Part shown: one piece after another, positions 1 through 64,000 of the stretch
Numbering within the stretch: the stretch's first letter is position 1
Layout of the letters: each line of letters starts with the position of its first letter
Source: Escherichia coli
GTDB lineage: Bacteria > Pseudomonadota > Gammaproteobacteria > Enterobacterales > Enterobacteriaceae
Reading direction: 5' to 3' (one strand)
Assembly: GCF_024223415.1 (NCBI RefSeq)
Contig: NZ_CP100500.1
DNA length: 64,000 bases
Notes under the pieces: model-generated
What the model was told of the DNA's origin: nothing
What the model saw: only the letters and a program-made list of their open reading frames with translations
Databases searched by the model: none
Translations under genes and position numbers: made by a program

Positions 1-205
1 TTTTTGGCGGTTACCATCGCCTCACCTTCCTGGTTCACACAAAGCAACCCTGATTTTCCATGAAAACTTCAGGGTTGAGCCAAAAGCACAAAGACAGTAG
101 ATTAACCAAGGGTACCCGCCACCTGCCAACAGGAACGGTATCCAGTACGTATTAATGACTGACAATTCACATTGCTGTTTTGCCCGCCAGAAGGTGGGCA
201 TTTTT
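1..205 (+). repeat. Tandem repeat unit 1 (~200 bp): 8-bp-stem hairpin near 46-78, then intrinsic terminator; sRNA-like, unrecognised; array continues left of window
   Basis: Window opens inside a T-run matching unit ends; about 80% identity to 203-410 over the core; GC hairpin plus T7 at 3' end. Confidence 0.5.
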
Positions 206-207
206 TT
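181..207 (+). terminator. Rho-independent terminator of repeat unit 1
   Basis: gcccgcc-agaa-ggtgggc hairpin followed by T7. Confidence 0.6.
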
Positions 208-410
208 GGCAGTTATCATGGACGCACCTTCATGACACATATTAAGCAGACCTGATTTTTCCATGAAAAATTCATGGTTGAGACAAAAGCACAAAAACAG
301 TAGATTAACCACGGGTGCCTGCCACCTGACAACAGGAAGGGGTGTCCATTATCCATGATATACAAACGAAAAGTCTTGTCTTTTGCCCGCCGTTGCGCGG
401 GCTTTTTTTT
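203..410 (+). repeat. Tandem repeat unit 2, paralogous to unit 1; 3' third diverged
   Basis: Aligns with 1-205 (shared tttttggc..ccacctt..cctgatttt(t)ccatgaaaa..ggttgag.caaaagcacaaa.acagtagattaacca.gggt.cc.gccacctg.caacaggaa); ends in GC hairpin plus T9. Confidence 0.5.
383..410 (+). terminator. Rho-independent terminator of repeat unit 2
   Basis: gcccgc-cgtt-gcgggc perfect hairpin followed by T9. Confidence 0.65.
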
Positions 411-440
411 TGCCACCCTCACCAGTGAGGGTACCATCAT

Positions 441-662
441 TCAGAGGCGCGTAAGCCACCCGGCGTTAACATCCTGCCCGTCAACCCTGACCGCAGAGTC
501 TGAACGGCAGGCACCGGAAGCAGTACCAAAAACACCTCTGACAAGTTCCGCCACCTTCCCGATATCATCAGGCGCCACATTCCTCACCTCGACAGTGATC
601 CGTGGCGTACCATCATCGTTAACAAGCGTGGCTTTAAGGCTGGTACGACGGGCAAATAACAT
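441..662 (-). CDS. Hypothetical 73-aa protein (MLFARRTSLKATLVNDDGTPRITVEVRNVAPDDIGK...), function unknown
   Basis: Internal ATG of ORF-track ORF 441..728(-); GGAGG-containing SD (cgaagGGAGGgggtgttgATG) about 8 nt upstream; no family recognised; lies antisense to a + strand terminator-bounded segment. Confidence 0.35.
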   Translation of the reverse strand: MLFARRTSLKATLVNDDGTPRITVEVRNVAPDDIGKVAELVRGVFGTASGACRSDSAVRVDGQDVNAGWLTRL

Positions 663-721
663 CAACACCCCCTCCCTTCGGTTCGTTGCACTGGCAGCAC
701 GATACCACCAGGAAAAAGAAA

Positions 722-755
722 AGCCCACAACGTCAGGATTGCGGGCTTTTTTTCT
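722..755 (+). terminator. Rho-independent terminator closing the segment upstream of the copA promoter
   Basis: gcccacaa-N8-ttgcgggc hairpin (one mismatch) followed by T7. Confidence 0.55.
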
Positions 756-820
756 TCAAAAATGGACACTACGTGGACACTGATTAAATAATCCTTTCTT
801 AATCAGACTGTTAAAATGCT

Positions 821-851
821 TGACCTTCCCCTTGCTGGAAGGTTTAACCTT
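821..851 (+). promoter_or_regulatory. copA promoter with CueR (MerR-family) operator: TTGACC -35, 19-bp spacer containing the CCTTCC..GGAAGG dyad, -10
   Basis: ttgaccttccccttgctggaaggtttaacct about 40 nt upstream of the copA ATG; long-spacer MerR-type architecture. Confidence 0.8.
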
Positions 852-889
852 TATCACAGCCAGTCAAAACTGTCTTAAAGGAGTGTTTT

Positions 890-3394
890 ATGTCACAAAC
901 TATCGACCTGACCCTGGACGGCCTGTCCTGCGGTCACTGCGTTAAACGCGTGAAAGAAAGTCTCGAACAGCGCCCGGATGTGGAACAAGCGGATGTGTCT
1001 ATCACTGAAGCGCACGTTACCGGGACTGCCAGTGCAGAACAGCTGATCGAAACCATCAAACAAGCGGGTTATGACGCATCTGTAAGCCACCCAAAGGCTA
1101 AACCGCTGGCGGAGTCATCAATCCCGTCGGAAGCACTGACAGCGGTTTCTGAGGCGCTTCCGGCAGCGACCGCCGATGACGATGACAGCCAGCAGTTGCT
1201 GCTGAGCGGCATGAGCTGCGCCAGCTGTGTCACCCGCGTACAAAATGCGTTGCAAAGCGTACCGGGCGTCACTCAGGCACGGGTAAACCTGGCGGAGCGT
1301 ACTGCGCTGGTGATGGGCAGTGCCTCCCCACAAGATTTAGTGCAGGCGGTGGAAAAAGCGGGCTACGGTGCGGAAGCGATTGAAGATGACGCGAAACGCC
1401 GCGAGCGCCAGCAAGAAACCGCCGTCGCTACGATGAAGCGCTTCCGCTGGCAGGCAATTGTTGCATTGGCTGTGGGTATCCCGGTAATGGTCTGGGGGAT
1501 GATCGGCGATAACATGATGGTCACCGCTGACAACCGCAGCCTGTGGTTGGTTATCGGCCTGATAACCCTGGCAGTGATGGTTTTCGCCGGCGGCCATTTT
1601 TACCGCAGTGCATGGAAAAGCCTGCTGAACGGTGCAGCGACGATGGATACGCTGGTGGCGCTGGGTACTGGCGTGGCGTGGCTCTATTCGATGAGCGTCA
1701 ACCTGTGGCCGCAATGGTTCCCGATGGAAGCGCGACATCTTTATTACGAAGCCAGCGCGATGATTATCGGTCTGATTAATCTCGGCCATATGCTGGAAGC
1801 GCGCGCACGTCAGCGTTCTTCAAAGGCGCTGGAGAAATTACTCGATTTAACTCCGCCGACGGCGCGCCTGGTTACTGACGAAGGTGAAAAAAGCGTGCCG
1901 CTGGCGGAAGTTCAGCCAGGCATGCTACTGCGCCTGACGACGGGCGACCGCGTGCCAGTAGATGGCGAGATTACCCAGGGCGAAGCATGGCTGGATGAAG
2001 CGATGCTGACGGGCGAACCTATTCCGCAGCAAAAAGGCGAAGGCGATAGCGTCCATGCCGGTACAGTGGTACAGGACGGTAGCGTGCTGTTTCGCGCCAG
2101 TGCGGTTGGTAGCCATACCACGCTATCAAGGATCATTCGTATGGTGCGCCAGGCCCAGAGCAGTAAGCCAGAAATCGGTCAGCTGGCGGATAAAATCTCA
2201 GCCGTATTTGTGCCGGTAGTAGTGGTTATTGCGCTTGTCAGTGCGGCAATCTGGTATTTCTTTGGTCCGGCACCGCAGATTGTCTATACCCTGGTGATTG
2301 CCACCACGGTGCTGATTATTGCCTGCCCGTGTGCGCTGGGGCTGGCGACGCCGATGTCGATTATTTCCGGCGTCGGGCGGGCGGCTGAGTTTGGCGTGCT
2401 GGTGCGGGACGCCGACGCGCTGCAACGCGCCAGTACACTCGATACCGTCGTGTTCGATAAAACCGGGACGCTGACCGAAGGGAAGCCGCAGGTTGTCGCA
2501 GTGAAAACATTTGCTGATTTTGACGAAGCGCAGGCGCTGCGTCTGGCGGCGGCACTGGAACAAGGTTCCAGCCATCCGCTGGCACGGGCGATCCTCGATA
2601 AAGCAAGCGATATGCAGCTGCCGCAGGTCAACGGTTTCCGCACATTGCGCGGGCTGGGCGTGAGCGGTGAAGCTGAAGGTCATGCGTTATTGCTGGGCAA
2701 TCAGGCGCTGTTAAATGACCAGCAAGTTGATACTAAAGCGATTGAAGCAGATATTTCAGCTCAGGCATCGCAAGGGGCAACGCCTGTGCTGCTGGCGGTT
2801 GACGGGAAAGCGGTAGCCCTGCTGGCTGTACGCGATCCGTTGCGTAGTGATAGCGTGGCGGCGCTGCAACGTCTGCATAAAGCGGGATATCGTCTGGTGA
2901 TGTTGACCGGGGATAACCCAACCACCGCCAATGCGATCGCCAAAGAAGCAGGGATTGATGAGGTGATCGCCGGGGTGCTGCCGGACGGTAAAGCCGAAGC
3001 GATTAAACGCCTGCAAAGTGAAGGACGTCAGGTGGCAATGGTGGGCGACGGCATTAACGACGCGCCAGCGCTGGCTCAGGCGGATGTCGGCATTGCGATG
3101 GGTGGCGGCAGTGATGTTGCTATTGAAACCGCGGCGATTACCCTGATGCGCCATAGCCTGATGGGTGTTGCGGATGCGCTCGCTATTTCCCGCGCAACGC
3201 TGCGCAACATGAAGCAGAACCTGCTCGGCGCGTTTATCTACAACAGTATCGGTATTCCGGTTGCCGCCGGTATTTTGTGGCCGTTTACTGGAACACTGCT
3301 TAACCCGGTGGTTGCCGGAGCGGCAATGGCGCTCTCGTCGATTACCGTAGTGAGTAACGCCAACCGGTTGCTGCGGTTTAAACCGAAGGAATAA
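890..3394 (+). CDS. copA: Cu(I)-exporting P-type ATPase CopA, 834 aa
   Basis: ORF track; two N-terminal GxxCxxC metal-binding domains, CPC, DKTGT and GDGIND motifs. Confidence 0.97.
1090..1096 (+). other. Programmed -1 ribosomal frameshift site in copA (slippery C CCA AAG) giving the short CopA(Z) chaperone
   Basis: cac cca aag gct at codons 67-70; the -1 frame reads aaa ggc taa and stops at once; reported for E. coli copA. Confidence 0.6.
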
Positions 3395-3399
3395 GTACG

Positions 3400-3524
<125 letters not shown>

Positions 3525-3592
3525 TGAACTGCACCCCAAATGTTGGACATAATCTGACATCTGAAGGTGCAGTTTATGAAACATTCATTTGA

Positions 3593-4096
3593 AGTAAAAC
3601 TGCCGCTGTAAATCATTACCTGGCCGGTCATGCAGGCATCATTTCTACGGCAAAACTCTTTCAACTTTCTCACACCAGCCTCTCACACTGGATTAATCTT
3701 TTTCTTCTTCACGGTCCTCAGGCACTGGATTGCAGACACAAGCGTAGCTATTCTCCTGAAGATAAACTTTGCGTGGTTCTTTATGCTCTCGGGCATTCTG
3801 AGTCTCTACCCCGGGTAGCTGCCCGGTTTAACATTCCCAGCCACAACATGGTTAAAAACTGGATAAAAGGCTACCGCAAATCTGGTAATGAGGCCTTTAT
3901 CAGGCGCAGGAAGGAGAAAAGCATGACCCGTTCTGATGATACCCATGAAAACGAGGCAAACATGACGCCGGAAGAGATGAAGAATGAGCTGCGTTATCTT
4001 CGCGCAGAAAATGCATATCTGAAAGCCATGCAGGAGCATCTCCTGGAAAAAAAGCGCCAGGAGCTGGAGAAAAAACGAAAGTCATCCAGAGCCTGA
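3593..4096 (+). CDS. IS3-family transposase OrfA (HTH); frame open from 3593 but no in-frame ATG, ORF track starts it at GTG 3773; likely 5' frameshifted
   Basis: Translation ..VNHYLAGHAGIISTAKLFQLSHTSLSHWINLF..RVAARFNIPSHNMVKNWIKGYRKSGNEAF.. plus leucine-zipper-like C-terminus; upstream ATG near 3576 is in another frame and stops after 11 codons. Confidence 0.6.
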   Translation, partial: SKTAAVNHYLAGHAGIISTAKLFQLSHTSLSHWINLFLLHGPQALDCRHKRSYSPEDKLCVVLYALGHSESLPRVAARFNIPSHNMVKNWIKGYRKSGNEAFIRRRKEKSMTRSDDTHENEANMTPEEMKNELRYLRAENAYLKAMQEHLLEKKRQELEKKRKSSRA

Positions 4097-4200
4097 AGTG
4101 CGGACACTGCCAGTCTGACCTGTTAAAGGCTGCAGGGCTGGCCAGAAGCACGCTGTACTACCAGCTGTCACTGCAGAAGGCTAAGGACAAGTATGCTGAT

Positions 4201-4955
<755 letters not shown>

Positions 4956-5122
4956 GTAAGCGTCGCATCAGGCAATGGTACTCGGATGCCGGATGCGGCG
5001 TGAACGCCTTATCCGGCCTACGGTTCAGGCACAGGTTTGTAGGCCTGATAAGACGCGTAAGCGTCGCATCAGGCAATGGTGCTCGGATGCCGGATGCGGC
5101 GTGAACGCCTTATCCGGCCTAC
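4956..5122. repeat. REP/BIME cluster, right part, immediately downstream of ybaQ
   Basis: Repeated gccggatgcggcgtgaacgccttatccggcctac and gcctgataagacgcgtaagcgtcgcatcaggc units. Confidence 0.8.
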
Positions 5123-5144
5123 GAGATGAAGCGATGTTTTGGCC

Positions 5145-5486
5145 TTACGCGACCTTTTTTGCACGCTCTTCACGGCGTGCCAAATATTCAGCCACTGTTT
5201 CAATCCGTCCCAATTCTTCCTGGGTACGCATGTTGTTTTCAACTTCCCAAAGATCAACTGCCGCCTGGAGGTTTAGCCAAAAATCGACTGTGGTATCAAA
5301 AACTTTCGCCAGACGGAATGCCATTTCAGTGGTGAGTTTACGATTATTATTGATCAGTGTACTGACGCTATTACGATGAACATGCAGCAACTCTGCTAAC
5401 TCATTGATTTTCAAAGAGAGCGGTTCCAGATATTCATAGAGAAGAATATCTCCGGGTGTCGTCGGTTTTCTTGTTGCCTGTTTCAT
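5145..5486 (-). CDS. ybaQ: HTH-type transcriptional regulator YbaQ, 113 aa
   Basis: ORF track, start set at MKQATRKPTT from recalled protein. Confidence 0.9.
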   Translation of the reverse strand: MKQATRKPTTPGDILLYEYLEPLSLKINELAELLHVHRNSVSTLINNNRKLTTEMAFRLAKVFDTTVDFWLNLQAAVDLWEVENNMRTQEELGRIETVAEYLARREERAKKVA

Positions 5487-5623
5487 AGTTTTTAACTGTT
5501 GCTTCCCTGTGAATAGCGATACAAGAACATACTGAATCATACAAACACATTAAACAAGTCCCCAACTCCATTTGCGCCATCCCTCCCCGCGCGCTAGCAT
5601 GATATTTCACAAAGGGAGGTCGT

Positions 5624-6418
5624 ATGGATCTGTTGTACCGGGTAAAAACGCTTTGGGCCGCGCTGCGCGGTAATCATTACTCCTGGCCTGCCATCGATAT
5701 CACCCTCCCCGGCAATCGCCATTTTCATCTGATTGGCAGTATTCATATGGGTAGCCACGATATGGCTCCCCTGCCCGCCCGTTTGCTCAAAAAGCTCAAA
5801 AACGCCGATGCGCTGATCGTCGAGGCGGATGTTTCCACCAACGATACGCCTTTTGCTAATTTGCCTGCCTGCGAGGCGCTGGAAGAGCGCATTAGCGAGG
5901 AGCAACTCCAAAAACTGCAGCACATTAGCCAGGAGATGGGCATTTCTCCCTCACTCTTTTCTACCCAACCGCTGTGGCAAATCGCGATGGTTCTTCAGGC
6001 GACGCAGGCACAAAAACTGGGGCTGCGGGCAGAATACGGTATCGATTACCAGCTATTGCAGGCGGCGAAGCAACAACATAAACCCGTGATTGAACTGGAA
6101 GGGGCGGAAAACCAGATTGCCATGTTGCTCCAGCTCCCTGACAAAGGACTGGCGCTGCTGGACGATACGCTGACCCACTGGCATACCAACGCACGGTTGC
6201 TGCAACAAATGATGAGCTGGTGGCTGAATGCGCCGCCGCAAAATAATGAAATAACGCTGCCCAATACGTTCAGTCAGTCGCTGTACGATGTGCTGATGCA
6301 TCAGCGAAATCTCGCCTGGCGGGATAAATTACGCGCCATGCCGCCGGGGCGATATGTGGTCGCGGTCGGTGCACTACACCTGTATGGAGAAGGGAATTTG
6401 CCGCAAATGTTGCGCTAA
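5624..6418 (+). CDS. ybaP: TraB-family protein YbaP, 264 aa
   Basis: ORF track; recalled protein and synteny. Confidence 0.9.
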   Translation: MDLLYRVKTLWAALRGNHYSWPAIDITLPGNRHFHLIGSIHMGSHDMAPLPARLLKKLKNADALIVEADVSTNDTPFANLPACEALEERISEEQLQKLQHISQEMGISPSLFSTQPLWQIAMVLQATQAQKLGLRAEYGIDYQLLQAAKQQHKPVIELEGAENQIAMLLQLPDKGLALLDDTLTHWHTNARLLQQMMSWWLNAPPQNNEITLPNTFSQSLYDVLMHQRNLAWRDKLRAMPPGRYVVAVGALHLYGEGNLPQMLR

Positions 6419-6500
6419 AAAAATGGCCAATATCGCTATTGGCCCGTCAAAGAGGAATTTCATTTTTTTATTATTATGCCGTCACTTTAAGCGACGGTGT
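6417..6500 (-). ncRNA. chiX: Hfq-dependent sRNA ChiX (MicM/SroB)
   Basis: Reverse complement reads ACACCGTCGCTTAAAGTGACGG...GGCCAATAGCGATATTGGCCATTTTTTT, matching recalled ChiX; ybaP-ybaK intergenic; 3' T-run overlaps the ybaP stop. Confidence 0.9.
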
Positions 6501-6606
6501 AACTCGATTGTCGCTCAATCTCACCATCCTGCCAATACTCTTAGGCAAGATGACTCTTTTTTTTGGACCGCCATCAGGCGTATGCTTGCTTCGTTTTTTT
6601 GTTTAA

Positions 6607-7101
<495 letters not shown>

Positions 7102-7104
7102 GCA

Positions 7105-7133
7105 TTGTGCCGGATGCGAACATCCGGCACTTT
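7105..7133. terminator. Hairpin between convergent ybaK and ushA, likely bidirectional terminator
   Basis: gccggatgcgaacatccggc palindrome in the 36-bp gap. Confidence 0.5.
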
Positions 7134-7137
7134 CGGA

Positions 7138-8790
7138 TTACTGCCAGCTCACCTCACCTTTCGGTTCATAAACACTCACATCCAGCGGCGAGCTTTTCTG
7201 GATATACGCTTTCAGCACTTCGGCATCAATAAAGCCGGTATTCACATAGCCCGGTTTGTTATCAAGGCGCGGATATCCATCACCGCCGGTGGCATTGAAG
7301 TTTAATGTCGCCATACGGTAAGTTTTCGCTGGATCGACCGGTTCGCCTTTGATTTTAAGGTCGTTCAGTTTGCCGTCTTTCGCCACAAAGCTAACGTTGG
7401 CAAATTGCGGGTAGGCACCTGAATCTGGCTTCATTTGTGCGACGGCTGTCAGGTAATCAATCACCTCTTTACCGGTCATGTCGGCATACACCACCACATT
7501 GCCGAATGGCTGCACTTTCAGCACGTTTTTATAGCTGATATCGCCAGCTTCGATAGAATCACGAATTCCTCCTCCGCTCATCACCGCAAAGTCGGCACCA
7601 GTGCGATCCATTTGTGCTGCCAGAATCAACCGCCCCATATTGGTCTGTACAAAACGCACTTTGTCACGATCGCCTTCCAGACGACCATTGGTTTCGCCTA
7701 TTTTCACTTCCAGCTGCGCTTTGCCTTTGTTCTGGAACGGTGATAACAGCGAGATCATTTGCTGGTTTTCAGCGATTTCCGGGGTGTACAGCACGCGCTC
7801 GCTTTTCCCGTCTTCCCAGGTCACTTTCTTCTTCAGGTTCACCGGAATCAGCTGGTAGTTAACCATTTTCATTTCGCCGTTGCGAAACTCAAAGTCGGCC
7901 CGTCCCACGTATTTGCCCCACTCATGCGCCTGTACAATCCAGATGCCGTTTTGTTGATCCGGTTTGCATGGCGTACCTGGAACGTAATCTACCTGCTTTT
8001 TATTTTCCGCTGCCATACAGACTGGATCTTGCGAGTGACCGCCGACAATCATCGCCAGCGATCCGGCAGGCAACGCGCGTGCCATCTCCACATCGCCCGG
8101 TGCGTTAGAACCGTGATCGCCGTTATCGTAATGCCCCATATGTGTCGCCGCGATAATAATGTCTGGCTTTTCTGTCTGTTGCAGCTCCTGAATCACCAGC
8201 TTCGCTTCATCGGCGGGCTTACGGAACTCAATATCGGTGAAGTTTTCTGGGTTGCCTAACTTCGCTGTGTCATCCGTCGTCAGACCAATAACGGCAATTT
8301 TCAGATCCTGACGCTTAAACAGCGCCCATGGTTTAAACAGGCGCTCGCCGGTACTTTTCTGGTAGATATTGGCAGAAAGTAACGGGAACTTTGCCCACTT
8401 TTCCTGCTGGCGTAATACGGTGAGCGGGTTATCAAATTCATGATTACCGATCGCCATCGCGTCATAGCCCACCAGATTCATACCGCGAAAATCAGGTTCG
8501 GCATCCTGTAAGTCAGACTCGGGCACGCCAGTGTTAATGTCGCCACCGGAAAGTAGCAGCACGCTACCGCCTTCAGCCGCAACCTCTTTGCGGATACCAT
8601 CCACCAGCGTTTTTTGCGCCGCCAGACCATATTCGCCATATTCATTGCGCCAAAAATGCCCATGATGATCATTGGTATGCAGAACTGTAATTTTGTAGGT
8701 TTTATCCTGCTCATACGCCAGAGCAGCTTCACTCGCCAGTGTAAATGTGGTTAACAGTGCTAACGCCACGCCCCGCTGCAATAATTTCAT
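7138..8790 (-). CDS. ushA: UDP-sugar hydrolase / 5'-nucleotidase UshA, 550 aa, periplasmic
   Basis: ORF track; signal peptide MKLLQRGVALALLTTFTLASEA, metallophosphatase motifs. Confidence 0.95.
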   Translation of the reverse strand: MKLLQRGVALALLTTFTLASEAALAYEQDKTYKITVLHTNDHHGHFWRNEYGEYGLAAQKTLVDGIRKEVAAEGGSVLLLSGGDINTGVPESDLQDAEPDFRGMNLVGYDAMAIGNHEFDNPLTVLRQQEKWAKFPLLSANIYQKSTGERLFKPWALFKRQDLKIAVIGLTTDDTAKLGNPENFTDIEFRKPADEAKLVIQELQQTEKPDIIIAATHMGHYDNGDHGSNAPGDVEMARALPAGSLAMIVGGHSQDPVCMAAENKKQVDYVPGTPCKPDQQNGIWIVQAHEWGKYVGRADFEFRNGEMKMVNYQLIPVNLKKKVTWEDGKSERVLYTPEIAENQQMISLLSPFQNKGKAQLEVKIGETNGRLEGDRDKVRFVQTNMGRLILAAQMDRTGADFAVMSGGGIRDSIEAGDISYKNVLKVQPFGNVVVYADMTGKEVIDYLTAVAQMKPDSGAYPQFANVSFVAKDGKLNDLKIKGEPVDPAKTYRMATLNFNATGGDGYPRLDNKPGYVNTGFIDAEVLKAYIQKSSPLDVSVYEPKGEVSWQ

Positions 8791-9007
8791 ACTTCTCTCC
8801 CTGACCTGATTTCAACGTGTTGAAAAATAGTATGACGCGACATCATAGACAAGTCTGCGTCCGGTGAAGATAAATCTGCATCCAGATTAGAAATTCTGTA
8901 TTCAGCGTTGAGACTTCCTTCAGGCGGCGCATACAGGTATGTTAGTCGGGTAATAATCACAAATAAGATCATTCTTTACATCGCAACCCTGAAAAAGTGA
9001 CTTTCCT

Positions 9008-10228
9008 ATGGCAATGAGTGAACAAACCCAGCCTGTGGCGGGCGCGGCTGCGTCAACGACCAAGGCCCGAACATCGTTTGGTATTTTAGGTGCTATCAGC
9101 CTCTCACATCTGCTGAACGACATGATCCAATCGCTGATTCTGGCGATTTATCCTCTGCTTCAGTCAGAATTTTCTCTGACATTTATGCAGATTGGCATGA
9201 TAACCCTCACCTTCCAGCTCGCCTCTTCGCTACTGCAACCAGTGGTCGGCTACTGGACCGATAAATATCCGATGCCGTGGTCGTTGCCAATTGGCATGTG
9301 CTTTACCTTAAGTGGTCTGGTGCTGCTTGCGCTGGCTGGCAGTTTTGGCGCAGTTCTGCTGGCGGCGGCGCTGGTCGGTACCGGTTCATCGGTCTTTCAT
9401 CCGGAATCTTCTCGCGTGGCCCGTATGGCTTCTGGCGGGCGGCATGGCCTGGCGCAATCAATCTTTCAGGTCGGCGGCAACTTTGGCAGTTCCCTGGGAC
9501 CCTTGCTGGCGGCGGTGATTATCGCGCCTTATGGCAAAGGCAACGTTGCCTGGTTTGTGCTTGCGGCACTGCTGGCGATCGTGGTGTTGGCGCAAATCAG
9601 CCGTTGGTACTCGGCACAGCACCGAATGAATAAAGGAAAACCCAAAGCGACGATTATCAATCCACTGCCGCGCAACAAAGTGGTTCTGGCGGTCAGCATT
9701 CTGTTAATCCTCATTTTCTCGAAATATTTCTATATGGCGAGCATCAGCAGCTATTACACCTTTTATCTGATGCAAAAATTCGGATTATCTATCCAGAATG
9801 CCCAGCTTCATCTGTTTGCCTTCCTGTTTGCCGTTGCGGCAGGTACGGTGATCGGCGGGCCTGTAGGGGATAAAATTGGGCGGAAATATGTGATTTGGGG
9901 CTCTATCCTCGGCGTTGCGCCGTTTACGCTGATTTTACCCTACGCCAGCCTGCACTGGACGGGGGTTTTAACGGTGATTATTGGATTTATCCTCGCTTCG
10001 GCATTCTCTGCCATTCTGGTTTACGCTCAGGAGCTGCTTCCGGGACGTATCGGTATGGTTTCTGGACTCTTTTTCGGTTTTGCTTTCGGCATGGGAGGTC
10101 TGGGAGCGGCAGTTCTGGGGCTTATCGCCGATCACACCAGCATCGAGTTAGTCTATAAAATCTGTGCTTTCCTGCCACTATTGGGGATGTTGACCATATT
10201 CCTGCCTGATAACCGGCATAAAGACTGA
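9008..10228 (+). CDS. fsr: Fosmidomycin resistance MFS transporter Fsr, 406 aa
   Basis: ORF track; recalled protein; multiple TM segments. Confidence 0.93.
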   Translation: MAMSEQTQPVAGAAASTTKARTSFGILGAISLSHLLNDMIQSLILAIYPLLQSEFSLTFMQIGMITLTFQLASSLLQPVVGYWTDKYPMPWSLPIGMCFTLSGLVLLALAGSFGAVLLAAALVGTGSSVFHPESSRVARMASGGRHGLAQSIFQVGGNFGSSLGPLLAAVIIAPYGKGNVAWFVLAALLAIVVLAQISRWYSAQHRMNKGKPKATIINPLPRNKVVLAVSILLILIFSKYFYMASISSYYTFYLMQKFGLSIQNAQLHLFAFLFAVAAGTVIGGPVGDKIGRKYVIWGSILGVAPFTLILPYASLHWTGVLTVIIGFILASAFSAILVYAQELLPGRIGMVSGLFFGFAFGMGGLGAAVLGLIADHTSIELVYKICAFLPLLGMLTIFLPDNRHKD

Positions 10229-10465
10229 TTTCATTGCAGCCAAAGGCAAACTTTGGCTGCATCGTTTTACAGTCGCCATAAGCCTTTCCTCTGTTAAACC
10301 GCCTTCTGTTTTCCGATCCGTGCTTTTTTTGCAGCTAATTCCATTTTTCTGCAAAATTCAATAATTATTCATGAACATCATCAATGAAATTGTCATAAAC
10401 TATTACCTGTAATTTTGGTTTTCCCGGCCAAAAATGGACAATAACCACCAGGAAAAGGAGACGGA

Positions 10466-12142
10466 ATGCATCACGCCACCCCGCTTATCACCACCATTGT
10501 TGGCGGCCTTGTGCTCGCCTTTATCCTCGGCATGCTGGCCAATAAACTACGTATTTCTCCTCTGGTGGGATATCTGTTAGCGGGTGTGCTGGCAGGACCA
10601 TTCACTCCGGGCTTTGTTGCCGATACCAAGCTTGCGCCGGAACTGGCTGAACTGGGCGTTATTTTGCTGATGTTTGGCGTGGGTCTGCACTTTTCGCTGA
10701 AGGATTTGATGGCGGTAAAGGCCATCGCCATTCCCGGTGCGATCGCCCAGATAGCCGTGGCGACGCTGCTGGGTATGGCGCTCTCTGCCGTGCTGGGCTG
10801 GTCGTTAATGACCGGTATCGTGTTCGGTTTATGTCTTTCCACCGCCAGTACCGTGGTGTTACTGCGCGCACTTGAAGAACGGCAATTAATTGACAGTCAG
10901 CGTGGGCAAATCGCCATCGGTTGGTTGATTGTGGAAGACCTGGTAATGGTTCTGACGCTGGTGTTGTTGCCCGCAGTGGCAGGAATGATGGAACAGGGCG
11001 ATGTGGGCTTTGCCACTCTTGCAGTCGATATGGGGATCACCATCGGCAAAGTGATCGCGTTTATCGCCATTATGATGCTGGTAGGTCGCCGTCTGGTGCC
11101 GTGGATTATGGCACGCAGCGCGGCAACCGGTTCTCGCGAGCTGTTTACCCTGTCGGTGCTGGCGCTGGCGTTAGGGATTGCCTTTGGTGCGGTGGAGCTG
11201 TTTGATGTCTCCTTTGCACTCGGTGCGTTCTTTGCCGGGATGGTACTGAACGAGTCTGAACTGAGTCACCGTGCCGCCCACGATACGCTGCCATTGCGCG
11301 ACGCGTTTGCGGTGCTGTTTTTTGTCTCCGTCGGGATGTTGTTTGATCCGTTAATTCTGATTCAGCAACCGCTGGCAGTGCTGGCGACGCTGGCGATTAT
11401 TCTGTTTGGTAAGTCGTTAGCCGCATTTTTCCTGGTGCGACTGTTTGGTCACTCCCAACGTACGGCATTAACTATCGCCGCCAGCCTGGCGCAAATTGGT
11501 GAGTTCGCGTTTATCCTGGCGGGACTGGGCATGGCGCTGGATCTGTTGCCGCAAGCCGGGCAGAACCTGGTACTGGCAGGTGCGATTTTGTCGATTATGC
11601 TCAACCCGGTCCTGTTTGCGCTGCTGGAGAAATATCTGGCGAAGACCGAAACGCTGGAAGAGCAGACGCTGGAAGAGGCAATCGAAGAAGAGAAGCAGAT
11701 CCCAGTGGATATTTGCAACCATGCGCTACTGGTTGGTTACGGTCGTGTAGGCAGCCTGCTGGGGGAGAAATTGCTCGCCTCTGATATTCCGCTGGTGGTG
11801 ATTGAGACGTCACGAACCCGTGTTGATGAGCTGCGAGAGCGCGGTGTCCGCGCAGTATTGGGCAATGCAGCGAACGAAGAAATTATGCAACTGGCGCATC
11901 TGGAATGTGCAAAATGGCTGATCCTGACGATCCCCAACGGTTATGAAGCGGGTGAGATTGTGGCATCTGCCCGCGCGAAAAATCCGGATATTGAGATTAT
12001 TGCCCGCGCCCATTATGACGATGAAGTGGCGTATATCACCGAACGTGGTGCGAATCAGGTAGTGATGGGCGAGCGTGAAATTGCCCGTACTATGCTGGAA
12101 CTGCTGGAAACGCCACCGGCGGGTGAGGTGGTGACGGGGTAA
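10466..12142 (+). CDS. ybaL: CPA2-family cation:proton antiporter YbaL with C-terminal TrkA-N/RCK domain, 558 aa
   Basis: ORF track; GYGRVG nucleotide-binding motif in C-terminal domain. Confidence 0.93.
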   Translation: MHHATPLITTIVGGLVLAFILGMLANKLRISPLVGYLLAGVLAGPFTPGFVADTKLAPELAELGVILLMFGVGLHFSLKDLMAVKAIAIPGAIAQIAVATLLGMALSAVLGWSLMTGIVFGLCLSTASTVVLLRALEERQLIDSQRGQIAIGWLIVEDLVMVLTLVLLPAVAGMMEQGDVGFATLAVDMGITIGKVIAFIAIMMLVGRRLVPWIMARSAATGSRELFTLSVLALALGIAFGAVELFDVSFALGAFFAGMVLNESELSHRAAHDTLPLRDAFAVLFFVSVGMLFDPLILIQQPLAVLATLAIILFGKSLAAFFLVRLFGHSQRTALTIAASLAQIGEFAFILAGLGMALDLLPQAGQNLVLAGAILSIMLNPVLFALLEKYLAKTETLEEQTLEEAIEEEKQIPVDICNHALLVGYGRVGSLLGEKLLASDIPLVVIETSRTRVDELRERGVRAVLGNAANEEIMQLAHLECAKWLILTIPNGYEAGEIVASARAKNPDIEIIARAHYDDEVAYITERGANQVVMGEREIARTMLELLETPPAGEVVTG

Positions 12143-12149
12143 ACGGTGG

Positions 12150-12262
12150 TTGCCGGATGTAAAATATGAAAAATATGTAGGCATGATAAGACGCGCCAGC
12201 GTCGCATCAGGCATCGAGATGCCAAATGCCAGATGCGGCGTGAACGCCTTATCTGGCCTACG
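12150..12262. repeat. REP/BIME elements between convergent ybaL and gsk
   Basis: gcatgataagacgcgccagcgtcgcatcaggc and gccagatgcggcgtgaacgccttatctggcctac. Confidence 0.8.
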
Positions 12263-12275
12263 AACCGACGATAAC

Positions 12276-13580
12276 TTAACGATCCCAGTAAGACTCTTCC
12301 AGGCTGTCTTCACGCTCCGGCAAGCCGCGCGTTAAACGAGGTGAATGCTGGTTCAGTACCTGATAGCTCACACGGTTAGCATATTTACACACCTGCGCTA
12401 ACGATGAATAAGTTAACCAGGTGAATTTATGTTTGCTGGAGTTTGGTACGTTGCTACGGTGGTAGCTGTTGGCGGTAATGTCATGCAGCAACGCTGCCAG
12501 TGCGCCATCCCCTGCTCCGTTGGTGTTCATGATTTTTTCCGGCCCGCCCATGTACGGCGCAATGTGCGAATAGACGCGCAGCGGATTCTGGCAATCCTTG
12601 TGGCGCATGGCGCGGCTAAACTCATACTGGTTGAATTCGGCTATAGCGCCCGGCAGCAACGGATGCTGGGTTTTACGTTTCGCTTCGTCTTCGGTAAAGC
12701 CCGCCATATACAAGCCGATTGGCCCGGCGGTGCACAGCACCAGATCAACCCAGTCCAGTGCCTTGTCAGATGCTAACAACGGATCGCTTTCTCCGGTCAA
12801 CGCTTCGGCTTCATCTTCGTTCATCGCAAGGATAGAGACGTGGTCTTTGAGGAATTGCTGCCACCACTGCGGATTCTCGGCAATGACAAACTTAGTTCCC
12901 AGCGTCAGCACCACCGGTACGTTATATTTCTTCGCGTACTCAATGGCTTTCATGGTTGCTTCCGGCATGGGTTCACCCGGCTTGCAACGCACCAGATAAG
13001 AGGTGAGAACCAGAGCCGAGGCTCCGGCAATCACATCTTCCGGAATACTTTCAGCCCGCAGCTGGTTCATGTGGCCAGGGCTGATAGCAAAGGTACGTTC
13101 CCCGGACTCGCCAATCAGCGTAAAGCAACGACCAATCGGGCCATCCACGCCTTGTAGATAGTTAAGATCGGTACGGCTGGAGGTGTTACACAGGTAACGA
13201 TAGGCATAGCTGCCAATTTCAATATTGCTGCACATGACGCCCAGCAGCACCGAACGGTCGTCCGCGAGCACCGAGTAGTTATGCATGGTGTTACCAATGG
13301 TGCCACCCGCAAACTGATGGGTAATCAGGTTTTTCTGTTTTAGTTCCTGATAAAGCGCTTCGGCTACATCATCCTCAATCACCAGTGAATGCCCGGCGCT
13401 TAATCCATAACGCTCAATGAATTCATCATCCACTTTCGCTTCAATATCGACCAGCGTTTGATCGATACCCACTACCCAGGCGGCGCTGGTTTCGTTTTCT
13501 GGCTGGAATTGCTGAAGCAGCGGATCGCGTGCATTTACGGGGAAGTAATGTTTGGATTTACGTTTACCGGGAAATTTCAT
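12276..13580 (-). CDS. gsk: Inosine-guanosine kinase Gsk, 434 aa
   Basis: ORF track; recalled protein. Confidence 0.95.
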   Translation of the reverse strand: MKFPGKRKSKHYFPVNARDPLLQQFQPENETSAAWVVGIDQTLVDIEAKVDDEFIERYGLSAGHSLVIEDDVAEALYQELKQKNLITHQFAGGTIGNTMHNYSVLADDRSVLLGVMCSNIEIGSYAYRYLCNTSSRTDLNYLQGVDGPIGRCFTLIGESGERTFAISPGHMNQLRAESIPEDVIAGASALVLTSYLVRCKPGEPMPEATMKAIEYAKKYNVPVVLTLGTKFVIAENPQWWQQFLKDHVSILAMNEDEAEALTGESDPLLASDKALDWVDLVLCTAGPIGLYMAGFTEDEAKRKTQHPLLPGAIAEFNQYEFSRAMRHKDCQNPLRVYSHIAPYMGGPEKIMNTNGAGDGALAALLHDITANSYHRSNVPNSSKHKFTWLTYSSLAQVCKYANRVSYQVLNQHSPRLTRGLPEREDSLEESYWDR

Positions 13581-13731
13581 GGTTGTTTTTACGGGTGGTT
13601 AACTGAGCGGCGAATGTTAACACAATCTGACGGGAGCGCGCGAGACGCAGCCAGTTTCAATATCAGCAGGCGGGATCGCATTTTCATGGCAGTGGTTCCT
13701 TACAATGACGTAATTTGAAAGGAGTTTTTGT

Positions 13732-14691
13732 ATGAAGCCGGAAAACAAATTACCTGTTCTGGACCTTATTTCTGCTGAAATGAAGACCGTTGTGAATACT
13801 CTTCAGCCGGATTTACCGCCCTGGCCCGCAACGGGAACGATTGCTGAGCAACGACAGTATTACACGCTTGAGCGCCGATTCTGGAATGCGGGCGCTCCAG
13901 AAATGGCAACCAGAGCTTACATGGTTCCAACAAAATATGGGCAGGTGGAAACACGTCTCTTTTGTCCGCAGCCAGATAGCCCAGCGACGCTATTTTATTT
14001 GCATGGAGGCGGTTTTATTCTCGGCAATCTCGATACCCACGATCGCATCATGCGCCTGCTGGCAAGCTACAGCCAATGTACGGTGATTGGTATTGATTAC
14101 ACCCTTTCACCTGAAGCGCGTTTTCCGCAAGCGATAGAGGAAATTGTGGCTGCTTGTTGTTATTTCCACCAGCAGGCGGAGGATTATCAAATCAATATGT
14201 CCCGCATTGGCTTTGCCGGTGATTCCGCAGGTGCCATGCTGGCGCTCGCCAGTGCGTTGTGGTTGCGTGATAAACAGATCGATTGCGGTAAAATTGCGGG
14301 TGTTTTGCTGTGGTATGGTCTTTACGGATTACGGGATTCCGTGACTCGTCGTCTGTTGGGCGGTGTCTGGGATGGCTTAACGCAACAGGATTTGCAGATG
14401 TATGAAGAGGCGTATTTAAGCAACGACGCGGACCGCGAGTCGCCGTATTACTGTCTGTTTAATAATGATCTCACTCGCGAAGTTCCGCCCTGTTTTATTG
14501 CCGGGGCGGAGTTCGATCCGCTGCTGGATGACAGCCGTCTGCTTTACCAGACGTTAGCGGCGCATCAGCAGCCCTGTGAGTTCAAACTCTACCCAGGCAC
14601 GCTGCACGCCTTTTTGCATTATTCACGGATGATGAAAACCGCGGACGATGCTCTTCACGACGGCGCTCAGTTCTTTACCGCTCAGCTTTAG
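13732..14691 (+). CDS. aes: Acetyl esterase Aes, 319 aa
   Basis: ORF track; HGGGF and GDSAG motifs. Confidence 0.95.
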
Positions 14692-15650
14692 CGATACGCG
14701 GCAACAAGATTAGCCATCATTTCGATATGTTCCGGCGTGGCATTAAGCGCCGGAATATATTCATATTTTTTCCCGCCGGCACCGAGGAAGACCTCACGGT
14801 TTTGCTCGGCAATCTCTTCCAGCGTCTCCAGACAATCCGCAGCAAAGCCCGGGCACATCACCTGAATATGACCTACGCCTTTTTCTCCGAGCATTTTCAG
14901 CGTTTCGTCGGTATAAGGCATCAGCCAGGGTTCCCGACCAAAGCGCGACTGAAAGGTCATCATCACTTTTTCCGGTGCCATCCCCAGTGCGGAAGCCAGT
15001 TCGCGAGTCGTTGTGCGGCAACGTTGCGGGTAATCATCGCCTTCATCTGCATAACGCTGGGGAATGCCATGATAAGAGAGCAGCAGCAGATCCGGTTCGC
15101 CATGTTTGGCAAAAGAAGCGCGTACGCTGTTCGCCAGTGCATTAATGTAATCGTGGTTATCGGCGTAATCACGTATAAACGATATCCCCGGAATGCTACG
15201 TTTGCGCGCCAGAATGCGTGCAAGTTCATCCCATACCGCACCGACCGTAGAACAGGAGAATTGCGGATAAAGCGGCAGCACCACAATATGATCTACATGC
15301 TCTGCCAGGAGTTCATCTACGGCGCTTTCCAGTGATGGCGAGCCGTAGCTCATTCCCAGCGCTACGGGCGTCTCCGGTAAACGTTGTGCCAGCGCCTGCT
15401 GTTGCTGGCGGCTGTAAACCATCAGCGGCGAGCCACCTTCCATCCAGACAGAGGCATACAGCTTCGCCACACGCGGCGAGCGCAGCGGCAAAATCACGCC
15501 ACGCAGCAACGGCCACCATAACAACCGTGAGGTATCAACCACGCGTCTGTCGCTTAAAAATTGTTTCAGATAGCGTTTTACCGCTTCAGGTGTGGGGGCA
15601 TCGGGCGTACCCAGGTTTGCCAGCAGGATACCGGTTTTAGTCTGACGCAT
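14688..15650 (-). CDS. hemH: Ferrochelatase HemH, 320 aa
   Basis: ORF track; recalled protein; 3' end overlaps aes by 4 nt. Confidence 0.95.
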
Positions 15651-15781
15651 TACCGCCTCTTATCGATTCAACTTGTTGATAATTGTAGCGGAAAAGTGAG
15701 GAAGAAGAACTAATTGCTGTGAGAGGTATTGCCTGAGGTGGATGAGCAGACCTGCCCGAAAGCAGATCTGCTGCGGCTTGA

Positions 15782-16498
<717 letters not shown>

Positions 16499-16567
16499 TC
16501 AAGAAAGGCACCAGGGGCTAAAACGGTTAATGGCGAGATAATTTGCGGAAAGTGCAGATAATGAAAA

Positions 16568-16600
16568 GAAAAATGCCGGATGACACGAAGGTCATCCGGC
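16568..16600 (-). terminator. Rho-independent terminator downstream of htpG
   Basis: gccggatgac-N7-gtcatccggc hairpin with T-run on the minus strand. Confidence 0.6.
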
Positions 16601-16606
16601 ATTACA

Positions 16607-18481
16607 TCAGGAAAGCAGCAGCTGGTTCATACGACGAATAAACAGGTTCGGATCTTCCAGCGTGCCGCGTTCTGCCAGCAGCGCCTGATCCAGCAGCAGT
16701 TCTACCCACTCGCTGAACTTCGCTTCATCTTCAGTATCTGCCGCACGTTTCACCAGTACGTGATCCGGGTTCAGTTCGAAGATGTATTTCACTTCCGGCA
16801 CTTTCTGGCCCGCTGCGGCAAACAGTTTCGCCATCTGAGTGCTCATTTCGTCCGCATCAGTAGAGACAATCGCTGGCGTATCGGTCAGACGGTGAGTCAG
16901 ACGGACATCTTTCACGCGCTCGCCGAGCAGGGCTTTCACACGGTCGATGAACGGAGTCAGTGCTTTCTCCGCTTCTTTCGCGCTCTCATCAACTTCGTCA
17001 GCCAGTTTTTCCAGCGACTCGTCAACTTTAGACACCGACTGGAACGGTTTACCGTCGAACTCAGTCAGATAGTTCATCATCCACTCATCGATGCGGTCGG
17101 AAAGCAGCAGAACTTCGATGCCTTTCTTACGCAGCAGTTCCAGGTGCGGGCTGCTCTTCGCTGCCGCATAGCTGTCTGCAGTGATGTAGTAGATTTTCTC
17201 CTGCCCTTCTTTCATGCGGGAAACGTAGTCTTCCAGAGACACGGTCTGCGCAGAAGAATCGGTATGAGTAGAAGCAAAACGCAGCAGTTTGGCGATCGCT
17301 TCCTGGTTAGCGAAATCTTCCGCCGGACCTTCTTTCAGTACCAGGCCAAACTGTTGCCAGAAGGTCTGGTATTTTTCCGCGTCGTCTTTCGCCAGTTTTT
17401 CCAGCATTTGCAGCACACGCTTGGTCAGCGCATTGCGCAGGTTACGCGTTACCGTGCTGTCCTGGAGGATTTCACGGGAAACGTTCAGCGGCAGATCGCT
17501 GGAGTCAATCAGACCACGCACGAAGCGCAGATAGTTCGGCATGAACTGTTCTGCGTCGTCCATGATGAACACACGCTGAACATACAGTTTCAGACCGTGT
17601 TTATGATCACGGTTCCACATATCCCACGGAGCCTGGGACGGGATGTACAGCAGGCTGGTGTACTCCTGCTTACCTTCAACACGGTTGTGGCTCCAGGTCA
17701 GCGGATCGTTAAAGTCGTGGGCGATGTGTTTGTAGAACTCTTTGTACTCTTCATCGGTGATTTCCGACTTGTTACGAGTCCACAGCGCCTGCGCTTTGTT
17801 GATTTTTTCCCAGGAGATAACGGTTTCGCCGTCTTTCTCTTCGCGTTTTTCGATCTCTACCGGCAGCGCGATATGGTCGGAGTATTTGCTGATGATGGAA
17901 CGCACGCGCCAGTCATCGAGGAACTCGTCTTCGCCTTCACGCAGATGCAGGGTGATTTCAGTACCACGATCTTCTTTGGTGATGTCGGCAACGGTGTATT
18001 CACCTTCGCCAGCCGATTCCCAGAAGACGCCATTTTCTGGTTTTTCGCCTGCCGCGCGAGTACGCACGGTCACTTTGTCGGCCACGATAAACGCAGAGTA
18101 GAAACCAACACCAAACTGACCGATCAGCTGGCTGTCTTTCGCCTGGTCAGAACCCAGGGATTCGAGGAATGATTTGGTACCGGATTTAGCGATAGTCCCC
18201 AGATGGTCAATCACTTCGTCGCGGGTCATCCCCACGCCGTTATCGGAGATGGTCAGCGTGCGCTTGTCTTTATCGAAAGAGACACGAACGCGCAGTTCGC
18301 CATCACCTTCGTACAGGTCCGGGTTAGAGAGCGCACGGAAACGCAGCTTGTCCGCCGCATCGGAGGCGTTAGAGATAAGCTCACGCAGGAAGATTTCTTT
18401 ATTGGAATAGAGAGAATGGATCATCAGGTGCAGAAGCTGTTTCACTTCTGACTGAAAACCACGAGTTTCTTGTCCTTTCAT
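16607..18481 (-). CDS. htpG: Chaperone HtpG (Hsp90), 624 aa
   Basis: ORF track; recalled protein. Confidence 0.97.
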
Positions 18482-18532
18482 GTAGGTCTACCTCAATAAT
18501 GCCATTTTAAGGTTAAAAACAGGATGAGGGAG

Positions 18533-18561
18533 AGATGGGGACAAGGGAGAATAATTTCAAG
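18533..18561 (-). promoter_or_regulatory. Sigma-32 heat-shock promoter of htpG (CTTGAAA -35, CCCCATCT -10)
   Basis: Minus strand reads cttgaaa-N14-ccccatct about 50 nt upstream of the htpG ATG. Confidence 0.6.
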
Positions 18562-18590
18562 CGAGAGCAGGTGATCCTGCTCTCGTTTGC

Positions 18591-19195
18591 TTAAAAACGA
18601 ATCTTATGACGCCCGGCAAGGGAGTGTGACAGCGTGGTGCCATCGACCATTTCCAGTTCGCCGCCAACCGGTACGCCATGAGCGATTCGGCTGGCTTCCA
18701 CGTCATATTGCGCGCAAAGCTCGGCAATGTAGTTAGCGGTAGCTTCACCTTCAACCGTGGGATTGGTGGCGAGGATCACTTCAGTGATTTTTTCCTCTGC
18801 CAGACGCTGTTCCAGACGATCAAGCCCGATATCATCCGGACCGATGCCGTCCAGCGGTGACAGATGTCCCATCAACACAAAATAACGACCTGAAAACTGC
18901 CCCGTCTGCTCAATGGCGTAAATGTCCGCCGGACTCTCCACCACGCAGATTTGACCGTTTTCCTGACGACGCGGATTCGAACAGATGTTACAGACTTCCT
19001 GTTCGGTGAAGGTGCGGCAATCGGCGCAGTGGCCGATTTCCGACATCGCCCGGGTGAGCGCCTGCGCCAGACGCATCCCGCCGCTACGATCGCGCTGAAG
19101 CAGCGTGAACGCCATACGCTGCGCCGACTTCGGGCCAACGCCCGGCAGACAGCGCAGTGCTTCCATAAGCTGTGTTAACAGCGGGCTGGTTTGCA

Positions 19196-19196
<1 letters not shown>
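18591..19196 (-). CDS. recR: Recombination protein RecR, 201 aa
   Basis: ORF track; C4 zinc finger and Toprim-type motifs. Confidence 0.96.
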
Positions 19197-19540
<344 letters not shown>

Positions 19541-19577
19541 TCACGTTAAGGATGACGAACGTAAGCTGTGCTTACGA

Positions 19578-21515
19578 TCAAATGGGGCGGATACTTTCTT
19601 CATCCAGCTCCGCATCGAAAAACCGACGCAGGGTCTGAATATTATTATCCGCAATAATGGACTCGCGCGCCTGCGCAAGTTTTTCTTCGTATATCGCCTG
19701 ACGCCACTCCAGCGGCGTACGCACCGCGGGATTATCATCTTCAACGATAGTCAGTTCAACCGTTGAACCTTTTAACATGCTCAACGCTTCAGCCAGTTTT
19801 TGCTGTGCACCGCGGTTGTTCAAATGCCGCTGAGAGGAGCGCAAATGCAGACATACTGCGTTGTCGCTCTCCTCTTTCCAGGCATTTAACGCCACCTGTT
19901 CGACCAGTTTTGGTAGCGAAAGTTGGCTCACCTGTGCCGCCCACGGGTCGCGCTCAATGGCTTCTGCCGCTAGCTTCGCCGCCAGTTCCGGCGTTTTTTC
20001 ATGTTCCAGCGCTTTTTTCAGCGCCTTCGGCGTGGCGACCACTTCTTTTTGCTGTATCACCGGAGTGGTCGCCTTCCAGCGATACGCTTCTTTTTTGGCT
20101 GGCGCTTTTTCCAGCGCCGATGGCACCGGACGCGCCTGAACGCGATCGGTGACCGAAGCCAGTCTTTCCAGCGCAGCGTTATTCACCGGCCGCGCGCGGG
20201 TAGCGGCTGCCGGTTCACTCTTTTTTGCTTTGGTTGCTCCCTGCACGCGCTGCAACTGCTGGCGCGCCGCCAGCACCTGGCTGGTGGTTTCCGGGAGCGG
20301 TACAGTCGGTGCCTGCTGCGGCGCTGATTGCGGTTGCGGTTGCGGCGGCACCTGGGTTGGCGTCATTACTGCCGTTGGCGCGACGGGTGCAAAGGACTGG
20401 CGTGGCACTTCTGGCTCAGGCAGCGGCATACGCGGATGGAACGCCAGCGCGCGCAGCAGCGTCATCTCAACGCCCATGCGGCGGTCCGGCGCATACGGTA
20501 ATTCTTTGCGACCAATCAACAGCGTCTGATAGTAAAGCTGAATATCCGTCGGCGGTATGGTGCGCGCCAGTTCACGCATCCGCAGCTCGATGGCGGCCAT
20601 GTCGTTGCCAAGTGCAGCAGGCGAAAGTTGTACCATCGCAATACGATGCAACAGGCCGAGCATTTCCACCAGCAACGCTTCCCACTCGATACCACGGGCA
20701 GCGGCTTCATTAATCAGCGCCATTACGCGCTCGCCGTTGGCCTCGACCATCGCTTCAACCAGCGACAGCGCCTGATCGTCGTCAAGCGTACCCAGCATCG
20801 CACTGACCGCCTGGGTTGAAACCTGGCCGTCACCGCTGGCAATCGCCTGGTCGGTCAGACTTAAGGCATCTCGCAGGCTGCCTTCAGCGGCGCGCGCCAG
20901 CAATTGCAGCGCCCGCGGCTCGTGAGCGATATGTTCTTCATTGAGGATGTGCTCAAGTTGATGGCGAATTTGCTCGACATCCAGCGCCTTGAGATGAAAT
21001 TGCAAACAGCGCGACAAAATCGTCACCGGCAATTTCTGTGGATCGGTCGTCGCCAGCAGAAACTTAACGTGCTCCGGCGGCTCTTCAAGAGTTTTTAACA
21101 GTGCGTTAAAGCTGTGGCGCGACAGCATATGCACTTCGTCGATGAGATAAACTTTGAAACGACCACGCGCCGGAGCGTACTGGACGTTATCCAGCAGGTC
21201 GCGAGTGTCTTCAACTTTGGTGCGCGAGGCGGCGTCGATTTCAATCAGATCGACAAAGCGCCCCTGCTCGATTTCACGACAGTTATCGCACACGCCGCAC
21301 GGCGTCGCGGTAATGCCGGTTTCGCAGTTTAGCCCCTTCGCCAGCAGTCGGGCGATAGAGGTTTTTCCGACGCCACGGGTACCGGAAAAAAGATAAGCAT
21401 GATGAATACGCCCTAACGACAAGCCGTTCGCCAGTGCGGTCAGCACATGTTCCTGGCCGACGACGTCAGCAAAGGTTTGTGGGCGCCATTTTCGGGCTAA
21501 GACCTGATAACTCAT
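19578..21515 (-). CDS. dnaX: DNA polymerase III tau/gamma subunit DnaX, 645 aa in this sequence
   Basis: ORF track; Walker A GTRGVGKT; internal recoding site. Confidence 0.96.
   Translation of the reverse strand: MSYQVLARKWRPQTFADVVGQEHVLTALANGLSLGRIHHAYLFSGTRGVGKTSIARLLAKGLNCETGITATPCGVCDNCREIEQGRFVDLIEIDAASRTKVEDTRDLLDNVQYAPARGRFKVYLIDEVHMLSRHSFNALLKTLEEPPEHVKFLLATTDPQKLPVTILSRCLQFHLKALDVEQIRHQLEHILNEEHIAHEPRALQLLARAAEGSLRDALSLTDQAIASGDGQVSTQAVSAMLGTLDDDQALSLVEAMVEANGERVMALINEAAARGIEWEALLVEMLGLLHRIAMVQLSPAALGNDMAAIELRMRELARTIPPTDIQLYYQTLLIGRKELPYAPDRRMGVEMTLLRALAFHPRMPLPEPEVPRQSFAPVAPTAVMTPTQVPPQPQPQSAPQQAPTVPLPETTSQVLAARQQLQRVQGATKAKKSEPAAATRARPVNNAALERLASVTDRVQARPVPSALEKAPAKKEAYRWKATTPVIQQKEVVATPKALKKALEHEKTPELAAKLAAEAIERDPWAAQVSQLSLPKLVEQVALNAWKEESDNAVCLHLRSSQRHLNNRGAQQKLAEALSMLKGSTVELTIVEDDNPAVRTPLEWRQAIYEEKLAQARESIIADNNIQTLRRFFDAELDEESIRPI
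20220..20226 (-). other. dnaX programmed -1 frameshift site (A AAA AAG) with downstream stem-loop, producing gamma
   Basis: Plus strand cttttttgc is the reverse complement of gcAAAAAAGag; GC-rich stem-loop at about 20170-20215. Confidence 0.8.
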
Positions 21516-21643
21516 TGGCAGGCTCTGAAACGCTGGAAGGTGGATTCACGAAGGGGTAATGCTAACACAGCCCCGTCAGAACGGCGAGGCTGAATGCACA
21601 TCTTGTGCTGTCCGTAGCGTGGGCAGCACAAGACTGGCGATAA

Positions 21644-22195
21644 TTAATGGCCCGGGAACGGGACAAGGCTGTAGCTGGTAATGCCCTGTTTTTCGAGACG
21701 CTGTTCGCCGCCGAGATCGAACAGGTTGATAATGAACGCAGCGTCAGCCACTTCACCACCCAGACGACGGATCAGTTTAACGGTCGCTTCGATAGTGCCG
21801 CCGGTTGCCAGCAGATCGTCCACCACCAGAACTTTGTCGCCCGGTTTGATGGCATCAACGTGGATCTCCAGCTGATCGGTGCCGTATTCCAGATCGTAAG
21901 TTTCACTGATAGTTTCACGCGGCAGTTTGCCCGGTTTACGGACCGGTACAAAGCCAACGCCCAGACCCAGAGCTACCGGAGCGCCAAACAAGAAGCCACG
22001 CGCTTCGGTGCCGACAACTTTGGTAATGCCCGCATTTTTGTAACGCTCAACCAGCAAGTCGATGCTGAGAGCGTAAGCTTTCGGGTCTTCCAGTAAGCTG
22101 GTGACATCGCGGAAAAGAATGCCGGGTTTTGGGTAGTCCTGAATGCTTTTGATGCTATTTTTGAGATACTCAAGCTGCTGTGCAGTCGCGGTCAT
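21644..22195 (-). CDS. apt: Adenine phosphoribosyltransferase Apt, 183 aa
   Basis: ORF track trimmed to [23 protein letters not shown]. Confidence 0.95.
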
Positions 22196-22347
22196 AAGTG
22201 TATGCCTGCTTGTTACGGTGGTACTCACGGCGCGTTTTAAACGTATCAAAAGTAACAGTTGTTTAACCTTTGACCGCCTGCGCCTGTGCTCGAAAACGCC
22301 AGAATGTACTGGCTGTACGCAATAATTGCAACTGCGATTGTTGTGCT

Positions 22348-22725
22348 TCAGTGCTTTTCTTGCTTTTCATCAATCACCGGAATTCGCCACATATAGAAAA
22401 GCAAACAGGCGAGAATTACCAGCAACATGATGCGCACCCATGGCATCTGGACGAACCACAGAGAAATGGCAAACGTGAGCAAAATAAGCAAAATCGCCCG
22501 CGGTTTGACGCCGCGCGGCATCGCATGATGTTTCTGCCAGAAACGTAGATAGCTGCCAAACCATGAGCGGTACAGCAACCAGGCGTGAAAGCGCGGGGAA
22601 GAACGGGCAAAGCACCAGGCCGCTAGCAGGATAAACGGCGTCGTCGGTAATACCGGTAATACCACGCCCAGCGTACCCAGCACTACCGCCAGCCAGCCAA
22701 TGATGATTAAAATGATTCGTTGCAT
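22348..22725 (-). CDS. ybaN: Inner membrane protein YbaN (DUF454), 125 aa
   Basis: ORF track; hydrophobic; synteny. Confidence 0.9.
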
Positions 22726-22794
22726 ATTGAGTGTTGTCAGCTTACAGAGTGGCTACTTTAGCATAACAATTATCATTTTCATTGAGGTCTTATC

Positions 22795-23322
22795 GTGAAA
22801 ACCGCCCTGCTGCTGGAAAAACTGGAAGGACAGCTCGCCACGCTGCGCCAGCGTTGTGCCCCGGTGTCACAGTTCGCCACGCTAAGTGCTCGTTTCGACA
22901 GGCATCTTTTTCAGACTCGTGCGACAACACTACAGGCTTGTCTCGACGAGGCGGGCGATAATCTGGCTGCGCTTCGTCATGCAGTTGAGCAGCAACAGCT
23001 GCCGCAAGTGGCCTGGCTGGCGGAACATCTGGCGGCACAACTGGAGGCTATAGCGCGTGAAGCCACAGCCTGGTCGCTACGCGAGTGGGATAGCGCACCA
23101 CCCAAAATTGCCCGCTGGCAGCGTAAACGTATTCAGCATCAGGATTTTGAGCGGCGGCTACGTGAGATGGTTGCCGAACGCAGAGCCCGCCTGGCGCAGG
23201 TAACCGATCTCGTGGAACAGCAAACGCTGCATCGTGAAGTGGAAGCCTATGAAGCGCGCCTGGCACGCTGCCGCCATGCGCTGGAAAAAATCGAAAACAG
23301 GTTAGCGCGTTTAACCCGCTAG
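22795..23322 (+). CDS. priC: Primosomal replication protein N'' PriC, 175 aa (GTG start)
   Basis: ORF track; recalled protein. Confidence 0.93.
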
Positions 23323-23335
23323 CAATGGAGAGAGT

Positions 23336-23497
23336 ATGTCACTGGAAAATGCCCCCGACGATGTCAAACTGGCCGTCGATTTAATTGTGCTGCTGGAAGA
23401 AAATCAGATCCCAGCCCGCACCGTGCTGCGCGCGCTGGATATTGTAAAGCGTGATTATGAAAAGAAATTAACGCGCGATGATGAGGCGGAAAAGTGA
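23336..23497 (+). CDS. ybaM: Small protein YbaM (DUF2496), 53 aa
   Basis: Manual translation [53 protein letters not shown]; below the ORF-track size cut-off. Confidence 0.75.
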
Positions 23498-23550
23498 GAA
23501 ATAAATGGGGTGGCTAAATGTCCCCTAAGGTTGCGGGCAAACGCAAAACT

Positions 23551-23650
23551 GCCTGATGCGCTACGCTTATCAGGCCTACACCGATCCTGCAATATATTGA
23601 ATTTTTGCGGTTTCGTAGGCCGGATAAGGCGGTCACGCCGCATCCGGCAT
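23551..23650. repeat. REP/BIME elements between ybaM and mscK
   Basis: gcctgatgcgctacgcttatcaggcctac and gtaggccggataaggcggtcacgccgcatccggc. Confidence 0.8.
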
Positions 23651-23708
23651 GAACAACGCGCACTTTGTTAGCAATCTCGGGGCAACAAAATGTCGCCCCC
23701 TTTCGTTA

Positions 23709-26700
23709 TTACCCTACCGCTGGCGTCGGGTCGTCGCCTTTGTAGTCGCGTTTTACTTCCGTCACCTCATCGCCCTTCTCGTTGTGCAGATGCACTTCAA
23801 GCTGGTTAAAGGCAATGTTGATGTCGTTTTCACGGCACAGCTGATCGATAGTACGGTTCAGCTCATCGACAGTACGGCTACGGTCACGCAGTTCACGCAC
23901 ATACAGACGCAGCTCATGATCCAACGTGCTGGCACCAAATGCCGTAAAGAAGACTTCCGGCATTGGTTCGTGCATCACCCTTGGGTGCTCAGTCGCCGCC
24001 TTCAGTAACACTTTACGCACTTTTTCCAGATCGGAGCCATAGGCCACGCCGAGACGGATCACCAGACGCGTAGTAGTGTCAGTCAACGACCAGTTGATCA
24101 GACGCTCGGTAACAAACGCTTTGTTCGGGATGATCACTTCTTTGCGATCGAAATCGGTAATCGTTGTCGCACGAATACGGATCTTACTTACCGTCCCCGA
24201 GAAGCTACCAATGGTTACCGTATCGCCAATACGCACCGGACGTTCGAATAGAATGATCAAACCGGAGACGAAGTTACCGAAAATTTCTTGTAAACCAAAA
24301 CCAAGACCTACGGATAATGCTGCTGCCAGCCACTGGAGTTTATCCCAAGAGACGCCCAGCGATCCGAACACCGTCATCGCACCAACAGCAATAATGATGT
24401 AGTTAAGGATGGTAGTAATGGCATACGACGCGCCCTGGCGCATATTCAGTCGCGAGAGCACCAGCACTTCTAGTAAACCAGGCAGGTTGCGAATCAACGC
24501 CCAGGCCACCATTGAGGCGATAATCGCAAACAACAGACTGCCCATGGTGACGTTTTTCACCACCGCAGCGCCAGCTTCAGTGCCGTTGTAATGCCAGAGC
24601 GTGATGCTGTCGAGATAGCTGAACACGGTGATCAAATCGGACCAAATTGCCCAGAACATGACACCGAACAGCGCAAACATCAGCAACATGGTAATACGCA
24701 GCGTCTGCTGGTTAACCTGTTCCAGTGCAATGGTGGGTTCTTCCGGCGGTTCGGCACCTTCTGCGCCCTCTTTCACCAGATTCTGCCGACGCGCCAGCGC
24801 ACGACGCCAGGCGATACGCCGCGCCGCTACGCTTAAGCCGCGCAATACCGTCTGGTAGAGCAAGTTCCAGATGATCACCAGATAAACGGTTTCAATCCAA
24901 CGCCCGGAGAGGCGCAGCGTGGTGTAGAAATAACCCGTGGCAGTCAGCACCATCAATGCAATCGGGATAATCGACAGCACGGTAATGGTGACCAGTCGCA
25001 TGGTGTGCGACTCTTTATCACGCCAGCTTTCGCGGCACATTGGCCATACCAGGAAGGCAATCAGCAGCAGGTTGAAGAAAATCATCGCCTGCCCCAGCAC
25101 ATCATCCATCAGATGCAGCGGGGAAAGTTCTGCCACCACAGACCAGAAATGGATAGGCAGCAACGCGAGACTGATGCGGACAATTTGCCGACGCCAGTGG
25201 CTGGTCTGCTGCTCCGGCATGCCGAAGTGACGCACGGCAACGCCATTTTTCTCCAGTACCTTCCAGCACAGGCCAAACACCAGCCAGAAAATCGCCAGTT
25301 TTTTACTGAACGACCATAGCAGTTCGCTGATGTTGAGCTGCATGGTCAACAGAATCAGGCCAACCGCGAGAATAATCAGGCACACCGGCAGTGCACGGAT
25401 CAGGTCGATAAGGATCGCTTTTGGTGTGTTGAGCTGGCTGTCGTTACGCAGGGAACCCACAGCGGAAGCCAGTTTTTGTTGATACGCTTTCAGCCACCCC
25501 AGACGCCAGTGGATCAGCCCGGCAATCAACAGCAGCGGCAAACCAGCGAGGAAAGCGATAAAAACGGCGGGCCAGGCTTTTTCCCAGTTCACCGTAATTT
25601 TCATCGACTTAAATTCATCTTTCAGGCTTTGCGGGAACGCTTTGATCCAGTCCCAGTCCATTGGACGGTTACTGTTCACCCAAAAGATTTGCTGAGTCAG
25701 GATGGATTTCAGGTTTTTCGACACACTCATTAACTGCTGCTGGTTGATTTGCAGGTTAATGGCCATCATCAGCTGGTTACCCAACTGTTTGTTGAGTTGA
25801 TCCAGCAATTCGCGACGCATATCAACCACTTGCAATAACGCATCGTGAACTTCGCTGTTGACTTCGTTGGTGTGACCTTCTTCCAGTTTGTTGACGAACG
25901 CATCGCTCTGGAAGAGTGCATCACGCTGCTGGTTAACTTCAAACTGTTCGAGACGCAAATCCGCGATGCGGTTGGTCATGTTTTCCAGTTCATCCGCCGA
26001 GGGCAGCGTTTGTTGTTGCTGGTAAAGGATACGAGACAACAGCAGGCTGCCCTTCAGGACGGCAATCTGCTCTTTAATATTGCGTTCCGATTGCAGCGCC
26101 CGCTCCAGCCAGTTTTTGACTTTAATGTTTTGCTGCATCAACTGATTACCGTTTTCAGTCGCGGTAATCAGACGCTGACTTAACTGCTGGTTAATTTCCA
26201 GTTCCTGCTTCACCAGCGGATTAGCCTGAATACGCGCGGCTTCATCCGGGGAGACGGCTTCCTGCGCCGTTTTTTCGGTTAAAGTCAGGCGCTTGCTGTT
26301 TACCGCTTCTTGCAACAGTTGCAACTGGTGCTCCAGACGGGCGCTGTTCGCCGTCACGTAATCACGTTGCTTTTGCAAGGTATCCTGCAAGACGGTATTC
26401 CCTTCCAGGCTTTTACGCTGCTGGTCAATCTCCGCATTCAGCAACGCCTGCTGAGCCTGCATTAACACTTTCTGGCTGGGACGTAAGGCAGTCTCGCCGA
26501 CATCAGTCCCATCCAGACGACTGCGAATTTGTTGCAGCTGCTGCGAAGCGTTATACATCGCATTTTGCACGCGTTCGGGCTGCGTCTGTAACGAAACCAG
26601 CTGGCTGTTATAAGACGCCAGATCGTTTTGTGCGTTTTGCAAATCGTCCAGCGCCTGGGCAACGCGAGTTTCCAGCTGGCGCAACGAAAGCGTGCTCAGA

Positions 26701-27071
26701 ATTTTGCGCGTTTCTTCGTCGTTATCGACATCGCTAAGTGCTGTTAACGCCGCGGTCGCCTGGCGCATTTTTTCCGGCGCTTCAGCGACTTTTTGCCGTA
26801 GCTGAACGGTCTCTTCTTTTACGCGATCGATTTTATCGAGGGTGGCTAATGTATCTGTCAGATCCTGCTGCACCAGTTTGTCCTGAGCAGAAAGATCTTT
26901 TTGTTTATTTAATGAGTCAAGTTGCGCCTGCAGGTCCGCTTTTGTCGGCAGATCACCATTCGATGACGCCCGCGCAAACGCCGTGTTCTGGCATAACAAG
27001 ACAAAAACAAAAGCAATAAATGCTGAAAAAACAAAATGCCGTGATCGTTTGTAATACTGGAACATAGTCAT
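23709..27071 (-). CDS. mscK: Potassium-dependent mechanosensitive channel MscK (KefA/AefA), 1120 aa
   Basis: ORF track; signal peptide, long periplasmic coiled-coil region, TM block, MscS-like C-terminal domain. Confidence 0.95.
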   Translation of the reverse strand: MTMFQYYKRSRHFVFSAFIAFVFVLLCQNTAFARASSNGDLPTKADLQAQLDSLNKQKDLSAQDKLVQQDLTDTLATLDKIDRVKEETVQLRQKVAEAPEKMRQATAALTALSDVDNDEETRKILSTLSLRQLETRVAQALDDLQNAQNDLASYNSQLVSLQTQPERVQNAMYNASQQLQQIRSRLDGTDVGETALRPSQKVLMQAQQALLNAEIDQQRKSLEGNTVLQDTLQKQRDYVTANSARLEHQLQLLQEAVNSKRLTLTEKTAQEAVSPDEAARIQANPLVKQELEINQQLSQRLITATENGNQLMQQNIKVKNWLERALQSERNIKEQIAVLKGSLLLSRILYQQQQTLPSADELENMTNRIADLRLEQFEVNQQRDALFQSDAFVNKLEEGHTNEVNSEVHDALLQVVDMRRELLDQLNKQLGNQLMMAINLQINQQQLMSVSKNLKSILTQQIFWVNSNRPMDWDWIKAFPQSLKDEFKSMKITVNWEKAWPAVFIAFLAGLPLLLIAGLIHWRLGWLKAYQQKLASAVGSLRNDSQLNTPKAILIDLIRALPVCLIILAVGLILLTMQLNISELLWSFSKKLAIFWLVFGLCWKVLEKNGVAVRHFGMPEQQTSHWRRQIVRISLALLPIHFWSVVAELSPLHLMDDVLGQAMIFFNLLLIAFLVWPMCRESWRDKESHTMRLVTITVLSIIPIALMVLTATGYFYTTLRLSGRWIETVYLVIIWNLLYQTVLRGLSVAARRIAWRRALARRQNLVKEGAEGAEPPEEPTIALEQVNQQTLRITMLLMFALFGVMFWAIWSDLITVFSYLDSITLWHYNGTEAGAAVVKNVTMGSLLFAIIASMVAWALIRNLPGLLEVLVLSRLNMRQGASYAITTILNYIIIAVGAMTVFGSLGVSWDKLQWLAAALSVGLGFGLQEIFGNFVSGLIILFERPVRIGDTVTIGSFSGTVSKIRIRATTITDFDRKEVIIPNKAFVTERLINWSLTDTTTRLVIRLGVAYGSDLEKVRKVLLKAATEHPRVMHEPMPEVFFTAFGASTLDHELRLYVRELRDRSRTVDELNRTIDQLCRENDINIAFNQLEVHLHNEKGDEVTEVKRDYKGDDPTPAVG

Positions 27072-27198
27072 GATGAATGAAGGTTTCTGAACCTGAAGAA
27101 CGACCTGAAAAAGTCAAACCGCAAGAATATCACGACGCAGTGAACCAGAATAGCAACGACGAAAATGTCCAGGAAAAATCCTGGAGTCAGATTCAGGG

Positions 27199-27846
27199 TT
27201 ATTCGTTAGTGGCAGGATTACGAAGCGTGGGGCACAGGAGATACATCTCCAGTAAGATGGCAACGTAATCGCGGGCTTCTTTTTTAAGATCAAAAGATTG
27301 CGGGGCAAAGAGCCAGTTTTCCATCAGGCCGGAAATATAGCCGCGCATAATAATTGCTGCGCGACGCGTCATTAAATCCGCAGGCAACATTTTCGCTTCA
27401 ATACAATGTTTTAACGTTTGTTCTATACGGTCATAACTTTCCAGACAGAGATTACGTTGTGCCTGTTGCACAACAGCCATTTCTCCGACAAATTCGCATT
27501 TGTGGAATATAATCTCCATCAATAATCGACGCCGTTCTTCTGTCACCGTGGATTCAAGAACATGAATTAATATCTCTCTTAATACTGAGAGTGGATCGCC
27601 AGGGAATTTTGCCTGATACTCAAGCTCTAGTTCACCAATATTGGATTCTGACAGTTCCCAGATCTCACTGAACAAATCCGACTTATCTTTAAAATGCCAG
27701 TAGATTGCACCGCGCGTAACGCCAGCTGCTTTTGCAATCTCGCCCAGCGAGGTGGATGATACCCCCTGCTGTGAGAAAAGACGTAGAGCCACATCGAGGA
27801 TGTGTTGGCGCGTTTCTTGCGCTTCTTGTTTGGTTTTTCGTGCCAT
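27199..27846 (-). CDS. acrR: TetR-family repressor AcrR, 215 aa
   Basis: ORF track; divergent from acrAB. Confidence 0.96.
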
Positions 27847-27874
27847 ATGTTCGTGAATTTACAGGCGTTAGATT

Positions 27875-27898
27875 TACATACATTTGTGAATGTATGTA
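27875..27898. promoter_or_regulatory. AcrR operator, 24-bp palindrome in the acrR-acrA divergent promoter region
   Basis: tacatacatttgtgaatgtatgta between acrR and acrA. Confidence 0.8.
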
Positions 27899-27987
27899 CC
27901 ATAGCACGACGATAATATAAACGCAGCAATGGGTTTATTAACTTTTGACCATTGACCAATTTGAAATCGGACACTCGAGGTTTACAT

Positions 27988-29181
27988 ATGAACAAAAACA
28001 GAGGGTTTACGCCTCTGGCGGTCGTTCTGATGCTCTCAGGCAGCTTAGCCCTAACAGGATGTGACGACAAACAGGCCCAACAAGGTGGCCAGCAGATGCC
28101 CGCCGTTGGCGTAGTAACAGTCAAAACTGAACCTCTGCAGATCACAACCGAGCTTCCGGGTCGCACCAGTGCCTACCGGATCGCAGAAGTTCGTCCTCAA
28201 GTTAGCGGGATTATCCTGAAGCGTAATTTCAAAGAAGGTAGCGACATCGAAGCAGGTGTCTCTCTCTATCAGATTGATCCTGCGACCTATCAGGCGACAT
28301 ACGACAGTGCGAAAGGTGATCTGGCGAAAGCCCAGGCTGCAGCCAATATCGCGCAATTGACGGTGAATCGTTATCAGAAACTGCTCGGTACTCAGTACAT
28401 CAGTAAGCAAGAGTACGATCAGGCTCTGGCTGATGCGCAACAGGCGAATGCTGCGGTAACTGCGGCGAAAGCTGCTGTTGAAACTGCGCGGATCAATCTG
28501 GCTTACACCAAAGTCACCTCTCCGATTAGCGGTCGCATTGGTAAGTCGAACGTGACGGAAGGCGCATTGGTACAGAACGGTCAGGCGACTGCGCTGGCAA
28601 CCGTGCAGCAACTTGATCCGATCTACGTTGATGTGACCCAGTCCAGCAACGACTTCCTGCGCCTGAAACAGGAACTGGCGAATGGCACGCTGAAACAAGA
28701 GAACGGCAAAGCCAAAGTGTCGCTGATCACCAGTGACGGCATTAAGTTCCCGCAGGACGGTACGCTGGAATTCTCTGACGTTACCGTTGATCAGACCACT
28801 GGGTCTATCACACTACGCGCTATCTTCCCGAACCCGGATCACACTCTGCTGCCGGGTATGTTCGTGCGCGCACGTCTGGAAGAAGGGCTTAATCCAAACG
28901 CTATTTTAGTCCCGCAACAGGGCGTAACCCGTACGCCGCGTGGCGATGCCACCGTACTGGTAGTTGGCGCGGATGACAAAGTGGAAACCCGTCCGATCGT
29001 TGCAAGCCAGGCTATTGGCGATAAGTGGCTGGTGACAGAAGGTCTGAAAGCAGGCGATCGCGTAGTAATAAGTGGGCTGCAGAAAGTGCGTCCTGGTGTC
29101 CAGGTAAAAGCACAAGAAGTTACCGCTGATAATAACCAGCAAGCCGCAAGCGGTGCTCAGCCTGAACAGTCCAAGTCTTAA
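27988..29181 (+). CDS. acrA: Multidrug efflux periplasmic adaptor lipoprotein AcrA, 397 aa
   Basis: ORF track trimmed to MNKNRGFTPLAVVLMLSGSLALTGC lipobox. Confidence 0.96.
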   Translation: MNKNRGFTPLAVVLMLSGSLALTGCDDKQAQQGGQQMPAVGVVTVKTEPLQITTELPGRTSAYRIAEVRPQVSGIILKRNFKEGSDIEAGVSLYQIDPATYQATYDSAKGDLAKAQAAANIAQLTVNRYQKLLGTQYISKQEYDQALADAQQANAAVTAAKAAVETARINLAYTKVTSPISGRIGKSNVTEGALVQNGQATALATVQQLDPIYVDVTQSSNDFLRLKQELANGTLKQENGKAKVSLITSDGIKFPQDGTLEFSDVTVDQTTGSITLRAIFPNPDHTLLPGMFVRARLEEGLNPNAILVPQQGVTRTPRGDATVLVVGADDKVETRPIVASQAIGDKWLVTEGLKAGDRVVISGLQKVRPGVQVKAQEVTADNNQQAASGAQPEQSKS

Positions 29182-29200
29182 CTTAAACAGGAGCCGTTAA

Positions 29201-32353
<3,153 letters not shown>

Positions 32354-32372
32354 TACAACGTGTAATCACTAA

Positions 32373-32394
32373 GGCCGCGTAAGCGGCCTTTTTT
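32373..32394 (+). terminator. Rho-independent terminator of acrAB
   Basis: ggccgcgtaagcggcc hairpin plus T6 about 20 nt after the acrB stop. Confidence 0.75.
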
Positions 32395-32898
32395 ATGCAT
32401 AACCTACGAACATTAAGGAGTAATTGAACCACCAACTCAGGATCTCATACGAAAACCAGTATTAACCACGGATAAAATTCATAAAAAATACTGATTGTTA
32501 GTTAATTTATATTAAGTAGCGCTAATAGATTTAATAATCCATAATCATTTAGAGGCTATTCTTAATTATTTGCGGTAATTCTTTATTCATTCCTCGGTTA
32601 TTACGTCATATTCAGAGCAATCCTGGTATTAGTGTCACCAATTTCATCTGGCGATAATCCTGAAATGTTATGAACAGTTCGAGCAAACTGCTTTTACCTG
32701 CTGCGGGTTGGTGCTAGTATGAAAAAGTGAGCCCTGTCCCGCTTCCTTCCTAATTGTAATTTTTCGTAATAATGCGATGAAAACCTGCAAAGAGTGGCTT
32801 ATAGTTAAGCTAACAAACGAGAGGGCAAGTCCAGGTCAGTAAGTTTTTTCCATCCCGAAAGGTGTCCGTTAGTTCAACCGCTAAGAAGGGGACGCGTT

Positions 32899-33273
32899 AT
32901 GGATGAATACTCACCCAAAAGACATGATATCGCACAGCTTAAGTTTCTCTGTGAAACCCTGTATCATGACTGCCTTGCAAACCTTGAAGAAAGCAATCAT
33001 GGCTGGGTAAACGACCCAACCTCGGCGATCAACCTCCAGTTGAATGAACTGATTGAGCATATTGCGACCTTCGCACTTAATTACAAAATTAAGTATAATG
33101 AAGACAATAAGCTCATTGAGCAGATCGACGAATATCTGGATGACACCTTTATGTTGTTCAGTAGTTATGGTATTAATATGCAGGATCTTCAGAAATGGCG
33201 GAAGTCAGGTAATCGACTATTCCGTTGTTTTGTCAATGCGACGAAAGAGAATCCTGCGAGTTTATCTTGTTAG
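32899..33273 (+). CDS. tomB: Hha toxicity modulator TomB (YbaJ), 124 aa
   Basis: ORF track; recalled protein; directly upstream of hha. Confidence 0.93.
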
Positions 33274-33298
33274 AATTATTACAACCATGGGTAGAAGT

Positions 33299-33517
33299 AT
33301 GTCCGAAAAACCTTTAACGAAAACCGATTATTTAATGCGTTTACGTCGTTGCCAGACAATTGACACGCTGGAGCGTGTTATCGAGAAAAATAAATACGAA
33401 TTATCAGATAATGAACTGGCGGTATTTTACTCAGCCGCAGATCACCGCCTCGCCGAATTGACCATGAATAAACTGTACGACAAGATCCCTTCCTCAGTAT
33501 GGAAATTTATTCGCTAA
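33299..33517 (+). CDS. hha: Haemolysin expression modulator Hha, 72 aa
   Basis: C-terminal 72 codons of ORF 33053..33517 read [72 protein letters not shown]. Confidence 0.93.
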
Positions 33518-33688
33518 TAAATAATTCGCTTTCGGAGCTATAACCGGCTGTTTATTAAGAATTTTATACTTTTTCGCCATGAAGACATACCCTATGTGAT
33601 CTTTATCACACAGATGTAATGGGAACGTTCTCTTCACTGACTTTTCGTCTTACTGTGTTGCCGCATTTTCAGCAACCGGAGGTCAGTA

Positions 33689-34240
33689 ATGAGCACAGAA
33701 AAAGAAAAGATGATTGCTGGTGAGTTGTATCGCTCGGCAGATGAGACGTTATCTCGCGATCGCCTGCGCGCTCGTCAGCTTATTCACCGATACAATCATT
33801 CCCTGGCGGAAGAGCACACATTACGCCAGCAAATTCTCGCTGATTTATTCGGTCAGGTGACAGAGGCTTATATTGAGCCAACGTTTCGCTGTGACTATGG
33901 CTATAACATTTTTCTCGGTAATAATTTTTTCGCCAACTTCGATTGCGTGATGCTTGATGTCTGCCCTATTCGCATCGGTGATAACTGTATGTTGGCACCA
34001 GGCGTTCATATCTACACGGCAACACATCCCATCGACCCTGTAGCACGTAATAGCGGTGCTGAACTGGGGAAACCCGTCACCATCGGTAATAACGTCTGGA
34101 TTGGCGGACGCGCGGTCATTAACCCTGGTGTGACCATTGGTGATAACGTCGTGGTAGCCTCAGGTGCAGTTGTCACAAAAGATGTCCCGGACAACGTTGT
34201 CGTGGGCGGTAATCCAGCCAGAATAATTAAAAAATTGTAA
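33689..34240 (+). CDS. maa: Maltose O-acetyltransferase Maa, 183 aa
   Basis: ORF track; hexapeptide-repeat C-terminus. Confidence 0.94.
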
Positions 34241-34355
34241 TCGGTTTTTCGCAACTGTTATGCAAAATTGTGGTAAATCTGTTACTTTCCCTCTACTATT
34301 CCCACGTTAAAATAGGGTGTTCCCTGGAAAGTTGCAGATACCACGAAGGCAAACG

Positions 34356-34826
34356 ATGACCGAAATACAACGCCTGCTGACCGAAACGATTGAGTCTCTG
34401 AATACCCGCGAAAAACGCGACAACAAACCCCGCTTTAGTATCAGTTTTATCCGTAAACATCCGGGGCTGTTTATCGGTATGTACGTTGCTTTTTTTGCCA
34501 CCCTGGCGGTGATGTTGCAGTCCGAAACGCTTTCAGGCTCTGTCTGGCTACTGGTTGTATTATTTATCCTGCTTAATGGTTTCTTCTTTTTCGATGTCTA
34601 CCCACGCTACCGCTATGAAGATATCGACGTGCTGGATTTCCGCGTTTGCTATAACGGCGAATGGTACAACACGCGCTTTGTACCTGCCGCGCTGGTTGAA
34701 GCCATCTTGAACTCTCCGCGTGTCGCGGATGTTCATAAGGAACAACTGCAAAAAATGATCGTCCGTAAAGGTGAACTGTCTTTTTACGATATTTTTACCC
34801 TCGCTCGCGCCGAATCAACATCTTAA
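34356..34826 (+). CDS. ylaC: Inner membrane protein YlaC, 156 aa
   Basis: ORF track trimmed to [16 protein letters not shown]. Confidence 0.88.
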
Positions 34827-34983
34827 GTTAGGGTTACATACCAGGCGTAAAGCTCTGCGCCTGGTCAAATGACAATGATCGTTTCCCCCCATCACTTCAT
34901 GAAATACCAGCTCTACCTCCTTATCTCCTGCCAGCCTTTTTCCACAATCAGATATACTTTCCCTACACTGTGTTAATAAGGAT

Positions 34984-36540
34984 ATGCTGGTGAGAACACG
35001 ACATCTGGTCGGCCTTATTTCGGGAGTACTGATTCTTTCAGTATTGCTGCCTGTCGGCTTAAGCATCTGGCTGGCCCATCAGCAGGTAGAAACATCGTTT
35101 ATTGAAGAGCTGGATACCTATTCCTCCCGCGTCGCTATTCGGGCCAATAAGGTGGCGACACAAGGGAAAGATGCGCTGCAAGAGCTGGAAAGATGGCAAG
35201 GCGCTGACTGTAGTGAAGCCCATCTCATGGAAATGCGTCGGGTATCTTACAGTTATCGCTATATTCAGGAAGTGGTTTATATCGATAACAACGTTCCCCA
35301 ATGTTCGTCTCTGGAGCATGAAAGTCCGCCCGATACCTTCCCCGAGCCAGGTAAAATTTCGAAAGATGGTTATCGTGTCTGGTTAACATCACATAACGAT
35401 TTAGGCATTATCCGTTACATGGTCGCCATGGGAACGGCACATTATGTCGTCATGATCGACCCCGCTTCCTTTATTGATGTCATTCCCTATAGCTCATGGC
35501 AAATTGATGCCGCCATTATTGGCAATGCCCATAACGTTGTCATAACCAGCAGCGATGAAATTGCTCAGGGAATTATTACCAGGCTACAAAAAACACCCGG
35601 TGAGCATATCGAAAATAATGGAATCATTTACGATATCCTGCCCTTCCCGGAGATGAATATTTCAATTATCACCTGGGCTTCAACGAAAATGTTGCAGAAA
35701 GGCTGGCATCGGCAAGTCTTTATTTGGTTACCGCTCGGGTTGGTGATTGGCCTGCTGGCAGCGATGTTTGTGCTGCGTATTTTGCGCCGTATCCAGTCAC
35801 CGCATCATCGGCTGCAGGATGCTATCGAAAATCGTGATATTTGCGTGCACTATCAGCCGATTGTCTCCTTAGCCAATGGCAAAATTGTCGGTGCTGAGGC
35901 ACTGGCGCGCTGGCCGCAGACAGACGGTAGTTGGTTGTCACCAGATAGTTTTATTCCGCTGGCACAGCAAACGGGCCTTTCTGAGCCATTGACGCTACTG
36001 ATTATAAGAAGCGTCTTTGAAGATATGGGCGACTGGCTGCGTCAGCATCCACAGCAGCATATTTCGATCAATCTTGAATCCACCGTGCTCACCTCGGAAA
36101 AAATCCCGCAATTGCTGCGTGAAATGATCAATCACTATCAGGTTAATCCCAGACAGATCGCGCTTGAACTCACTGAACGCGAGTTTGCCGATCCGAAAAC
36201 CAGCGCCCCGATAATTTCTCGCTACCGGGAGGCGGGCCATGAAATTTATCTTGATGATTTTGGTACGGGGTATTCAAGTTTAAGTTATTTACAGGATCTG
36301 GATGTCGACATTCTGAAGATCGATAAATCTTTCGTTGATGCGCTGGAATATAAAAATGTCACGCCGCATATCATCGAAATGGCAAAAACACTGAAACTGA
36401 AAATGGTAGCGGAGGGAATCGAAACCAGTAAACAAGAAGAGTGGCTACGCCAGCATGGCGTGCACTACGGTCAGGGCTGGCTCTACAGCAAGGCATTACC
36501 GAAAGAAGATTTCTTACGCTGGGCCGAGCAACATTTGTGA
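34984..36540 (+). CDS. pdeB: c-di-GMP phosphodiesterase PdeB (YlaB), CSS-motif sensor plus EAL domain, about 516-518 aa; start uncertain by a few codons
   Basis: ORF track; N-terminal TM, periplasmic domain, second TM, EAL domain. Confidence 0.9.
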   Translation: MLVRTRHLVGLISGVLILSVLLPVGLSIWLAHQQVETSFIEELDTYSSRVAIRANKVATQGKDALQELERWQGADCSEAHLMEMRRVSYSYRYIQEVVYIDNNVPQCSSLEHESPPDTFPEPGKISKDGYRVWLTSHNDLGIIRYMVAMGTAHYVVMIDPASFIDVIPYSSWQIDAAIIGNAHNVVITSSDEIAQGIITRLQKTPGEHIENNGIIYDILPFPEMNISIITWASTKMLQKGWHRQVFIWLPLGLVIGLLAAMFVLRILRRIQSPHHRLQDAIENRDICVHYQPIVSLANGKIVGAEALARWPQTDGSWLSPDSFIPLAQQTGLSEPLTLLIIRSVFEDMGDWLRQHPQQHISINLESTVLTSEKIPQLLREMINHYQVNPRQIALELTEREFADPKTSAPIISRYREAGHEIYLDDFGTGYSSLSYLQDLDVDILKIDKSFVDALEYKNVTPHIIEMAKTLKLKMVAEGIETSKQEEWLRQHGVHYGQGWLYSKALPKEDFLRWAEQHL

Positions 36541-36581
36541 ATTTTTGGGCTGACGGCACGCCGCACAGCCCGTCACGCTAC

Positions 36582-36935
36582 CTATTCGTCGATGATTGAC
36601 TCGAATCCGCCATAGATCATTCGCTTGCCGTCAAACGGCATGGACTCGCCGAACTCTTTCATCCGTGGGTCCGACATCATCTTTTGATTAGCTGCGTCGC
36701 GGACCTCTTTTGAAGGGTATTCAATCCAGCTAAAGACAACCTCTTCATTCTCTTCCGCTTTCACCGCCATATGAAAATCGGTCACTTTGCCATCCGGTAC
36801 ATCGCTGGCCCAGCATTCGACAATACGAAGCGCGCCAAACTCTTTAAACAATGGCGCGGACTTAGCGGCCATTTCCCGATAGGCATCCTTTTTATCGGCA
36901 GGAACGGCAACCACAAAACCATCAACATACTTCAT
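36582..36935 (-). CDS. ybaA: DUF1428-family protein YbaA, 117 aa
   Basis: ORF track; recalled protein. Confidence 0.9.
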   Translation of the reverse strand: MKYVDGFVVAVPADKKDAYREMAAKSAPLFKEFGALRIVECWASDVPDGKVTDFHMAVKAEENEEVVFSWIEYPSKEVRDAANQKMMSDPRMKEFGESMPFDGKRMIYGGFESIIDE

Positions 36936-37044
36936 CAGACATACCTCCGAAGCGTACTGCGCAGCCAGACAATTCTTGCGACGTCAGTTGTGGTTAAAGT
37001 TTAGCCATGTTGGGATTTTTTGACGAAACGGTGGGAGGCAGAAA

Positions 37045-37158
37045 TGGGTGGGGGCCCTGCCAGCTACATCCCGGCACACGCGTCATCTGCCTTGGCTGCT
37101 TCCTTCCGGACCTGACCTGGTAAACAGAGTAGCGTTGCGGGAGAACCAACAGAGCCCC
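37045..37158 (-). ncRNA. ffs: 4.5S RNA, SRP RNA component
   Basis: Reverse complement begins GGGGGCTCTGTTGGTTCTCCCGCAACGCTACTCTGTTTACCAGGTCAGGTCCGGAAGGAAGCAGCCAAGGCAGATGACGCGTGTGCCGGGATGTAGCTGGCAGGGCCCCCACCC, matching recalled 114-nt 4.5S RNA; ybaA-atl intergenic. Confidence 0.93.
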
Positions 37159-37235
37159 CATTGAGAGCGTTGAGAACCAACGCGCAGGCGCATTATCACT
37201 GCTGCCCCGGCTAATTGCAACCCATTGCGTGCCAG

Positions 37236-37625
37236 ATGCTGGTTTCTTGCGCAATGCGGCTTCACTCGGGCGTTTTTCCAGATTATGCTGAAAAATTAAC
37301 TCAGGAAGAAAAGATGGAAAAAGAAGATTCATTTCCCCAACGCGTCTGGCAAATCGTCGCCGCTATTCCCGAAGGCTATGTCACCACTTACGGTGATGTG
37401 GCGAAACTGGCGGGATCGCCCCGCGCCGCGCGCCAGGTGGGCGGTGTGTTAAAGCGTCTCCCTGAAGGCAGCACCTTACCCTGGCACCGGGTGGTTAATC
37501 GCCACGGCACAATTTCGCTAACCGGATCGGATTTACAGCGTCAGCGACAGGCATTACTGGCAGAAGGTGTGATGGTATCGGGAAGCGGGCAAATCGACTT
37601 GCAGCGTTATCGCTGGAACTACTAA
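37236..37625 (+). CDS. atl: Alkyltransferase-like DNA base-flipping protein Atl (YbaZ), 129 aa
   Basis: ORF track trimmed to internal ATG (MLVSCAMRLHSGVFPDYAEK). Confidence 0.88.
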   Translation: MLVSCAMRLHSGVFPDYAEKLTQEEKMEKEDSFPQRVWQIVAAIPEGYVTTYGDVAKLAGSPRAARQVGGVLKRLPEGSTLPWHRVVNRHGTISLTGSDLQRQRQALLAEGVMVSGSGQIDLQRYRWNY

Positions 37626-37655
37626 CCCTCTCCGGGCGGAGAGGGTTAACGTCGC

Positions 37656-38228
37656 TTAATATTGCGTAGGAGCTGGAACTGCCGAAGACGGATTCACCTG
37701 AGTTGGTGAAGTCGAAGGTACGGTAGTCGTTGCGCCACCGCTGGCCTGAACCGGCACGGCGGTTTGCTGTACCGGCACCAATGTCAGGTCGGCTTTAGTT
37801 CCGCCCTGGTTGATCACCGGCTGAACGGTATCGGTAATAAATACCAGTTTGTCATTCACGGTAATCGCCGCACTCAACAGAATACGCGCGTTCGGCTGAA
37901 CATCTGCCGGGTTAAATGGCAGAACAAAGCTGAATGGTGACTGTTTACCTTCGGTACGCACCGCTTTTTGCGCCAGTACTTTAGACGGCGCATCGGCTAA
38001 CGACGCGTCAGAAAGTGTCACGGTCAGCACGGCATCAGGCGGCAGTGCGACTTTCTGACGGATCCAGACGGTACCGGAGACATTCGGTTGCTGGATAGCA
38101 GGTTGTTGTGTTGCTGAAATAGACGTATTTGCAGCCGGTGCTGGCGTCTGAATATCCGCGCTTTTATCTGCGCAAGCCGCCAACGCAATCGCAACCGCTA
38201 AACCACTGGCCATGTGCACGAGTTTCAT
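37656..38228 (-). CDS. ybaY: Lipoprotein YbaY, 190 aa
   Basis: ORF track; signal peptide with lipobox LAAC. Confidence 0.9.
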   Translation of the reverse strand: MKLVHMASGLAVAIALAACADKSADIQTPAPAANTSISATQQPAIQQPNVSGTVWIRQKVALPPDAVLTVTLSDASLADAPSKVLAQKAVRTEGKQSPFSFVLPFNPADVQPNARILLSAAITVNDKLVFITDTVQPVINQGGTKADLTLVPVQQTAVPVQASGGATTTVPSTSPTQVNPSSAVPAPTQY

Positions 38229-38445
38229 TCATTTCTCCTTATTATCAATGCACCAGCGGGCTAACTTTCCTCGCCGGAAGAGTGGTTAACAAAATAGTAA
38301 CGTCAACAAGTGTGGCACACATCACGCATTTCTGCCTGTAATTAGCCCGTAATTCAGACCATTGCACCCATCGGACCAGTAGCAAATTTGCGTTATACTC
38401 AACTCACTTTGGCTTGCTGCGGCAGCTTTGTTACTGGAGAGTTAT

Positions 38446-39306
38446 ATGAGTCAGGCGCTAAAAAATTTACTGACATTGTTAAATCTGGAAAAAATTGAGG
38501 AAGGACTCTTTCGCGGCCAGAGTGAAGATTTAGGTTTACGCCAGGTGTTTGGCGGCCAGGTCGTGGGTCAGGCCTTGTATGCCGCAAAAGAGACCGTCCC
38601 TGAAGAGCGGCTGGTACATTCGTTTCACAGCTACTTTCTTCGCCCTGGCGATAGTAAGAAGCCGATTATTTATGATGTCGAAACGCTGCGTGACGGTAAC
38701 AGCTTCAGCGCCCGCCGGGTTGCTGCTATTCAAAACGGCAAACCGATTTTTTATATGACGGCCTCTTTCCAGGCACCAGAAGCGGGTTTCGAACATCAAA
38801 AAACAATGCCGTCCGCGCCAGCGCCTGATGGCCTGCCTTCGGAAACGCAAATCGCCCAGTCGCTGGCGCACCTGCTGCCGCCAGTGCTGAAAGATAAATT
38901 CATCTGCGATCGTCCGCTGGAAGTCCGTCCGGTGGAGTTTCATAACCCACTGAAAGGTCACGTCGCAGAACCACATCGTCAGGTGTGGATCCGCGCAAAT
39001 GGTAGCGTGCCGGATGACCTGCGCGTTCATCAGTATCTGCTCGGTTACGCTTCTGATCTTAACTTCCTGCCGGTAGCTCTACAGCCGCACGGCATCGGTT
39101 TTCTCGAACCGGGGATTCAGATTGCCACCATTGACCATTCCATGTGGTTCCATCGCCCGTTTAATTTGAATGAATGGCTGCTGTATAGTGTGGAGAGCAC
39201 CTCGGCGTCCAGCGCACGTGGCTTTGTGCGCGGTGAGTTTTATACCCAGGACGGCGTACTGGTTGCCTCGACCGTTCAGGAAGGGGTGATGCGTAATCAC
39301 AATTAA
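38446..39306 (+). CDS. tesB: Acyl-CoA thioesterase II TesB, 286 aa
   Basis: ORF track trimmed to [24 protein letters not shown]. Confidence 0.95.
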
Positions 39307-39344
39307 AAAAATAGCCGGAGGTGAAAACCGTCCGGCTGTTTTTT
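39305..39344. terminator. Bidirectional intrinsic terminator between convergent tesB and amtB
   Basis: agccggaggtgaaaaccgtccggct hairpin flanked by A-run upstream and T7 downstream. Confidence 0.7.
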
Positions 39345-39354
39345 GCAGTGCTTG

Positions 39355-40641
39355 TTACGCGTTATAGGCATTCTCGCCGTGACTGTTGACGTCCAGCCCT
39401 TCTCGCTCTTGTTCTTCCGGCACACGCAGGCCAACCGTCAGATCCGCCAGTTTGTAGCCAATAAATGCCACCACACCGGACCAGACGATCGTAATGGCAA
39501 TGCTTTCCAACTGTACCAGCAACTGATGGCCCATCGTCACACCTTCAGCGAAGCCCACGCCGCCCAGCGAGCTGGCGGCAAAAATCCCGGTCATGATACA
39601 GCCGACAATGCCACAAACGCCGTGCACACCGAAGACATCGCAGGGATCATCCACCCGCAGCAAGCGTTTGAGCATGGTAACGCCCCACAAGCCCGCCAGA
39701 CCAGCTACCACGCCGATAATCAACGCGCCGCCAACACCAATGTAGCCACAGGCTGGCGTCACGCCGACCAGACCGGCAATCGCGCCAGAACACGCCCCCA
39801 GCAGTGAAGGCTTACCACGCAGCGCCCATTCACCGAAGATCCAGCCAAGAATTGCCGCCGCCGTTGCGACCACAGTATTCACAAATGCCAGTGCCGCGAT
39901 TTCATTCGCCGTGCCCGCTGACCCGGCGTTAAAGCCAAACCAACCGATATAGAGAATGGCAGTCCCGGTGAAGACCATCGGCAGGTTGTGCGGTTTAAAC
40001 GCCTCTTTACCGAAGCCCACGCGTTTTCCTATCAGATACGCGCCCACCAGACCGGCGATTGCGGCGTTAATGTGCACCACGGTGCCACCCGCGAAATCCA
40101 GCGCACCGTGAGAAGCCAGCAAACCACCGCCCCAGACCATATGCGCAATCGGAATGTAAGAGAGCGTCAGCCATACCACCACGAAAATCAACACAGCTGA
40201 GAAGCGGATTCGTTCCGCCAGCGCCCCAACTATCAAGCCTACGGTAATGCAGGCAAACGATCCCTGAAACGCTACGTGGATATACTGATAAATGCTGCCC
40301 ATCACCGCCGTCAGTTCGATGTTTTTCAGCATCAGCCAGTTAATGTTGCCGAAGAAGTTGTTGCCCTCACCAAACGCCAGCGAGTAACCGTAAACCACCC
40401 AGAGAATACAGACCAGTGCAAACGTCACCGTCACCTGCGTCAGCATCGACAGCACGTTTTTGCCGCGAATCAACCCACCGTAAAACAGGGCAATCCCCGG
40501 AATAGTCATAAACAGCACCAGTGCAGTACAAATCATCATAAACGCATTGTCGGCTTTATCGGCCACCGCAGGTGCAGCCATTACCAGTCCCGGCAGCATC
40601 GCCAGTGAAGCAAGCCCAGTTTTTATCGTCGCTATCTTCAT
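39355..40641 (-). CDS. amtB: Ammonium transporter AmtB, 428 aa
   Basis: ORF track; recalled protein; downstream of glnK. Confidence 0.96.
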   Translation of the reverse strand: MKIATIKTGLASLAMLPGLVMAAPAVADKADNAFMMICTALVLFMTIPGIALFYGGLIRGKNVLSMLTQVTVTFALVCILWVVYGYSLAFGEGNNFFGNINWLMLKNIELTAVMGSIYQYIHVAFQGSFACITVGLIVGALAERIRFSAVLIFVVVWLTLSYIPIAHMVWGGGLLASHGALDFAGGTVVHINAAIAGLVGAYLIGKRVGFGKEAFKPHNLPMVFTGTAILYIGWFGFNAGSAGTANEIAALAFVNTVVATAAAILGWIFGEWALRGKPSLLGACSGAIAGLVGVTPACGYIGVGGALIIGVVAGLAGLWGVTMLKRLLRVDDPCDVFGVHGVCGIVGCIMTGIFAASSLGGVGFAEGVTMGHQLLVQLESIAITIVWSGVVAFIGYKLADLTVGLRVPEEQEREGLDVNSHGENAYNA

Positions 40642-40670
40642 TTTTCGTTCCTGTTGCTGTGTGCCAGAGA

Positions 40671-41009
40671 TTACAGCGCCGCTTCGTCGGCTTCGCCGGT
40701 ACGAATACGAATGACGCGTTGCAATTCAGCGACGAAGATTTTGCCGTCGCCAATTTTTCCGGTGTAAGCCGCCTTACTGACGATATCGATCACTTCATCG
40801 AGTTGGTCATCAGCAATCGCCACATCAATTTTTACTTTTGGCAGGAAGTTGACGCTGTATTCCGCCCCCCGGTACAGCTCGGCATGCCCTTTCTGACGCC
40901 CGAAACCTTTCACTTCGGTGACGGTCAGGCCCTGAATACCAATGGAAGATAACGCTTCACGAACGTCTTCCAGCTTGAATGGTTTGATTATCACGGTCAC
41001 CAGCTTCAT
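40671..41009 (-). CDS. glnK: PII nitrogen regulatory protein GlnK, 112 aa
   Basis: ORF track trimmed to MKLVTVIIKPFKLEDVREALS; Tyr51 loop GAEYSV. Confidence 0.96.
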   Translation of the reverse strand: MKLVTVIIKPFKLEDVREALSSIGIQGLTVTEVKGFGRQKGHAELYRGAEYSVNFLPKVKIDVAIADDQLDEVIDIVSKAAYTGKIGDGKIFVAELQRVIRIRTGEADEAAL

Positions 41010-41060
41010 AGATCCCCTCCGGTCAGAATTCGGTAATGGTTCTGCTACACGAAGAAGGTA

Positions 41061-41078
41061 TTGCAAGCGGTGTGCCAG
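41061..41078 (-). promoter_or_regulatory. Sigma-54 promoter (-24 TGGCAC / -12 TTGCA) of glnK-amtB
   Basis: Minus strand reads ctggcacaccgcttgcaa about 55-70 nt upstream of the glnK ATG. Confidence 0.7.
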
Positions 41079-41189
41079 AAATGAAAAACGAGAAAGAGAG
41101 CAGGAAGTTAAGAAGATTGAAAATGAAAACGCACTATGACAGTGCACAGTGCGTTACATTTTTGCACCAACGATGAAATATTGCGCTAT

Positions 41190-44736
<3,547 letters not shown>

Positions 44737-44765
44737 GCGTTGTGTCCTGACCTGATTCTGGATAT

Positions 44766-45224
44766 TTATTCGATGGGTAAAGAAGTGGTGTATTTAATCT
44801 GTTCCATCGCGAAGCTGGAAGTGACGTCCGACAGCCCCGGCACGCTGTTTACCAGACGCTTATAAAACTCGTCGTAGCGTTTCATGTCGGCAACCTGGAC
44901 GCGCATCAGATAATCGTATTCACCGGCCATGCGCCAGAACCCCAGCACTTCTGGCATTTCGGTAACCACCGTGACAAAGCGGCAATACCATTCGCTGCTG
45001 TGATGTTGCGTTTTTATCAGCACAAAGGCGGTCAGGCCGAGGCCTATTTTTTCCGGATCCAGCAGGGCGACTTTGCCGATAAGGATACCGTCGTCCTCCA
45101 GCCGTTTCAGGCGCTTCCAGCAAGGGGTGGTTGTCAGATTAACGGCTTCAGCCAGTGCCTGCAAAGAGAGGGTGCAATCCTGCTGCAGTAAGGCCAGCAG
45201 CTTACGGTCAATTTTATCTAACAT
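44766..45224 (-). CDS. decR: Lrp/AsnC-family regulator DecR (YbaO), 152 aa
   Basis: ORF track trimmed to [31 protein letters not shown]. Confidence 0.9.
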
Positions 45225-45376
45225 AGCCCTTCCACAGAGAATTTTTTTCTCTTTTAATTCTATTTTAAAGGTGAAATCGCGACAATTTATTCTGTGCGGT
45301 TTAAACACCACGGCACAAAATGACAAATTCAACGCAAAAAAAACCGGGCAATTGCCCGGTGCTGGAAGGGATCTCG

Positions 45377-46195
45377 TTATTCGGGGGAATAAGGTAGATG
45401 TGGATAGTCCAGCCAGTGCGTCAAATAGTGAGAGACAGCCTGATTTCGGCAATGTCCAATCACCGGTAAATGCGGGAGCTCCGCGCGCAGTTGCGGCATC
45501 GCATTGCCCATAATAAATCCGCTACCGACGCTGCCTAACATTTCGCGATCGTTCATCGCATCACCAAAGGCCATGCAATCGCGCAACGATAAACCTAAAT
45601 GTTGGGTCAGCACCGTCAGTGCAGCGCCTTTATTGCAGCCCAGCGGCAGCACTTCGAGGCAATCCGTGGCGGAAAAACACAAATGTGCACGCTCGGATAA
45701 TGCTTCGTATAGCTGGATCTGCAAGCGTGTAAGATCGTCGTGATCGCCACAGAAGCAGATCTTGGTGACGCGATCGAGTGGCATTTTTTTGACATCGATT
45801 ATCTGATAACGAAAACCGCTATAGACAAATGCCTGCAACAACGCAGGGATCTCTTTCCCGGTAAACCAACCATCGTCATTGAAGATATGCATGCTGGCTC
45901 GGGTATCCCATTGCTGATACAGCACCAGCTCCGCGACATCCGCAGGTAAATCATCACGATGTAAAAGTTCACCTTCCAGAGAATGCACGCGCGTTCCGTT
46001 GCCGGTAATCAAATATGCATCCAGCGATATCGCCCCGAGAATATGCTGCATCTCCAGCGCATGACGCCCTGTGGCAAAAGTGAGGGTAATGTCGCGTTCA
46101 CGCAGTCGCGCCAAAGTAGAGAGGGTTTTCTCACCTAAATGATGGTCAGGCATCAATAAAGTGCCATCCATATCAAATGCTGCCAGACGAGCCAT
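45377..46195 (-). CDS. cof: HMP-PP phosphatase Cof (HAD superfamily), 272 aa
   Basis: ORF track trimmed to [14 protein letters not shown]. Confidence 0.93.
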
Positions 46196-46294
46196 TTCTT
46201 TCTCCACTCTGTGACACGGTTAATGGTGATTGAGTATCACCTGATATATACGGAAGTAATAGTGAATAGTTAAATAATATTGTTCCGGGTTTAT

Positions 46295-47995
46295 ATGCGA
46301 CTGCTCAACCGTCTTAACCAGTATCAACGTCTGTGGCAACCTTCCGCCGGAAAGCCGCAAACCGTCACCGTCAGCGAACTGGCCGAACGCTGTTTTTGCA
46401 GCGAACGCCATGTTCGTACGCTGTTGCGTCAGGCACAGGAGGCGGGATGGCTGGAGTGGCAGGCGCAGTCAGGACGCGGAAAGCGCGGACAATTACGCTT
46501 TCTGGTCACGCCAGAATCGCTACGCAATGCGATGATGGAAAAGGCACTGGAAACCGGAAAGCAGCAAGATGTGCTGGAGCTGGCGCAACTGGCCCCAGGT
46601 GAGCTGCGCACTCTGTTACAGCCGTTTATGGGCGGACAATGGCAAAACGATACACCCACGTTGCGTATTCCCTACTATCGCCCGCTCGAACCGCTACAAC
46701 CGGGCTTTTTGCCCGGCCGTGCCGAGCAGCATCTCGCCGGACAGATATTTTCCGGCCTGACCCGCTTCGATAATAATACCCAGCGCCCGATTGGCGATTT
46801 AGCGCATCACTGGGAAACCTCTGCTGACGGGTTACGCTGGGACTTTTATCTTCGTTCAACCCTACACTGGCATAACGGCGATGCAGTAAAAGCCTCACAC
46901 TTACACCAGCGATTATTGATGCTGTTACAACTGCCAGCACTGGATCAATTATTTATTAGCGTGAAGCGTATTGAGGTCACCCATCCGCAGTGTCTGACCT
47001 TCTTTTTACATCGCCCCGATTACTGGCTTGCGCACCGGCTGGCGAGCTATTGCAGCCATCTGGCGCATCCGCAATTCCCACTGATTGGCACGGGTCCTTT
47101 TCGCTTAACACAATTCACAGCTGAACTGGTGCGCCTGGAAAGCCATGATTATTACCATTTACGTCATCCGCTGCTTAAAGCGGTTGAGTACTGGATAACT
47201 CCGCCGCTTTTCGAAAAAGATTTGGGAACCAGTTGTCGGCATCCCGTGCAAATCACCATCGGCAAACCGGAGGAGCTGCAACGGGTCAGCCAGGTCAGTA
47301 GTGGCATCAGTTTAGGTTTTTGCTATTTAACGTTGCGCAAAAGTCCCCGACTCTCCCTCTGGCAGGCGCGAAAAGTGATCTCCATTATTCATCAATCCGG
47401 TTTATTACAAACGTTAGAAGTCGGAGAAAACCTGATCACCGCCAGTCATGCATTACTGCCAGGCTGGACTATTCCGCATTGGCAAGTACCGGATGAAGTC
47501 AAACTACCGAAAACCTTGACGCTGGTTTATCACCTACCGATAGAACTTCATACCATGGCAGAACGCCTACAGGCGACACTGGCAGCGGAAGGCTGTGAAC
47601 TCACAATTATTTTTCATAACGCAAAAAACTGGGACGACACGACCCTACTGGCACACGCAGACCTCATGATGGGCGACAGATTAATTGGCGAAGCACCGGA
47701 ATATACCCTGGAGCAATGGCTGCGTTGCGATCCACTGTGGCCACATGTTTTCGACGCTCCAGCATATGCCCATTTGCAATCGACACTGGACGCGGTGCAA
47801 GTAATGCCTGATGAGGAAAACCGATTTAATGCCCTGAAAGCGGTTTTTAGCCAGTTAATGGCAGACGCGACGCTGACGCCGCTATTCAACTATCACTATC
47901 GCATTAGTGCCCCTCCCGGCGTGAACGGTGTGCGACTGACACCGCGCGGCTGGTTTGAATTTACCGAAGCCTGGCTTCCCGCGCCGTCGCAATGA
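46295..47995 (+). CDS. ybaE: Solute-binding-protein-like YbaE with N-terminal HTH region, 566 aa
   Basis: ORF track trimmed to MRLLNRLNQYQRLWQ. Confidence 0.88.
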   Translation: MRLLNRLNQYQRLWQPSAGKPQTVTVSELAERCFCSERHVRTLLRQAQEAGWLEWQAQSGRGKRGQLRFLVTPESLRNAMMEKALETGKQQDVLELAQLAPGELRTLLQPFMGGQWQNDTPTLRIPYYRPLEPLQPGFLPGRAEQHLAGQIFSGLTRFDNNTQRPIGDLAHHWETSADGLRWDFYLRSTLHWHNGDAVKASHLHQRLLMLLQLPALDQLFISVKRIEVTHPQCLTFFLHRPDYWLAHRLASYCSHLAHPQFPLIGTGPFRLTQFTAELVRLESHDYYHLRHPLLKAVEYWITPPLFEKDLGTSCRHPVQITIGKPEELQRVSQVSSGISLGFCYLTLRKSPRLSLWQARKVISIIHQSGLLQTLEVGENLITASHALLPGWTIPHWQVPDEVKLPKTLTLVYHLPIELHTMAERLQATLAAEGCELTIIFHNAKNWDDTTLLAHADLMMGDRLIGEAPEYTLEQWLRCDPLWPHVFDAPAYAHLQSTLDAVQVMPDEENRFNALKAVFSQLMADATLTPLFNYHYRISAPPGVNGVRLTPRGWFEFTEAWLPAPSQ

Positions 47996-48059
47996 ATAGC
48001 TGGTCCGGGTTAATCGCAGGCGTTACCATAACGCTTTTATTGTTCAAGCAGGATTATCT

Positions 48060-48755
48060 ATGAAACGTGCTGTCGTTGTGTTCAGTGGAGGCCAGGATTC
48101 CACCACCTGTCTGGTGCAGGCATTACAACAATATGATGAAGTCCATTGCGTGACGTTCGATTACGGTCAGCGCCATCGCGCAGAAATCGACGTGGCACGC
48201 GAACTGGCGCTGAAACTGGGGGCACGCGCGCATAAGGTTCTTGATGTAACGCTGCTCAACGAGCTGGCGGTCAGCAGCCTGACGCGTGACAGCATTCCGG
48301 TGCCTGATTATGAACCTGAAGCCGATGGCATCCCGAATACGTTTGTCCCAGGGCGTAATATTTTGTTCCTGACACTGGCGGCAATATATGCGTATCAGGT
48401 AAAAGCAGAAGCCGTAATTACTGGCGTCTGCGAAACGGATTTCTCCGGCTACCCGGATTGCCGCGATGAGTTTGTGAAAGCACTAAACCATGCCGTCAGT
48501 TTGGGCATGGCGAAAGATATTCGTTTTGAAACGCCGCTGATGTGGATTGATAAAGCGGAAACCTGGGCGCTGGCAGATTATTACGGCAAACTGGATTTAG
48601 TCCGTAACGAAACGTTGACCTGCTATAACGGCATTAAAGGCGACGGTTGCGGTCATTGTGCGGCGTGTAATTTACGCGCCAACGGTTTGAACCATTATCT
48701 GACCGATAAACCGACGGTGATGGCAGCGATGAAGCAGAAAACAGGGTTGAAGTAA
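48060..48755 (+). CDS. queC: 7-cyano-7-deazaguanine synthase QueC, 231 aa
   Basis: ORF track; SGGQDS PP-loop and C-terminal Cys zinc cluster. Confidence 0.95.
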
Positions 48756-48767
48756 TTATTCCAAGTA

Positions 48768-48797
48768 TTGCCGGATGCGGCTTGAGCATCCGGCACA
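48768..48797. terminator. Hairpin between convergent queC and fadM, likely bidirectional terminator
   Basis: gccggatgcggcttgagcatccggc palindrome. Confidence 0.5.
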
Positions 48798-48806
48798 ACA
48801 AAACGT

Positions 48807-49205
48807 TTACTTAACCATCTGCTCCAGCTTTTCGCGCAATTCCCCCTCCAGAGCTAATGCTTTCTGCGTTTTAAGATCAATACAAACAAAGGTAATAAGC
48901 GCATCCGCTACTACCTGCCCTTCCGGCTCCAGTGTAATGACCTGGCTTAAGATGCCGCTTTTACCGTTTAATTGCTGTAACTGGCTCGTAATGGTTAACA
49001 AGTCGCTTAATACCGCCGGACGACGATAGTTAATATTGATATTGACCACGACGAAGGCGATGTTATGGGCCGTCATCCACTGAAAACTGTCGCTATTTTC
49101 CAACCCATCCCAGCGGGCTTCTTCGAGAAATTCAAGGTAGCGGGCGTTGTTGACGTGCTGGTAAACGTCGAGATGATATCCACGAACTTTGATTTGTGTT
49201 TGCAT
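48807..49205 (-). CDS. fadM: Long-chain acyl-CoA thioesterase FadM (YbaW), 132 aa
   Basis: ORF track; recalled protein. Confidence 0.93.
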   Translation of the reverse strand: MQTQIKVRGYHLDVYQHVNNARYLEFLEEARWDGLENSDSFQWMTAHNIAFVVVNININYRRPAVLSDLLTITSQLQQLNGKSGILSQVITLEPEGQVVADALITFVCIDLKTQKALALEGELREKLEQMVK

Positions 49206-49258
49206 AGCGCAATAACCTTACGTTGTTTTTATAAAAACTGTTATAAGTACAGAGGTCA

Positions 49259-51704
<2,446 letters not shown>

Positions 51705-51833
51705 GGTGTAACAACACTCCGCTGTAGATGACTGTGTACCTCACGCAACGTATCGATGCGCGCAAAGGCCTATTGTGACAAGAAACGGGGGCAATTGTCA
51801 GCCCACAAGACACAGAAAGTCACCGAATACAAA

Positions 51834-51860
51834 TAAAAAAGGCACATCAGTAGATGCGCC
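51834..51860 (-). terminator. Rho-independent terminator of hupB
   Basis: ggcacatcagtagatgcgcc hairpin with T-run on the minus strand. Confidence 0.65.
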
Positions 51861-51895
51861 CTTGAACTTCGTCACATCCCCACTGGGGACAACGC

Positions 51896-52168
51896 TTAGT
51901 TTACCGCGTCTTTCAGTGCTTTACCTGCACGGAAGCTCGGTACTTTAGCGGCAGCGATGGTGATCTCTTTACCGGTCTGCGGGTTGCGGCCAGTACGGGC
52001 AGCACGCTCTTTAACGGCAAAAGTACCAAAACCTACCAGTGCTACATCATCCCCTTCTTTCAGAGATTCAGTTACGGAAGCAATAATAGCATCTAACGCA
52101 CGGCCAGCCGCAGCTTTAGAGATATCAGCCCCTGCAGCAATCTTGTCGATCAATTGAGATTTATTCAC
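51896..52168 (-). CDS. hupB: DNA-binding protein HU-beta, 90 aa
   Basis: ORF track; recalled protein. Confidence 0.97.
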
Positions 52169-52306
52169 TCTTCTCTTCCTCTTTATAATTTATATCGCAC
52201 TTGAATCCTTCAAGGTACGAACGCGCAGCAGTTATATCAGGCCAGCCATCCCCTTACAACACCCCTTAATAAGGGCAAGCCCGATCCGCCATCTAACTTA
52301 GCGAGA

Positions 52307-52345
52307 CAAAAAAAGGCTGGCAAGCCCGAATTAGCCTGCCAGCCC
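52307..52345 (-). terminator. Rho-independent terminator of lon
   Basis: ggctggcaagcccgaattagcctgccagcc hairpin with T-run on the minus strand. Confidence 0.65.
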
Positions 52346-52376
52346 TGTTTTTATTAGTGCATTTTGCGCGAGGTCA

Positions 52377-54731
52377 CTATTTTGCAGTCACAAGCTGCAT
52401 GCCAGACGGTTCATTTTGCAGCGCCAGAGTCAGAACTTCCTCAATGCGCTTCACAGGATGAATGTCCAGATCGGCAATTACGTTGTCAGGAATCTCTTCC
52501 AGATCGCGTTTATTTTCGAACGGAATTAACACTGTTTTAATCCCGCCGCGATGCGCTGCCAGTAGTTTTTCTTTCAAACCACCGATCGGCAGTACCTGAC
52601 CACGCAGAGTGATCTCACCGGTCATTGCCACATCGGCACGAACCGGGTTACCGGTCAGGCAAGAAACCAGCGCGGTGCACATAGCAATACCGGCACTCGG
52701 ACCATCTTTCGGCGTCGCACCTTCCGGTACGTGGACGTGGATGTCACGTTTTTCGTAAAAATCAGGGTTGATCCCCAGTTTTTCCGCACGCGCACGAACC
52801 ACCGTTAACGCCGCCTGAATAGACTCCTGCATCACTTCGCCGAGCGAACCGGTATAGGTCAGTTTGCCTTTACCCGGAACACATGCGGTTTCAATGGTCA
52901 GCAAGTCACCGCCCACTTCCGTCCACGCCAGACCGGTTACCTGACCGACACGGTTTTCGTTATCCGCGCGTCCATAGTCGAAACGCTGAACACCAAGGTA
53001 GTCATGCAGGTTGTCGCCGTTAATTTCGATATGTTTTAATGACTTATCGAGCAGTAACTGCTTAACCGCTTTACGGCACAGCTTGGAGATTTCACGCTCC
53101 AGACCACGCACGCCCGCCTCACGGGTGTAGTAACGAATAATGCCGATAATGGCGCTATCGTCGACGGTCAGCTCACCTTTTTTCAGTGCATTACGTTCAA
53201 TCTGCTTCGGCAGCAGGTGACGTTTGGCGATGTTCAGTTTTTCATCTTCGGTATAACCGGAGAGGCGAATCACTTCCATACGATCCAGCAGCGGTGCCGG
53301 AATGTTCATGGAGTTCGACGTCGCGACAAACATCACGTCGCTGAGATCGTAATCCACTTCCAGGTAGTGGTCGCTGAACGCTACGTTCTGCTCTGGATCG
53401 AGCACTTCAAGCAGTGCAGAGGCCGGATCGCCACGCATGTCAGAAGACATTTTGTCGATCTCATCGAGCAGGAACAGCGGGTTTTTAACGCCCACTTTCG
53501 CCATTTTCTGGATCAATTTACCCGGCATAGAACCGATGTAAGTACGGCGGTGACCACGGATTTCCGCTTCATCACGCACGCCGCCCAGCGCCATACGGAC
53601 ATATTTACGCCCGGTGGCTTTGGCAATGGACTGACCAAGAGAGGTTTTACCTACCCCCGGCGGCCCTACCAGGCAGAGGATCGGTCCCTTGATTTTGTTG
53701 ACACGGCTTTGAACCGCAAGATACTCAAGGATTCGATCTTTCACGCGCTCCAGACCATAATGGTCGGTATCAAGGATTTCCTGCGCCTGACGCAGGTCTT
53801 TTTTGACCTTGCTGCGCGCATTCCACGGTACCTGTACCATCCAGTCGATATAACCACGCACTACGGTCGCTTCTGCCGACATCGGAGACATCATTTTCAG
53901 CTTCTGCAACTCTGCTTCCGCTTTCTCTTTTGCCTCTTTCGGCATCTTCGCCGCGTCGATTTTGCGCTTCAGGGCTTCGTTTTCGTCCGGCGCGTCGTCC
54001 ATTTCACCGAGTTCTTTCTGAATAGCTTTCATTTGCTCGTTCAGATAGTACTCACGCTGGGATTTCTCCATCTGCTTTTTAACGCGGTTGCGAATGCGTT
54101 TCTCAACCTGCAGCAGATCGATTTCCGATTCCATCATTGCCATCAGATATTCCAGACGTTCGTTAACGTCGGACATCTCCAGAACGGACTGTTTGTCAGC
54201 CAGTTTCAGCGGCATATGTGCAGCAATGGTATCCGCCAGACGCGCCGGATCGTCGATGCTATTCAGCGACGTCAGCACTTCTGGTGGGATTTTTTTGTTC
54301 AGCTTGATGTAGCCTTCGAACTGGCTGATTGCAGTACGCACCAGCACTTCCTGTTCTCGCTCATCAATGGTCGGCGACTCCAGATACTCCGCCTTCGCAG
54401 AAAAGTGTTCGCCATTGTCAGAGAGCGCAGAAATACGCGCGCGCTGTAACCCCTCGACCAGCACTTTGACGGTGCCGTCAGGCAGTTTCAGCATCTGCAA
54501 TATAGAGGCCACGGTCCCGACGGTGAAAAGATCGTTTACACCCGGCTCATCCGTTGAAGCTTCTTTCTGCGCGACCAGCATAATTTTTTTATCATGGTCC
54601 ATCGCCGCTTCCAGACAACGGATAGATTTTTCCCGCCCGACAAATAAGGGGATGACCATGTGCGGATAAACCACCACATCGCGCAGCGGCAATACGGGGA
54701 TTTCAATGCGTTCAGAACGCTCAGGATTCAT
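52377..54731 (-). CDS. lon: ATP-dependent Lon protease, 784 aa
   Basis: ORF track trimmed to [18 protein letters not shown]; Walker [10 protein letters not shown], catalytic Ser in PKDGPSAG. Confidence 0.97.
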
Positions 54732-54813
54732 AGAGCTCTCTCTTAGTTTAATTTCCGCCAGGTAATCAGATGACACGACTGTGCTTCACGCCATCTATTA
54801 ACATGTACGTCAG

Positions 54814-54842
54814 TATATGGGGATGTTTCCCCCACATTCAAC
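54814..54842 (-). promoter_or_regulatory. Sigma-32 heat-shock promoter of lon (TTGAA -35, CCCCATAT -10)
   Basis: Minus strand reads cgttgaatgtgggggaaacatccccatatactgacg upstream of lon. Confidence 0.75.
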
Positions 54843-54918
54843 GCCGAGAATAGAGGAAAAATTAAAGGGGAGATAAAATCCCCCCTTTTTGGTTAACTAA
54901 TTGTATGGGAATGGTTAA

Positions 54919-56193
54919 TTATTCACCAGATGCCTGTTGCGCTTCCGGCTTGCCATAAATCAGCAACGGTTTGCTTTGACCATCAATTACCGACTCGTCG
55001 ATAACCACTTTTTCGACATCTTCCATGGACGGCAGATCGTACATGGTATCGAGCAGTGCGGCTTCTACGATGGAACGCAGGCCACGGGCACCGGTTTTAC
55101 GCGCCATCGCTTTCTTAGCGATAGCATCCAGCGCCTCGTCACGGAATTCCAGATCCACGCCTTCCAGATTAAACAGCGCCTGATACTGCTTGGTCAGGGC
55201 GTTTTTCGGCTCTTTGAGGATCTGAATCAGAGCTTCTTCGCTCAGTTCATTCAACGTTGCGACAACCGGCAGACGACCAATAAACTCAGGGATAAGACCA
55301 AACTTGATCAGATCTTCCGGTTCAACCTGCGCCAGCAGCTCGCCTTCGCTTGCTTTGTCGGACTTCGCTTTTACCGTCGCGCCAAAACCAATGCCGGAGC
55401 CGGTTTCTACACGATGGGAAATCACTTTATCCAGACCGGCAAACGCACCGCCACAAATAAACAGGATCTTAGAGGTATCAACCTGCAAGAATTCCTGCTG
55501 CGGATGTTTACGCCCACCTTGCGGTGGAACAGCAGCTACCGTACCTTCGATCAGTTTCAACAGTGCCTGCTGTACGCCTTCACCGGAAACGTCACGGGTA
55601 ATAGACGGGTTGTCTGACTTACGAGAAATCTTGTCGATTTCATCGATGTAGACAATCCCGCGCTGCGCTTTCTGTACGTCGTAATCGCACTTTTGCAACA
55701 GCTTCTGAATGATGTTTTCAACGTCTTCGCCCACATAACCGGCTTCGGTCAGCGTGGTTGCGTCGGCCATGGTGAACGGGACGTCCAGCAGGCGCGCCAG
55801 CGTTTCAGCCAACAGCGTTTTACCGGAACCGGTCGGACCGATCAGTAGAATGTTACTTTTGCCCAACTCGACACCATTGCTGGTATCGCCGTTGCGCAGA
55901 CGTTTGTAATGGTTGTATACCGCGACCGCCAGCACTTTTTTCGCCTGTTCCTGGCCGATAACGTAATCGTCCAGGTGGTTACGAATTTCATGCGGCGTCG
56001 GTAGCGCACTGCGTTCACGATGCGGTGCAACTTCTTTAATCTCTTCGCGAATGATGTCGTTACATAAATCAACACATTCGTCGCAGATATACACGGATGG
56101 ACCGGCAATCAGCTTGCGCACTTCATGCTGGCTTTTGCCGCAAAAAGAGCAATACAGCAATTTGCCTGAGCCATCTTTGCGTTTATCTGTCAT
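54919..56193 (-). CDS. clpX: ATP-dependent Clp protease ATP-binding subunit ClpX, 424 aa
   Basis: ORF track; N-terminal C4 zinc finger, Walker A GPTGSGKT. Confidence 0.97.
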
Positions 56194-56323
56194 GGGTCAA
56201 AACCTCTTCTTTGTTCTTTGTGCCGCACACGACGACGCAAATGCCATTCTCAGGCGCAAGCCGCTTACAGCGTTGTGCCGCCCTGGATAAGATAAGTATA
56301 GCGGCACAGTTGCGCCTCTGGCA

Positions 56324-56947
56324 TCAATTACGATGGGTCAGAATCGAATCGACCAGACCGTATTCCACCGCTTCAGGGGCGGAAAGGAAGCGATCGCGCT
56401 CGGTATCACGTTCAATCTGTTCTAATGATTGACCCGTATGAAGCGCCATAAGTTCATTCATGCGCCCTTTAACTTTCAGAATTTCACGGGCATGAATTTC
56501 GATATCGGTCGCCTGGCCCTGGTAGCCGCCCAACGGTTGGTGAATCATCACGCGCGAATTCGGCAGGCAAAAACGTTTACCTTTTGCCCCTGCGGTCAGC
56601 AAGAAAGCGCCCATCGAGGCCGCCTGGCCCATACAGATGGTGCTGACATCAGGCTTGATAAACTGCATGGTGTCATAGATAGACATCCCGGCAGTAATCA
56701 CCCCGCCTGGAGAGTTAATGTAGAGATAGATATCTTTTTCTGGGTTTTCTGCTTCCAGGAACAGCATCTGCGCCACAATCAGGTTAGCCATGTGGTCTTC
56801 AACCTGGCCAGTTAGAAAAATGACGCGTTCCTTAAGTAGACGAGAATAGATATCAAAAGAGCGCTCACCTCGTGAGGTCTGTTCAATGACCATCGGCACC
56901 AGCGCCATATGGGGTGCAAAGTTATCTCGTTCGCCGCTGTATGACAT
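56324..56947 (-). CDS. clpP: ATP-dependent Clp protease proteolytic subunit ClpP, 207 aa
   Basis: ORF track; recalled protein. Confidence 0.97.
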
Positions 56948-57193
56948 TTCCGTCTCCTGGATAAAATTGAAAAAACCTGCTGTACCGATTGTAACCTTAT
57001 GGACGGATTATCAGCTAGTCCCTGTGTTATGGGTACGGCATCACCATATTTCAAGCATAACAATCTTTTGTTGTTACGCTAACACCGAAAGAGGCTTTTC
57101 GCACGGTTCCATGCAAAATTCATGACAAAAAAAAAGCCCACCACCTGGCGGTGACGGGCCTTTGTGCGAATTTAGCGCGTTATGCTGCGTAAA

Positions 57194-58501
<1,308 letters not shown>

Positions 58502-58835
58502 TCAAAAAATCACAGTGCTCGGTCAACTCTTACCCCGCAAGCACAGGTTGTTGGCTTCGCGGAACCGGGATGTTCTTATAATCAATCACATTCCCTGTTA
58601 CCAGAATCATCCCGAAAGCATTCAAATAGGACGCGGCATTATAGCGGCATCACTTTTATGAGTCGAGAACGGTTATTGCGCGCTGTCGCGTATTTTTTCA
58701 CAATTCCCGGGCAATTTTCGTCTGAATGCTGGGCAAAAAGCGCAAAATCCAGACAAAACAAAACGGCCCGCAGGCCGTTTTTCATAAAATCTTTAGCAAC
58801 ATACTGGAAAAGCGCCGACAGTTGCAAATGCGTTT

Positions 58836-59153
58836 TTACGCGATGCTTCCTGCTCCACGACAGGGAGGAGAGGCAAAGACGGTGTCCTGCAACCCTTCCC
58901 ACTCCTTAATAGTGTAAGTATGCAGAGCCAGCGCATGAACGGTAGTAGAGAGTTCCTCCGCTAAAGTACTGTAAATCATTCGATGACGATTCAGAAAACG
59001 TTCACCCGTAAAACGATCGCTGACCAGCACAACTTTAAAATGGCTTTCAGAGCCGGCTGGGACATTGTGACGATAGCTTTCATCCACTACTTCGAGGAAT
59101 ACGGGTTGGAACGCCGCCCTTAATTTTTCTTCTATCCGCTCACGTATCATCAT
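58836..59153 (-). CDS. bolA: Stress/morphogene regulator BolA, 105 aa
   Basis: ORF track trimmed to [17 protein letters not shown]. Confidence 0.93.
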
Positions 59154-59457
59154 GAAATATCTCCTCCGACAACGCTGAGATGTCATCCATCCCTTTAAAT
59201 ACTAGCCGCTTTTACCGTTTCCATTGCAGCTTAACAACAAATATTTAGGTTTCGTCCTGGTTTTTCCGTCAAGCGTATGAAGTTTACTGATTTAAAGATT
59301 GAAACACAGGCCTCGCATCAGCGTTTCTTTTACCAGGGGCGATTATTTCGTCAACATGATGAATTTACATGCCTTACCTACTTCCCCTCGCCGTTGGCAA
59401 TGTTATGATGGCGGGAATTTTTACCAAACACGCTTAAGAGTCTCTGAGAGCCCGAAC

Positions 59458-60036
59458 ATGTTCAAAAAAATCCTCTTCCCGTTAGTTGCTCTGTTTATGC
59501 TTGCAGGATGCGCAAAACCGCCAACAACTATTGAAGTTTCCCCGACGATTACACTGCCACAGCAGGATCCAAGCCTGATGGGCGTCACCGTAAGCATTAA
59601 TGGTGCCGATCAGCGTACCGATCAGGCGCTGGCAAAAGTCACCCGCGATAATCAAATCGTTACCCTGACCGCCTCCCGCGATCTGCGTTTCCTGCTGCAA
59701 GAAGTGCTGGAAAAACAGATGACCGCGCGTGGTTACATGGTTGGTCCGAATGGCCCGGTTAATCTGCAAATCATCGTTAGCCAACTGTATGCTGACGTGT
59801 CTCAGGGCAACGTGCGCTACAACATCGCGACCAAAGCGGATATCGCCATCATTGCTACCGCGCAGAATGGCAACAAAATGACCAAAAACTATCGTGCCAG
59901 CTACAACGTTGAAGGTGCATTCCAGGCCTCCAACAAAAATATCGCCGATGCGGTTAACAGTGTGCTGACCGATACCATCGCTGATATGTCTCAGGACACC
60001 AGCATTCACGAATTCATCAAGCAGAACGCGCGTTAA
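59458..60036 (+). CDS. yajG: Lipoprotein YajG, 192 aa
   Basis: ORF track trimmed to MFKKILFPLVALFMLAGC lipobox. Confidence 0.92.
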   Translation: MFKKILFPLVALFMLAGCAKPPTTIEVSPTITLPQQDPSLMGVTVSINGADQRTDQALAKVTRDNQIVTLTASRDLRFLLQEVLEKQMTARGYMVGPNGPVNLQIIVSQLYADVSQGNVRYNIATKADIAIIATAQNGNKMTKNYRASYNVEGAFQASNKNIADAVNSVLTDTIADMSQDTSIHEFIKQNAR

Positions 60037-60079
60037 TTTCTGCCCTCTGGCCCGGTGCAAGCCGGGCCTGTAGACGCCC

Positions 60080-61555
60080 ATGTCCAGTCAATATTTACGT
60101 ATTTTTCAACAGCCGCGTTCAGCCATATTGCTGATCCTGGGTTTTGCTTCCGGGCTACCGCTCGCCCTGACATCCGGCACCTTACAGGCCTGGATGACGG
60201 TCGAGAATATCGATCTCAAAACCATTGGTTTCTTCTCTCTGGTAGGCCAGGCTTACGTTTTTAAATTCCTCTGGTCACCGCTGATGGACCGCTACACGCC
60301 CCCATTTTTTGGGCGGCGGCGCGGTTGGCTGCTCGCCACACAAATCCTGTTATTAGTCGCCATTGCGGCGATGGGTTTTCTCGAACCAGGCACCCAACTC
60401 CGCTGGATGGCGGCGCTGGCGGTGGTGATCGCTTTTTGCTCTGCCTCCCAGGATATTGTCTTCGATGCGTGGAAAACCGATGTGCTCCCGGCAGAAGAAC
60501 GTGGTGCGGGCGCGGCAATCAGCGTTCTGGGTTACCGTTTAGGGATGCTGGTTTCCGGCGGCCTAGCCCTGTGGCTGGCAGATAAATGGCTGGGCTGGCA
60601 GGGCATGTACTGGTTGATGGCGGCGCTGTTGATCCCCTGTATTATCGCGACGTTGCTTGCACCAGAACCAACCGACACCATTCCTGTGCCCAAAACGCTG
60701 GAACAAGCGGTTGTTGCACCTCTGCGAGATTTCTTTGGTCGCAATAATGCCTGGCTTATTTTGCTTCTTATCGTGCTGTATAAGCTGGGCGACGCATTCG
60801 CCATGAGCCTGACAACCACGTTTTTGATTCGCGGCGTCGGGTTTGATGCGGGTGAAGTAGGCGTGGTAAACAAAACGCTTGGCTTACTAGCGACCATTGT
60901 TGGCGCATTGTACGGTGGGATTTTGATGCAGCGCCTGTCACTGTTCCGGGCACTGCTGATTTTCGGCATTTTACAAGGTGCGTCTAACGCTGGTTACTGG
61001 CTGCTGTCGATTACTGATAAGCATCTCTACAGCATGAGCGCAGCCGTCTTTTTCGAAAACCTCTGTGGCGGGATGGGCACATCAGCCTTTGTCGCGCTGT
61101 TAATGACGCTATGTAATAAGTCATTTTCCGCTACTCAATTTGCCCTGCTCTCAGCGCTTTCTGCTGTAGGGCGAGTTTATGTCGGCCCCGTGGCGGGTTG
61201 GTTTGTTGAAGCACACGGCTGGTCGACATTCTATCTATTCTCCGTCGCCGCTGCCGTACCAGGGCTTATTTTGCTGCTGGTTTGCCGCCAGACGCTTGAA
61301 TATACACGAGTAAATGACAACTTTATCTCCCGTACCGCATATCCGGCAGGTTATGCCTTTGCCATGTGGACACTGGCGGCGGGCGTCAGCCTGTTGGCCG
61401 TGTGGTTACTGCTGTTGACGATGGACGCGCTGGATTTGACGCACTTCTCTTTCCTGCCTGCTCTGCTGGAAGTCGGGGTTTTAGTCGCCCTTTCTGGCGT
61501 CGTGCTTGGTGGTTTGCTGGATTATCTGGCGCTACGAAAAACGCATCTGACGTAA
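60080..61555 (+). CDS. ampG: Anhydromuropeptide permease AmpG (MFS), 491 aa
   Basis: ORF track; recalled protein. Confidence 0.95.
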   Translation: MSSQYLRIFQQPRSAILLILGFASGLPLALTSGTLQAWMTVENIDLKTIGFFSLVGQAYVFKFLWSPLMDRYTPPFFGRRRGWLLATQILLLVAIAAMGFLEPGTQLRWMAALAVVIAFCSASQDIVFDAWKTDVLPAEERGAGAAISVLGYRLGMLVSGGLALWLADKWLGWQGMYWLMAALLIPCIIATLLAPEPTDTIPVPKTLEQAVVAPLRDFFGRNNAWLILLLIVLYKLGDAFAMSLTTTFLIRGVGFDAGEVGVVNKTLGLLATIVGALYGGILMQRLSLFRALLIFGILQGASNAGYWLLSITDKHLYSMSAAVFFENLCGGMGTSAFVALLMTLCNKSFSATQFALLSALSAVGRVYVGPVAGWFVEAHGWSTFYLFSVAAAVPGLILLLVCRQTLEYTRVNDNFISRTAYPAGYAFAMWTLAAGVSLLAVWLLLLTMDALDLTHFSFLPALLEVGVLVALSGVVLGGLLDYLALRKTHLT

Positions 61556-62014
61556 TCTGTAAATATTATTTAGCTGTAGTAATCACTCGCCGTAATTATT
61601 ACGGCTAAATAAACATCAGCATCGCTTATTAATATTTGTTCTTTTGTGCGGCTTAGCGTTTGGAAATTATTGGCGCCATTTATAAATTCTATTTTTCTTA
61701 CACGATTCAGCTAATGAGTCTTTATTTTCTCACCACCCAGTTGTCACTCCAATGATAATTATTTGTTAAATAATTGTTTTATTTCGCATTGGTTATACCA
61801 ATTGCCCGCCCAGACTCCTTCTGCACTCCCCTTTTGTTATAACGCCCTTTTGCAACAGCTTCTTAAAATCAACCTGATATGTTTTGCAACATATGTGACC
61901 TGACAGCCAAATCCAAGTAACAGGAATTTAATCATGTTTACAGTAATGTAACCTTCCCGTAAAATGCCCACACACTTTAAACGCCACCAGATCCCGTGGA
62001 ATTGAGGTCGTTAA

Positions 62015-62962
<948 letters not shown>

Positions 62963-62971
62963 AGGGGTTGA

Positions 62972-64000
<1,029 letters not shown>

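Follow-up and report, generated by a model that had tools for sequence, protein, structure and literature searches.

The first 817 bp of the 64,000-nucleotide stretch of Escherichia coli DNA analysed here (the window) are the accessory or 'moron' region, lying between ogr and attR, of a P88-like prophage (Xuanwuvirus, Peduoviridae) of about 35 kb which is inserted in the copA promoter. This region carries a tandem array of paralogous units which, with a probability that we put at about 0.5, are uncharacterised prophage-encoded genes for small RNAs of the Hfq type, each giving an RNA of about 95–100 nt.

The identity of the prophage is clear from GF60, a near-identical strain, in which window position 1 corresponds to position 12001 of locus L001. 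Its annotation (4356345–4389844) runs from glsA through int, a C-like repressor, replication genes, portal, terminase and P2-type capsid genes, tail genes, D and ogr to the array and copA, which is the gene order of P2-type phages (integrase, C/cox-type switch, replication, structural genes, D, ogr), and the prophage Ogr is 72–73% identical to the Ogr proteins of phages P88 and P884B11 (73% for P88). A 20-bp att core, CTTGACCTTCCCCTTGCTGG (818–837, + strand), is duplicated at the two prophage junctions and present once in the empty site of K-12; its letters do not differ between attL in GF60, attR in the window and the uninterrupted K-12 site, the flanks switch exactly there, and similarity to K-12 begins only at window position 818. 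The earlier note on this DNA had remarked that the 5′ end of glsA is absent from its expected place beside copA, and this is correct; the absence is fully explained by the prophage sitting between glsA and copA, an insertion that the note overlooked. The host gene copA itself follows at 890–3394 (+ strand) as an ORF of 834 aa, annotated as such in GF60. The att core coincides with the –35 element of the copA promoter and with the left half of its CueR operator; with all DNA upstream of this promoter replaced, the insertion could affect copper regulation in its carriers. Two direct TGGACAC repeats, 11 bp apart (763–780, + strand), are probably integrase arm-type sites of attR, as read from the sequence, and similar repeats adjoin the junction in the orthologous locus L002. 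A relic copy of a TGGACAC-type att arm also lies inside the L002 array. In other genomes the same array is found at prophage ends adjoining ihfA, serS and zapB. An integron-like cassette array, which would call for an IntI integrase with attI beside the array and for attC imperfect inverted repeats closing the cassettes, was considered and rejected: the sole integrase, a tyrosine recombinase of P2 type, lies at the opposite end of the prophage, and the cassette boundaries are plain terminators with U-runs.

The repeats that had been described as two paralogous units of about 200 bp are recovered by Tandem Repeats Finder as a single array at 42–410 (period 203, 1.8 copies, 78% matches), while a repeat search pairs 54–138 with 257–341 at 89%, 1–57 with 203–259 at 75% and the terminators, 178–210 with 381–413, at 76%. 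Their 3′ portion had been called diverged, and pairwise alignment of units 1 and 2 places the divergence more precisely, concentrated between the 5′ hairpin and the terminator. Each unit does have its + strand terminator, at 181–200 (8 bp, then T7) and at 385–402 (6 bp, then T9), and the T-run in which the window opens (1–5, + strand) consists of the terminal Ts of a terminator spanning 11980–12005 of L001, which belongs to a preceding unit, of class B, just left of the window. The array was rightly supposed to continue leftward: two further units, of classes A and B, lie between ogr and the window edge in L001. The spacers are of nearly constant length, 69–70 nt in every C or D unit. The first (69 nt; 6–74, + strand; fold z = –3.4) contains a 6-bp hairpin at 6–21 and a 33-bp palindrome, CAACCCTGA-N15-TCAGGGTTG, at 45–77, which forms a 14-bp hairpin and overlaps the –35 element of unit 1; the second (208–277, + strand) has a degenerate copy of the palindrome at 248–280, which is intact in the orthologue (L002 6246–6278). 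The hairpins that the earlier note had seen near the 5′ ends of the repeats therefore exist but are not equivalent. The palindrome core TTTCCATGAAA is restricted to these units among all the loci fetched.

Within each repeat, a promoter-like element lies at 75–103 in unit 1, of class C (+ strand; TTGAGC, 17 nt, TAGATT), and at 278–306 in unit 2, of class D (+ strand; TTGAGA, 17 nt, TAGATT; 9/12 in a promoter scan). Shuffles of the 64-kb window lead one to expect 0.00 occurrences of the promoter-like motif GGTTGAG-N16-AGTAGATTA, and two are present. The conserved promoter sits half-way along the repeat, so that each 203-bp period probably has a transcription unit of no more than about 95–100 nt, at its 3′ end. 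For unit 1, an RNA of about 98 nt is predicted at 110–207 (+ strand, start site inferred; MFE –30.8 kcal/mol, z = –2.5), with a 5′ hairpin at 110–143, the motif GUAUUAAUGAC at 150–160, UUUU at 177–180, the terminator at 181–200 and a U-run at 201–207. For unit 2, folding and terminator prediction give an RNA of about 99 nt at 313–411 (+ strand), with the corresponding elements at 313–347 (5′ hairpin), 349–359 (motif UUAUCCAUGAU), 381–384 (UUUU), 385–402 (terminator) and 403–411 (U-run). No plausible ORF was found inside these predicted transcripts, in which the AUGs lack a Shine-Dalgarno sequence and the frames read through the terminator, and a search of the sequence for tRNA and tmRNA found none. 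An Ogr-dependent late promoter was also rejected: the intergenic late-promoter regions of the prophage carry TGT-N12-ACA, which the units do not have.

Eleven distinct variants, falling into four paralogue classes (A–D), could be aligned. In all 11, TTG.G and TA.ATTA (including the –11 A and the –7 T) are invariant and the promoter spacing is exactly 17 nt, whereas the 17-nt spacer itself, counted by hand on the alignment, is only 24–53% identical between classes. The sequence UUUUGCCCGCC...GGGC and the U-run are equally invariant while spacer and body diverge, and the string UUUU-GCCCGCC..GGGC-U7–9, present in 11/11 variants, constitutes an Hfq-type 3′ module in the sense of a sequence feature only. 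Upstream of the terminator, whose loops vary between units while the stems are kept, lies a conserved linker motif, UWAUCMAU (UWAUCMAUGA). All classes keep an architecture of about 95–115 nt with a 5′ hairpin; those of classes A, B and C are built from unrelated sequences and fold better than dinucleotide shuffles (p = 0.004 for A, 0.004–0.04 for B and 0.02 for C), whereas that of class D, a G+C-rich stretch, is no better than shuffles (p = 0.45). The consensus obtained with MAFFT and RNAalifold recovers the terminator and otherwise just one helix of 3 bp, which is not the hairpin seen when sequences are folded singly; the cause is an offset of one column between classes in the alignment of the 5′ hairpins. 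Orthologous copies of unit 1 differ chiefly in the RNA body and those of unit 2 chiefly in the spacer, a mosaic rather than the mark of clean purifying selection; since the family is rare and young, the conservation of its units may also reflect recent spread.

How, then, might such units work? In the mechanism that we propose, a sigma-70 promoter in mid-repeat (TTGAGN, 17 nt, TAGATT) would drive an RNA of about 95–100 nt composed of a 5′ hairpin, a single-stranded stretch with the UWAUCMAUGA motif and a variable part, and an Hfq-binding 3′ module (UUUU, GC hairpin, U7–9); UUUU followed by a hairpin and a long U tail is established as such a module (reportedly by Otaka 2011 and Ishikawa 2012). 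The lysogen would make these RNAs as trans-acting, base-pairing sRNAs of the Hfq type, and each paralogue would owe its own set of targets, whether of the host or of competing phages, to the variable part of its single-stranded stretch. The family would have derived from the promoter and 5′ end of a hok mRNA gene with loss of the toxin part, and its repeated terminators may double as boundaries for the recombinational swap of minus-strand cassettes (the 73-aa ORF here; hicAB, hok and a 71-aa gene in relatives).

The proposed derivation draws on position as well as sequence. Like the units, hok/sok of P88 and its relatives stands directly after the ogr stop codon: a class A unit begins 15 nt past this stop, and the hok promoter of P88 lies 10 nt past its own. 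The hok/sok promoter, TTGNNN, 17 nt, TA(A/G)ATT, with a similar A-rich spacer, compares with TTGNGN-17-TA(A/G)ATT in the units, and the first transcribed bases, GGGUGCCUU, are common to both, the homology covering about the first 15 transcribed nt. Local alignments of units with hok over the promoter and 5′ end extend for 27–34 nt (p = 0.002–0.012), the promoter of unit 2 together with the next 14 nt aligns with the promoter and 5′ end of hok at p = 0.006, and a unit HMM run with nhmmer picks up hok promoters elsewhere (E = 0.0027, in other P88-like loci, and 0.035). A further nhmmer match in the window, at 43272–43321, falls within a coding region and resembles the terminator by chance. The 5′ end of hok mRNA is closed by the long-range tac-fbi pairing; in both systems the pairing partner of the 5′ end would be a GG..ACC/UCC segment farther downstream, which in the units makes a hairpin of about 35 nt. 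The 3′ parts and terminators show no significant similarity between units and hok, and the Hok and Mok ORFs and the Sok antisense promoter of hok/sok have no equivalent in the units, from which both the Hok/Gef toxin ORF (about 50 aa, with a transmembrane helix) and the overlapping mok are absent. The hok genes annotated in L002 and P88 are indeed unlike the units in appearance, and the Rfam hok/sok model RF01794, which scores 46–48 bits on the L002 hok loci, has no match at E ≤ 10 on window 1–420. Without complementarity to hok mRNA, the units are therefore not Sok mimics; this role, and that of antisense to the 71-aa gene, the 73-aa gene, hicAB or hok, were rejected with complementarity no better than that of shuffles. 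Neither the relationship to hok promoters nor the P2-family identity of the ogr-to-attR region had been recognised in the earlier note.

The same relationship to hok lends weight to a different reading, which we regard as possible though less than probable: the units could be non-functional, toxin-deleted relics of hok type, consisting of promoter, 5′ leader and terminator, whose copies arose through unequal recombination while prophage ends accumulated, with any transcripts having no role. Besides the homology of promoter and 5′ end with hok and the shared position, it is favoured by the debris that collects in the region, the same arrays containing, besides a relic att arm, a hok pseudogene that has lost its –10 and has ATA in place of ATG and a 71-aa pseudogene interrupted by stop codons, and by the very narrow distribution and almost nil sequence diversity of the units. 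It also agrees with the search for targets, which yielded none: in about 280 kb, both strands, there were 16 complementary 11-mers against 27 expected, and complementarity did not exceed chance in the prophage, the neighbouring genes, hok mRNAs, P88, P2, the P4 satellite or the host part of the window (63 kb). What a relic does not readily account for is that four diverged classes have all retained unchanged the functionally critical positions of the promoter, its 17-nt spacing, the stems of the terminator and the U-tract before it, next to positions of 24–53% identity, or that all classes have kept the same architecture with 5′ hairpins made from different sequences; moreover, the true pseudogenes of these arrays have lost their promoter or reading frame, unlike the units.

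A second alternative, which appears unlikely, is that selection acts on the repeated terminator and not on any RNA, the array shielding host genes, here copA, from the late transcription of D-ogr and the phage from read-in, with the conserved terminator blocks of about 40 nt serving as homologous linkers through which cassettes are gained and lost. A terminator copy does stand at the end of every cassette: TTTTGCCCGCC-N7-GGGC-T7 closes each one in every array, with four copies in L001 and eight in L002 (the latter counted by a stricter pattern), and the stop codons of minus-strand genes abut terminators of the TTTTGCCCGCC type. Furthermore, the window array equals an L002-type array minus its hok pseudogene, which has been excised exactly between two terminator copies, and the cargo of the last slot differs among sister prophages, being the 73-aa ORF, hicAB or hok. 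Yet a single terminator would suffice for insulation, and nothing in this view explains why a conserved promoter with a spacing fixed at 17 nt, a 5′ hairpin and a conserved linker motif precede each terminator; the view is in any case compatible with sRNA genes and does not exclude them.

The last slot of the window array is the segment that had been taken for a third, longer terminator-bounded element. It is present and bounded by a terminator, but it is not a third unit: it comprises a minus-strand ORF of 73 codons, a bidirectional terminator and the att arm. The ORF (441–662, – strand), annotated in GF60 and encoding an orphan hypothetical protein similar to WP_029400554, is preceded by a strong Shine-Dalgarno sequence, GGGAGGGGG, at 668–676. 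Whether it is protein-coding is uncertain, with only four homologue clusters, two of which have frameshifted C-termini (so that no more than about the first 45 residues would be expected to matter), and with substitutions spread 6/4/5 across the codon positions (10 non-synonymous and 4 synonymous codon changes). Its product has no match in Pfam, PHROG, PADLOC, NCBIfam or PDB and no clear relationship to the 71-aa protein, which in turn has none in Pfam, NCBIfam, PADLOC or PDB and retrieves one family of unknown function from PHROGs. The intrinsic terminator at 719–750, called on the minus strand with a T-run also on the + strand, acts in both directions by prediction; its inverted repeat (712–730/739–757) separates the last cassette from the att arm.

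Returning to the units as sRNA genes, an extended form of this reading, which we hold to be decidedly doubtful, would cast them as an accessory or exclusion module made of RNA alone: a fast-diversifying tandem repertoire of hok-derived sRNAs beside attR, in which the variable single-stranded stretch of each paralogue is aimed at a different mRNA of host or rival phages and which is shuffled with toxin-antitoxin cassettes by recombination at the terminators. That the units encode small proteins is hardly credible: + strand ORFs of 26–31 codons do exist in both, but those of 31 codons that had been listed (60–155 and 263–358) begin upstream of the conserved promoter and cross it, and lack both a Shine-Dalgarno sequence and the hydrophobicity of type I toxins, the ORFs starting within the predicted RNA (155–235 and 355–783) cross the terminator hairpin, and none of these frames is conserved in class A and B units. 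The units are real paralogues, and the preference expressed earlier for a non-coding RNA over these ORFs is upheld.

The distribution of the units is narrow. They occur in 30 of 5,426 complete E. coli genomes (0.55%), and the array adjoins copA in 16; DNA proximal to copA was matched in 5,422 genomes, only 16 of which cover at least 80% of window 1–889, so that the array is not the ordinary upstream region of copA. Strains that carry it include GF60, Ch1, CM2, CS5L, UPEC F11 and NRZ14408. A distant-mode blastn search of 50,697 phage records gave no match to the units. Among GTDB species representatives, the promoter-plus-terminator pattern had 0 matches and the terminator-only pattern retrieved 34 single, unrelated terminators and no arrays, while metagenomes and IMG/VR contained only the same few variants, bringing the family to about 9–11 sequence variants in total. 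With Rfam 15, cmscan of the window and the two units to its left at permissive E-values gave best scores of 14–24 bits against gathering thresholds of 41–99, and these sub-threshold matches, which amount to terminator-type noise, fall for the most part on the 3′ ends of the units, where the terminator lies. The literature, searched for the topic and for the sequences themselves, had nothing on this locus.

If expressed, the units would add an unannotated sRNA family to the few regulatory RNAs carried by P2-type phages, and would show a route from the mRNA gene of a type I toxin to a free-standing sRNA gene. As for the interval between ogr and att in P88-like phages, the locus reveals it as a cargo site, in which toxin-antitoxin cassettes are exchanged at repeated terminators. 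There is nothing surprising in kind here; the element is rare and its role putative.

Among the closest known systems are the Hfq-dependent sRNAs of E. coli and Salmonella prophages (DicF, IpeX, AsxR/AgvB, the Pas sRNAs, svsR and IsrK), short genes that temperate phages carry as accessory cargo, each with its own promoter and an intrinsic terminator ending in a long run of U, frequently with several paralogues per genome; by sequence, the units would share these features. The units match none of them in sequence or structure, the terminator ends of RyhB, AgvB and AsxR giving only weak Rfam matches (17–24 bits against gathering thresholds of 55–63). The known examples lie in lambdoid prophages, whereas the units lie in tandem in the ogr-att interval of the P2 family; Pas copies are described as distal, not tandem (bioRxiv 10.64898/2026.05.13.724894). 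Tandem organisation links the units with OmrA/OmrB, PrrF1/2, Sib and Rdl, likewise adjacent same-strand duplicates with conserved ends and a diverged middle. These, however, are core-genome loci with known regulators and targets, or antitoxins of ibs and ldr toxins; the ORF list shows no toxin ORF opposite the units, OmrA/B, Sib and Rdl were not matched by Rfam, and the earlier statement that the units fit no named tandem sRNA family agrees with the cmscan result, in which no Rfam family came near its threshold. At the level of the locus, P2-like phages have accessory hotspots at tin/old and Z/fun (Rousset et al. 2022, PMC9122126); the word 'ogr' does not occur in either of two texts on such hotspots, this one included, and PADLOC defence models gave no match for the small proteins of the present locus. 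The ogr-att locus resembles tin/old and Z/fun in having variable cargo of toxin-antitoxin and defence type swapped between relatives within a conserved P2-type genome, and differs from them in lying between ogr and attP and in that its repeated content would be non-coding mini-genes.

The lack of glsA upstream of copA, which the earlier note had presented as a puzzle, is fully accounted for by a P88-like prophage lying between the two genes. In GF60, a near-identical carrier strain (99.9% identity), a P2-type prophage lies to the left of the corresponding region, with the gene order glsA, integrase, repressor, replication genes, portal, terminase, P2-family capsid, tail genes, D and ogr, the last of which ~1.5 kb separates from copA. 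Alignment of the junctions with K-12 identified a 20-bp core, CTTGACCTTCCCCTTGCTGG, that is present at both prophage ends and once in the uninterrupted K-12 sequence; in the window it occupies positions 818-837 (+), which we take to combine the -35 hexamer of the copA promoter with the left half of the CueR operator. The right junction, attR, restores the copA promoter, everything upstream of the -35 element now being phage DNA; at attL, there is a half-site pointing toward the integrase gene. The Ogr protein of the prophage shares 72-73% identity with the Ogr of phage P88 and relatives (Xuanwuvirus, Peduoviridae), against only ~36% with P2 Ogr. From gene order, core and Ogr identity, therefore, window 1-817 is the ogr-to-attR interval of a P88-like prophage, and it constitutes a prophage cargo region. 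Nor is this the ordinary conserved upstream region of copA (start at 890, +, by ORF search): only 16 of 5,426 complete E. coli genomes carry positions 1-889 in full, and in nearly all the others the match is confined to the copA-proximal ~70-100 bp. Elsewhere in the same prophage, a RelE/ParE-family toxin gene lies beside a helix-turn-helix-domain gene between the replication and portal genes (L012 16087-16801), forming a second cargo site, of toxin-antitoxin type. Just 3' of copA, the window has REP-type palindromes (3404-3482, a sub-threshold naRNA4 match); next comes an IS3-family element (3773-4923; orfA 3773-4096, orfB 4201-4923), for which the GF60 annotation has no counterpart at this position.

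The cargo region is made of paralogous promoter-hairpin-terminator modules. Two tandem terminator-ended repeats had been described at its visible end, and repeat and terminator searches bear this out: two head-to-tail copies span 1-411 with a period of 203 bp (Tandem Repeats Finder: 42-410, 1.8 copies, 78% matches), the repeat search gives 89% identity between 54-138 and 257-341 and 75% between 1-57 and 203-259, and the scan for terminator-like sites places strong + strand terminators at 181-200 (then T7) and 385-402 (then T9). The block TTTTGCCCGCC-N7-GGGC-T7 occurs four times between the ogr stop codon and the core in GF60, and nine times in L002, the related prophage locus beside serS, where a stricter terminator pattern recovers eight. 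At a fixed distance upstream of each terminator lies TTGNGN, 17 nt, TA(A/G)ATT, and this promoter-like element and the terminator delimit mini-genes of 115-134 bp in four classes: A starts 15 nt past the ogr stop codon, B is divergent from a 71-codon minus-strand gene, and the two units of the window represent C and D, their + strand promoters lying at 75-103 and 278-306. Because these promoters follow spacers of 69-70 nt, the 203-bp repeat, though real, consists of spacer plus mini-gene, and the transcript is likely to cover only its 3' half. A palindrome of 33 bp in the C/D spacer shares bases with the -35 element; it is complete in unit 1, but the copy in unit 2 is degenerate. The 71-codon gene (L001 11537-11752, -), whose sole match is PHROG 14142 (function unknown), is always divergently paired with a class B unit; between the two lies a perfect 18-bp palindrome, ATGAAATTATAATTTCAT (L001 11848-11865), which may be their shared operator.

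Folding from ~7 nt past the -10 element gives a 5' hairpin, ~35 unpaired A/U-rich nucleotides and the terminator. In an alignment of the 11 distinct unit variants found anywhere, the invariant features are TTG.G in the -35 element, the 17-nt promoter spacing, TA.ATTA (with the A at -11 and the T at -7), G residues where transcription is predicted to begin, the motif UWAUCMAU directly past the hairpin, and UUUUGCCCGCC...GGGC followed by a U-run. The sequences of the 17-nt promoter spacers, by contrast, are only 24-53% identical between classes (hand count on the same alignment), and the terminators have constant stems with variable loops. Classes A, B and C/D form the 5' hairpin from sequences unrelated to one another; it surpasses dinucleotide shuffles in A (p = 0.004), B (p = 0.004-0.04) and C (p = 0.02), while the G+C-rich hairpin of D does not (p = 0.45). 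The 31-codon ORFs reported previously are present in the units; no ORF fits within the predicted transcripts, internal AUGs having no Shine-Dalgarno sequence and frames reading through the terminator.

At their 5' end the modules share ancestry with hok. Phages P88 and Chuche have a hok/gef toxin gene directly after ogr, and in P884B11 an ORF of hok size, not annotated, occupies this position. In P88, the promoter of hok (TTGCCG, 17 nt, TAGATT) starts 10 nt past the stop codon of ogr and gives a transcript with GGGUGCCUUUCGG as its first bases. Alignments of units to this promoter and 5' end surpass shuffles (C7 p = 0.002, D p = 0.006, B p = 0.012), an example being ACAG-TAGATTAACCACGGGTGCCTTCCACCTGA versus ACAGTTAAATTACGCGCGGGTGCCTTTCGGCTGA, and in further P88-like loci the profile HMM of the units finds the promoter of hok (E = 0.0027 and E = 0.035); similarity between the 3' parts of the units and hok is not significant.

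The segment following unit 2 is a slot of changing content. In the window it holds a 73-codon ORF (441-662, -; GGGAGGGGG 5 nt before the ATG; hypothetical protein in GF60), followed by a bidirectional terminator (719-750), two TGGACAC direct repeats 11 bp apart (763-780, +) and the core. The coding status of this ORF is uncertain, since its homologues in a set of 5.8 billion proteins form four clusters, two of them frameshifted in the C-terminal third, no family or solved structure matches it, and substitutions between the two lineages fall 6/4/5 by codon position (10 codons changed non-synonymously, 4 synonymously). In same-lineage prophages next to ihfA, the toxin-antitoxin pair hicAB replaces it (L003 7436-8036; L004 7409-8009), the hicB stop codon abutting the class D terminator; prophages at serS and zapB have a hok pseudogene between unit D and the 73-codon ORF. 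The region evidently collects decayed duplicates, for in L002 the second hok copy (6440-6800) has lost its -10 element and its ATG has become ATA, and the second copy of the 71-codon gene (5555-5770) has internal stop codons. Such TGGACA(C) direct repeats, present in the window and in L002 (4950-5010 and 7225-7245), adjoin the att core and are probably integrase arm sites, one L002 copy being a relic.

In functional terms, what are these modules? We consider them candidate genes for Hfq-type base-pairing sRNAs, with a probability of about 0.5 as judged from sequence. The Hfq-binding module of enterobacterial sRNAs is known to consist of a U-tract and a GC hairpin that ends in a long run of U, and the reading is favoured because sigma-70 promoter, terminator and Hfq-module positions stayed invariant while other positions diverged between classes. 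Against it we count the youth of the family, the mosaic pattern of differences between orthologous unit copies, and the lack of complementarity above chance in the prophage, its neighbours, hok, P88, P2, P4 and the host part of the window. The units could instead be non-functional relics of hok, which we regard as the less probable course, because true pseudogenes in the same arrays lost promoter or reading frame and the modules did not. Less probable still is that selection acts on the terminators alone, as insulation and recombination linkers. This is partly shown and compatible with an sRNA function: the window array equals an L002-type array from which a deletion between two copies of the terminator has taken the hok pseudogene, and L002 has a relic att arm, a TGGACA(C) copy, in mid-array, which suggests a new prophage end fused to an older prophage remnant. 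Finally, the units are not hok/sok loci, as ORF search finds no Hok ORF in them and the Rfam hok/sok model, scoring 46-48 bits on the true hok loci of L002, is silent on them; they are, however, hok-derived at the 5' end.

The candidate sRNA genes have a narrow distribution. Among the 5,426 complete E. coli genomes, 30 carry them, at 139 places in all with a median of 5 in each carrier and every one of them unannotated. They also occur on five metagenome contigs and in 3 of 80 P88-like loci of IMG/VR, are confined to a sub-lineage with Ogr 98-100% identical to the present one, and have only about nine sequence variants anywhere. They are absent from the phage records searched, and none of 100,044 species representatives has the promoter-plus-terminator pattern, the terminator pattern alone finding just isolated, unrelated terminators. 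In Rahnella sp. (L126 8005-8110, and nine more loci), an intergenic sRNA-like element beside a cspA-type gene, matching no Rfam family, resembles the linker and terminator of the units (nhmmer E = 2e-7), a likeness perhaps partly due to ascertainment, as it was found via the terminator pattern.

Searches of the literature by topic and by sequence string returned nothing on this locus. The earlier remark that the array matches none of the known tandem sRNA loci holds against Rfam, no curated family of which fits. With the hok/sok locus of P88 the units share promoter and 5' end, while lacking the Hok ORF and the Rfam match, nor do they show complementarity to hok mRNA. Prophage-borne Hfq sRNAs and tandem sRNA paralogues are alike in kind, even if the units belong to no curated family of either. 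On present sequence comparisons, they are best described as a candidate sRNA family, as yet uncharacterised, at a location of a familiar kind.

Follow-up and report, generated by a model that had tools for sequence, protein, structure and literature searches.

We found that positions 1-838 of the window, i.e., of the whole 64,000-nucleotide stretch of Escherichia coli DNA analysed here, form the right-hand end (attR) of a rare P2-like prophage. At this attR lies a minus-strand reading frame of 73 codons plus stop (ORF73; 441-662), which is probably a lineage-restricted, protein-coding cargo gene (i.e., a moron), with a neighbouring hairpin (T1) as the boundary terminator of the att/int module. 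The re-analysis fixes the anatomy of the region, namely the attR of a P2-like phage with the copA promoter/CueR box as its attB, and removes a false lead, namely that the locus is a type I toxin-antitoxin (TA)-like pair. Along the window, a pair of tandem sRNA-like units comes first; ORF73 follows on the minus strand, and after it come T1, the two Int arm-type repeats, an IHF-like site and, last, the 20-bp core.

The identity of the prophage and the anatomy of its attachment site are directly visible. The matching element in strain GF60 carries terminase, capsid and tail genes, gpD, ogr, a 71-aa ORF, the repeat array, ORF73 and then copA, and at the opposite end of the prophage are glsA, attL, int and a C-type repressor gene, with int and C both on the minus strand. 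In the window, the phage DNA ends at the att core CTTGACCTTCCCCTTGCTGG (20 bp; 819-838), and E. coli DNA follows, in which copA starts at 890. The core is duplicated, with one copy at 819-838 and the other in attL beside int. In K-12 it occurs as a single copy, forming the -35 hexamer and the left half of the CueR box of the copA promoter. The phage thus integrates into the copA promoter and rebuilds that promoter at attR.

Two features that define a P2-type attP or attR were found, i.e., a core duplicated at either end of the prophage (the end away from attR also carrying a tyrosine integrase) and arm-type direct repeats beside the core. Specifically, the plus strand carries two direct repeats TGGACAC (763-769 and 774-780) that match the consensus of P2-type Int arm-binding sites, tgTGGaCa (PMC3448106). 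These repeats are directly adjoined by T1. Between the arm sites and the core, also on the plus strand, is AATCAGACTGTTA (801-813), which we call IHF-like on the basis of the IHF consensus WATCARNNNNTTR.

The prophage is rare, occurring in about 30 of 5426 complete E. coli genomes. Segment 405-800 was found in 28 of these 5426 and had no match among 50,697 phage records. Five of the 28 genomes carry the window allele of ORF73 at copA, and the other 23 carry a second allele (~91% nucleotide identity), whose examined copies lie downstream of serS or zapB, so that ORF73 alleles are known from three sites (copA, serS and zapB). Searches of IMG/VR (two DNA pattern scans and one protein-based) returned one extra ORF73 copy, on a contig near the window allele, and the scans returned two further contigs with one sRNA-like unit each; the protein searches likewise pointed to no additional alleles. 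The tape-measure gene of the prophage is annotated as truncated, and the element may therefore be decaying.

To the left of ORF73, tandem sRNA-like genes and TA modules form an array of cassettes whose bounding terminators are near-identical, and this array is the more unusual feature of the phage lineage. The first sRNA-like unit in the window (unit B; 73-207, plus strand) has a promoter-like GGTTGAG-N17-GTAGATTA (73-104), a 5' stem-loop, an AU-rich linker and a terminator at 182-207; it lies outside the ORF73 cassette and is given here as context. The second (unit C; 276-411, plus strand) ends in a strong terminator at 385-411 (GCCCGC-6 nt-GCGGGC followed by T9) that forms the left boundary of the ORF73 cassette, and the homology between the two ORF73 alleles begins within its T-run, at ~406. 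Complementarity between the sRNA-like units and the ORF73 leader was no better than in shuffled sequences.

Comparison with related prophages indicates that the ORF73 site is a cargo slot with variable content. In two sister prophages located downstream of ihfA (L005 and L006), hicB-hicA directly follows the same T-run terminator, on the same strand as ORF73, and other sister arrays carry hok/sok. The slot thus shows two hallmarks of a moron locus, as it lies within the prophage between the last conserved core gene (ogr) and att, and as its content varies among close phages. Known att-adjacent morons of P2-like phages include ctx of Pseudomonas phage phiCTX and sopE of SopEphi. ORF73 resembles such morons in being a small accessory gene at the prophage edge beside the attachment site, in occupying a slot whose content differs (ORF73 or hicAB) between otherwise similar phages, and in being oriented opposite to the late genes. 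It differs from them in having no recognisable function, family, conserved promoter or terminator, and in that its slot ends a repeat array of sRNA-like units with near-identical bounding terminators. It also lies on the ogr side of att, which sets it apart from defence hotspots of P2-like prophages catalogued in one preprint, such as GpA-GpO, int-att, int-GpA, downstream of GpL and within the late genes (bioRxiv 10.64898/2026.02.27.708500).

ORF73 (MLFARRTSLKATLVNDDGTPRITVEVRNVAPDDIGKVAELVRGVFGTASGACRSDSAVRVDGQDVNAGWLTRL, with an ATG start) is listed in RefSeq as the hypothetical protein WP_029400554.1. The first-pass annotation had pointed to this frame and to a strong Shine-Dalgarno (SD) sequence in front of it, and both were readily found: GGGAGGGGG (668-676, minus strand) has a GGAGG core 8 nt before the ATG. 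We used 5000 dinucleotide-preserving shuffles of 411-760 as a null model and found an ATG-initiated ORF of at least 73 codons in 12% of them, and one with a properly spaced SD in 0.5% (p ~0.005); the rarity of the combination means that the observed feature is real and more than a product of chance. The SD is kept in both alleles although adjacent bases have changed. The composition of ORF73 is also coding-like and fits the genes of the prophage. Specifically, when codon tables were computed from genes of the prophage itself, the codon log-likelihood ratio in frame was +14.0 and +14.8 for the two alleles, and the ORF73 frame was the best of six; real 74-codon chunks of prophage genes scored 22 ± 7.6, and just 1.8% of wrong-frame or antisense chunks reached +14. 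GC content by codon position was 0.64, 0.51 and 0.53. A single-sequence AF2 model gave a compact beta-beta-alpha-beta fold (mean pLDDT 65, core 72-77). ORF73 would encode a small soluble alpha/beta protein. By shuffles, codon statistics and structure model, ORF73 looks coding, and we think it reasonably probable that it is, or recently was, a translated gene.

The frame is also conserved as a frame. It is intact in the ~91% allele and in 8 of 8 good-quality copies examined, and the two alleles are separated by 15 substitutions without any indel. Two frameshifted copies were considered as evidence against coding and set aside. In the assemblies behind one of them (P0003), serS and rarA are fragmented as well, so that the frameshift is probably a sequencing error; the other (P0004) is a 1-nt deletion in a T-run of a single Logan contig and is unconvincing.

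The main competing account is that ORF73 is non-functional, i.e., a chance or decaying frame between the last sRNA-like unit and attP, with selection acting on T1, on the leader hairpin described below and on the Int and IHF sites. Several observations favour it. The allele substitutions comprise 9 nonsynonymous and 4 synonymous changes and one double change (dN/dS ~0.76) and are spread evenly over codon positions (6, 4 and 5), and they thus offer no positive indication that the protein is under purifying selection. Every sequence and fold search left ORF73 an orphan, an ORF of its length alone is not rare in shuffles (the 12% given above), and PGAP annotates it in the window allele and skips it in the second. 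The same DNA is also open on the other strand: the plus strand of 411-760 indeed has no ATG, as the first-pass annotation had noted (this holds in 3% of shuffles), but it is not free of reading frames, since a 142-codon ORF (355-783), whose ATG lies just upstream of 411, crosses it and passes through two terminators.

Signals for autonomous transcription, i.e., an own promoter and terminator as in a typical moron, were likewise not found. No sigma-70 promoter common to both alleles was detected between T1 and the SD, where an extended -10 (TGgTATCGT) is present in the window allele alone, and no canonical terminator was detected downstream of ORF73. A perfect short hairpin, CCCTCAC-N-GTGAGGG (416-431, minus strand), lies a few bases past the stop codon; on that strand its stem is followed by an A-run and no U-tract, and it is thus not a canonical terminator. 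Against the non-functional account stand the strong, ideally spaced and conserved SD with its low probability in shuffles, a codon composition like that of the prophage's real genes, the 15 substitutions without indels in good assemblies, the compact fold predicted from a single sequence, and a slot and strand that bona fide cargo genes occupy in sister phages. We regard a non-functional ORF73 as rather unlikely, though far from negligible; translation, activity and mode of transcription of ORF73 are inferred.

Homology searches placed ORF73 in no known family, in agreement with the earlier reader, who had recognised none. Neither a word-indexed search of 5.8 billion protein clusters nor a full HMMER search of 1.84 billion representatives returned a homologue outside the phage lineage, tblastn against phages gave nothing besides the known E. 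coli prophage alleles, and there was no match in Pfam (including its TA families), PHROGs, NCBIfam, PADLOC or PDB sequences, nor any fold match. High-scoring matches to repeat proteins (P0005-P0008) were rejected, as they were sums of weak DGTP-type turn matches (FG-GAP-like repeats or junk translations). ORF73 showed no similarity to the HicA or HicB proteins of the same slot, and its only match to the 71-aa ORF of the array was a non-collinear one of 21 residues (shuffle p 0.008).

The sub-threshold matches did raise the question of whether ORF73 derives from a P2-family major capsid gene, as a relic or a recycled piece corresponding to capsid residues ~100-178. Its best Pfam match was PF05125 (Phage_cap_P2; ORF73 residues 43-72 against model positions 138-166, i-E 0.18) and its best PHROG match was phrog_70 (E 0.25), a family that the prophage's own capsid protein matches at 1e-130. 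The ORF73 stretch QDVNAGWL also resembles EDVNKGWL of that capsid protein, and the predicted beta-beta-alpha-beta order fits an E-loop followed by a helix, capsid residues ~100-178 comprising the E-loop hairpin and spine helix of the HK97 fold. However, every one of these scores is sub-threshold, so that there is no significant profile match to PF05125, the pairwise shuffle test (p = 0.033) aligned only 8 residues, and the second allele has no capsid-family match in Pfam or PHROGs. Suggestive as these signals are, we consider a capsid origin very improbable. The first-pass annotation had named loss of the frame in homologous regions and descent from a larger gene as grounds for giving up its proposal; with the frame intact and a larger-gene origin not demonstrable, neither applies.

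We found that the structured elements upstream of ORF73 are conserved specifically as minus-strand RNA. T1 (719-750, core stem 723-746) is a hairpin flanked by an A-run and a T-run that can act in both directions and is the stronger on the minus strand by folding and by terminator scanning. In the window allele, its folding energy is -22.0 kcal/mol for the minus strand, where UUUUCUUUUU follows, and -19.2 kcal/mol for the plus strand, where 7 T/U follow; in the second allele, the values are -17.7 kcal/mol (minus) versus -11.6 kcal/mol (plus), the latter with a z of only -1.85. The plus-strand intrinsic terminator that had been proposed at 722-755 is hence real as a hairpin with a T-run, but it is not specific to the plus strand: it folds better on the minus strand, and the terminator scanner listed it on the minus strand only (13 pairs, tail CTTTTTCC). 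Two stem substitutions separate the alleles, which on the minus strand convert C-G to U.G and G.U to A-U, and each allele has an A.C or C.A mismatch in the plus-strand stem where the minus strand has a G.U wobble. Pairing is therefore preserved solely on the minus strand.

The same was found for a leader hairpin just upstream of the SD (hp2; CUGGUGGUA-UCG-UGCUGCCAG, 691-711, minus strand), in which the alleles differ by one compensatory change (G-C to A-U) and by two one-sided ones, all of which leave the minus strand paired; on the plus strand hp2 is unstable owing to three G.U pairs. Nor is the reverse complement of the presumed plus-strand terminator a simple element of the ORF73 5' UTR, as had been supposed, because the minus-strand hairpin is a full terminator that would stop transcripts before they reach ORF73.

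The genomic context of T1 points the same way. In the longer array of L017, a related viral contig, a T1-like hairpin followed by two arm-type repeats adjoins a hok cassette, and the L003 array has TGGACA repeats at the corresponding place, an arrangement of hairpin and repeats that looks like a fossil att site. T1 thus seems to travel with the att module and not with ORF73, and, together with the minus-strand conservation, this assigns it to the att/int module, with selection acting on its structure as minus-strand RNA. We interpret T1 as the boundary terminator of that module and do not see it as terminating a dedicated antisense RNA. Once the phage is circular, its minus strand reads C, int, attP and T1 in this order, which would place T1 at the end of the C-int transcript; terminating this transcript is the simplest role for it. 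In the prophage state, T1 would insulate against read-in from host genes, and in the examined prophages with the second allele or hicAB, the host gene serS, zapB or ihfA points into the T1 end. Its T-run on the plus strand may also stop late or sRNA transcripts from entering int or host DNA.

A comparable arrangement is lambda tI/sib, whose terminator and RNA structure, located past attP, come after int only as long as the genome is not integrated. The present hairpin is likewise a strong minus-strand terminator immediately past attP; in the circular phage it comes after int, from which integration parts it. It differs in being bidirectional and in being followed by an SD-led ORF, and the analogy is one of layout and not of RNase III-type retroregulation.

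These results bear directly on the cis-antisense arrangement of type I TA loci that the first-pass annotation had proposed. In that account, a plus-strand RNA of ~310 nt would start at ~440 and end at the 722-755 hairpin, controlling ORF73 in the style of type I TA systems. Its promoter would be a sigma-70-like match at 410-437 (TTGCCA-16-TACCAT) that is present in both alleles (in the second as TTGCCA or TTGTCA, 16 nt, CATCAT), and further points in its favour are the 7 Ts after the plus-strand hairpin, the 350 nt of plus strand without an ATG, the abundance of TA modules nearby (hok/sok, hicAB) and a leader whose SD can be occluded, as in some type I toxin mRNAs. The likeness to hok/sok accordingly consists of a small ORF overlapped by a possible antisense transcript, a sequestrable SD in the leader, and genuine hok/sok modules in the same array of sister prophages.

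However, type I toxins are short hydrophobic membrane peptides, and ORF73 is not a membrane toxin. The predicted protein is soluble, 73 aa long and non-hydrophobic, without a transmembrane segment (maximum 15-residue Kyte-Doolittle mean 0.93, against 2.73 for the Hok of a sister array; GRAVY -0.07), which agrees with the earlier remark that it is not a typical short hydrophobic toxin, and it matches neither hok/sok nor any other type I family. Rfam returned only sub-threshold Thr_leader-type matches over 635-789, caused by the terminator, whereas sok matched the L003 array at E ~1e-8 and the real hok/sok modules of sister arrays were readily detected. The promoter is doubtful, as the match is just 9/12 with poor -10 hexamers, and the presumed antisense terminator belongs to attP: its plus-strand form is mismatched in both alleles and weak in the second, the hairpin substitutions all favour minus-strand pairing, and a second att-like site, beside different cargo, has a comparable hairpin with arm repeats. 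The hairpin is thus part of a phage attachment site, i.e., an ordinary prophage feature, and not an antisense RNA of a TA-like pair. We found the cis-antisense reading unsupported, and consider it very unlikely that such a plus-strand RNA controls ORF73.

By analogy with hicAB in the same slot and with hok/sok higher up in the array, the preferred cargo gene reading would give ORF73 a part in conflict between phages or between phage and host, or in retaining the prophage. A more ambitious version, which we think improbable, makes it a new small effector (e.g., in anti-defence, immunity or exclusion) that is RNA-gated and forms the last cassette of a modular array. Expression would then be gated by T1, by hp2, by occlusion of the SD through the pyrimidine tract and possibly by a plus-strand antisense RNA, and the protein would be made only in a particular phage state, e.g., after excision, with the C-int transcript reading towards ORF73. 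The array itself would be modular, its cassettes (sRNA, TA or small ORF, each bounded by terminators) recombining at the terminators they share. In the isolated leader, base-pairing between the SD and the pyrimidine tract that follows T1 is possible (-20 to -22 kcal/mol, z -2 to -2.8), which counts against the cargo gene reading; this pairing may be incidental to a G-rich SD lying next to a U-tract.

If ORF73 were such an expressed effector, it would add a new family to the small-protein repertoire of P2-like cargo hotspots. As found, it is of little significance, i.e., an orphan accessory ORF at a prophage edge that RefSeq already holds as a hypothetical protein. Small alpha/beta folds of the generic kind predicted for it are common to some anti-CRISPR, CdiI-type and antitoxin proteins.

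The prophage uses the copA promoter itself as its attB: within the 20-bp att core (CTTGACCTTCCCCTTGCTGG; window 819-838) lie the -35 hexamer and, from the CueR operator, the left half. The copA -10 is at window 845-850, and attL is at about 4259-4278 of L015, the locus that holds the other prophage end. Integration restores the copA promoter at attR, where phage DNA substitutes for everything upstream of the -35, and the whole prophage now stands between copA and glsA-ybaT.

The interval between ogr and attR is a cassette array of 1.4-3.7 kb in which one terminator type closes each cassette (L003 3570-7340, in the sister prophage at serS; L017 1-1560, on a related viral contig). Its cassettes include hok/sok (L003 4463-4780; Rfam sok, E about 1e-8), of which a degenerate second copy lies at L003 6469-6782. 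The array also holds partial duplicates of a 71-aa ORF described below, as well as fossil att-like sites near positions 4966 and 5164, which consist of a hairpin plus TGGACA repeats. Because homology between the two alleles of ORF73 (the 73-codon minus-strand candidate cargo gene) begins within a terminator T-run, sequence comparison suggests that the cassettes have been shuffled, either via recombination at common terminators or via tandem integration followed by deletion.

Judged by sequence, the tandem units of approximately 135 nt found in the array look like sRNA genes. Two lie on the + strand of the window (73-207 and 276-411), an additional one lies at L001 19407-19538, and five or six copies are present in the serS sister prophage (L003 3586-6403); altogether, we gathered 11 distinct unit sequences. 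Every unit has a conserved promoter-like GGTTGAG-N17-GTAGATTAAC. The units also have a 12-bp stem-loop at the 5' side (one unit has GGGUGCC/GGUGUCC, another GGGUACC/GGUAUCC), a single-stranded, AU-rich segment (e.g., UUAUCCAUGAU) and, at their end, a near-identical terminator (GCCCGCC-N-GGGC-T7). They had no match in Rfam. Of 5426 E. coli genomes, about 30 carry such units, as do three IMG/VR contigs.

A second small orphan ORF, the 71-aa WP_001236182.1, is located just beyond the window on the - strand (L001 19537-19752). It directly follows a + strand terminator, has a G-rich SD and is laid out like ORF73, and the two proteins share a non-collinear 21-residue match (LVxxxGTP...VxPDD; shuffle p 0.008). 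No family was found for it in NCBIfam or PADLOC. When the ORF73 leader was folded in isolation (window 660-718, minus strand), its SD (GGGAGGGGG) paired with a pyrimidine tract (CUUUUUCCU) 3' of T1, the bidirectional hairpin beside the Int arm repeats. This pairing is present in both ORF73 alleles (-20.1 and -21.6 kcal/mol), and could reflect either translational occlusion or a mere by-product of composition.

In the sister prophage downstream of ihfA, the ORF73 slot is filled by hicA-hicB (L005 / L006 4409-5036), with a predicted, near-consensus promoter (TTGCTT-17-TATAAT); strain GF60 is host to both types of prophage. The arm-type sites of the hicA-hicB prophage differ from those of the ORF73 prophage, and cargo and integration module therefore appear to have been exchanged jointly.

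Elsewhere in these prophages, the annotation marks the tail tape-measure gene as a truncated pseudogene, next to which lies an unannotated gap (L001 11949-15482; L004 1-740); the prophage may be defective, or there may be a misassembly or an insertion in this region. On the host side, no ybaQ ORF was seen downstream of copA in the window, its K-12 position being occupied by an IS3-family-like transposase of two ORFs (107 aa and 240 aa) flanked by REP-type repeats (window 3404-3482, 3773-4923 and 4914-5119). These repeats match Rfam naRNA4, with the copy at 5042-5119 scoring 87 bits.

Follow-up and report, generated by a model that had tools for sequence, protein, structure and literature searches.

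Programmed −1 ribosomal frameshifting in the copA gene of Escherichia coli K-12, with CopA(Z) as its product, is said to have been described by Meydan et al. (2017, Mol Cell) and Drees et al. (2017, Mol Microbiol). Only three programmed frameshifts in non-mobile E. coli genes are well characterised, those in copA, dnaX and prfB (PMC10861913). Standard decoding of copA gives a protein of 834 amino acids and frameshifting one of 70 (PMC5009743), and a 70-aa product that depends on the slippery heptamer has been reported for K-12 (PMC9548414, PMC6182138, PMC5009743, PMC7558416). Few heptamers are as prone to shifting in E. coli as C_CCA_AAG (PMC5009743), ribosome profiling and an independent study both support the frameshift (PMC9548414), the copA pseudoknot causes ribosome stalling in single-molecule assays (PMC6182138) and the nascent CopA peptide contributes to the shift (PMC7558416). 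As to function, reviews describe the short CopA product as binding Cu(I) and either protecting the cell or delivering copper to the pump (PMC7558416). Production of the short protein, the efficiency of the shift, the effect of the nascent chain and the chaperone function are all taken here from this literature, which concerns a sequence identical to ours. In RefSeq, the MG1655 genome (NC_000913.3) carries a two-piece joined CDS, 511168..511379, inside copA, annotated as 'soluble Cu(+) chaperone' (YP_009518752.1).

Several other systems resemble copA in part. The tau/gamma frameshift of dnaX is likewise a chromosomal −1 event at an X_XXA_AAG heptamer that involves tRNA-Lys and yields a truncated functional protein, but its heptamer is A_AAA_AAG and its Rfam element a stem–loop, whereas copA has C_CCA_AAG, a pseudoknot and a contribution from the nascent chain (PMC7558416). 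Stand-alone chaperones of the CopZ/Atox1 type, such as those of Enterococcus hirae and Bacillus subtilis, are like the short copA product in being proteins of about 70 aa with a heavy-metal-associated (HMA) domain and a CxxC motif that work with the CopA pump (PMC7558416); copZ is a separate gene, however, whilst the copA chaperone is a recoding product of the mRNA for the pump itself. The orfA–orfB pairs of IS3-family elements (IS1397 in the present case) resemble copA in slipping by −1 at a heptamer that ends in A_AAG, although their slip joins two ORFs to make a longer protein where that of copA truncates. Finally, the orthologous human copper ATPase ATP7B has been claimed to possess a −1 site beginning CCCAAAGG (primer sequence), but re-examination did not support the claim: ribosome density does not fall, synonymous sites are not conserved and the reporter assay gave an artefact (PMC9548414).

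The copA gene described here lies in a 64-kb window of E. coli DNA, the whole of the 64,000-nucleotide stretch that was analysed. On the ORF list its zero-frame reading frame occupies 890–3394 of the + strand, as do all the copA features below, and encodes an 834-aa Cu(I)-exporting P-type ATPase in which Pfam identifies two HMA domains together with E1-E2_ATPase and Hydrolase domains. The first HMA domain (PF00403, residues 8–62) is encoded by 911–1075. Beyond it, codons H67, P68, K69 and A70 read cac cca aag gct (1088–1099), the translation of 890–1102 ending in ...SVSHPKAK. The slippery heptamer C_CCA_AAG is in the zero frame at 1090–1096 and is the sole in-frame X_XXY_YYZ heptamer of copA; a slip here would take P-site pairing from CCA to CCC and A-site pairing from AAG to AAA. 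Read in the −1 frame from 1090, the sequence is CCC AAA GGC TAA, that is, P, K, G and stop, with the codon for Gly70 and the TAA together at 1096–1101. The recoded CopA(Z) ORF of 70 aa thus spans 890–1101, with 890–1096 in the zero frame and GGC TAA in the −1 frame. In this product, Pfam places the HMA domain at residues 8–62 (E = 1.2e-13), with the metal-binding motif CGHC (C14-G-H-C17) inside it, and PDB sequence matches are to copper-ATPase metal-binding domains and CopZ-like proteins. A single HMA fold, a CxxC metal site and a length of about 70 aa, the features of the CopZ-like class, are all present.

Comparison with K-12 shows the two sites to be the same. The MG1655 joined CDS (212 nt) corresponds to 890–1101 of the window, with the same gene, position (codons 68–69), heptamer and 70-aa product; the −1 stop and the downstream 70 nt are also identical, and the predicted products are again of 70 and 834 aa. 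Across 819–1219, five bases differ from MG1655, all of them synonymous or nearby SNPs at 964–988 that leave the cassette free of any change. The initial annotation had placed a slippery heptamer at copA codons 67–70 and proposed that a −1 slip leads to a stop and to an approximately 70-aa product consisting of the first metal-binding domain; the letters at 1088–1099 agree with this exactly, as do the TAA at 1099–1101 and the HMA match. That the site matches the reported E. coli copA frameshift and is intact in this strain, as the initial annotation also held, is borne out by the MG1655 CDS and the unchanged cassette. Within the species, 5422 of 5426 complete E. coli genomes match at 95–100% identity and have an annotated copA. 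All 5422 are at least 99% identical to the 101 nt at 1070–1170, and 39 of 40 evenly sampled records, K-12 derivatives among them, are 100% identical over this segment. Control 101-nt segments near the cassette are nearly as invariant, though (5377 and 5221 of 5422 genomes; 1894 of 5422 for a further control), so conservation within E. coli has little power.

The surroundings of copA differ from those in K-12. Homology with K-12 begins at 819 (junction 818/819), one base before the TTGACC at 820–825 that we take to be the −35 element of the CueR-dependent copA promoter. The DNA upstream of 819 (1–818) is rare, finding a match in 30 of 5426 genomes and matching over most of its length in 16. The genome of strain GF60 has it as the terminal part of a P2-like prophage (ogr/Delta, gpD and tail genes), standing where the glsA-side neighbour is usually found; the upstream flank of the copA promoter is therefore foreign DNA in the present strain. 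On the other side, an IS3-family IS1397 element (about 3424–5106) lies between copA and ybaQ, a site that it occupies in about 41 of 5426 genomes. Its orfA (3773–4096) contains an in-frame A_AAA_AAG heptamer (4048–4054) from which a −1 slip would lead into the frame of the integrase-core orfB (4201–4923), and this would be the third −1 frameshift site of the window. The dnaX frameshift element is present as well, on the − strand at 20181–20245 (Rfam RF00382, 96.8 bits), with an in-frame A_AAA_AAG starting at 20226 and a −1 stop one codon beyond it; copA and dnaX, the two chromosomal genes of E. coli known for −1 frameshifting, are thus found in the same window. Other Rfam matches at the gathering score, at 5042–5119, 6417–6500 (− strand), 12180–12258 (− strand), 37055–37151 (− strand) and 54803–54898, are to naRNA4 (two sites), sroB, small SRP RNA and sraA.

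Conservation beyond E. coli was examined in two sets of loci. A genome scan gave 80 loci, but was dominated by the universal P-type ATPase motif MVGDGIND and contained three close relatives (Citrobacter, Enterobacter and Photorhabdus), the remaining 77 loci serving as a negative background. Twelve more loci were added by a protein search and look-up of the encoding contigs. Eleven of these were usable; the Plesiomonas fragment (L094) begins at a contig end, without the region of the first metal-binding domain (MBD1), and was left out. The named relatives in the comparison are Citrobacter, Enterobacter, Cronobacter, Erwinia, Photorhabdus and Proteus. Of the 12 fetched contigs, 10 (L083 and L085–L093) have an interrupted copA, with one ORF for its N-terminal part and a second, further on, for the ATPase core. 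Such split genes, which are sequencing errors or pseudogenes and as such a caveat on the comparison set, dominate it because the 250-aa query picks out short database entries.

In this sample, which is small and made up of sequences related to one another, an in-frame C_CCA_AAR is present in all 15 related copA genes, as C_CCA_AAG in ten and C_CCA_AAA in five. The codon before the heptamer is NNC in every case, although it specifies seven different amino acids (His, Ser, Tyr, Arg, Pro, Leu and Phe), and in every case the −1 frame offers a single sense codon before TAA or TGA, with zero-frame codon 70 always NCT and the next two bases AA or GA. In the codon alignment, codons 67, 68, 70, 73, 80, 84 and 85 all have a third-position pairwise identity of 1.00, compared with 0.2–0.5 at the invariant HMA residues A41, I53, G60, A63, C110, C113 and V117. 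The contrast is sharpest at codon 67, where amino-acid identity is 0.16 and third-position identity 1.00, and at codon 70, where amino-acid identity is 0.21 and both second- and third-position identity are 1.00. This third-position pattern is the signature of selection at the RNA level beyond the needs of the protein, and the bacterial copA site passes, unlike the ATP7B claim, the test of synonymous-site conservation.

An alignment of these genes predicts a structure downstream of the heptamer. A 6-nt spacer (1097–1102) separates the heptamer from the conserved core of stem 1, whose 5′ arm (CCGCUGGCGG, core CCGCUG) occupies 1103–1112 and pairs with a 3′ arm (CUGACAGCGG) at 1136–1145. The 5′ arm of stem 2 (GUCGGAAGC, 1126–1134) lies within the stem 1 loop and its 3′ arm (GCUUCCGGC) at 1156–1164; the two stems cross, and the fold is therefore a pseudoknot. 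Its predicted start 6 nt 3′ of the heptamer falls in the range of about 5–9 nt looked for in a stimulatory RNA structure, and in E. coli stem 1 could be extended by pairing AAA (1100–1102) with UUU (1146–1148). RNAalifold, which does not draw pseudoknots, found stem 1 on the whole alignment without its having been supplied beforehand and found stem 2 once the 5′ arm of stem 1 was omitted. In pair counts over the 15-sequence alignment, 92.4% of cells are paired, against 17–43% when partners are slid by 1–3 columns, compensatory changes are seen in 7 of 17 pairs and no shuffle attained the observed value for four of five pairing measures, the structure tested having been read from the same 15 sequences. 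The six-pair core of stem 1 contains three compensations in three sequences (A-U in Erwinia, A-U in P0057 and U-A in P0044), whilst compensatory changes in stem 2 come from Proteus and Photorhabdus. The initial annotation had named conservation of the heptamer and of a downstream structure across copA orthologues as the means of checking its claim, and both are seen: C_CCA_AAR is kept throughout, and the two stems are predicted with compensatory changes.

Folding energies of the single sequence are less informative. The nested minimum free energy (MFE) of 1097–1170 gives a modest z = −1.3, stem 1 alone z = −0.6 to −1.8 and stem 2 as a hairpin −20.8 kcal/mol with z = −2.8; the z-scores of the nested MFE are too weak to provide any argument for the structure. 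An outer helix in the MFE fold, formed with a second CAGCG at 1162–1166, is not conserved in the alignment and was rejected in favour of the covarying stem 1. Rfam 15 contains no family that matches the copA element at either gathering or permissive thresholds.

Could a heptamer of this kind simply occur by chance and have no role in recoding? Taken alone, it could. CCCAAAG occurs five times in the window against 8.9 expected, at or below chance frequency, so the frequency of the heptamer is of no use as evidence; in-frame X_XXY_YYZ heptamers number 28 in the 17,113 codons of the 42 long ORFs of the window, about 1.6 per 1000 codons, with about 1.4 expected for a gene the size of copA. Only at copA and dnaX, however, is a heptamer among these 28 of the form XXXAAAG and followed by a −1 stop exactly one codon on. 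A chance origin also leaves out of account the invariance of heptamer, NNC codon and −1 stop in all 15 genes across an otherwise variable linker, the covarying pseudoknot downstream and the identity of the sequence to the experimentally characterised K-12 site, and we regard it as having next to no probability. The whole configuration of heptamer, −1 stop and conservation is, judged from sequence, not a product of chance. Transcriptional slippage at the copA site was also considered, and was rejected on the grounds that the runs are only three bases long. Constraint on the linker at the protein level, through the motifs P-K, P-L-T, PEALTAA and LPA, would be another way to account for conservation after MBD1 without RNA signals, and P68, K69, P72 and L73 are indeed conserved to 90% or more across 36 protein fragments whose linker is otherwise variable. 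Yet conservation is strongest at third positions and at the codons where the amino acid varies (67 and 70), the base pairs covary and the conserved peptide motifs fall exactly on the stem arms, making an explanation at the protein level very improbable.

A different proposal would have the short MBD1 protein arise mainly from a truncated copA transcript or from processing, with the structure acting as an attenuation or RNA-processing signal rather than as a stimulator of frameshifting. The title of Drees et al. suggests a route of this kind, and in E. coli the sequence UUUCUG comes after stem 1. The U-run is not conserved in the alignment, however, and a simple scan of the + strand from 600 to 1500 found no site resembling an intrinsic terminator. 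Nor would a truncated transcript account for the invariance of the heptamer, for the NNC codon or for the −1 stop, and ribosome profiling and reporter work credit frameshifting (PMC9548414, PMC6182138, PMC7558416). As the main source of the protein, this route appears improbable; it is more likely to be complementary to frameshifting than an alternative to it.

Frameshifting is thus the reading that we prefer: with a probability of roughly 95%, this stretch of copA would be the programmed −1 ribosomal frameshift cassette of E. coli, intact in the present strain. Our own analysis bears on its anatomy, its identity with K-12, synonymous-site conservation and covariation in both stems. The mechanism that we propose begins with a ribosome positioned at C_CCA_AAG, its P site holding tRNA-Pro paired with CCA and its A site tRNA-Lys paired with AAG. 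The pseudoknot, 6 nt past the heptamer, would resist unwinding and so promote slippage, with the nascent CopA peptide, as the literature has it, acting as an added stimulator. In a fraction of ribosomes both tRNAs would then re-pair one base back, on CCC and AAA, and these ribosomes would read GGC (Gly) and stop at the UAA at 1099–1101, releasing the 70-residue CopA(Z), the first HMA domain alone, as a predicted soluble Cu(I) chaperone. Those that stay in the zero frame would go on to produce the 834-residue pump.

The cassette is also found in orthologues that possess three or four HMA domains, which keep the heptamer, the −1 stop and the pseudoknot (L005, 999–1106; L085, 900–1007; L089, 696–803; L092, 897–1004; L093, 501–608). 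In four of these five it comes after the second or third HMA domain, whilst in L093 it follows the first, with two more downstream. At codons 138 in Photorhabdus and 137 in P0052, it would give a two-HMA product, and at codons 204 in Proteus vulgaris and 205 in P0038 a three-HMA product; in P0062 it is at codon 72 and two further HMA domains would stay on the pump. In every case, the linker that holds the cassette precedes one or more HMA domains that are kept on the pump. No equivalent site is seen at the end of the first HMA domain in about 65 more distant P-type ATPase loci. Several of these, L011, L036, L065 and L068 among them, instead encode a small HMA protein in an ORF of its own immediately 5′ of the ATPase gene. 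Two distant loci have in-frame heptamers after the first HMA domain, A_AAA_AAA at codon 61 in Propionigenium maris (L066), one codon from a −1 stop, and C_CCA_AAA at codon 73 in Lachnotalea glycerini (L032), 21 codons from a stop; these may be chance occurrences in AT-rich genomes or independent analogues.

The copA recoding site is already known and annotated in K-12, and finding it here adds no new biology. There are nevertheless consequences for annotation and for method. Automatic annotation gives copA only, and the 70-aa CDS should be entered as it is in K-12. The comparative data provide a clean positive control for tests of recoding by synonymous-site conservation and covariation, in contrast to the refuted claim for ATP7B. 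For the enteric family as a whole, we would suggest tentatively, as a possibility on the doubtful side of even, that the cassette may be a common module rather than a peculiarity of E. coli, with larger products in the multi-HMA orthologues; tandem-domain soluble copper chaperones made by recoding may perhaps be undescribed. For E. coli itself, recoding of copA explains how a copper chaperone is produced in an organism without a copZ gene.

Follow-up and report, generated by a model that had tools for sequence, protein, structure and literature searches.

A probably recently inactivated IS1397 copy, lacking one T in orfA, in a REP/PU palindrome between copA and ybaQ of Escherichia coli

An insertion sequence lying downstream of copA on an Escherichia coli chromosome has an orfA gene whose start codon and body are in different reading frames. 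Has this copy lost its transposase, do elements of this kind begin translation at some other codon, or is the disruption an error in the assembly? We addressed these questions in a window (the whole stretch of chromosomal DNA that was analysed) of 64,000 nt, in which copA occupies positions 890-3394 and the genes from copA to cyoC follow one another as they do in strains NCTC10444 and KV7. A preliminary description, made from the sequence and a mechanical list of its open reading frames (ORFs), had proposed that a 1-nt indel separates the true orfA start from the rest of the gene.

The element is a copy of IS1397 (IS3 family, IS150 group) that spans window positions 3525-4955 on the plus strand; its length is 1431 bp, while intact copies have 1432 bp. 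With RefSeq/PGAP-annotated copies as the measure (1431 of 1432 bp), it aligns over its full length, at 99.9% identity and with one gap, to sequences that many complete E. coli genomes carry under the annotation ‘IS3-like element IS1397 family transposase’. By the ISfinder convention, elements with more than about 95% DNA identity are isoforms of one IS. The organization is that of a two-ORF element of the IS3 family, with orfA followed by an overlapping orfB in the -1 frame and a slippery heptamer (Table 1). When the frame of orfA is repaired, OrfAB scores 389 bits against the NCBIfam model NF033516 (IS3 family transposase; cut-off 160). Pfam detects HTH_21, rve, rve_2 and rve_3 in the orfB frame, that is, the DDE/RNase H-like integrase core of the IS3 family, and the product of positions 4201-4920 in this frame is identical at 239 of 240 residues to Q47310_ECOLX, named ‘OrfB protein’. 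The frameshift junction …LLEKK|(A/P)PGAGEKTKV… is present in a 449-aa annotated IS1397 transposase (P0018), and the RefSeq remark on intact copies reads ‘programmed frameshift’. Intact OrfA has 173 aa, begins with MKHSFEVKLAAVNHY… and contains two HTH_28 stretches, the first at residues 8-57.

The ends of the element, TGAACTG… at 3525 and …CAGTTCA at 4955, have the 5′-TG and CA-3′ termini of the IS3 family. The terminal inverted repeats are imperfect (21 of 25 positions agree between the left end and the reverse complement of the right end); being imperfect they were missed by a seed-based inverted-repeat search, and direct alignment of the ends was used instead. Consensus scans for promoters and terminators in the IS region gave nothing above the shuffled expectation.

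The insertion lies between copA and ybaQ, in the GTAA loop of a REP/PU palindrome belonging to a BIME. A close relative, NCTC9112, has the empty site: there the sequence reads gacgcGTAAgcgtc, the palindrome is uninterrupted and GTAA occurs once. The single GTAA of the empty site implies that insertion of the IS duplicated the 4-bp loop, and a duplication of this length fits the 3-4 bp that are usual in the IS3 family. Matches to the REP-derived Rfam family naRNA4 in both IS flanks confirm the BIME context. The comparison of occupied and empty sites thus places the element where IS1397 is expected, in the central loop of an E. coli REP (palindromic unit) within a BIME; REP-specific insertion has been established experimentally for IS1397 (PMC1525189).

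The BIME itself differs between the two sites. To the right of the IS there is an extra unit of ~101 bp (PU-linker-PU; window 4960-5060, compared with 5061-5123 and 3424-3524) that is absent from the empty site of NCTC9112; along the lineage with the insertion, the BIME has gained one unit of the repeat. Immediately 3′ of the IS, the BIME also contains a full-length match to naRNA4 (CssrE, a REP325-type nucleoid-associated RNA) at window 5042-5119, which exceeds the gathering score of 59.5 bits on both strands (87.1 and 64.3 bits).

Table 1. Positions in the window of the IS1397 copy's coding features, ends and target site
Feature	Positions	Strand	Basis or remark
Left half of the split REP/PU palindrome (ggcctgataagacgc + gtaa)	3506..3524	.	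empty-site comparison
Left target-site duplication GTAA (REP/PU loop)	3521..3524	.	window sequence and empty site
Left terminal inverted repeat TGAACTGCACCCCAAATGTTGGACA	3525..3549	+	single occurrence in window
Shine-Dalgarno-like GAAGGTG, 6 nt before the canonical ATG of orfA	3563..3569	+	sequence
orfA 5′ remnant: canonical ATG, 11 codons (MKHSFEVKLPL), premature TAA 3609-3611	3576..3611	+	translation
orfA body, -1 frame relative to the ATG, without a start codon of its own, ending at TGA 4094-4096	3593..4096	+	frame reading
1-nt deletion: CTTG to CTG, one T lost from codon 10 (CTT, Leu)	3601..3602	+	alignment to intact copies
GTG at residue 67 of intact OrfA, preceded by no ATG, GTG or TTG in the body frame	3773..3775	+	mechanical ORF list
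A AAA AAG slippery heptamer, programmed -1 frameshift to OrfAB	4048..4054	+	frame reading
orfB frame (HTH_21 and rve integrase/DDE core)	4051..4923	+	intact, TAA stop 4921-4923
Right terminal inverted repeat …TGTCCAGGTTTTGGGGTTCAGTTCA	4931..4955	+	direct alignment of ends
Right target-site duplication GTAA	4956..4959	.	window sequence and empty site
Right half of the split REP/PU palindrome (gtaa + gcgtcgcatcaggc…)	4956..4975	.	empty-site comparison

The proposed separation of start and body was borne out. Translation from the ATG at 3576 yields MKHSFEVKLPL and, as had been read, ends after 11 codons (the stop is TAA 3609-3611), and the frame of the orfA body (…SKTAAVNHYLAGHAGIISTAKLFQL…; …AAVNHYLAGHAGIISTAKLFQLSHTSL…) is open from 3593, after a TGA at 3590-3592; the mechanical ORF list agrees that this frame has no ATG, GTG or TTG before the GTG at 3773. 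To locate the lesion, we used as intact references a copy from the yjjV-yjjW locus (L001, strain AR_0085) and the NCTC10444 and KV7 orthologues at copA. The 1-nt indel had been placed around 3595-3610, and in the alignment it is a single missing T at 3601/3602: intact copies read GTAAAACTTGCCGCT and the window reads GTAAAACTGCCGCT or, over a longer stretch, GAAGTAAAACTTGCCGCTGTAAAT (E V K L A A V N) and GAAGTAAAACTGCCGCTGTAAAT, respectively. The preliminary description had called for alignment with other genomic copies of the element; this comparison, which took in one other locus and the copA site in seven assemblies, finds exactly one missing T in the element and nothing else that differs. 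That T is the sole difference from the NCTC10444 and KV7 orthologues within 3525-4955, and 3′ of the deletion the orfA body is identical to intact OrfA (P0001). As the lesion is a deterministic difference between sequences and no statistical signal, there is no chance expectation to weigh it against.

A reference element sharing the sequence of the window, or having a documented non-canonical start, can be ruled out: the intact copies have the T, and their RefSeq coding sequences start at the same ATG as that of window 3576.

What the body frame could still encode is limited. The ORF that starts with GTG at 3773 (3773..4096) specifies 107 aa corresponding to OrfA residues 67-173. Pfam finds in this product the second HTH and not the first, in agreement with the earlier claim that a start at this codon removes the first HTH. 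We also considered alternative starts in the body frame, including CTG, ATT, ATC and ATA, and none combines a Shine-Dalgarno sequence with a position that keeps the first HTH.

How widespread is the allele? Alignment of window positions 819-64000 to NCTC10444 and to KV7 gave 63,183 columns with 14 substitutions and one gap, the gap being this T. The same IS insertion at the copA junction was found in five of 5,426 complete genomes, all five of which keep the T. It is kept as well in two further assemblies with the IS at the copA site, CP101732.1 (retrieved through exact CopA matches, with 24 of 12,704 index blocks covered) and CAUZHL010000001.1 (retrieved through an exact match to a 73-aa prophage-end protein). 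The latter has the same order of prophage, copA and IS1397 as the window, from which it is 3 SNPs apart. Thus, copA-site orthologues were found in seven assemblies and the T is present in 7/7. A 61-nt query centred on the deletion had no exact match at 4,874 places in 1,399 complete-genome records (1,395 genomes), and the full-length IS of the window had no 100% match among complete genomes.

The exact 107-aa product of the GTG 3773 ORF is present on five short Logan/ENA contigs, and the four that were compared have other orfA lesions and CTTGCC. In the contig from Logan ERR13959691 (L006) we read CCTCGGC where the window has CCTCAGGC; the other three (L007, L008 and L009) keep CTTGCC. These four contigs come from read-archive or metagenome assemblies, and with different lesions in orfA they arrive at the same 107-aa GTG-initiated ORF. 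Such recurrent, independent frameshifts in orfA show that IS1397 commonly decays by this route. Decay of the element is also apparent at a larger scale: IS1397 matches occur in 3,496 genomes, of which only 1,707 have one that covers at least 80% of the element; in the others, about half of the total, all matches are fragments.

Given that the allele is a singleton, absent from the 1,399 complete-genome records and from the seven copA-site assemblies, one has to ask whether the T is missing from the chromosome or just from its assembly. The missing T might be an error of sequencing, assembly or polishing, with the real chromosome carrying an intact 1432-bp IS1397 at this place. The rest of the element is base-for-base identical to its orthologues, with no accompanying decay to corroborate the age of the lesion, and multi-copy repeats like this one are the places where polishing and the closing of gaps can least be relied on. 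Still, alignment of 63 kb to each of two independent relatives shows no other indel. One gap along with 14 substitutions in 63,183 bp indicates that the assembly is not indel-prone and that the lineage is old enough to have acquired real mutations; a generally indel-prone assembly is ruled out by this single gap with respect to each of the two relatives, and the same interval in NCTC10444 has no pseudogene flags. The usual contexts of long-read errors are long homopolymers, GATC and CCWGG. Here the lost base belongs to a run of two Ts, which is no long homopolymer, and it overlaps neither methylation motif. Had reads been mis-mapped from intact copies, they would more likely have put the T back than taken it out. 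In E. coli, mutation-accumulation studies put the rate of indels at roughly a tenth of that of substitutions; with 14 substitutions to each relative, about one genuine indel is to be expected, and an indel is least counter-selected in a gene of a selfish element. On balance, we consider an error unlikely, at something like one chance in a few, and the deletion likely to be biological, a judgement drawn from sequence comparison.

We therefore regard the element as, in all probability, a recently inactivated copy of the known IS1397, which lost one T in the lineage of this genome and with it the transposase. In such a scenario one T of the TT in orfA codon 10 (CTT) would have been lost, and ribosomes starting at ATG 3576 would read 11 codons before terminating at TAA 3609-3611. 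The remainder of orfA, now in the -1 frame, would go untranslated and A AAA AAG (4048-4054) would never be reached in the orfA frame. Since the premature stop would keep ribosomes from the heptamer in this frame, neither OrfA (a regulatory DNA-binding protein with two HTH domains) nor OrfAB (HTH, HTH_21 and rve/DDE) is expected to be made from the window copy. An autonomous copy has an uninterrupted orfA; in this one the gene is broken by TAA after 11 codons and offers no alternative start with a Shine-Dalgarno sequence. The coding defect supports the earlier statement that the copy cannot make full-length OrfA or OrfAB, and the term ‘non-autonomous’ follows from this defect.

Could the copy still be functional at a low level, either through a shorter but working protein begun at GTG 3773 or at a rare start codon, or through a -1 slip that restores the frame? 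As for the first route, GTG 3773 is without a Shine-Dalgarno sequence (the duplex energy with the anti-Shine-Dalgarno sequence is -1.0 kcal/mol, vs -3.9 kcal/mol at the canonical start), and its product is without the N-terminal HTH_28. In IS3-family transposases such as those of IS911 and IS3 the N-terminal HTH binds the terminal inverted repeats; since this domain is missing, a GTG-initiated OrfAB should be inactive. As for the second route, the codons in the ATG frame run GTA AAA CTG, with an A preceding AAA, and tRNA-Lys on AAA 3597-3599 could conceivably re-pair in the -1 frame on A3596-A3598, entering the orfA body frame before the TAA. The slip product would be MKHSFEVK-T-AAVNHY…, i.e. 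OrfA L10T, and E. coli tRNA-Lys is the slip-prone tRNA of IS1397's own A AAA AAG site. However, no stimulatory element is visible near A-AAA, and we know of none for a slip at 3596-3599; slips of a single tRNA without stimulation typically occur at well below 1%, and OrfAB would need two successive frameshifts. We thus find residual function by either route very improbable. We likewise give hardly any credence to a real deletion combined with rare rescue by the A-AAA slip (a two-frameshift, extra-tight attenuation), or to an immobilised copy kept as a fixed part of the copA-ybaQ region.

A recently inactivated copy, our preferred reading, would be unable to move itself, and OrfAB made by other IS1397 copies in the same cell could in principle mobilise it, since the lesion has left the inverted repeats and orfB undamaged. 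In close relatives each genome has 8-11 IS1397-matching places, which makes a source of transposase in trans plausible, and a donor probably exists in this genome too. IS3-family transposases prefer to act in cis. From what was observed directly (the deletion, its uniqueness, the truncated frame, the domain content, the intact ends and the target duplication) we infer both the loss of transposition and mobilisability in trans, and the window copy is best described as cis-dead and potentially mobilisable in trans.

Several features of the neighbourhood deserve mention in their own right. Upstream of copA, window positions 1-818 have no match in the closest relatives, NCTC10444 and KV7, which can be aligned only from 819. 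Matches to this segment come from a few E. coli, most of them from chickens (GF60, Ch1, CS5L and CM2), where the matching stretch is the end of a P2-like prophage beside copA, with genes for ogr/Delta, gpD, tail sheath and tail tube. In the window, copA thus lies between a prophage junction and IS1397, as it does in CAUZHL010000001.1. Positions 1-413 consist of two tandem units of ~203 bp (1-210 and 203-413; segments 75-89% identical), each of which ends in a terminator-like GC-rich hairpin followed by a T-run on the plus strand. The units gave no Rfam match at E<=0.01, and their predicted folds are not clearly better than those of shuffled sequences (z = -1.7 and -0.1). They may be prophage-end repeats that are sRNA-like or related to the attachment site.

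On the other side of the IS, ybaQ (window 5145-5540, minus strand) encodes a HigA-family antitoxin of 113 aa according to the annotation of relatives, vs 131 aa in the mechanical ORF list. In the window it is an apparent orphan; a gene for a HigB-like toxin adjoins it in some other strains (L024). NCTC10444 aligns to this region of the window without gaps, and in that strain ybaP starts 138 bp past ybaQ, the interval containing no toxin gene. Farther along, at about 20181-20245 on the minus strand, lies a classic cellular example of programmed -1 frameshifting, the site in dnaX, which is annotated as ‘DnaX frameshifting element’ in relatives; its coordinates were converted from L002 by the alignment offset.

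With regard to annotation, the locus should be described as one frameshifted IS1397 transposase pseudogene and not as separate genes for an ‘HTH protein’ and a ‘transposase OrfB’. The window copy should also not be counted as active when the transposition potential of the genome is estimated. If real, the private deletion provides a clean marker that tells this clone from others sharing the insertion, and it is an example of how an IS that has only recently inserted may decay through single-base indels; in the case of a sequencing error, the assembly needs correction at this base. IS1397 itself, its target in the PU loop of a BIME, the expression of OrfA and OrfB with a programmed -1 frameshift and decay by single-base frameshifts are known already, and only this private allele is new.

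Comparison with known systems shows where the window copy stands. With intact IS1397 it has in common the ATG, the A AAA AAG site, the inverted repeats and the insertion into a REP/PU loop with a 4-bp duplication; it differs in lacking one T at orfA codon 10 and thus in length (1431 vs 1432 bp). Elements of the IS150 and IS911 type within the IS3 family are alike in specifying OrfA, OrfB and, via a -1 frameshift at A AAA AAG, OrfAB, with an N-terminal HTH and a C-terminal rve/DDE core. They are, however, other elements by sequence, and the window copy has an extra, unprogrammed frameshift upstream of the programmed one. ISKpn1, an IS3-family element of Klebsiella pneumoniae, likewise targets REP/PU sequences (PMC1525189); it comes from another species and targets another type of PU. 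Alike in their mode of decay are the degenerate IS1397 copies found elsewhere, together with remnants of the element that are annotated as ‘helix-turn-helix domain-containing protein’. These have decayed in the same way as the window copy but through different lesions, its T deletion being present in no other sequence examined.

Follow-up and report, generated by a model that had tools for sequence, protein, structure and literature searches.

The −1 frameshift of IS150 was reportedly mapped by Vogele and colleagues, in 1991, to the upstream A AAA AAG of that element, and the frameshift signal of IS911 uses a three-way junction. In IS911 and dnaX, as in IS1397, the insertion sequence considered here, an A AAA AAG heptamer comes with a Shine–Dalgarno (SD)-like GGAG (about 10–12 nt upstream) and with a downstream hairpin, a three-part layout that has been described for bacterial −1 signals (PMC4066793), even though the genes and structures of these two systems are unrelated to those of IS1397. 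In E. coli, where all heptamers and tetramers have been tested, A_AAA_AAG ranks among the three most efficient heptamers, whereas the maximum that tetramers attain is about 10-fold lower than that of the best heptamers, A_AA.A ranking last among the six functional ones, and tetramers deprived of a stimulator lie close to background (0.147% vs 0.112%) (PMC4066793). The same study gives permissive rules for stimulators, namely an SD-like sequence 6–17 nt upstream of the slippery site and a hairpin that starts 4–10 nt downstream of it, with a G–C closing pair, at least 3 more pairs and a stability of at least 7.6 kcal/mol; it also reports that A6G or A7 makes up 72% of the heptamers found in IS1 and IS3 elements (PMC4066793). 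As for IS1397, its specificity for REP sequences has been summarized (PMC1525189), and both the element and its programmed frameshift are already known, in RefSeq and in ISfinder-derived annotation.

Here, we examined a 64,000-nucleotide stretch of Escherichia coli DNA (hereafter, the window), in which the initial annotation had recognized an IS3-family element, had named IS1397 in this regard, and had singled out a run of six adenines as a candidate site for its −1 frameshift. The identity of the element is borne out: the sequence at 3525-4955 is IS1397, a REP-targeting insertion sequence of the IS3 family and of the IS150 group (table 1), and along its entire length it shares 99.9% identity with features that carry the label "IS3-like element IS1397 family transposase" (Megablast, complete E. 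coli genomes). By the same means, full-length IS1397 copies were found in 1707 complete E. coli genomes; the window itself holds 1. The family assignment is also apparent in the domain content of the fused product, where a DDE catalytic domain (Pfam rve, 2.9e-21; rve_2, 1.4e-20) is preceded by helix-turn-helix (HTH) domains (HTH_21, 2.3e-17; HTH_28, 1.2e-17; HTH_Tnp_1 likewise matches the fusion protein), and in the presence of two consecutive ORFs, the second of which lies in −1 and overlaps the first.

The boundaries of the element tell the same story. It has 5′-TG...CA-3′ ends, the left inverted repeat opening with TGAACTGCACC... and the right one closing with ...GGTTCAGTTCA, and the two repeats are imperfect, 3525-3549 and the reverse-complemented 4931-4955 having 21 of their 25 positions in common; the target duplication that flanks them falls within the 3–4 bp characteristic of the family. 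When the flanks are joined without IS1397, they rebuild a palindromic unit (PU), ...GCCTGATAAGACGCGTAAGCGTCGCATCAGGC, with the very sequence of the intact PU found at about 5040-5072, and matches to the Rfam family naRNA4, a REP-derived family, lie on both sides of the element, which together place the insertion in a REP/PU of a BIME. This neighborhood consists of copA (890-3394), the REP/BIME array and a ybaQ-like gene, and the copA–BIME–ybaQ arrangement exists free of the IS in other E. coli; the number of BIME units differs among strains, so that the comparison with an empty site is only partly clean. The window copy is like other IS1397 copies in its terminal repeats, its two-ORF layout, its heptamer, and its location in a PU loop, flanked by a 4-bp duplication, and differs from intact ones in a single missing T that truncates orfA, to which we return below.

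Table 1. Coordinates of the IS1397 copy, its ends, its reading frames, and the elements of its frameshift region (positions in the window).
Feature	Position	Strand	Remark
IS1397 copy	3525..4955	+	1431 bp, vs 1432 bp when intact
Left terminal inverted repeat, TGAACTGCACCCCAAATGTTGGACA	3525..3549	+	read from sequence; unique in the window
Right terminal inverted repeat, ending ...TTTGGGGTTCAGTTCA	4931..4955	+	read from sequence
Target-site duplication GTAA	3521..3524; second copy 4956-4959	.	loop of REP/PU palindrome
Truncated orfA start	3576..3611	+	ATG 3576, premature TAA 3609-3611 (MKHSFEVKLPL, then stop); translation and alignment to intact copies L001, L002, and L091
orfA frame remainder (HTH and leucine-zipper part)	3593..4096	+	stop TGA 4094-4096
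orfB frame, −1 vs orfA (HTH_21 and rve [DDE] catalytic part)	3988..4923	+	stop TAA 4921-4923
Relic of the relatives' heptamer position (..ENAYL/KK..)	4019..4027	+	ctg aaa gcc, non-slippery
SD-like GGAG (within AGGAG 4032-4036)	4033..4036	+	11 nt upstream of heptamer
Alternative helix, CATCTCCTGG / CCAGGAGCTG	4037..4066	+	encloses heptamer in its loop; inverted repeat I1, 90% complementary; −10.1 kcal/mol
Canonical slippery heptamer A AAA AAG, orfA phase	4048..4054	+	most likely programmed −1 site
Putative stimulatory hairpin, 38 nt	4058..4095	+	MFE −13.1 kcal/mol (0.345 kcal/mol/nt); begins 4 nt after heptamer
Flagged run G AAA AAA (A6 = 4070-4075)	4069..4075	+	occupies the hairpin's upper stem and apical loop; A_AAA tetramer only

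Translation of the frames agrees with the initial annotation in that orfB lies in −1 relative to orfA, but considerably enlarges their overlap, which had been thought to begin at about 4060 and to span about 12 codons: the last upstream stop of the orfB frame is a TGA at 3985-3987, the frame is open from 3988 onward, and the overlap amounts to 109 nt, or 36 orfA codons. The first start codon in the orfB frame is a GTG at 4201. An intact OrfA has 173 aa, and the OrfAB fusion would have 449 aa irrespective of which of the two candidate A-runs of the overlap serves as slip site. One of these is the run initially flagged, gagAAAAAAcga at 4067-4078, which is present inside the overlap as stated and reads gag AAA AAA cga.

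The initial annotation had taken this G AAA AAA to stand in place of a canonical A AAA AAG. A canonical heptamer does exist, however, at 4048-4054, that is, 21 bases upstream of the flagged run and in phase with orfA (codons AAA 4049-51 and AAG 4052-54). It is the sole in-phase heptamer of the X XXY YYZ type in the overlap, and it is invariant in the sampled intact IS1397 copies. Counting both strands, the window contains 26 instances of AAAAAAG and 34 of GAAAAAA, and the number of in-phase occurrences expected by chance in a 36-codon overlap is about 0.007–0.01, a figure that the lysine-rich coding of this region pushes up. The flagged G AAA AAA is also in phase with orfA, but its first three positions are not uniform, which leaves it outside the X XXY YYZ type. 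The −1 frameshift site of IS1397 is thus most likely A AAA AAG at 4048-4054 and not the flagged run, a preference that comes mainly from motif class, from annotation, and from conservation in the family.

With regard to annotation, intact IS1397 copies in RefSeq, including the copA-side copy of strain NCTC10444, carry a two-piece CDS marked "programmed frameshift"; the idea that OrfAB arises by a programmed −1 frameshift in the overlap accordingly stands, when the site to which the initial annotation attributed it is most likely wrong. Starting from an intact IS1397 copy, we assembled the fusion protein that each candidate site would give and sought these sequences in a collection of 15 billion proteins. 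The fusion made at the heptamer, ..LLEKK-APGAGEKTKV.., is present verbatim in NCBI under the name "IS3-like element IS1397 family transposase", and the commoner annotated junction, ..LLEKK-PPGAGEK.., is what results when the frames are joined one base 3′ of the heptamer (the protein of this form that has the present element's sequence is on 173 contigs). Essentially all of the 120+ NCBI OrfAB proteins that we inspected have the junction LLEKK/APGAGEK or LLEKK/PPGAGEK, both at the first A-run, whereas the fusions made at the second run, ..ELEKK-TKVIQ.. and ..ELEKK-PKVIQ.., are absent from the collection of 15 billion proteins. The reference element is therefore joined at a site other than the flagged one, at the level of annotation, since NCBI junctions are annotation and not experiment.

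From the perspective of the family, a scan of representative genomes yielded 80 loci at 40–57% identity, 64 of which have orfB in the −1 frame. An in-phase A AAA AAR is found in 61 of these 64 two-ORF relatives (A AAA AAG in 56, A AAA AAA in 5, none in the other 3), and GGAG stands exactly 11 nt upstream of the heptamer in 36 of 53 unique relatives, as it does in IS1397. In nearly all relatives, a stem GCCTTAGTTC...GAACTAAGGC follows 6–7 nt after the heptamer, with compensatory changes at 4 of its 9 pairs; this covarying IS150-type stem (GCCTTAGYTC...GARCTAAGGC) shows compensatory changes in 31 relatives and is also present in IS150. It is missing from the homologous position of IS1397, where the 5′ arm reads GCCATGCAGG and the heptamer is lost: in the relatives the heptamer comes directly after Tyr-Leu, when IS1397 has tat ctg aaa gcc at this place (4016-4027) and gca gaa instead of the upstream GGAG. 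A shift at this ancestral ..YL/K.. position was considered and rejected, ctg aaa gcc not being slippery. The cassette of IS1397, made of the GGAG, the 11-nt spacer, and the A AAA AAG, lies 27 nt downstream of the relatives' position, and the fusion linker, with its 19 residues, is as long as theirs. Between the two heptamer positions the −1 frame remains open and resembles the linker of one relative (L036), which is why the overlap reaches back as far as 3988. Because the heptamer of IS1397 is not where that of its relatives is, their conservation supports the type of motif and not its exact position.

The comparison with IS150, whose proteins are about 42% identical to those of IS1397, illustrates both sides of this relationship. 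The two elements share the same heptamer in the same phase and a downstream stem-loop whose loop holds the lysine-rich end of orfA together with a second G AAA AAR; the orfA stop is near the 3′ arm in both, and the orfB codons that this arm covers are homologous. In most relatives, IS150 included, however, the heptamer stands right after ..YL and the stem GCCTTAGCTC...GAGCTAAGGC starts 6 nt downstream, whereas in IS1397, which has ctg aaa gcc there, the GGAG, the heptamer, and the hairpin's 5′ arm are all displaced downstream by 27 nt, and the hairpin is a compact one of 38 nt that starts at +4.

The same relatives also clarify what the flagged run may be. All of them have, toward the end of orfA, another run of lysine codons, such as acG AAA AAG tga in IS150, agG AAA AAA cca in L036, and cgC AAA AAG cgc in L061, which in the orfB frame encodes a conserved Glu-Lys just before K(V/I)(V/I)xEL(R/K). 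The flagged run is homologous to this motif, read as KK in orfA and EK in orfB, and is present because both frames encode conserved lysines there; judging from these alignments, coding constraint accounts for it without slippage having to be invoked. One intact IS1397 copy has the run altered to AAAAAG. Two Pseudomonas relatives (L035 and L068) have only a G AAA AAR close to where orfA ends, and from these a site of this type may work in some members of the family. Furthermore, the two A-runs of IS1397 lie within an imperfect tandem repeat (QEHLLEKKR / QELEKKR), 4031-4057 resembling 4058-4078 with 18 of 21 nt identical. This gapped direct repeat became visible in a pairwise alignment and was not reported by the repeat search of the sequence; none of 2000 random 21-mers drawn from the IS scored as well. 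The two runs may be related by duplication, or may owe their resemblance to similar charged-coil codons, L036 aligning codon for codon without a gap.

As to the putative stimulators, the GGAG at 4033-4036 lies within the permitted distance of the heptamer, a feature that does not discriminate between the two runs given that the flagged one also has a GGAG 5 nt upstream, at the lower edge of the published range (PMC4066793). The predicted hairpin pairs C4058-G4095 to G4061-C4092 (4 bp) and C4064-G4089 to A4068-U4085 on either side of a 2x2 AG/AG internal loop, its upper stem comprising 5–7 bp (2 pairs may extend it beyond A4068-U4085) and its loop spanning 4071-4081. Only 1.7% of the 38-nt windows of the IS are as stable; the hairpin conforms to the published rules (PMC4066793) and stands in the top 3.6% of control positions, albeit with a start at +4 that is borderline, at the lower limit. 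Its apical loop accommodates the flagged A6, and its 3′ arm contains the orfA stop, an arrangement also seen in IS150. In a sample of five E. coli variants, one change, A4088G, keeps a U-G pair, when another, A4059T, seen in one intact copy, breaks a pair. Our homologue search returned only copies of at least 98% identity, the search of representatives showed no full-length relative at 43–98%, and the libraries searched thus held none at about 50–98%; it is for want of such intermediate relatives that the hairpin has no covariation to back it. An alternative helix would pair 4037-4046 with 4057-4066, thereby competing for the same 5′ arm, and is exclusive of the downstream hairpin. An Rfam scan of 3400-5150 (E ≤ 1) found naRNA4 (REP) only and no frameshift-element family, another point on which IS1397 differs from IS911 and dnaX.

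The initial annotation had suggested looking for a stem-loop or pseudoknot downstream of the flagged run. A 62-nt structure does follow it, at 4081-4142 (0.306 kcal/mol/nt, top 8.7%), and qualifies under the permissive rules (PMC4066793), but neither a pseudoknot nor a strong structure is found, the region folding no better than shuffled sequence (z = +0.88). We had considered the SD-like sequence and the hairpin as clean separators of the two runs and rejected them as such, both runs passing the permissive rules (PMC4066793); the modeled structures favor the first run over the flagged one only modestly.

Taken together, we hold it likely that IS1397 slips at 4048-4054, that the A6 run is derived from coding and weak at most as a slip site, and that the window copy is defective by deletion. 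In intact copies, ribosomes translating orfA would meet A AAA AAG at 4048-4054, where two lysyl-tRNAs, on AAA and AAG, would slip back one base onto AAA AAA and thereby enter the orfB frame. We infer that the ribosomes that slip would produce the 449-aa OrfAB transposase, with its HTH, leucine zipper, and DDE parts, when those that do not would stop at TGA 4094-4096 and release the 173-aa OrfA; the likely stimulators of this choice would be the GGAG located 11 nt upstream and the 38-nt hairpin located 4 nt downstream.

A more elaborate scenario, which we regard as rather unlikely, is that IS1397 rebuilt its cassette 27 nt downstream inside the tandem repeat, and that the two runs and the two exclusive helices (4037-4046/4057-4066 vs 4058-4068/4085-4095) could together govern how much OrfAB is made relative to OrfA and give rise to two transposase isoforms. 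Short of this, both runs could be used, A AAA AAG as the major site and G AAA AAA as the minor one, giving isoforms that differ in 7 residues (APGAGEK vs RQELEKK). The occurrence of two in-phase runs in one overlap, within a tandem repeat, and the fact that each of them satisfies the permissive stimulator rules lend this reading some plausibility, but the hairpin at 4058-4095 has already been opened by any ribosome that arrives at the second run, and tetramers without a stimulator barely exceed background (PMC4066793), which makes it unlikely in our eyes. In the preferred reading, the flagged A6 is at best a weak, secondary slip site of the tetramer type.

That the flagged G AAA AAA (4069-4075) should be the real or main site, the A-site tRNA-Lys re-pairing on AAA and the P site tolerating a G.U on GAA to give ..ELEKK-TKVIQ.., appears very unlikely. 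Like the IS3-type tetramer sites (A_AAG or A_AAA with a pseudoknot), the run contains a tetramer, A_AA.A, of a class that works weakly with a strong stimulator and is well represented among IS elements, being used by 87 of the 490 IS1/IS3 members surveyed (PMC4066793); it is in phase, inside the overlap, provided with a GGAG and the 62-nt structure at 4081-4142, would yield a product of the same length, and has a counterpart in L035 and L068, where only a motif of the flagged type is found. Unlike these tetramer sites, however, it is not followed by a pseudoknot or strong structure and has a canonical heptamer upstream, which ribosomes would meet first. It does not conform to the X XXY YYZ pattern, and its tetramer is the weakest of those that work (PMC4066793); no database protein is joined there, the KK/EK coding motif, which also exists in IS150, explains its presence, and one intact copy has the run altered.

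Efficient slippage by the E. coli RNA polymerase requires runs of about 9 or more A/T, longer than the A7 run at 4047-4053. The addition of one A in this run by the polymerase, which would give a single-frame OrfAB mRNA and a protein identical to the ribosomal −1 product, is hence most improbable, even though the run is indel-prone, as a DNA-level A8 variant in strain GN04979 indicates, and A7 runs are avoided in genes partly owing to transcriptional slippage (PMC4066793), for the phase of the motif, which the relatives conserve and which transcriptional slippage would not need, the conserved spacing of the GGAG, and the structure that follows are characteristic of frameshifting by ribosomes.

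Under the preferred reading, in which ribosomes slip at 4048-4054, the window copy is itself a special case that the initial annotation had passed over. Its sole difference from the intact copies L001 and L002 is a 1-nt gap, which the alignment to a third intact copy (L091) also shows, one T missing at about 3601 (CTTGCC to CTGCC), as a consequence of which orfA is not intact and ends after 11 codons. The same copA–ybaQ insertion is present in five complete genomes, each with one difference from the window over a 381-nt junction query, and the NCTC10444 copy, which has two differences from the window in 3.38 kb, is intact and annotated with a programmed frameshift. No other genome of the complete-genome collection carries the deletion, which suggests that it arose very recently or else reflects an error of sequencing. 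Should it be genuine, ribosomes that initiate at the usual ATG would never reach 4048 and no full-length OrfAB would be made, so that the frameshift is probably moot in this copy, which, as far as its reading frames indicate, is probably non-autonomous and inactive. With both of its ends intact, its mobilization in trans is nonetheless conceivable. It is also worth mentioning that orfA contains an internal GGAG (3913-3916) and an in-frame ATG (3923-3925), from which ribosomes could be fed into the slip site to make a product without the N-terminal HTH.

On this basis, the window copy calls either for a pseudogene label or for a check that the missing T is not an error of sequencing. Beyond such correct annotation the importance of these observations is slight, but the displaced signal of IS1397 would provide a small example of a recoding signal that moves within the overlap of two genes without any change in how long the fusion protein is.

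In the IS150-group relatives of IS1397, the slippery heptamer and its GGAG lie at the position encoding ..ENAYL|KK.., whereas IS1397 has lost both at that position; their counterparts, GGAG and A AAA AAG with an 11-nt spacer between them, lie 27 nt downstream of it (window 4016-4057). Between the relatives' heptamer position and its own, the -1 frame of IS1397 remains open, and this -1-frame stretch retains a resemblance to the linker of the IS150-group relatives. The two A-runs of IS1397, namely that of the heptamer and the G AAA AAA run of the initial annotation (4069-4075), are connected by an imperfect tandem repeat that may be a duplication, the units of which are identical at 18 of 21 nt and encode QEHLLEKKR and QELEKKR.

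Features of the IS1397 copy and its surroundings
Feature	Window position	Description
Internal GGAG (strong Shine-Dalgarno) and ATG	3913-3925	orfA frame
BIME/REP arrays	3404-3520 and 4956-5120	flank the IS on both sides
Imperfect tandem repeat (possible duplication)	4031-4078	CAGGAG(CATCTC)CTGGAAAAAAAGCGC / CAGGAGCTGGAGAAAAAACGA

Both A-runs have undergone indels in other copies of the element. In E. coli GN04979 (L090, 901-978), the heptamer run is A8 rather than A7, so that the two frames are fused at the DNA level; this copy is also cut by IS21. Each A-run is one A short in degraded IS1397 copies (proteins P0157 and P0186), and these losses fuse the frames too (..LLEKSARSWRKTKVIQ..). Most of the RefSeq IS1397 fusion proteins among the NCBI OrfAB proteins (P0016-P0135) carry a junctional Pro (KK-P-PGAG), since their CDS join is placed one base beyond the heptamer, so that c4055 is read twice. 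Ala (KK-A-PGAG) is the residue expected from simultaneous slippage on the A AAA AAG heptamer. The choice of Pro versus Ala is an annotation convention that alters one residue.

In the window copy itself, orfA ends after 11 codons because one T is absent compared with all intact IS1397 copies examined (CTTGCC to CTGCC, window 3597-3611). This T is present in E. coli NCTC10444, the locus of which is otherwise near-identical. Its absence from the window copy reflects either a sequencing error or an inactivating mutation of recent origin. The sole further difference from NCTC10444 over 3.38 kb is a single G/T in copA (window 2609). Downstream, the internal start in the orfA frame defines a 57-aa ORF (MTRSDD...SSRA) that gene callers name "putative transposase" (P0008 and P0013), and its product could be a leucine-zipper-only peptide or an OrfAB truncated at its N-terminus.

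As for the surroundings of the element, the number of BIME units at this locus varies among E. coli strains, and on both strands window 5042-5119 scores higher than the gathering cutoff of Rfam naRNA4 (RF02564).

Among the relatives, the overlap of three two-ORF elements of Pseudomonas spp. (L035, L068, and L071) lacks any X XXY YYZ heptamer. L035 and L068 carry nothing more than acG AAA AAR ccc shortly before the orfA stop, and L071 holds no slippery run of any kind; these three elements may use a tetramer-type site or be inactive. In five other loci (L003, L004, L005, L015 [Pseudomonas asuensis], and L039 [P. oryzihabitans]), the OrfA-like and OrfB-like parts share one continuous frame of ~1.4 kb, and frameshifting is not required.

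Follow-up and report, generated by a model that had tools for sequence, protein, structure and literature searches.

The ChiX small RNA terminator is packed against the ybaP stop codon in Escherichia coli

The window analysed here is a stretch of 64,000 nucleotides of Escherichia coli DNA (contig NZ_CP100500.1), of which positions 6301-6700 match K-12 MG1655, read in reverse orientation, without a difference; published K-12 positions were converted as window x = 6417 + 507287 - MG1655 coordinate. The ybaP gene occupies 5624..6418 of the plus strand including its stop codon TAA (6416-6418, +) and encodes 264 aa in the list of open reading frames; the annotation of identical E. coli DNA in RefSeq places the product in the TraB/GumN family, and ybaP homologues carry PF01963. 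Its transcription start was reported at U00096.2 507321 (-) with 330 reads (Kim et al., 2012), which converts to window position 5607 (+) and leaves a leader of 17 nt; the gene is therefore not silent. Downstream of ybaP and co-directional with it lies ybaK, the gene of Cys-tRNA(Pro) deacylase (6622..7101, +; NCBIfam NF007951, 329.9 bits), followed by ushA on the other strand (7138..8790, -; open reading frame list), which is convergent to ybaK. The gene of ChiX, a known Hfq-dependent small RNA of 84 nt (6417..6500, -), sits between ybaP and ybaK and is transcribed in the direction opposite to both. The convergent arrangement of chiX and ybaP that had been predicted from the sequence is thus found both in the open reading frames and in the Rfam placement. 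Five further Rfam matches were found in the window (5042-5119, 12180-12258, 20181-20245, 37055-37151 and 54803-54898); these are two naRNA4/REP-type elements, the dnaX frameshift element, the 4.5S (SRP) RNA and sraA.

The Rfam scan of the whole window places sroB (RF00368) at 6417..6500 on the minus strand with 82.1 bits, where the gathering score is 44, and the alignment covers positions 1-83 of the 83 of the model. The corresponding gene of MG1655 is b4585, at 507204..507287, and its product is known as ChiX, SroB, MicM or RybC. The mapped ChiX start at U00096.2 506428 (425 reads; Kim et al., 2012) corresponds to window position 6500, and the dominant 3' end in the Term-seq data of Adams et al. 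(2021), at U00096.3 507287 in all three growth conditions, corresponds to position 6417. A promoter scan found TTGGCA and GACAAT separated by a spacer of 17 nt (6507..6535, -), 7 nt upstream of the mapped start, and both hexamer regions were found again in related loci. ChiX therefore has a promoter-like site of its own together with a published start and a published 3' end, as an independent transcript should, and the identity and boundaries given for it in the original prediction are backed by the covariance match and by both mapped ends. Compared with the ChiX RNA of Enterobacteriaceae (RF00368), the RNA encoded here is the same one, as judged from the full-length match, the ybaP-ybaK synteny, the 5' and 3' ends, the CCUCUUUGACGGG region and the Hfq-type terminator; no difference is seen, the window being identical to MG1655 at this place.

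The whole 84-nt RNA folds with a free energy of -24.1 kcal/mol (z = -3.9). The fold contains a 5' stem-loop (6479..6497, -) and, closer to the 3' end, an invariant single-stranded stretch, CCUCUUUGACGGG (6443..6455, -), in which the alignment columns are 100% conserved and which we take to be the target-pairing region of ChiX, acting in chiP/chbBC pairing. In RIL-seq tables chiX forms chimeras with chbC.chbB.IGT and with chiZ. The linker of ChiX carries a run of seven A in K-12 and in some other E. coli (window 6464-6470 (+), ChiX nt 32-38), which is AAAAAUA in other Escherichia and which pairs with the 3' U7 tail in the minimum free energy fold.

The 3' part of ChiX reads, in the minus-strand order, GGCCAAUA-GCGA-UAUUGGCC (6444..6425), a single A (6424) and seven U (6423..6417). 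The stem-loop (6425..6444, -) has a stem of 8 bp and a GCGA loop and was called by the terminator scan on the minus strand only; the U-tract (6417..6423, -) has 6 to 8 U in other species, its length varying between species and also between strains. As signs of an intrinsic terminator we took a stem containing G+C, a short loop, at least 5 U within the 8 nt that follow the stem and an RNA 3' end lying in the U-tract, and in the chiX direction all of them are present, with the mapped end inside the tract. The element is like the canonical Rho-independent terminators of Hfq-binding sRNAs in its 8-bp stem (4 G-C pairs), its 4-nt loop, its U7 tail and the mapping of the 3' end to the last U, and it differs from them in that the distal two U here also complement the stop codon of the other strand and are consequently doubly constrained.

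The overlap between chiX and ybaP amounts to 2 nt (6417-6418), the AA of the ybaP stop codon templating the last two U of ChiX, and the T of this TAA is the base directly past the ChiX 3' end. The last sense codon of ybaP, CGC (6413-6415), belongs neither to the T-run nor to the mapped RNA. The earlier claim that the T-run coincides with the last codon and the stop of ybaP consequently holds for the stop codon, of which two bases are shared, and does not hold for the last sense codon. The same 2-nt overlap is found in the K-12 annotation (chiX 507204..507287 (+), ybaP 507286..508080 (-)), it is visible also in the older annotation on which Kim et al. (2012) relied, and the 3' end at 507287 is labelled "primary chiX, antisense ybaP" in the Term-seq table of Adams et al. 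(2021). The overlap is thus already on record, annotated and tabulated, and is ordinary genome compaction. In PGAP-annotated E. coli genomes chiX is unannotated, and a search of the literature on ybaP, and on ChiX with antisense or RNase III, found nothing on this junction. GadY is a cis-antisense regulator that overlaps the 3' end of gadX by tens of nt, and this overlap drives pairing and processing. The chiX/ybaP pair is like it in having an sRNA gene convergent with an mRNA 3' end, but without read-through from ybaP just 2 nt would be common to the mature ChiX and ybaP RNAs.

The hairpin that ends ChiX is also transcribed from the ybaP strand, with a predicted stability of -10.9 kcal/mol as compared with -12.4 kcal/mol as ChiX RNA. 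In this direction the sequence after it is CGUCAAAG, in which one of 8 nt is U (in longer form, CGUCAAAGAGG); a U-tract directly after the stem is absent and the terminator scan makes no plus-strand call. Since those bases are the invariant pairing region of ChiX, a U-tract on the ybaP strand cannot evolve there. The stem starts 6 nt after the ybaP stop codon and, from the known ribosome footprint, a ribosome terminating at this stop would cover the 5' arm of the stem. A ribosome at a stop codon suppresses terminators lying too near that stop. Between the ybaP stop and ybaK, the only candidate of the terminator scan on the plus strand is a weak 5-bp stem (6575-6588), and the antisense of the ChiX 5' hairpin (-12.8 kcal/mol) is also without a U-tract. 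The Term-seq lists for the three conditions, which are thresholded and may therefore omit a ybaP 3' end of low abundance, contain no 3' end on the ybaP strand (MG1655 minus) between the ushA and copA regions, and the three rows labelled "ybaP" all refer to the end of ChiX. Neither ybaP nor ybaK nor chiX has an entry in the SMRT-Cappable-seq supplements. The hairpin is accordingly a canonical, efficient and one-directional intrinsic terminator for chiX, and not a canonical one for ybaP.

Taken together, these data are best explained by a one-way ChiX terminator packed against the ybaP stop codon, the polymerases coming from ybaP being thinned in a non-canonical manner, and we consider this explanation likely. 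The ybaP polymerases would be stopped or thinned within or near chiX, head-on encounters with the very dense transcription of chiX being the probable cause, and any ybaP transcript that does get past this region would be degraded after pairing with ChiX, which is in vast excess.

The original prediction held that the same hairpin probably ends both transcripts. In its most developed form this means a shared bidirectional terminator, in which the hairpin pauses polymerases arriving from both sides and head-on and trailing collisions release both of them, with the consequence that the ybaP mRNA would end just 3' of the hairpin and overlap ChiX by about 30 nt. Hairpins without a U-tract can indeed set both 3' ends of convergent pairs according to the collision model (Ju, Li and Liu, 2019; Wang et al., 2022); a likeness to intrinsic terminators is not required of such elements, and they are most effective when the partners are strongly expressed. 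The chiX/ybaP pair is like this class in being convergent, in having one stable RNA hairpin exactly at the boundary and in having one partner, chiX, that is extremely highly expressed. A second convergent junction in the window gives further weight to this possibility: between ybaK and ushA (7099-7140) there is a shared, G+C-rich hairpin of 10 bp (7107-7130, about -19 kcal/mol) without a U-tract on either strand, and the ushA 3' end lies at window position 7102, 1 nt from the ybaK stop codon (Term-seq; Adams et al., 2021). The ybaK/ushA hairpin looks like the U-less type of bidirectional terminator. It resembles the chiX/ybaP junction in the convergent genes, in the shared hairpin, in a 3' end abutting the stop codon of the other gene and in the "primary, antisense" flag, and differs from it in that its hairpin is U-less on both strands and both of its partners are protein genes. 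Furthermore, one Term-seq condition has 99 3' ends carrying the "primary" as well as the "antisense" flag, and an arrangement of the chiX/ybaP type is commonplace.

Against a shared terminator, only the ChiX 3' end is documented at this junction, no ybaP-strand end being called at or near the hairpin in any of the three Term-seq conditions, and the chiX/ybaP pair is absent from one supplementary file of the collision study of Wang et al. (2022). The hairpin would also be occluded by the ribosome terminating 6 nt upstream of it. In addition, one partner is an sRNA gene of just 84 nt whose promoter is within collision range, so that collisions would be equally possible at that promoter and would give scattered rather than defined ends. 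Finally, the hairpin is in one direction an intrinsic terminator of the textbook kind, while the members of the bidirectional class are described as unlike intrinsic terminators. For these reasons a shared terminator appears to us possible but rather doubtful, and we retain the one-way ChiX terminator with a non-canonical thinning of ybaP transcription.

The cross-talk documented between the two genes runs from chiX to ybaP, the reverse of what the original prediction had emphasised. Adams et al. (2021, supplementary file 2) list a Rho-dependent region at 507468 (+), antisense to ybaP, which corresponds to window position ~6236 (-) and lies about 180 nt past the ChiX 3' end. [quoted passage not shown] The ChiX terminator thus leaks by a few per cent at most, and this leak enters the 3' part of ybaP in the antisense direction and is removed by Rho; the stretch of ybaP covered by it extends over 6236..6416 (-), the position of its distal limit being imprecise.

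Transcription of ybaK bears on what could be expected of ybaP read-through. A weak ybaK start lies inside chiX at 6484 (+), antisense to ChiX nt 1-17 (U00096.2 506444 (-), 8 reads, 138-nt leader; Kim et al., 2012), and the sequence given upstream of it matches window 6434-6484; in Klebsiella the ybaK start lies outside chiX, with a leader of 57 nt (Kim et al., 2012). The -10 element of the start at 6484 is the A/U linker of ChiX (TATTAT). Our promoter scan found no ybaK promoter on the plus strand. The idea that ybaK has no promoter of its own and needs transcription through chiX was rejected, given the published starts in E. coli (weak) and in Klebsiella. Since ybaK has its own starts in both organisms, it is independent of read-through from ybaP.

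The locus is arranged otherwise in relatives without chiX. No ChiX was found near the more distant YbaP orthologues (44-50% identity). In the distant relatives L043 (ybaP end 1821) and L044 (ybaP end 1221) ybaP and ybaK overlap by ATGA, and in L035 (2739-2826) the two genes are 97 nt apart, without chiX and without a terminator between them; in L041 and L045, also without ChiX, ybaK is not adjacent to ybaP. From these gene arrangements chiX appears to have been gained inside the ybaP-ybaK pair, and it sits inside a pair that elsewhere is co-directional and probably co-transcribed. The published inference that ChiX arose within Enterobacterales agrees with the chiX-less relatives found here, and given these relatives some co-transcription of ybaP and ybaK through chiX may persist. 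The opposite event, an apparent natural deletion of chiX, was observed in two proteins in which YbaP is fused to YbaK. The first, P0118 (Klebsiella-like, 461 aa, 4 members), has its fusion junction at a repeated CCGGAT and reads the chiX promoter region as protein; the second, P0066, is E. coli-like and has 298 aa. The loss of chiX in these cases would derepress chitoporin.

On this background chiX could be imagined as a collision-based insulator that splits an ancestral ybaP-ybaK operon, with the embedding of the stop codon in the U-tract as a functional coupling, such that strong induction of ybaP would produce anti-ChiX RNA, or interfere with chiX, and relieve the repression of chitoporin. 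We consider this very unlikely.

That read-through from ybaP would be antisense to the whole of ChiX is trivially true, and the weight of the argument lies on the amount of such RNA. A passage of McQuail et al. (NAR 2024) states that "ybaP.EST3UTR was considered to be ChiX". In the RIL-seq tables of that study ybaP.EST3UTR is placed at 507215-507289 on the minus strand, i.e. at window 6415-6489 (+), which is the ybaP strand, and the strands are correct for other genes in the same table. In the Hfq RIL-seq library ChiX accounts for ~5.31 M of ~8.15 M fragments (65%), and the opposite-strand ybaP.EST3UTR for 9,824 fragments, or 0.18% of ChiX; the odds ratio of the ybaP.EST3UTR-ArcZ pair is only 2.6, as compared with tens to hundreds for genuine pairs. 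On these two figures the entry was rejected as evidence for a real Hfq-bound anti-ChiX RNA. The signal probably reflects strand bleed or template switching of the reverse transcriptase from the hyper-abundant ChiX, and gives an upper bound rather than a transcript. Antisense reads across chiX are therefore present in RIL-seq, as the original prediction had suggested looking for, but they are indistinguishable from artefact. In Term-seq the ChiX 3' end has scores of 445,000-955,000 and the opposite strand has no call, whereas among the rows examined called ends went down to scores of ~800-1400; ChiX exceeds every mRNA end of the region by hundreds-fold. The level of anti-ChiX RNA would then not be above a few tenths of one per cent of that of ChiX (~0.2-0.3%), and it therefore cannot titrate ChiX off the chitoporin mRNA. 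The relevance to ChiX titration of chitoporin targets that had been claimed for the overlap thus fails on quantity.

The same figures weigh on the proposal that ybaP and ybaK are still co-transcribed through chiX and that the embedded 84-nt anti-ChiX segment acts as a regulated sponge or decoy when ybaP is induced. It draws on the ATGA overlap of the two genes in L043 and L044, on their 97-nt spacing without terminator or chiX in L035, on a ybaP-ybaK spacer whose plus strand has no canonical terminator save the weak candidate at 6575-6588, and on the existence of opposite-strand RIL-seq fragments at 507215-507289. These fragments are nevertheless those that fit strand bleed or template switching, with their low share of ChiX and low odds ratio with ArcZ, ybaK has starts of its own, and with the excess of ChiX over every regional mRNA end any titration would be stoichiometrically negligible, so that a sponge is scarcely credible here.

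The conservation of the junction was followed in ybaP loci taken from one genome per species, 38 loci in all, from about ten genera (Escherichia, Salmonella, Citrobacter, Klebsiella, Raoultella, Enterobacter, Trabulsiella, Pluralibacter, Intestinirhabdus and others). In the window and in 35 of the 38 loci ybaP ends in TAA, and the AA of this stop opens the A-run that is the complement of the ChiX U-tract. When the sequences are anchored on the conserved GEGNLP motif of YbaP, the T+A-run is in frame with this motif in all 38 ChiX-bearing sequences, even in five loci where the C-terminus of YbaP is extended by 3-4 residues and has an unrelated sequence. The exceptions agree with this pattern, L026 having an extra TAG three codons upstream and L038 an upstream frameshift. 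Among the 38 sequences the majority base reaches 39-53% in the columns of the last sense codon and 100% at the T, A and A of the stop, and the identity of 100% continues through the stem and the CCUCUUUGACGGG region. The A-run is 6-8 long, so that between a quarter and a third of the ChiX U-tract lies opposite the two bases of the stop codon, and the distance from stop to stem is 6-7 nt in every locus that has its stop in the A-run. The Rfam sroB model was found in 19 of 20 related loci tested (77-88 bits). Within the species, 5422 of the 5426 complete E. coli genomes have the 69-nt junction, and the differences in the most divergent E. coli copies are confined to synonymous sites of ybaP and a single base in the A/U linker of ChiX.

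A long U tail matters for Hfq-binding sRNAs. The T-A-A remains invariant while the codons before it drift because TAA is the only stop codon able to extend the U-tract, and the simple reading of this conservation, as far as the alignments go, is that the three stop bases would be held by both genes in a dual constraint. The idea that the overlap is due to chance or to annotation, and is unconstrained, could appeal to its length of just 2 nt and to the generic terminator scan, which gave 3 sites against 2.5 expected in shuffled sequence, i.e. no excess, but it is refuted by a 3' end located with single-nucleotide precision under three Term-seq conditions and by an in-frame T+A-run that is kept across genera, in spite of differing C-terminal lengths and sequences, and is invariant within E. 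coli, and we give it practically no credence.

For practical work the junction has some consequences. A deletion of chiX that takes the U-tract also takes the ybaP stop codon, and cassettes inserted in ybaP could drive transcription into chiX, which should be considered in strain construction. In the interpretation of data, an opposite-strand "ybaP.EST3UTR" signal should be taken for what is probably the bleed-through of an extremely abundant RNA. The biological importance of the arrangement is small and it opens no new question; the in-frame TAA that stays invariant across genera is a neat case of two functions constraining the same bases.

Follow-up and report, generated by a model that had tools for sequence, protein, structure and literature searches.

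It may be asked of three gene junctions in one stretch of Escherichia coli DNA, here called the window (the whole 64,000 nucleotides analysed), whether the tight packing of the genes couples their expression or whether the overlaps are the usual product of a compact genome. An earlier note on this DNA had proposed that aes and hemH overlap at their 3′ ends by four nucleotides, that the ybaB stop and the recR start share one nucleotide and that the mdlA stop lies eight nucleotides inside mdlB. It had further proposed that the first overlap implies transcripts invading the opposite gene and that the other two indicate translational coupling. The sequence read-out and the lists of open reading frames (ORFs) reproduce every position of the three overlaps, and the features concerned are the following:

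13732..14691, plus strand: aes (acetyl esterase), CDS of 319 aa, stop TAG at 14689-14691 (ORF list, Pfam Abhydrolase_3 2.9e-58, RefSeq)
14688..15650, minus strand: hemH (ferrochelatase), CDS of 320 aa, stop TAA as the reverse complement of 14688-14690 (ORF list, Pfam, RefSeq)
14688..14691, no strand assigned: TTAG, 4-nt convergent stop/stop overlap of aes and hemH (sequence)
19196..19525, minus strand: ybaB, CDS of 109 aa, stop TGA at 19198-19196 (Pfam YbaB_DNA_bd 3.4e-35, RefSeq)
18591..19196, minus strand: recR, CDS of 201 aa, ATG at 19196-19194, without Shine-Dalgarno sequence (ORF list, Pfam RecR domains)
19194..19198, minus strand: TGATG, 1-nt stop/start overlap of ybaB and recR (sequence)
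42964..44736, minus strand: mdlA, CDS of 590 aa, GTG start, stop TAG at 42966-42964 (ORF list, Pfam ABC_membrane and ABC_tran, K-12 annotation)
41190..42971, minus strand: mdlB, CDS of 593 aa, ATG at 42971-42969 (translation, Pfam ABC_membrane and ABC_tran, K-12 annotation)
42964..42971, minus strand: ATGCGTAG, 8-nt overlap of the mdlB start and the mdlA stop (sequence)

The three junctions are very probably unrelated to each other and represent compact, ordinary arrangements of the E. coli core chromosome that each fall into a well-described class. The overlaps of one, four and eight bases are real and conserved across Enterobacterales, yet they were annotated before and are of the types most often met where bacterial genes overlap. 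As each junction lies in a very frequent class it is statistically unremarkable, by which it is not meant that it is a chance artefact. For co-directional genes of E. coli the most frequent distance is −4, followed by −1 and −8, and 707 of 2,987 pairs are spaced at −8 to +6 (Huber et al., 2023, PMC10666635). For convergent genes [CT]TA[AG] is the canonical stop/stop tetramer; 58 convergent overlaps were counted in E. coli with a jump at length 4, which was attributed to CTAA, TTAA, CTAG and TTAG (Lillo and Krakauer, 2007, PMC2174442).

Overlaps of this kind could be artefacts of annotation, produced by wrongly chosen start codons or mis-called ORFs, and the ORF list offers alternative starts on paper, in which a GTG at 43085 would lengthen the mdlB frame upstream and a TTG at 19540 that of ybaB. 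Against this, the aes/hemH overlap is set by stop codons alone, in two ORFs with full-length Pfam matches; for HemH the Ferrochelatase match (1.1e-114) reaches residue 317 of 320. At the N-terminus RecR and the solved structure of Pseudomonas aeruginosa RecR (PDB 5z2v) align from the first residue of each, and the recR ATG is invariant in 48 loci. The mdlB ATG, replaced by GTG in three contigs, is conserved together with a GGAGG 5-7 nt upstream in at least 62 contigs, with alignments starting from residue 1, and a longer mdlB would enlarge the overlap rather than abolish it. The conserved recR and mdlB starts, the RecR alignment and the Pfam matches led to the rejection of an artefact, which is now hardly conceivable. 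Reannotation had been named in the earlier note as what might overturn the overlaps; the stops are secure, a shift of the recR or mdlB start is unlikely, and the annotation of K-12 MG1655 has the same overlaps, with hemH at 498055-499017 and aes at 499014-499973, the ybaB end and the recR start both at 494405, and the mdlA end at 470643 with the mdlB start at 470636. Strain SCU-316, which is 100% identical to positions 13500-15800 of the window, also carries the same overlaps in its RefSeq annotation.

At the convergent junction the ends of the two ORFs, 14691 on the plus strand and 14688 on the minus strand, leave TTAG in common, which holds both stop codons and the third base of the last sense codon of each gene. 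It has the form [CT]TA[AG], common to stops on opposite strands, and both ORFs are genuine genes. Nearly every complete E. coli genome (5,423 of 5,426) carries the aes-hemH region. In species loci where a full-length aes adjoins hemH the 4-nt overlap is found in 19 of 26; four of the others overlap by 10-11 nt, in one the genes abut and in two a 2-nt gap separates them. Pantoea, Pluralibacter, Trabulsiella and others possess the gene order adk-hemH-gsk without aes, and in genera lacking aes the hemH-gsk spacer measures 55-110 nt. The overlap would have originated with aes occupying the place that is this short spacer elsewhere.

With no spacer between aes and hemH, transcription of either gene must end within its partner. 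On the minus strand downstream of 14688 the scan found no intrinsic terminator for hemH, and the 141-nt fold is no better than that of shuffled sequences (z = −0.23). The hemH-sense strand downstream of the stop instead carries the following feature:

14250..14430, minus strand: C-rich, G-poor hemH-sense RNA (C/G about 2) antisense to aes, likely rut/Rho zone for hemH read-through (C/G scan)

Windows of 78 nt across 14430-14250 give C/G ratios of 1.9-2.4, so that the RNA here is untranslated, C-rich and G-poor, as is characteristic of RNA upstream of Rho release sites. In K-12 a Rho termination region of the class “antisense aes” was reported at 499332 on the plus strand, 315 nt downstream of the hemH stop codon (Adams et al., 2021, PMC7815308, Supplementary file 2); the peak maps to about position 14373 of the window. 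Its Rho score is 4.07 (p = 6.2e-10), a score of coarse resolution because it was computed in 800-nt windows, and the reads were 79 upstream and 24 downstream without bicyclomycin but 422 and 522 with it (PMC7815308). Rho termination of hemH read-through is shown by these published data. Since this region lies antisense to aes and overlapping coverage of the pair was published as an excludon (PMC12288877), hemH-strand transcripts do enter aes, and the proposal that transcripts at this junction invade the opposite gene holds. Untranslated beyond the stop, the hemH-strand RNA continues antisense to aes for about 300 nt, and Rho terminates it at the C-rich stretch.

In the opposite direction a terminator for aes is predicted within the coding sequence of hemH:

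14724..14771, plus strand: predicted intrinsic terminator of aes inside the hemH CDS, starting 33 nt after the aes stop (terminator scan, fold)

The hairpin has a 15-bp stem at 14724-14761 with the core UUCCGGCG/CGCCGGAA, of which 8 bp form a GC-rich core, and is followed by CAUAUUUUUU at 14762-14771. It possesses the GC-rich stem-loop and subsequent U-rich tract downstream of a stop codon that characterise intrinsic terminators, and it appears in the MFE and centroid structures alike. The upstream folding energy of −23.3 kcal/mol ranks second among the 250 runs of five or more T in the window. Judged from these sequence features, aes RNA would most likely end at the hairpin and U-tract encoded by about codons 297-309 of hemH. 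A hairpin with T5 of equal strength also lies antisense within htpG, where no gene end is close by. No 3′ end of aes at the hairpin (K-12 about 498,934-498,944) is contained in the tables of Adams et al. (2021, PMC7815308), which list none between K-12 498,9xx and 499,4xx; aes was possibly poorly expressed there.

The hairpin is found in all species that carry aes, with a degraded U-tract in Citrobacter species in which HemH reads KQYEYI. It is built of preferred codons for conserved HemH residues (I-P-A ... T-P-E). As a marker of the presence of aes it was rejected, as Trabulsiella loci without aes retain it. No compensatory changes and only one double-sided change were observed in the covariation analysis, and shuffle controls were not exceeded. 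One-sided changes preserve G-U pairing on the aes-sense strand, where 94.4% of the cells in the hairpin are paired compared with 78.7% on the hemH-sense strand; this strand asymmetry is the sole hint, and phylogeny and third-position NNG->NNA transitions confound it.

What this arrangement does for the two genes can be read in several ways. It stands at an even chance that the overlap is a neutral by-product of aes lying in a very short spacer, in which case the overlap of transcripts would be tolerated noise that Rho removes, and codon choice would have produced the hairpin by coincidence. The narrow space between hemH and gsk in genera without aes is consistent with this, as is the length of the overlap, which drifts from −2 to +11 nt between species. 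The hairpin follows the amino-acid sequence of HemH, survives in Trabulsiella without aes and shows neither covariation nor a mapped 3′ end, and aes became a pseudogene in E. albertii and in Escherichia sp. E1V33 with hemH unchanged. Set against neutrality, the tail-to-tail contact is kept in 26/26 species loci with intact aes, the hairpin with its U-tract matches bona fide terminators of the window in strength at a position 33 nt past the aes stop, and the G-U pairs are preserved on the aes-sense strand.

A functional excludon, in which antisense overlap with cleavage by RNase III, or collision of polymerases, would make hemH and aes mutually inhibitory, is unlikely. The pair hemH-aes is listed among the convergent excludons of MG1655 (Table 1 of the ExcludonFinder study; Sanmartin et al., 2025, PMC12288877), a class defined there as pairs whose sense and antisense RNA-seq coverage overlaps in 50% of samples or more, so that hemH-aes is assigned to it by transcript coverage only, whereas the excludon concept turns, in functional terms, on reciprocal regulation. 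Of 165 convergent excludon pairs 146 have a terminator that lies within the adjacent gene, as is predicted for aes, and the arrangement is conserved in Escherichia, Salmonella and Citrobacter; Rho, however, holds hemH read-through low, as seen from the 79 reads upstream and 24 downstream when bicyclomycin is absent. Aes is known as an antagonist of MalT. Between ferrochelatase and Aes no functional link is known, which likewise argues against mutual inhibition. Still more doubtful is a wider proposal, by which hemH-aes would be an antisense module under selection since the ancestor of Escherichia, Salmonella and Citrobacter: codons 297-309 would be under the dual constraint of HemH residues and aes terminator, and Rho-limited read-through from hemH together with read-in from aes would reciprocally tune ferrochelatase and Aes.

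The ybaB/recR junction belongs to the ordinary compact class of stop/start overlaps. The two genes do share one nucleotide, T19196, within TGATG read from 19198 to 19194 on the minus strand, which places them among same-strand pairs with a stop/start overlap of 1 or 4 nt as known for coupled genes. Of 56 enterobacterial loci 48 retain the −1 overlap T[GA]ATG, with a spread from Escherichia to Pantoea and Rosenbergiella. The best anti-SD duplex of recR amounts to −1.5 kcal/mol, and with recR lacking a Shine-Dalgarno sequence, ribosomes that finish ybaB most likely start again on the overlapping AUG. The TGATG overlap of trpB-trpA is the classical example of such termination-reinitiation. In reporter tests 13 of 14 pairs whose stop and start codons overlap were strictly coupled (Huber et al., 2019, PMC6728339). 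From its sequence recR is most likely translationally coupled to ybaB, as the earlier note had proposed; translation of recR would proceed by termination-reinitiation at TGATG, and RecR synthesis would then depend on the translation of ybaB. In the Keio deletion of ybaB, which gives this dependence indirect support, the level of RecR protein is low, and the strain is UV-sensitive for this reason (PMC8547470). The drop of RecR in this mutant could be partly transcriptional or an effect of the cassette. In the part of the published Term-seq data considered here, 3′ ends lie at 494017, where dnaX ends, and at 495042, past recR; the junction of ybaB with recR has no entry there.

At the mdlA/mdlB junction ATGCGTAG was confirmed at 42971-42964 of the minus strand, and the downstream gene possesses a ribosome binding site:

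42978..42984, minus strand: GAGGAGG, Shine-Dalgarno sequence of mdlB within the last mdlA codons, 6 nt upstream of the ATG (sequence)

The genes lie on the same strand at a distance within the −8 to +6 range of coupled pairs, and 62 of 68 metagenome contigs share the −8 overlap, ATGC[GA]TA[AG], even where MdlB identity falls to 83%. The anti-SD duplex of mdlB (−11.8 kcal/mol) is the strongest of the 11 starts compared in the window. With so strong a Shine-Dalgarno sequence independent initiation is possible, and it is conceivable, though rather less than probable, that ribosomes are recruited to mdlB de novo, the 8-nt overlap being compaction only. The rank of the duplex favours this alternative, as does the GGAGG, which is conserved in the metagenome contigs although the C-terminal tail of MdlA varies, and for the −8 class a lower efficiency of reinitiation was reported (PMC10666635). 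It is opposed by the −8 phase and the octamer being conserved in the same 62 contigs, and by the Shine-Dalgarno sequence lying within translated mdlA, so that ribosomes on mdlA necessarily cross it. Furthermore, both genes encode ABC half-transporters, and among pairs spaced at −8 to +10 nt the subunits of heteromeric complexes are over-represented 4.5-fold (PMC10666635). Translational coupling of mdlB to mdlA is plausible. The mRNA of mdlA would then yield MdlB either by reinitiation aided by the Shine-Dalgarno sequence or by initiation that this sequence drives once it is opened by ribosomes translating mdlA, an arrangement which would keep the two half-transporters in step.

The significance of these junctions is small, as they illustrate textbook effects of genome compaction, namely interlocking of stop codons, a predicted terminator embedded in the coding sequence of the neighbour, the removal of antisense read-through by Rho and probable coupling of stop and start. 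The excludon listing of hemH-aes, the Rho region antisense to aes and the drop of RecR in the ybaB deletion are already in the literature. The details given here for the first time are the aes hairpin in hemH codons, the contrast of recR without and mdlB with a strong, conserved Shine-Dalgarno sequence, and the position of aes in the hemH-gsk spacer. In practice, deletions or recoding close to these junctions can have polar effects on the partner gene, as with knockouts of ybaB, synonymous recoding of the hemH 3′ end or tags on the MdlA C-terminus; the ybaB/recR case is already documented.

Compared with known systems, aes/hemH does not differ from the convergent stop/stop overlaps described by Lillo and Krakauer (2007, PMC2174442) and presumably is one of their 58 E. 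coli cases. The terminator predicted for aes, embedded in the neighbouring gene, would fit the “overlapping terminator” criterion of the ExcludonFinder excludons. In Adams et al. (2021) Rho terminates read-through RNA that is untranslated or antisense; the read-through of hemH shows the same features, with a bicyclomycin-sensitive region at a C-rich, G-poor stretch. The pairs tested experimentally by Huber et al. (PMC6728339, PMC10666635) are others than ybaB/recR and mdlA/mdlB. The former resembles their termination-reinitiation pairs in having TGATG (−1) and a downstream start without Shine-Dalgarno sequence. Set beside the coupled pairs of Huber et al. (2019, 2023), mdlA/mdlB is an ATGNNTAG (−8) pair encoding two ABC half-transporter subunits; it departs from termination-reinitiation pairs in the strong Shine-Dalgarno sequence of mdlB, so that de novo initiation may contribute.

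The three gene overlaps, formed by the convergent aes (+) and hemH (-) and by the minus-strand pairs ybaB/recR and mdlA/mdlB, are real and withstand re-annotation. A re-annotation that would remove them is ruled out by the aes/hemH overlap being set by the stop codons alone, by the alignment of RecR from residue 1 with its conserved start, and by the conserved ATG and GGAGG of mdlB. The window belongs to the E. coli core chromosome, its 64 kb being reversed relative to K-12 MG1655 (approximately 449.6-513 kb there), with 99.0% alignment identity to K-12 from window position 12705 to 47607. Strain SCU-316 shows 100% identity over window 13500-15800, a segment present at a cut-off of at least 90% identity in 5,423 of 5,426 complete E. 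coli genomes. All six gene identities are backed by Pfam, and the same three overlaps are found in the RefSeq annotation of SCU-316 and in the curated K-12 MG1655 record. Among the annotated pairs in the window, overlaps occur at these three junctions only, and the remaining convergent pairs are separated by 30-211 nt.

The sequence read-out and the list of open reading frames place the two convergent genes as follows:
13732-14691, plus strand, aes, with the stop codon TAG at 14689-14691
14688-15650, minus strand, hemH, with the stop codon TAA as reverse complement of 14688-14690
The 3' ends therefore overlap by 4 nt at 14688-14691, as claimed in the earlier note, with TTAG as the common sequence. 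For each gene the stop codon overlaps the stop codon of the partner and the third base of its last sense codon (CTT, Leu, in aes; CGC, Arg, in hemH), and thus nearly no coding information is common to both. At the other end of hemH, the adk-hemH spacer (window 15651-15781) comprises 131 nt vs 235 nt in K-12, which corresponds to an indel of approximately 105 nt, and a Rho termination region was reported 5 nt inside hemH (K-12 498060, Rho score 4.02) (Adams et al., 2021).

A search with HemH, scanning one genome per species, returned 72 loci. Of these, 26 species loci combine hemH with a full-length aes in tail-to-tail orientation, namely those of Escherichia, Salmonella enterica subsp. arizonae and diarizonae, numerous Citrobacter and a single Trabulsiella. 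A 4-nt overlap is present in 19 of the 26, a 10-11-nt overlap in four, an abutting junction in one and a 2-nt gap in two. Pantoea, Rosenbergiella, Pluralibacter, Superficieibacter, Trabulsiella guamensis and others carry no aes at this site; there gsk follows hemH on the same strand at a distance of 55-110 nt. We infer that aes sits in what is a minimal hemH-gsk spacer in other genera, and because of this the junction would have lacked space for an intergenic terminator from the common ancestor of Escherichia, Salmonella and Citrobacter onwards. In E. albertii and Escherichia sp. E1V33 aes is a truncated or deleted pseudogene, and in the latter the common tetramer CTAA is mutated to CCAA, so that hemH is extended by two codons to a TGA.

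The earlier note had further proposed that transcripts invade the opposite gene, which is supported by published data. For hemH, the terminator scan found no terminator-like site, and the RNA 3' of its stop codon folds no better than shuffled sequences. A Rho termination region of the class 'antisense aes' was mapped to K-12 499332 (+), with a coverage of 79 upstream and 24 downstream without bicyclomycin vs 422 and 522 with bicyclomycin (Rho score 4.07, p = 6.2e-10) (Adams et al., 2021). This position maps to approximately window 14373, 315 nt beyond the hemH stop codon, within 14430-14250, the sole stretch of that strand with a C/G ratio of about 2. Furthermore, hemH-aes is listed among the 165 convergent excludons of MG1655, i.e., convergent pairs with overlapping sense and antisense RNA-seq coverage (ExcludonFinder, PMC12288877). 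Two further convergent pairs of the window are likewise catalogued as MG1655 convergent excludons, ybaA-pdeB (approximately 36540-36600; 41-nt gap in K-12) and ybaY-ybaZ (approximately 37640-37670; 30-nt gap in K-12).

For aes, the terminator scan and folding predicted one hairpin, which begins 33 nt past the aes stop codon:
14724-14761, plus strand, predicted 15-bp hairpin with the core UUCCGGCG/CGCCGGAA, followed by CAUAUUUUUU
With a folding energy of -23.3 kcal/mol upstream of its T run it ranks second of 250 runs of at least five T in the window, on par with terminator-like hairpins right at gene ends (e.g., after htpG and between amtB and tesB). The hairpin is coded by the HemH residues I-P-A-L-N-A-T-P-E and the U-tract by K-K-Y-E-Y-I. 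It was found in every aes-bearing species, and across 26 species pairing is kept in 94.4% of cells on the aes-sense strand vs 78.7% on the hemH-sense strand. The difference stems from the one-sided changes, which are of the C-to-U type and leave G-U pairs intact. Across these 26 species no compensatory covariation was detected and shuffle controls were not exceeded. The arms encode conserved residues by their preferred codons, the hairpin is retained in Trabulsiella loci that lack aes, and the U-tract is degraded in Citrobacter species with HemH KQYEYI. The Term-seq listing of Adams et al. (2021) contains no 3' end at this position. Taken together, the hairpin is a likely, unproven candidate for an aes terminator embedded within hemH. 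The top-ranked hairpin with a T5 run of the whole window (17322-17376, plus strand, -24.0 kcal/mol) lies antisense within htpG with no gene end nearby and may be due to chance.

At ybaB/recR the minus strand reads TGATG from 19198 to 19194, and the ybaB TGA and the recR ATG share T19196, confirming the 1-nt overlap. Of 56 loci, ranging from Escherichia to Pantoea and Rosenbergiella (RecR identity 84-91% in the latter two), 48 preserve T[GA]ATG, the recR ATG is unchanged in 48 loci, and RecR aligns with the solved structure of P. aeruginosa RecR (5z2v) from the first residue of each. No Shine-Dalgarno (SD) sequence was found for recR, the best anti-SD duplex having -1.5 kcal/mol vs -5 to -12 kcal/mol for most other starts tested. 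It was shown that the Keio ybaB mutant is UV-sensitive through low RecR protein and not through missing YbaB, and the authors see a disturbance of initiation or coupling as the cause of such downstream effects (PMC8547470). Gene pairs whose stop and start codons overlap were strictly coupled in 13 of 14 cases in reporter tests (PMC6728339). Termination-reinitiation appears to be the best-supported mechanism at ybaB/recR. In Pluralibacter-type genomes (comparison loci L025, positions 3623-6384, L028, L029, L030 and L069) an insert of 2.0-2.8 kb precisely separates the ybaB stop codon from the recR ATG and disrupts the otherwise conserved TGATG junction; the ORFs of the L025 insert, the one examined for its gene content, code for a LysR regulator (-), a pirin (+) and an isochorismatase-family protein (+). 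Intestinirhabdus has a 164-nt spacer between ybaB and recR.

The 8-nt overlap of mdlA and mdlB likewise holds, the minus strand from 42971 to 42964 being ATGCGTAG with the mdlB ATG and the mdlA TAG. A metagenome scan that used a degenerate MdlB motif outside the junction yielded 68 contigs with both genes; the overlap was computed as -8 with the octamer ATGC[GA]TA[AG] in 62, the octamer was visible in fragmentary hits in three, and three contigs at 82% identity have a -14 overlap. Orthologues down to 83% identity retain the mdlB ATG with alignments from residue 1 (GTG in three contigs), and GGAGG 5-7 nt before the start is conserved while the C-terminal tail of MdlA varies. The SD duplex of mdlB (-11.8 kcal/mol) is the strongest among 11 starts tested. 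Pfam assigns both proteins as ABC half-transporters, and a 4.5-fold enrichment for heteromeric complexes was reported for pairs spaced by -8 to +10 nt, while reinitiation at -8 overlaps is less efficient than at -1 or -4 (Huber et al., 2023; PMC10666635). Translational coupling is thus a plausible reading for mdlA and mdlB, with a possible contribution of SD-driven initiation to mdlB translation.

Other features of the window were assigned as follows, the RNAs by Rfam (the last four at gathering score):
approximately 3575-4924, IS1397 transposase, IS3-family, with programmed frameshift
3451-3524 and 4987-5060, 74-nt repeats bracketing IS1397
5042-5119 and 12180-12258, naRNA4 (REP-derived)
20181-20245, minus strand, DnaX frameshift element
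54803-54898, plus strand, sraA
6417-6500, minus strand, sroB (ChiX)
37055-37151, minus strand, 4.5S/SRP RNA
The arrangement of IS1397, its bracketing repeats and the naRNA4 hits is consistent with insertion of the IS into a REP/BIME cluster. Upstream of copA, window 1-818 is a P2-like prophage end and not the usual glsA; in strain GF60 this sequence neighbours ogr/Delta and late control D, and at least 80% of window 1-900 was present in only 16 of the complete E. coli genomes (n = 5,426).

All three junctions belong to very common overlap classes. Convergent overlaps jump at length 4, and 19 of the 58 convergent overlaps in E. coli have the rho-independent terminator of one gene inside the partner (Lillo and Krakauer, PMC2174442). 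Codirectional genes of E. coli are most often spaced by -4, next by -1 and then by -8, and 707 of 2,987 pairs fall between -8 and +6 (Huber et al., 2023; PMC10666635). Both published data and the conservation observed in this analysis support the earlier interpretation. Small additions of the present work are the contrast between the SD-less recR and the strong SD of mdlB, the strong candidate for an aes terminator within hemH and the probable placement of aes in the hemH-gsk spacer. Nothing is new in kind; the overlaps are in the reference annotation, their classes are textbook and hemH-aes is a catalogued excludon with a mapped Rho region.

Follow-up and report, generated by a model that had tools for sequence, protein, structure and literature searches.

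The -1 frameshift element of dnaX in a 64,000-nucleotide stretch of Escherichia coli DNA and the coordinates of the predicted gamma product

Within the dnaX gene of the Escherichia coli DNA analyzed here (one stretch of 64,000 nucleotides, in the following referred to as the window), the minus strand carries the heptamer AAAAAAG. This raises the question whether the heptamer is the site of the programmed -1 frameshift by which the gamma subunit of DNA polymerase III would be produced from the tau reading frame, and, if so, at which coordinates the gamma product has to be annotated. As laid out below, the site is almost certainly the programmed -1 ribosomal frameshift cassette of E. coli dnaX, that is, the textbook element, and no sequence evidence against this reading was found. 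The element is already known and already annotated in RefSeq; it is ordinary, and its value is one of annotation only. All features discussed are compiled in Table 1.

Table 1. Positions of dnaX, of the components of its frameshift cassette, and of other features in the window.
Feature	Position	Strand	Basis or remark
dnaX zero-frame ORF (tau)	19578..21515	minus	ORF list; 645 amino acids plus stop
Predicted gamma coding region	complement(join(20215..20220,20220..21515))	minus	computed; 433 amino acids, ~47.8 kDa
Whole frameshift cassette, Rfam RF00382 (DnaX ribosomal frameshifting element)	20181..20245	minus	cmscan
Shine-Dalgarno-like stimulator AGGGAG	20237..20242	minus	computed from sequence and spacing
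Slippery heptamer A_AAA_AAG	20220..20226	minus	sequence; codons Ala430-Lys431-Lys432 of this allele
-1 frame codons GAG UGA	20215..20220	minus	sole gamma-specific residue Glu, then gamma stop
Stimulatory stem-loop CCGGCAGCCGCUACCCGCGCGCGGCCGG	20186..20213	minus	MFE fold and Rfam consensus pairs
copA slip site C_CCA_AAG	1090-1096	plus	shift-prone register, codons 67-69 of copA (890..3394)
IS3-family element IS1397 between copA and ybaQ	~3525-4959	plus	'programmed frameshift' annotation in SCU-316
sroB	6417-6500	minus	Rfam, above threshold
SRP RNA (ffs)	37055-37151	minus	Rfam, above threshold
sraA	54803-54898	plus	Rfam, above threshold
naRNA4 (REP/BIME-type), two	5042-5119; 12180-12258 (minus)		Rfam, above threshold

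Gene context, register of the heptamer, and the -1 frame

The gene neighbours are those known from K-12, with the order mscK, rsmS, priC, ybaN, apt, dnaX, ybaB, recR, and htpG. The dnaX sequence is 100% identical to that of E. coli SCU-316, which is annotated as 'DNA polymerase III subunit gamma/tau', and approximately 98.9% identical to the gene of K-12-derived strains; this product name together with 'DnaX frameshifting element' is the RefSeq annotation in every genome record among the matches listed. PDB tau chains align end to end with the 645-amino acid DnaX protein, in which the Pfam domains DNA_pol3_delta2, ATPase lid, gamma3 (domain III; residues 232-358), tau_4 (domain IV; residues 419-500), and tau_5 (domain V; residues 502-642) are recognized. 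Two of the 5424 dnaX matches obtained in the E. coli genome collection are located on plasmid-labelled records, which are probably mislabelled or misassembled replicons.

At a larger scale, positions 819-64000 of the window are 99.975% identical to the SCU-316 chromosome in reverse-complement orientation. The matches to sraA, sroB, ffs, and naRNA4 are to be expected in this region of the E. coli chromosome. Positions 1-818, upstream of copA, have no match to SCU-316, where glsA follows. Only 5 of 5426 complete E. coli genomes contain the junction formed here. In strain GF60, a P2-like prophage (ogr/Delta, gpD, tail genes) is inserted beside copA, and the same junction forms its edge.

The presence of AAAAAAG on the minus strand inside dnaX, as described in an earlier note on this DNA, was confirmed by the sequence and by the ORF list. 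The heptamer occupies nucleotides 1290-1296 of the gene and is in phase 2, meaning that a codon ends with its first A and that the register is X_XXY_YYZ. In the zero frame, GCA AAA AAG AGU (A K K S) is read across the heptamer; the -1 frame, taken from the first A of the heptamer, reads AAA AAA GAG UGA (K K E stop). The gamma stop codon UGA, at 20217..20215 of the minus strand, is thus only one codon past the slip, and the immediate termination of the -1 frame, for which the earlier note had proposed translation as a check, was indeed obtained.

It might be argued that the heptamer is nothing but an ordinary Lys-Lys codon pair, that the features in its neighbourhood are coincidental, and that there is no programmed frameshift at this site. 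In favour of such a view, AAAAAAG is a common motif, with 26 copies observed in the window versus 15.4 expected, and three of them are located in dnaX itself. The two additional dnaX copies (20096..20090 and 20018..20012) were rejected as slip sites; they are in phase 0 (AAA_AAA_G) and not shift-prone, and the X_XXY_YYZ register is found exclusively for the copy at 20226..20220. In the window as a whole, only 3 of the 26 copies occupy the shift-prone register of a sense gene, namely those in dnaX, in IS1397, and in the last codons of ybaQ, and the copy in copA (gene start at 890) is in phase 1 and, hence, out of that register. Such a low count is in line with a report that E. coli genes avoid A_AAA_AAG in this register (PMC4066793), an avoidance that speaks against the occurrence of the dnaX heptamer by coincidence.

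Stimulatory elements and conservation of the cassette

The heptamer is flanked by two further elements. On its 5′ side, AGGGAG is separated from it by a spacer of exactly 10 nt; an SD-like element has been described as a frameshift stimulator (PMC5389563, PMC6815119), and it constitutes the third stimulatory element, which was absent from the earlier note. On the 3′ side, a stem-loop of 28 nt begins 6 nt from the heptamer, and an extra A-U closing pair is possible, by which it would extend to 20214..20185. A GC-rich stem-loop had previously been placed at about 20170-20215; the hairpin is contained in that range, the limits of which are too wide, with an excess of approximately 16 nt at the 3′ end.

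According to the minimum free energy fold, the hairpin has an energy of -16.3 kcal/mol and accounts for 92% of the ensemble, and its predicted pairs are those of the RF00382 consensus structure. In comparison with dinucleotide shuffles, the hairpin energy is not significant (z = -1.63 for the 28-mer and -0.48 for the 76-mer). The shuffled sequences fold well, too, because the stretch is GC-rich, and thermodynamics alone would, therefore, not single out this hairpin. This result is a further point on the side of mere coincidence. Folding energy was set aside as evidence for the hairpin, and the covariance model, the identity with K-12, and the comparison across genera were used instead.

The RF00382 covariance model, by which sequence and structure are scored jointly, is matched over its full length (model positions 1-65 of 65) with 96.8 bits versus a gathering score of 35; the E-value is 2.7e-21 in a 3-kb search and 5.8e-20 in a search of the whole window. 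Another Rfam match in the 3′ part of dnaX, to STnc460 at 19638-19727, reached 25.3 bits versus a threshold of 70 (E = 0.093) and was rejected as a chance match. Within the species, 5372 of 5423 complete E. coli genomes contain an identical copy of the 65-nt element.

Beyond the species, a pattern scan of species-representative genomes revealed 36 loci, originating from Citrobacter, Salmonella, Enterobacter, Escherichia species, Leclercia, Lelliottia, Erwinia, Pantoea, and others. Since the SD element, the heptamer, and GAGUGA were fixed in the scan pattern, only the hairpin provides an unbiased test of conservation across genera. In the cross-genus alignment, the lower stem is invariant in 14 distinct sequences. 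Compensatory changes are seen in Erwinia and Pantoea, where the closing A-U pair is replaced by G-C, and in Enterobacter sp. ENT03, where one upper G-C pair is replaced by A-U. In this alignment, 90.8% of the cells are paired, versus 28-51% after sliding of the partners by 1-3 columns. Sequences of the Enterobacter clade have a re-registered upper stem (GCGC...GCGC), for which reason the E. coli upper-stem pairs 41-54 and 42-53 look 'broken' in that clade. With RNAalifold, only the lower stem and two upper pairs were recovered from the 14-sequence alignment, including one covarying pair. Individual folding of 12 distinct sequences from other enterobacterial genera yielded the hairpin in all 12 cases, at the same distance from the heptamer.

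Considering that the heptamer is common and the stability of the hairpin is unexceptional, the significance is in the combination of features, that is, in the register, the immediate -1 stop, the SD-like element, the spacing of the hairpin, and the host gene together. The only in-register copy of the heptamer in dnaX is the one that is accompanied by the immediate -1 stop, by AGGGAG at 10 nt, and by the hairpin at 6 nt; moreover, the E-value of the covariance model and the identity of the 65 nt with the experimentally dissected K-12 element stand against coincidence, which is deemed to be of negligible probability. Preference is given to the programmed cassette, and the earlier assignment of the site as the classical -1 frameshift giving gamma is upheld by the full-length RF00382 match, the identity with K-12, and the RefSeq annotation.

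Comparison with K-12 and predicted products

In comparison with dnaX of the K-12 strain RP437, the gene contains 15 single-base differences and one in-frame insertion of 6 nt. The insertion is a tandem duplication of CCGCAA at nucleotides 1171-1176 of the gene (window positions 20345..20340, minus strand), by which Pro-Gln is added in a low-complexity linker and an existing repeat is extended from PQPQ to PQPQPQ. It is located 114 nt upstream of the heptamer, and the insertion allele is present in 9 of 5420 complete E. coli genomes. The comparison with the K-12 gene, which had been proposed in the earlier note, revealed zero differences from RP437 at nucleotides 1177-1460, that is, in the 284 nt around the signal.

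Because of the upstream in-frame duplication, the heptamer starts at nucleotide 1290 of the gene versus 1284 in K-12, which is an offset of +6 nt or two codons. A displacement relative to K-12 had been named beforehand as an argument against the frameshift site; such a displacement is found in the literal sense, but phase and local context are unchanged, and the argument does not hold in its intended sense. Any transfer of K-12 coordinates to this allele must allow for the offset of +6 nt.

The two-codon Pro-Gln duplication is also the reason for the predicted lengths of the products, which are 433 amino acids for gamma and 645 amino acids for tau, versus 431 and 643 amino acids, respectively, in K-12; the computed mass of tau is approximately 71.3 kDa. 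Residues 1-430 of PDB chain 8giy_B, a 431-residue K-12 chain of gamma length, align to residues 1-432 of the protein described here. The suggestion that the coordinates would be useful for annotation of the gamma product proved to be correct insofar as a joined coding region could be derived from them (Table 1), which allows gamma to be annotated beside tau (19578..21515, 645 amino acids).

Given a working cassette, the rare CCGCAA duplication could have an effect, in this lineage, on the gamma:tau ratio or on the efficiency of the frameshift. The duplication is real, its low frequency (9 of 5420 genomes) is established, and it precedes the heptamer by 114 nt on the same mRNA. However, it is clearly separated from the 65-nt element and would not be covered by a ribosome positioned on the heptamer, and neither the three known stimulators nor their spacings are changed; being in frame, it extends the PQPQ repeat already existing in the linker. 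An altered efficiency is, thus, regarded as very unlikely. Equally unlikely is a measurable influence of the Pro-Gln expansion on the gamma:tau ratio or on the behaviour of the flexible linker between domain III and the frameshift; if there were such an influence, the composition of the clamp loader would be slightly different in this lineage.

Proposed mechanism and relation to known frameshift systems

Frameshifting in dnaX is well documented. Three signals, namely the slippery A_AAA_AAG, the upstream SD element, and the downstream hairpin, promote the -1 shift with an efficiency of approximately 50-80% (PMC5389563). The contribution of each of them is evident from efficiencies determined in vitro, which are 84% for the intact element, 50% after mutation of the SD, 20% if the hairpin is missing, and 2% if the site is non-slippery (PMC5389563). 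According to another report, 50% of the ribosomes shift and terminate one codon later (PMC5009743), and the level of frameshifting is modulated by both the SD-like element and the ribosome load (PMC6815119).

By analogy with the experiments on the identical K-12 sequence, slipping would take place here with an efficiency of approximately 50%, and each element would have the role described for K-12. In ribosomes translating the tau frame, the AAA-AAG part of A_AAA_AAG would be occupied by two tRNA-Lys. Translocation would be hindered by the hairpin, which begins 6 nt downstream and is positioned at the mRNA entrance, and AGGGAG, 10 nt upstream, would pair with the 3′ end of the 16S rRNA. Both tRNAs could then shift back by one base and pair with AAA-AAA. 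Roughly one half of the ribosomes would read GAG (Glu) and stop at UGA, releasing gamma; the remaining ones would continue to tau, which includes domain IV for binding of DnaB and domain V for binding of the alpha subunit. The slip residue 432 is located past domain III, about 14 residues into the tau_4 match, and well ahead of tau_5; therefore, gamma would retain the clamp-loader core (domains I-III) followed by only the first ~14 residues of the tau_4 match, and would be devoid of most of domain IV and of the entire domain V.

Gamma could also be formed by transcriptional slippage on the A run or by proteolysis of tau instead of ribosomal slippage. Precedents exist with Thermus thermophilus, where transcriptional slippage is used, and with Caulobacter, where tau is proteolyzed (PMC5009743), and the present site does contain a run of six A. 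However, transcriptional slippage has been described on runs of nine A or T (PMC5009743), and the sequence is identical to that of K-12, for which ribosomal frameshifting on defined mRNAs has been achieved in a reconstituted in vitro system (PMC5389563). In addition, the conserved SD-like element and hairpin make sense only for a ribosomal mechanism. Either of the two other routes is, thus, highly improbable for this gene, and slippage of the ribosome on A_AAA_AAG would be the source of gamma.

One further in-register site was noted in ybaQ (HigA-family antitoxin; 5145..5486), in which GCA_AAA_AAG, the same nine bases as in dnaX, is found with the heptamer at 5154-5160 (minus strand), three codons before the stop. 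Judging from the sequence, slippage by -1 at this point would exchange the final two residues and lengthen the protein by approximately nine. No hairpin is apparent by eye at the usual spacing, and REP elements start approximately 35 nt downstream. This occurrence is probably an unprogrammed site.

Compared with known systems, the element is closest to the dnaX cassette of K-12, with which it shares AGGGAG, the 10-nt spacer, A_AAA_AAG, the 6-nt spacer, the 28-nt stem-loop, and GAG UGA in the -1 frame, as well as the host gene and its apt-dnaX-ybaB-recR-htpG neighbourhood. It differs in being located two codons further into the gene and in the 15 single-base differences, all of which are outside the cassette.

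Another chromosomal -1 frameshift, by which the protein is likewise truncated right after the slip, is that of copA. There, the -1 frame reads CCC AAA GGC TAA (P K G stop), and the predicted 70-amino acid product fits the published copper chaperone CopA(Z). In contrast to dnaX, the heptamer is C_CCA_AAG; the stimulators of copA, too, reportedly differ from those of dnaX and the efficiency is said to be lower, as put forward by Meydan et al. in 2017.

The IS3 family, with IS911 and IS3 and, in this window, IS1397, has in common with dnaX the A_AAA_AAG heptamer in the same register. In IS1397, which is flanked by REP-bearing direct repeats (3424-3524 and 4960-5060), the heptamer is located at 4048-4054 (plus strand) in the shift-prone register of orfA (3773..4096), and orfB follows in the -1 frame, to position 4923. 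IS911 additionally resembles dnaX in its arrangement of SD-like element and stem-loop (PMC6815119). The outcome of the shift is different, however; in the insertion elements it extends into orfB and gives rise to a fused transposase, whereas in dnaX the protein is cut short after a single codon.
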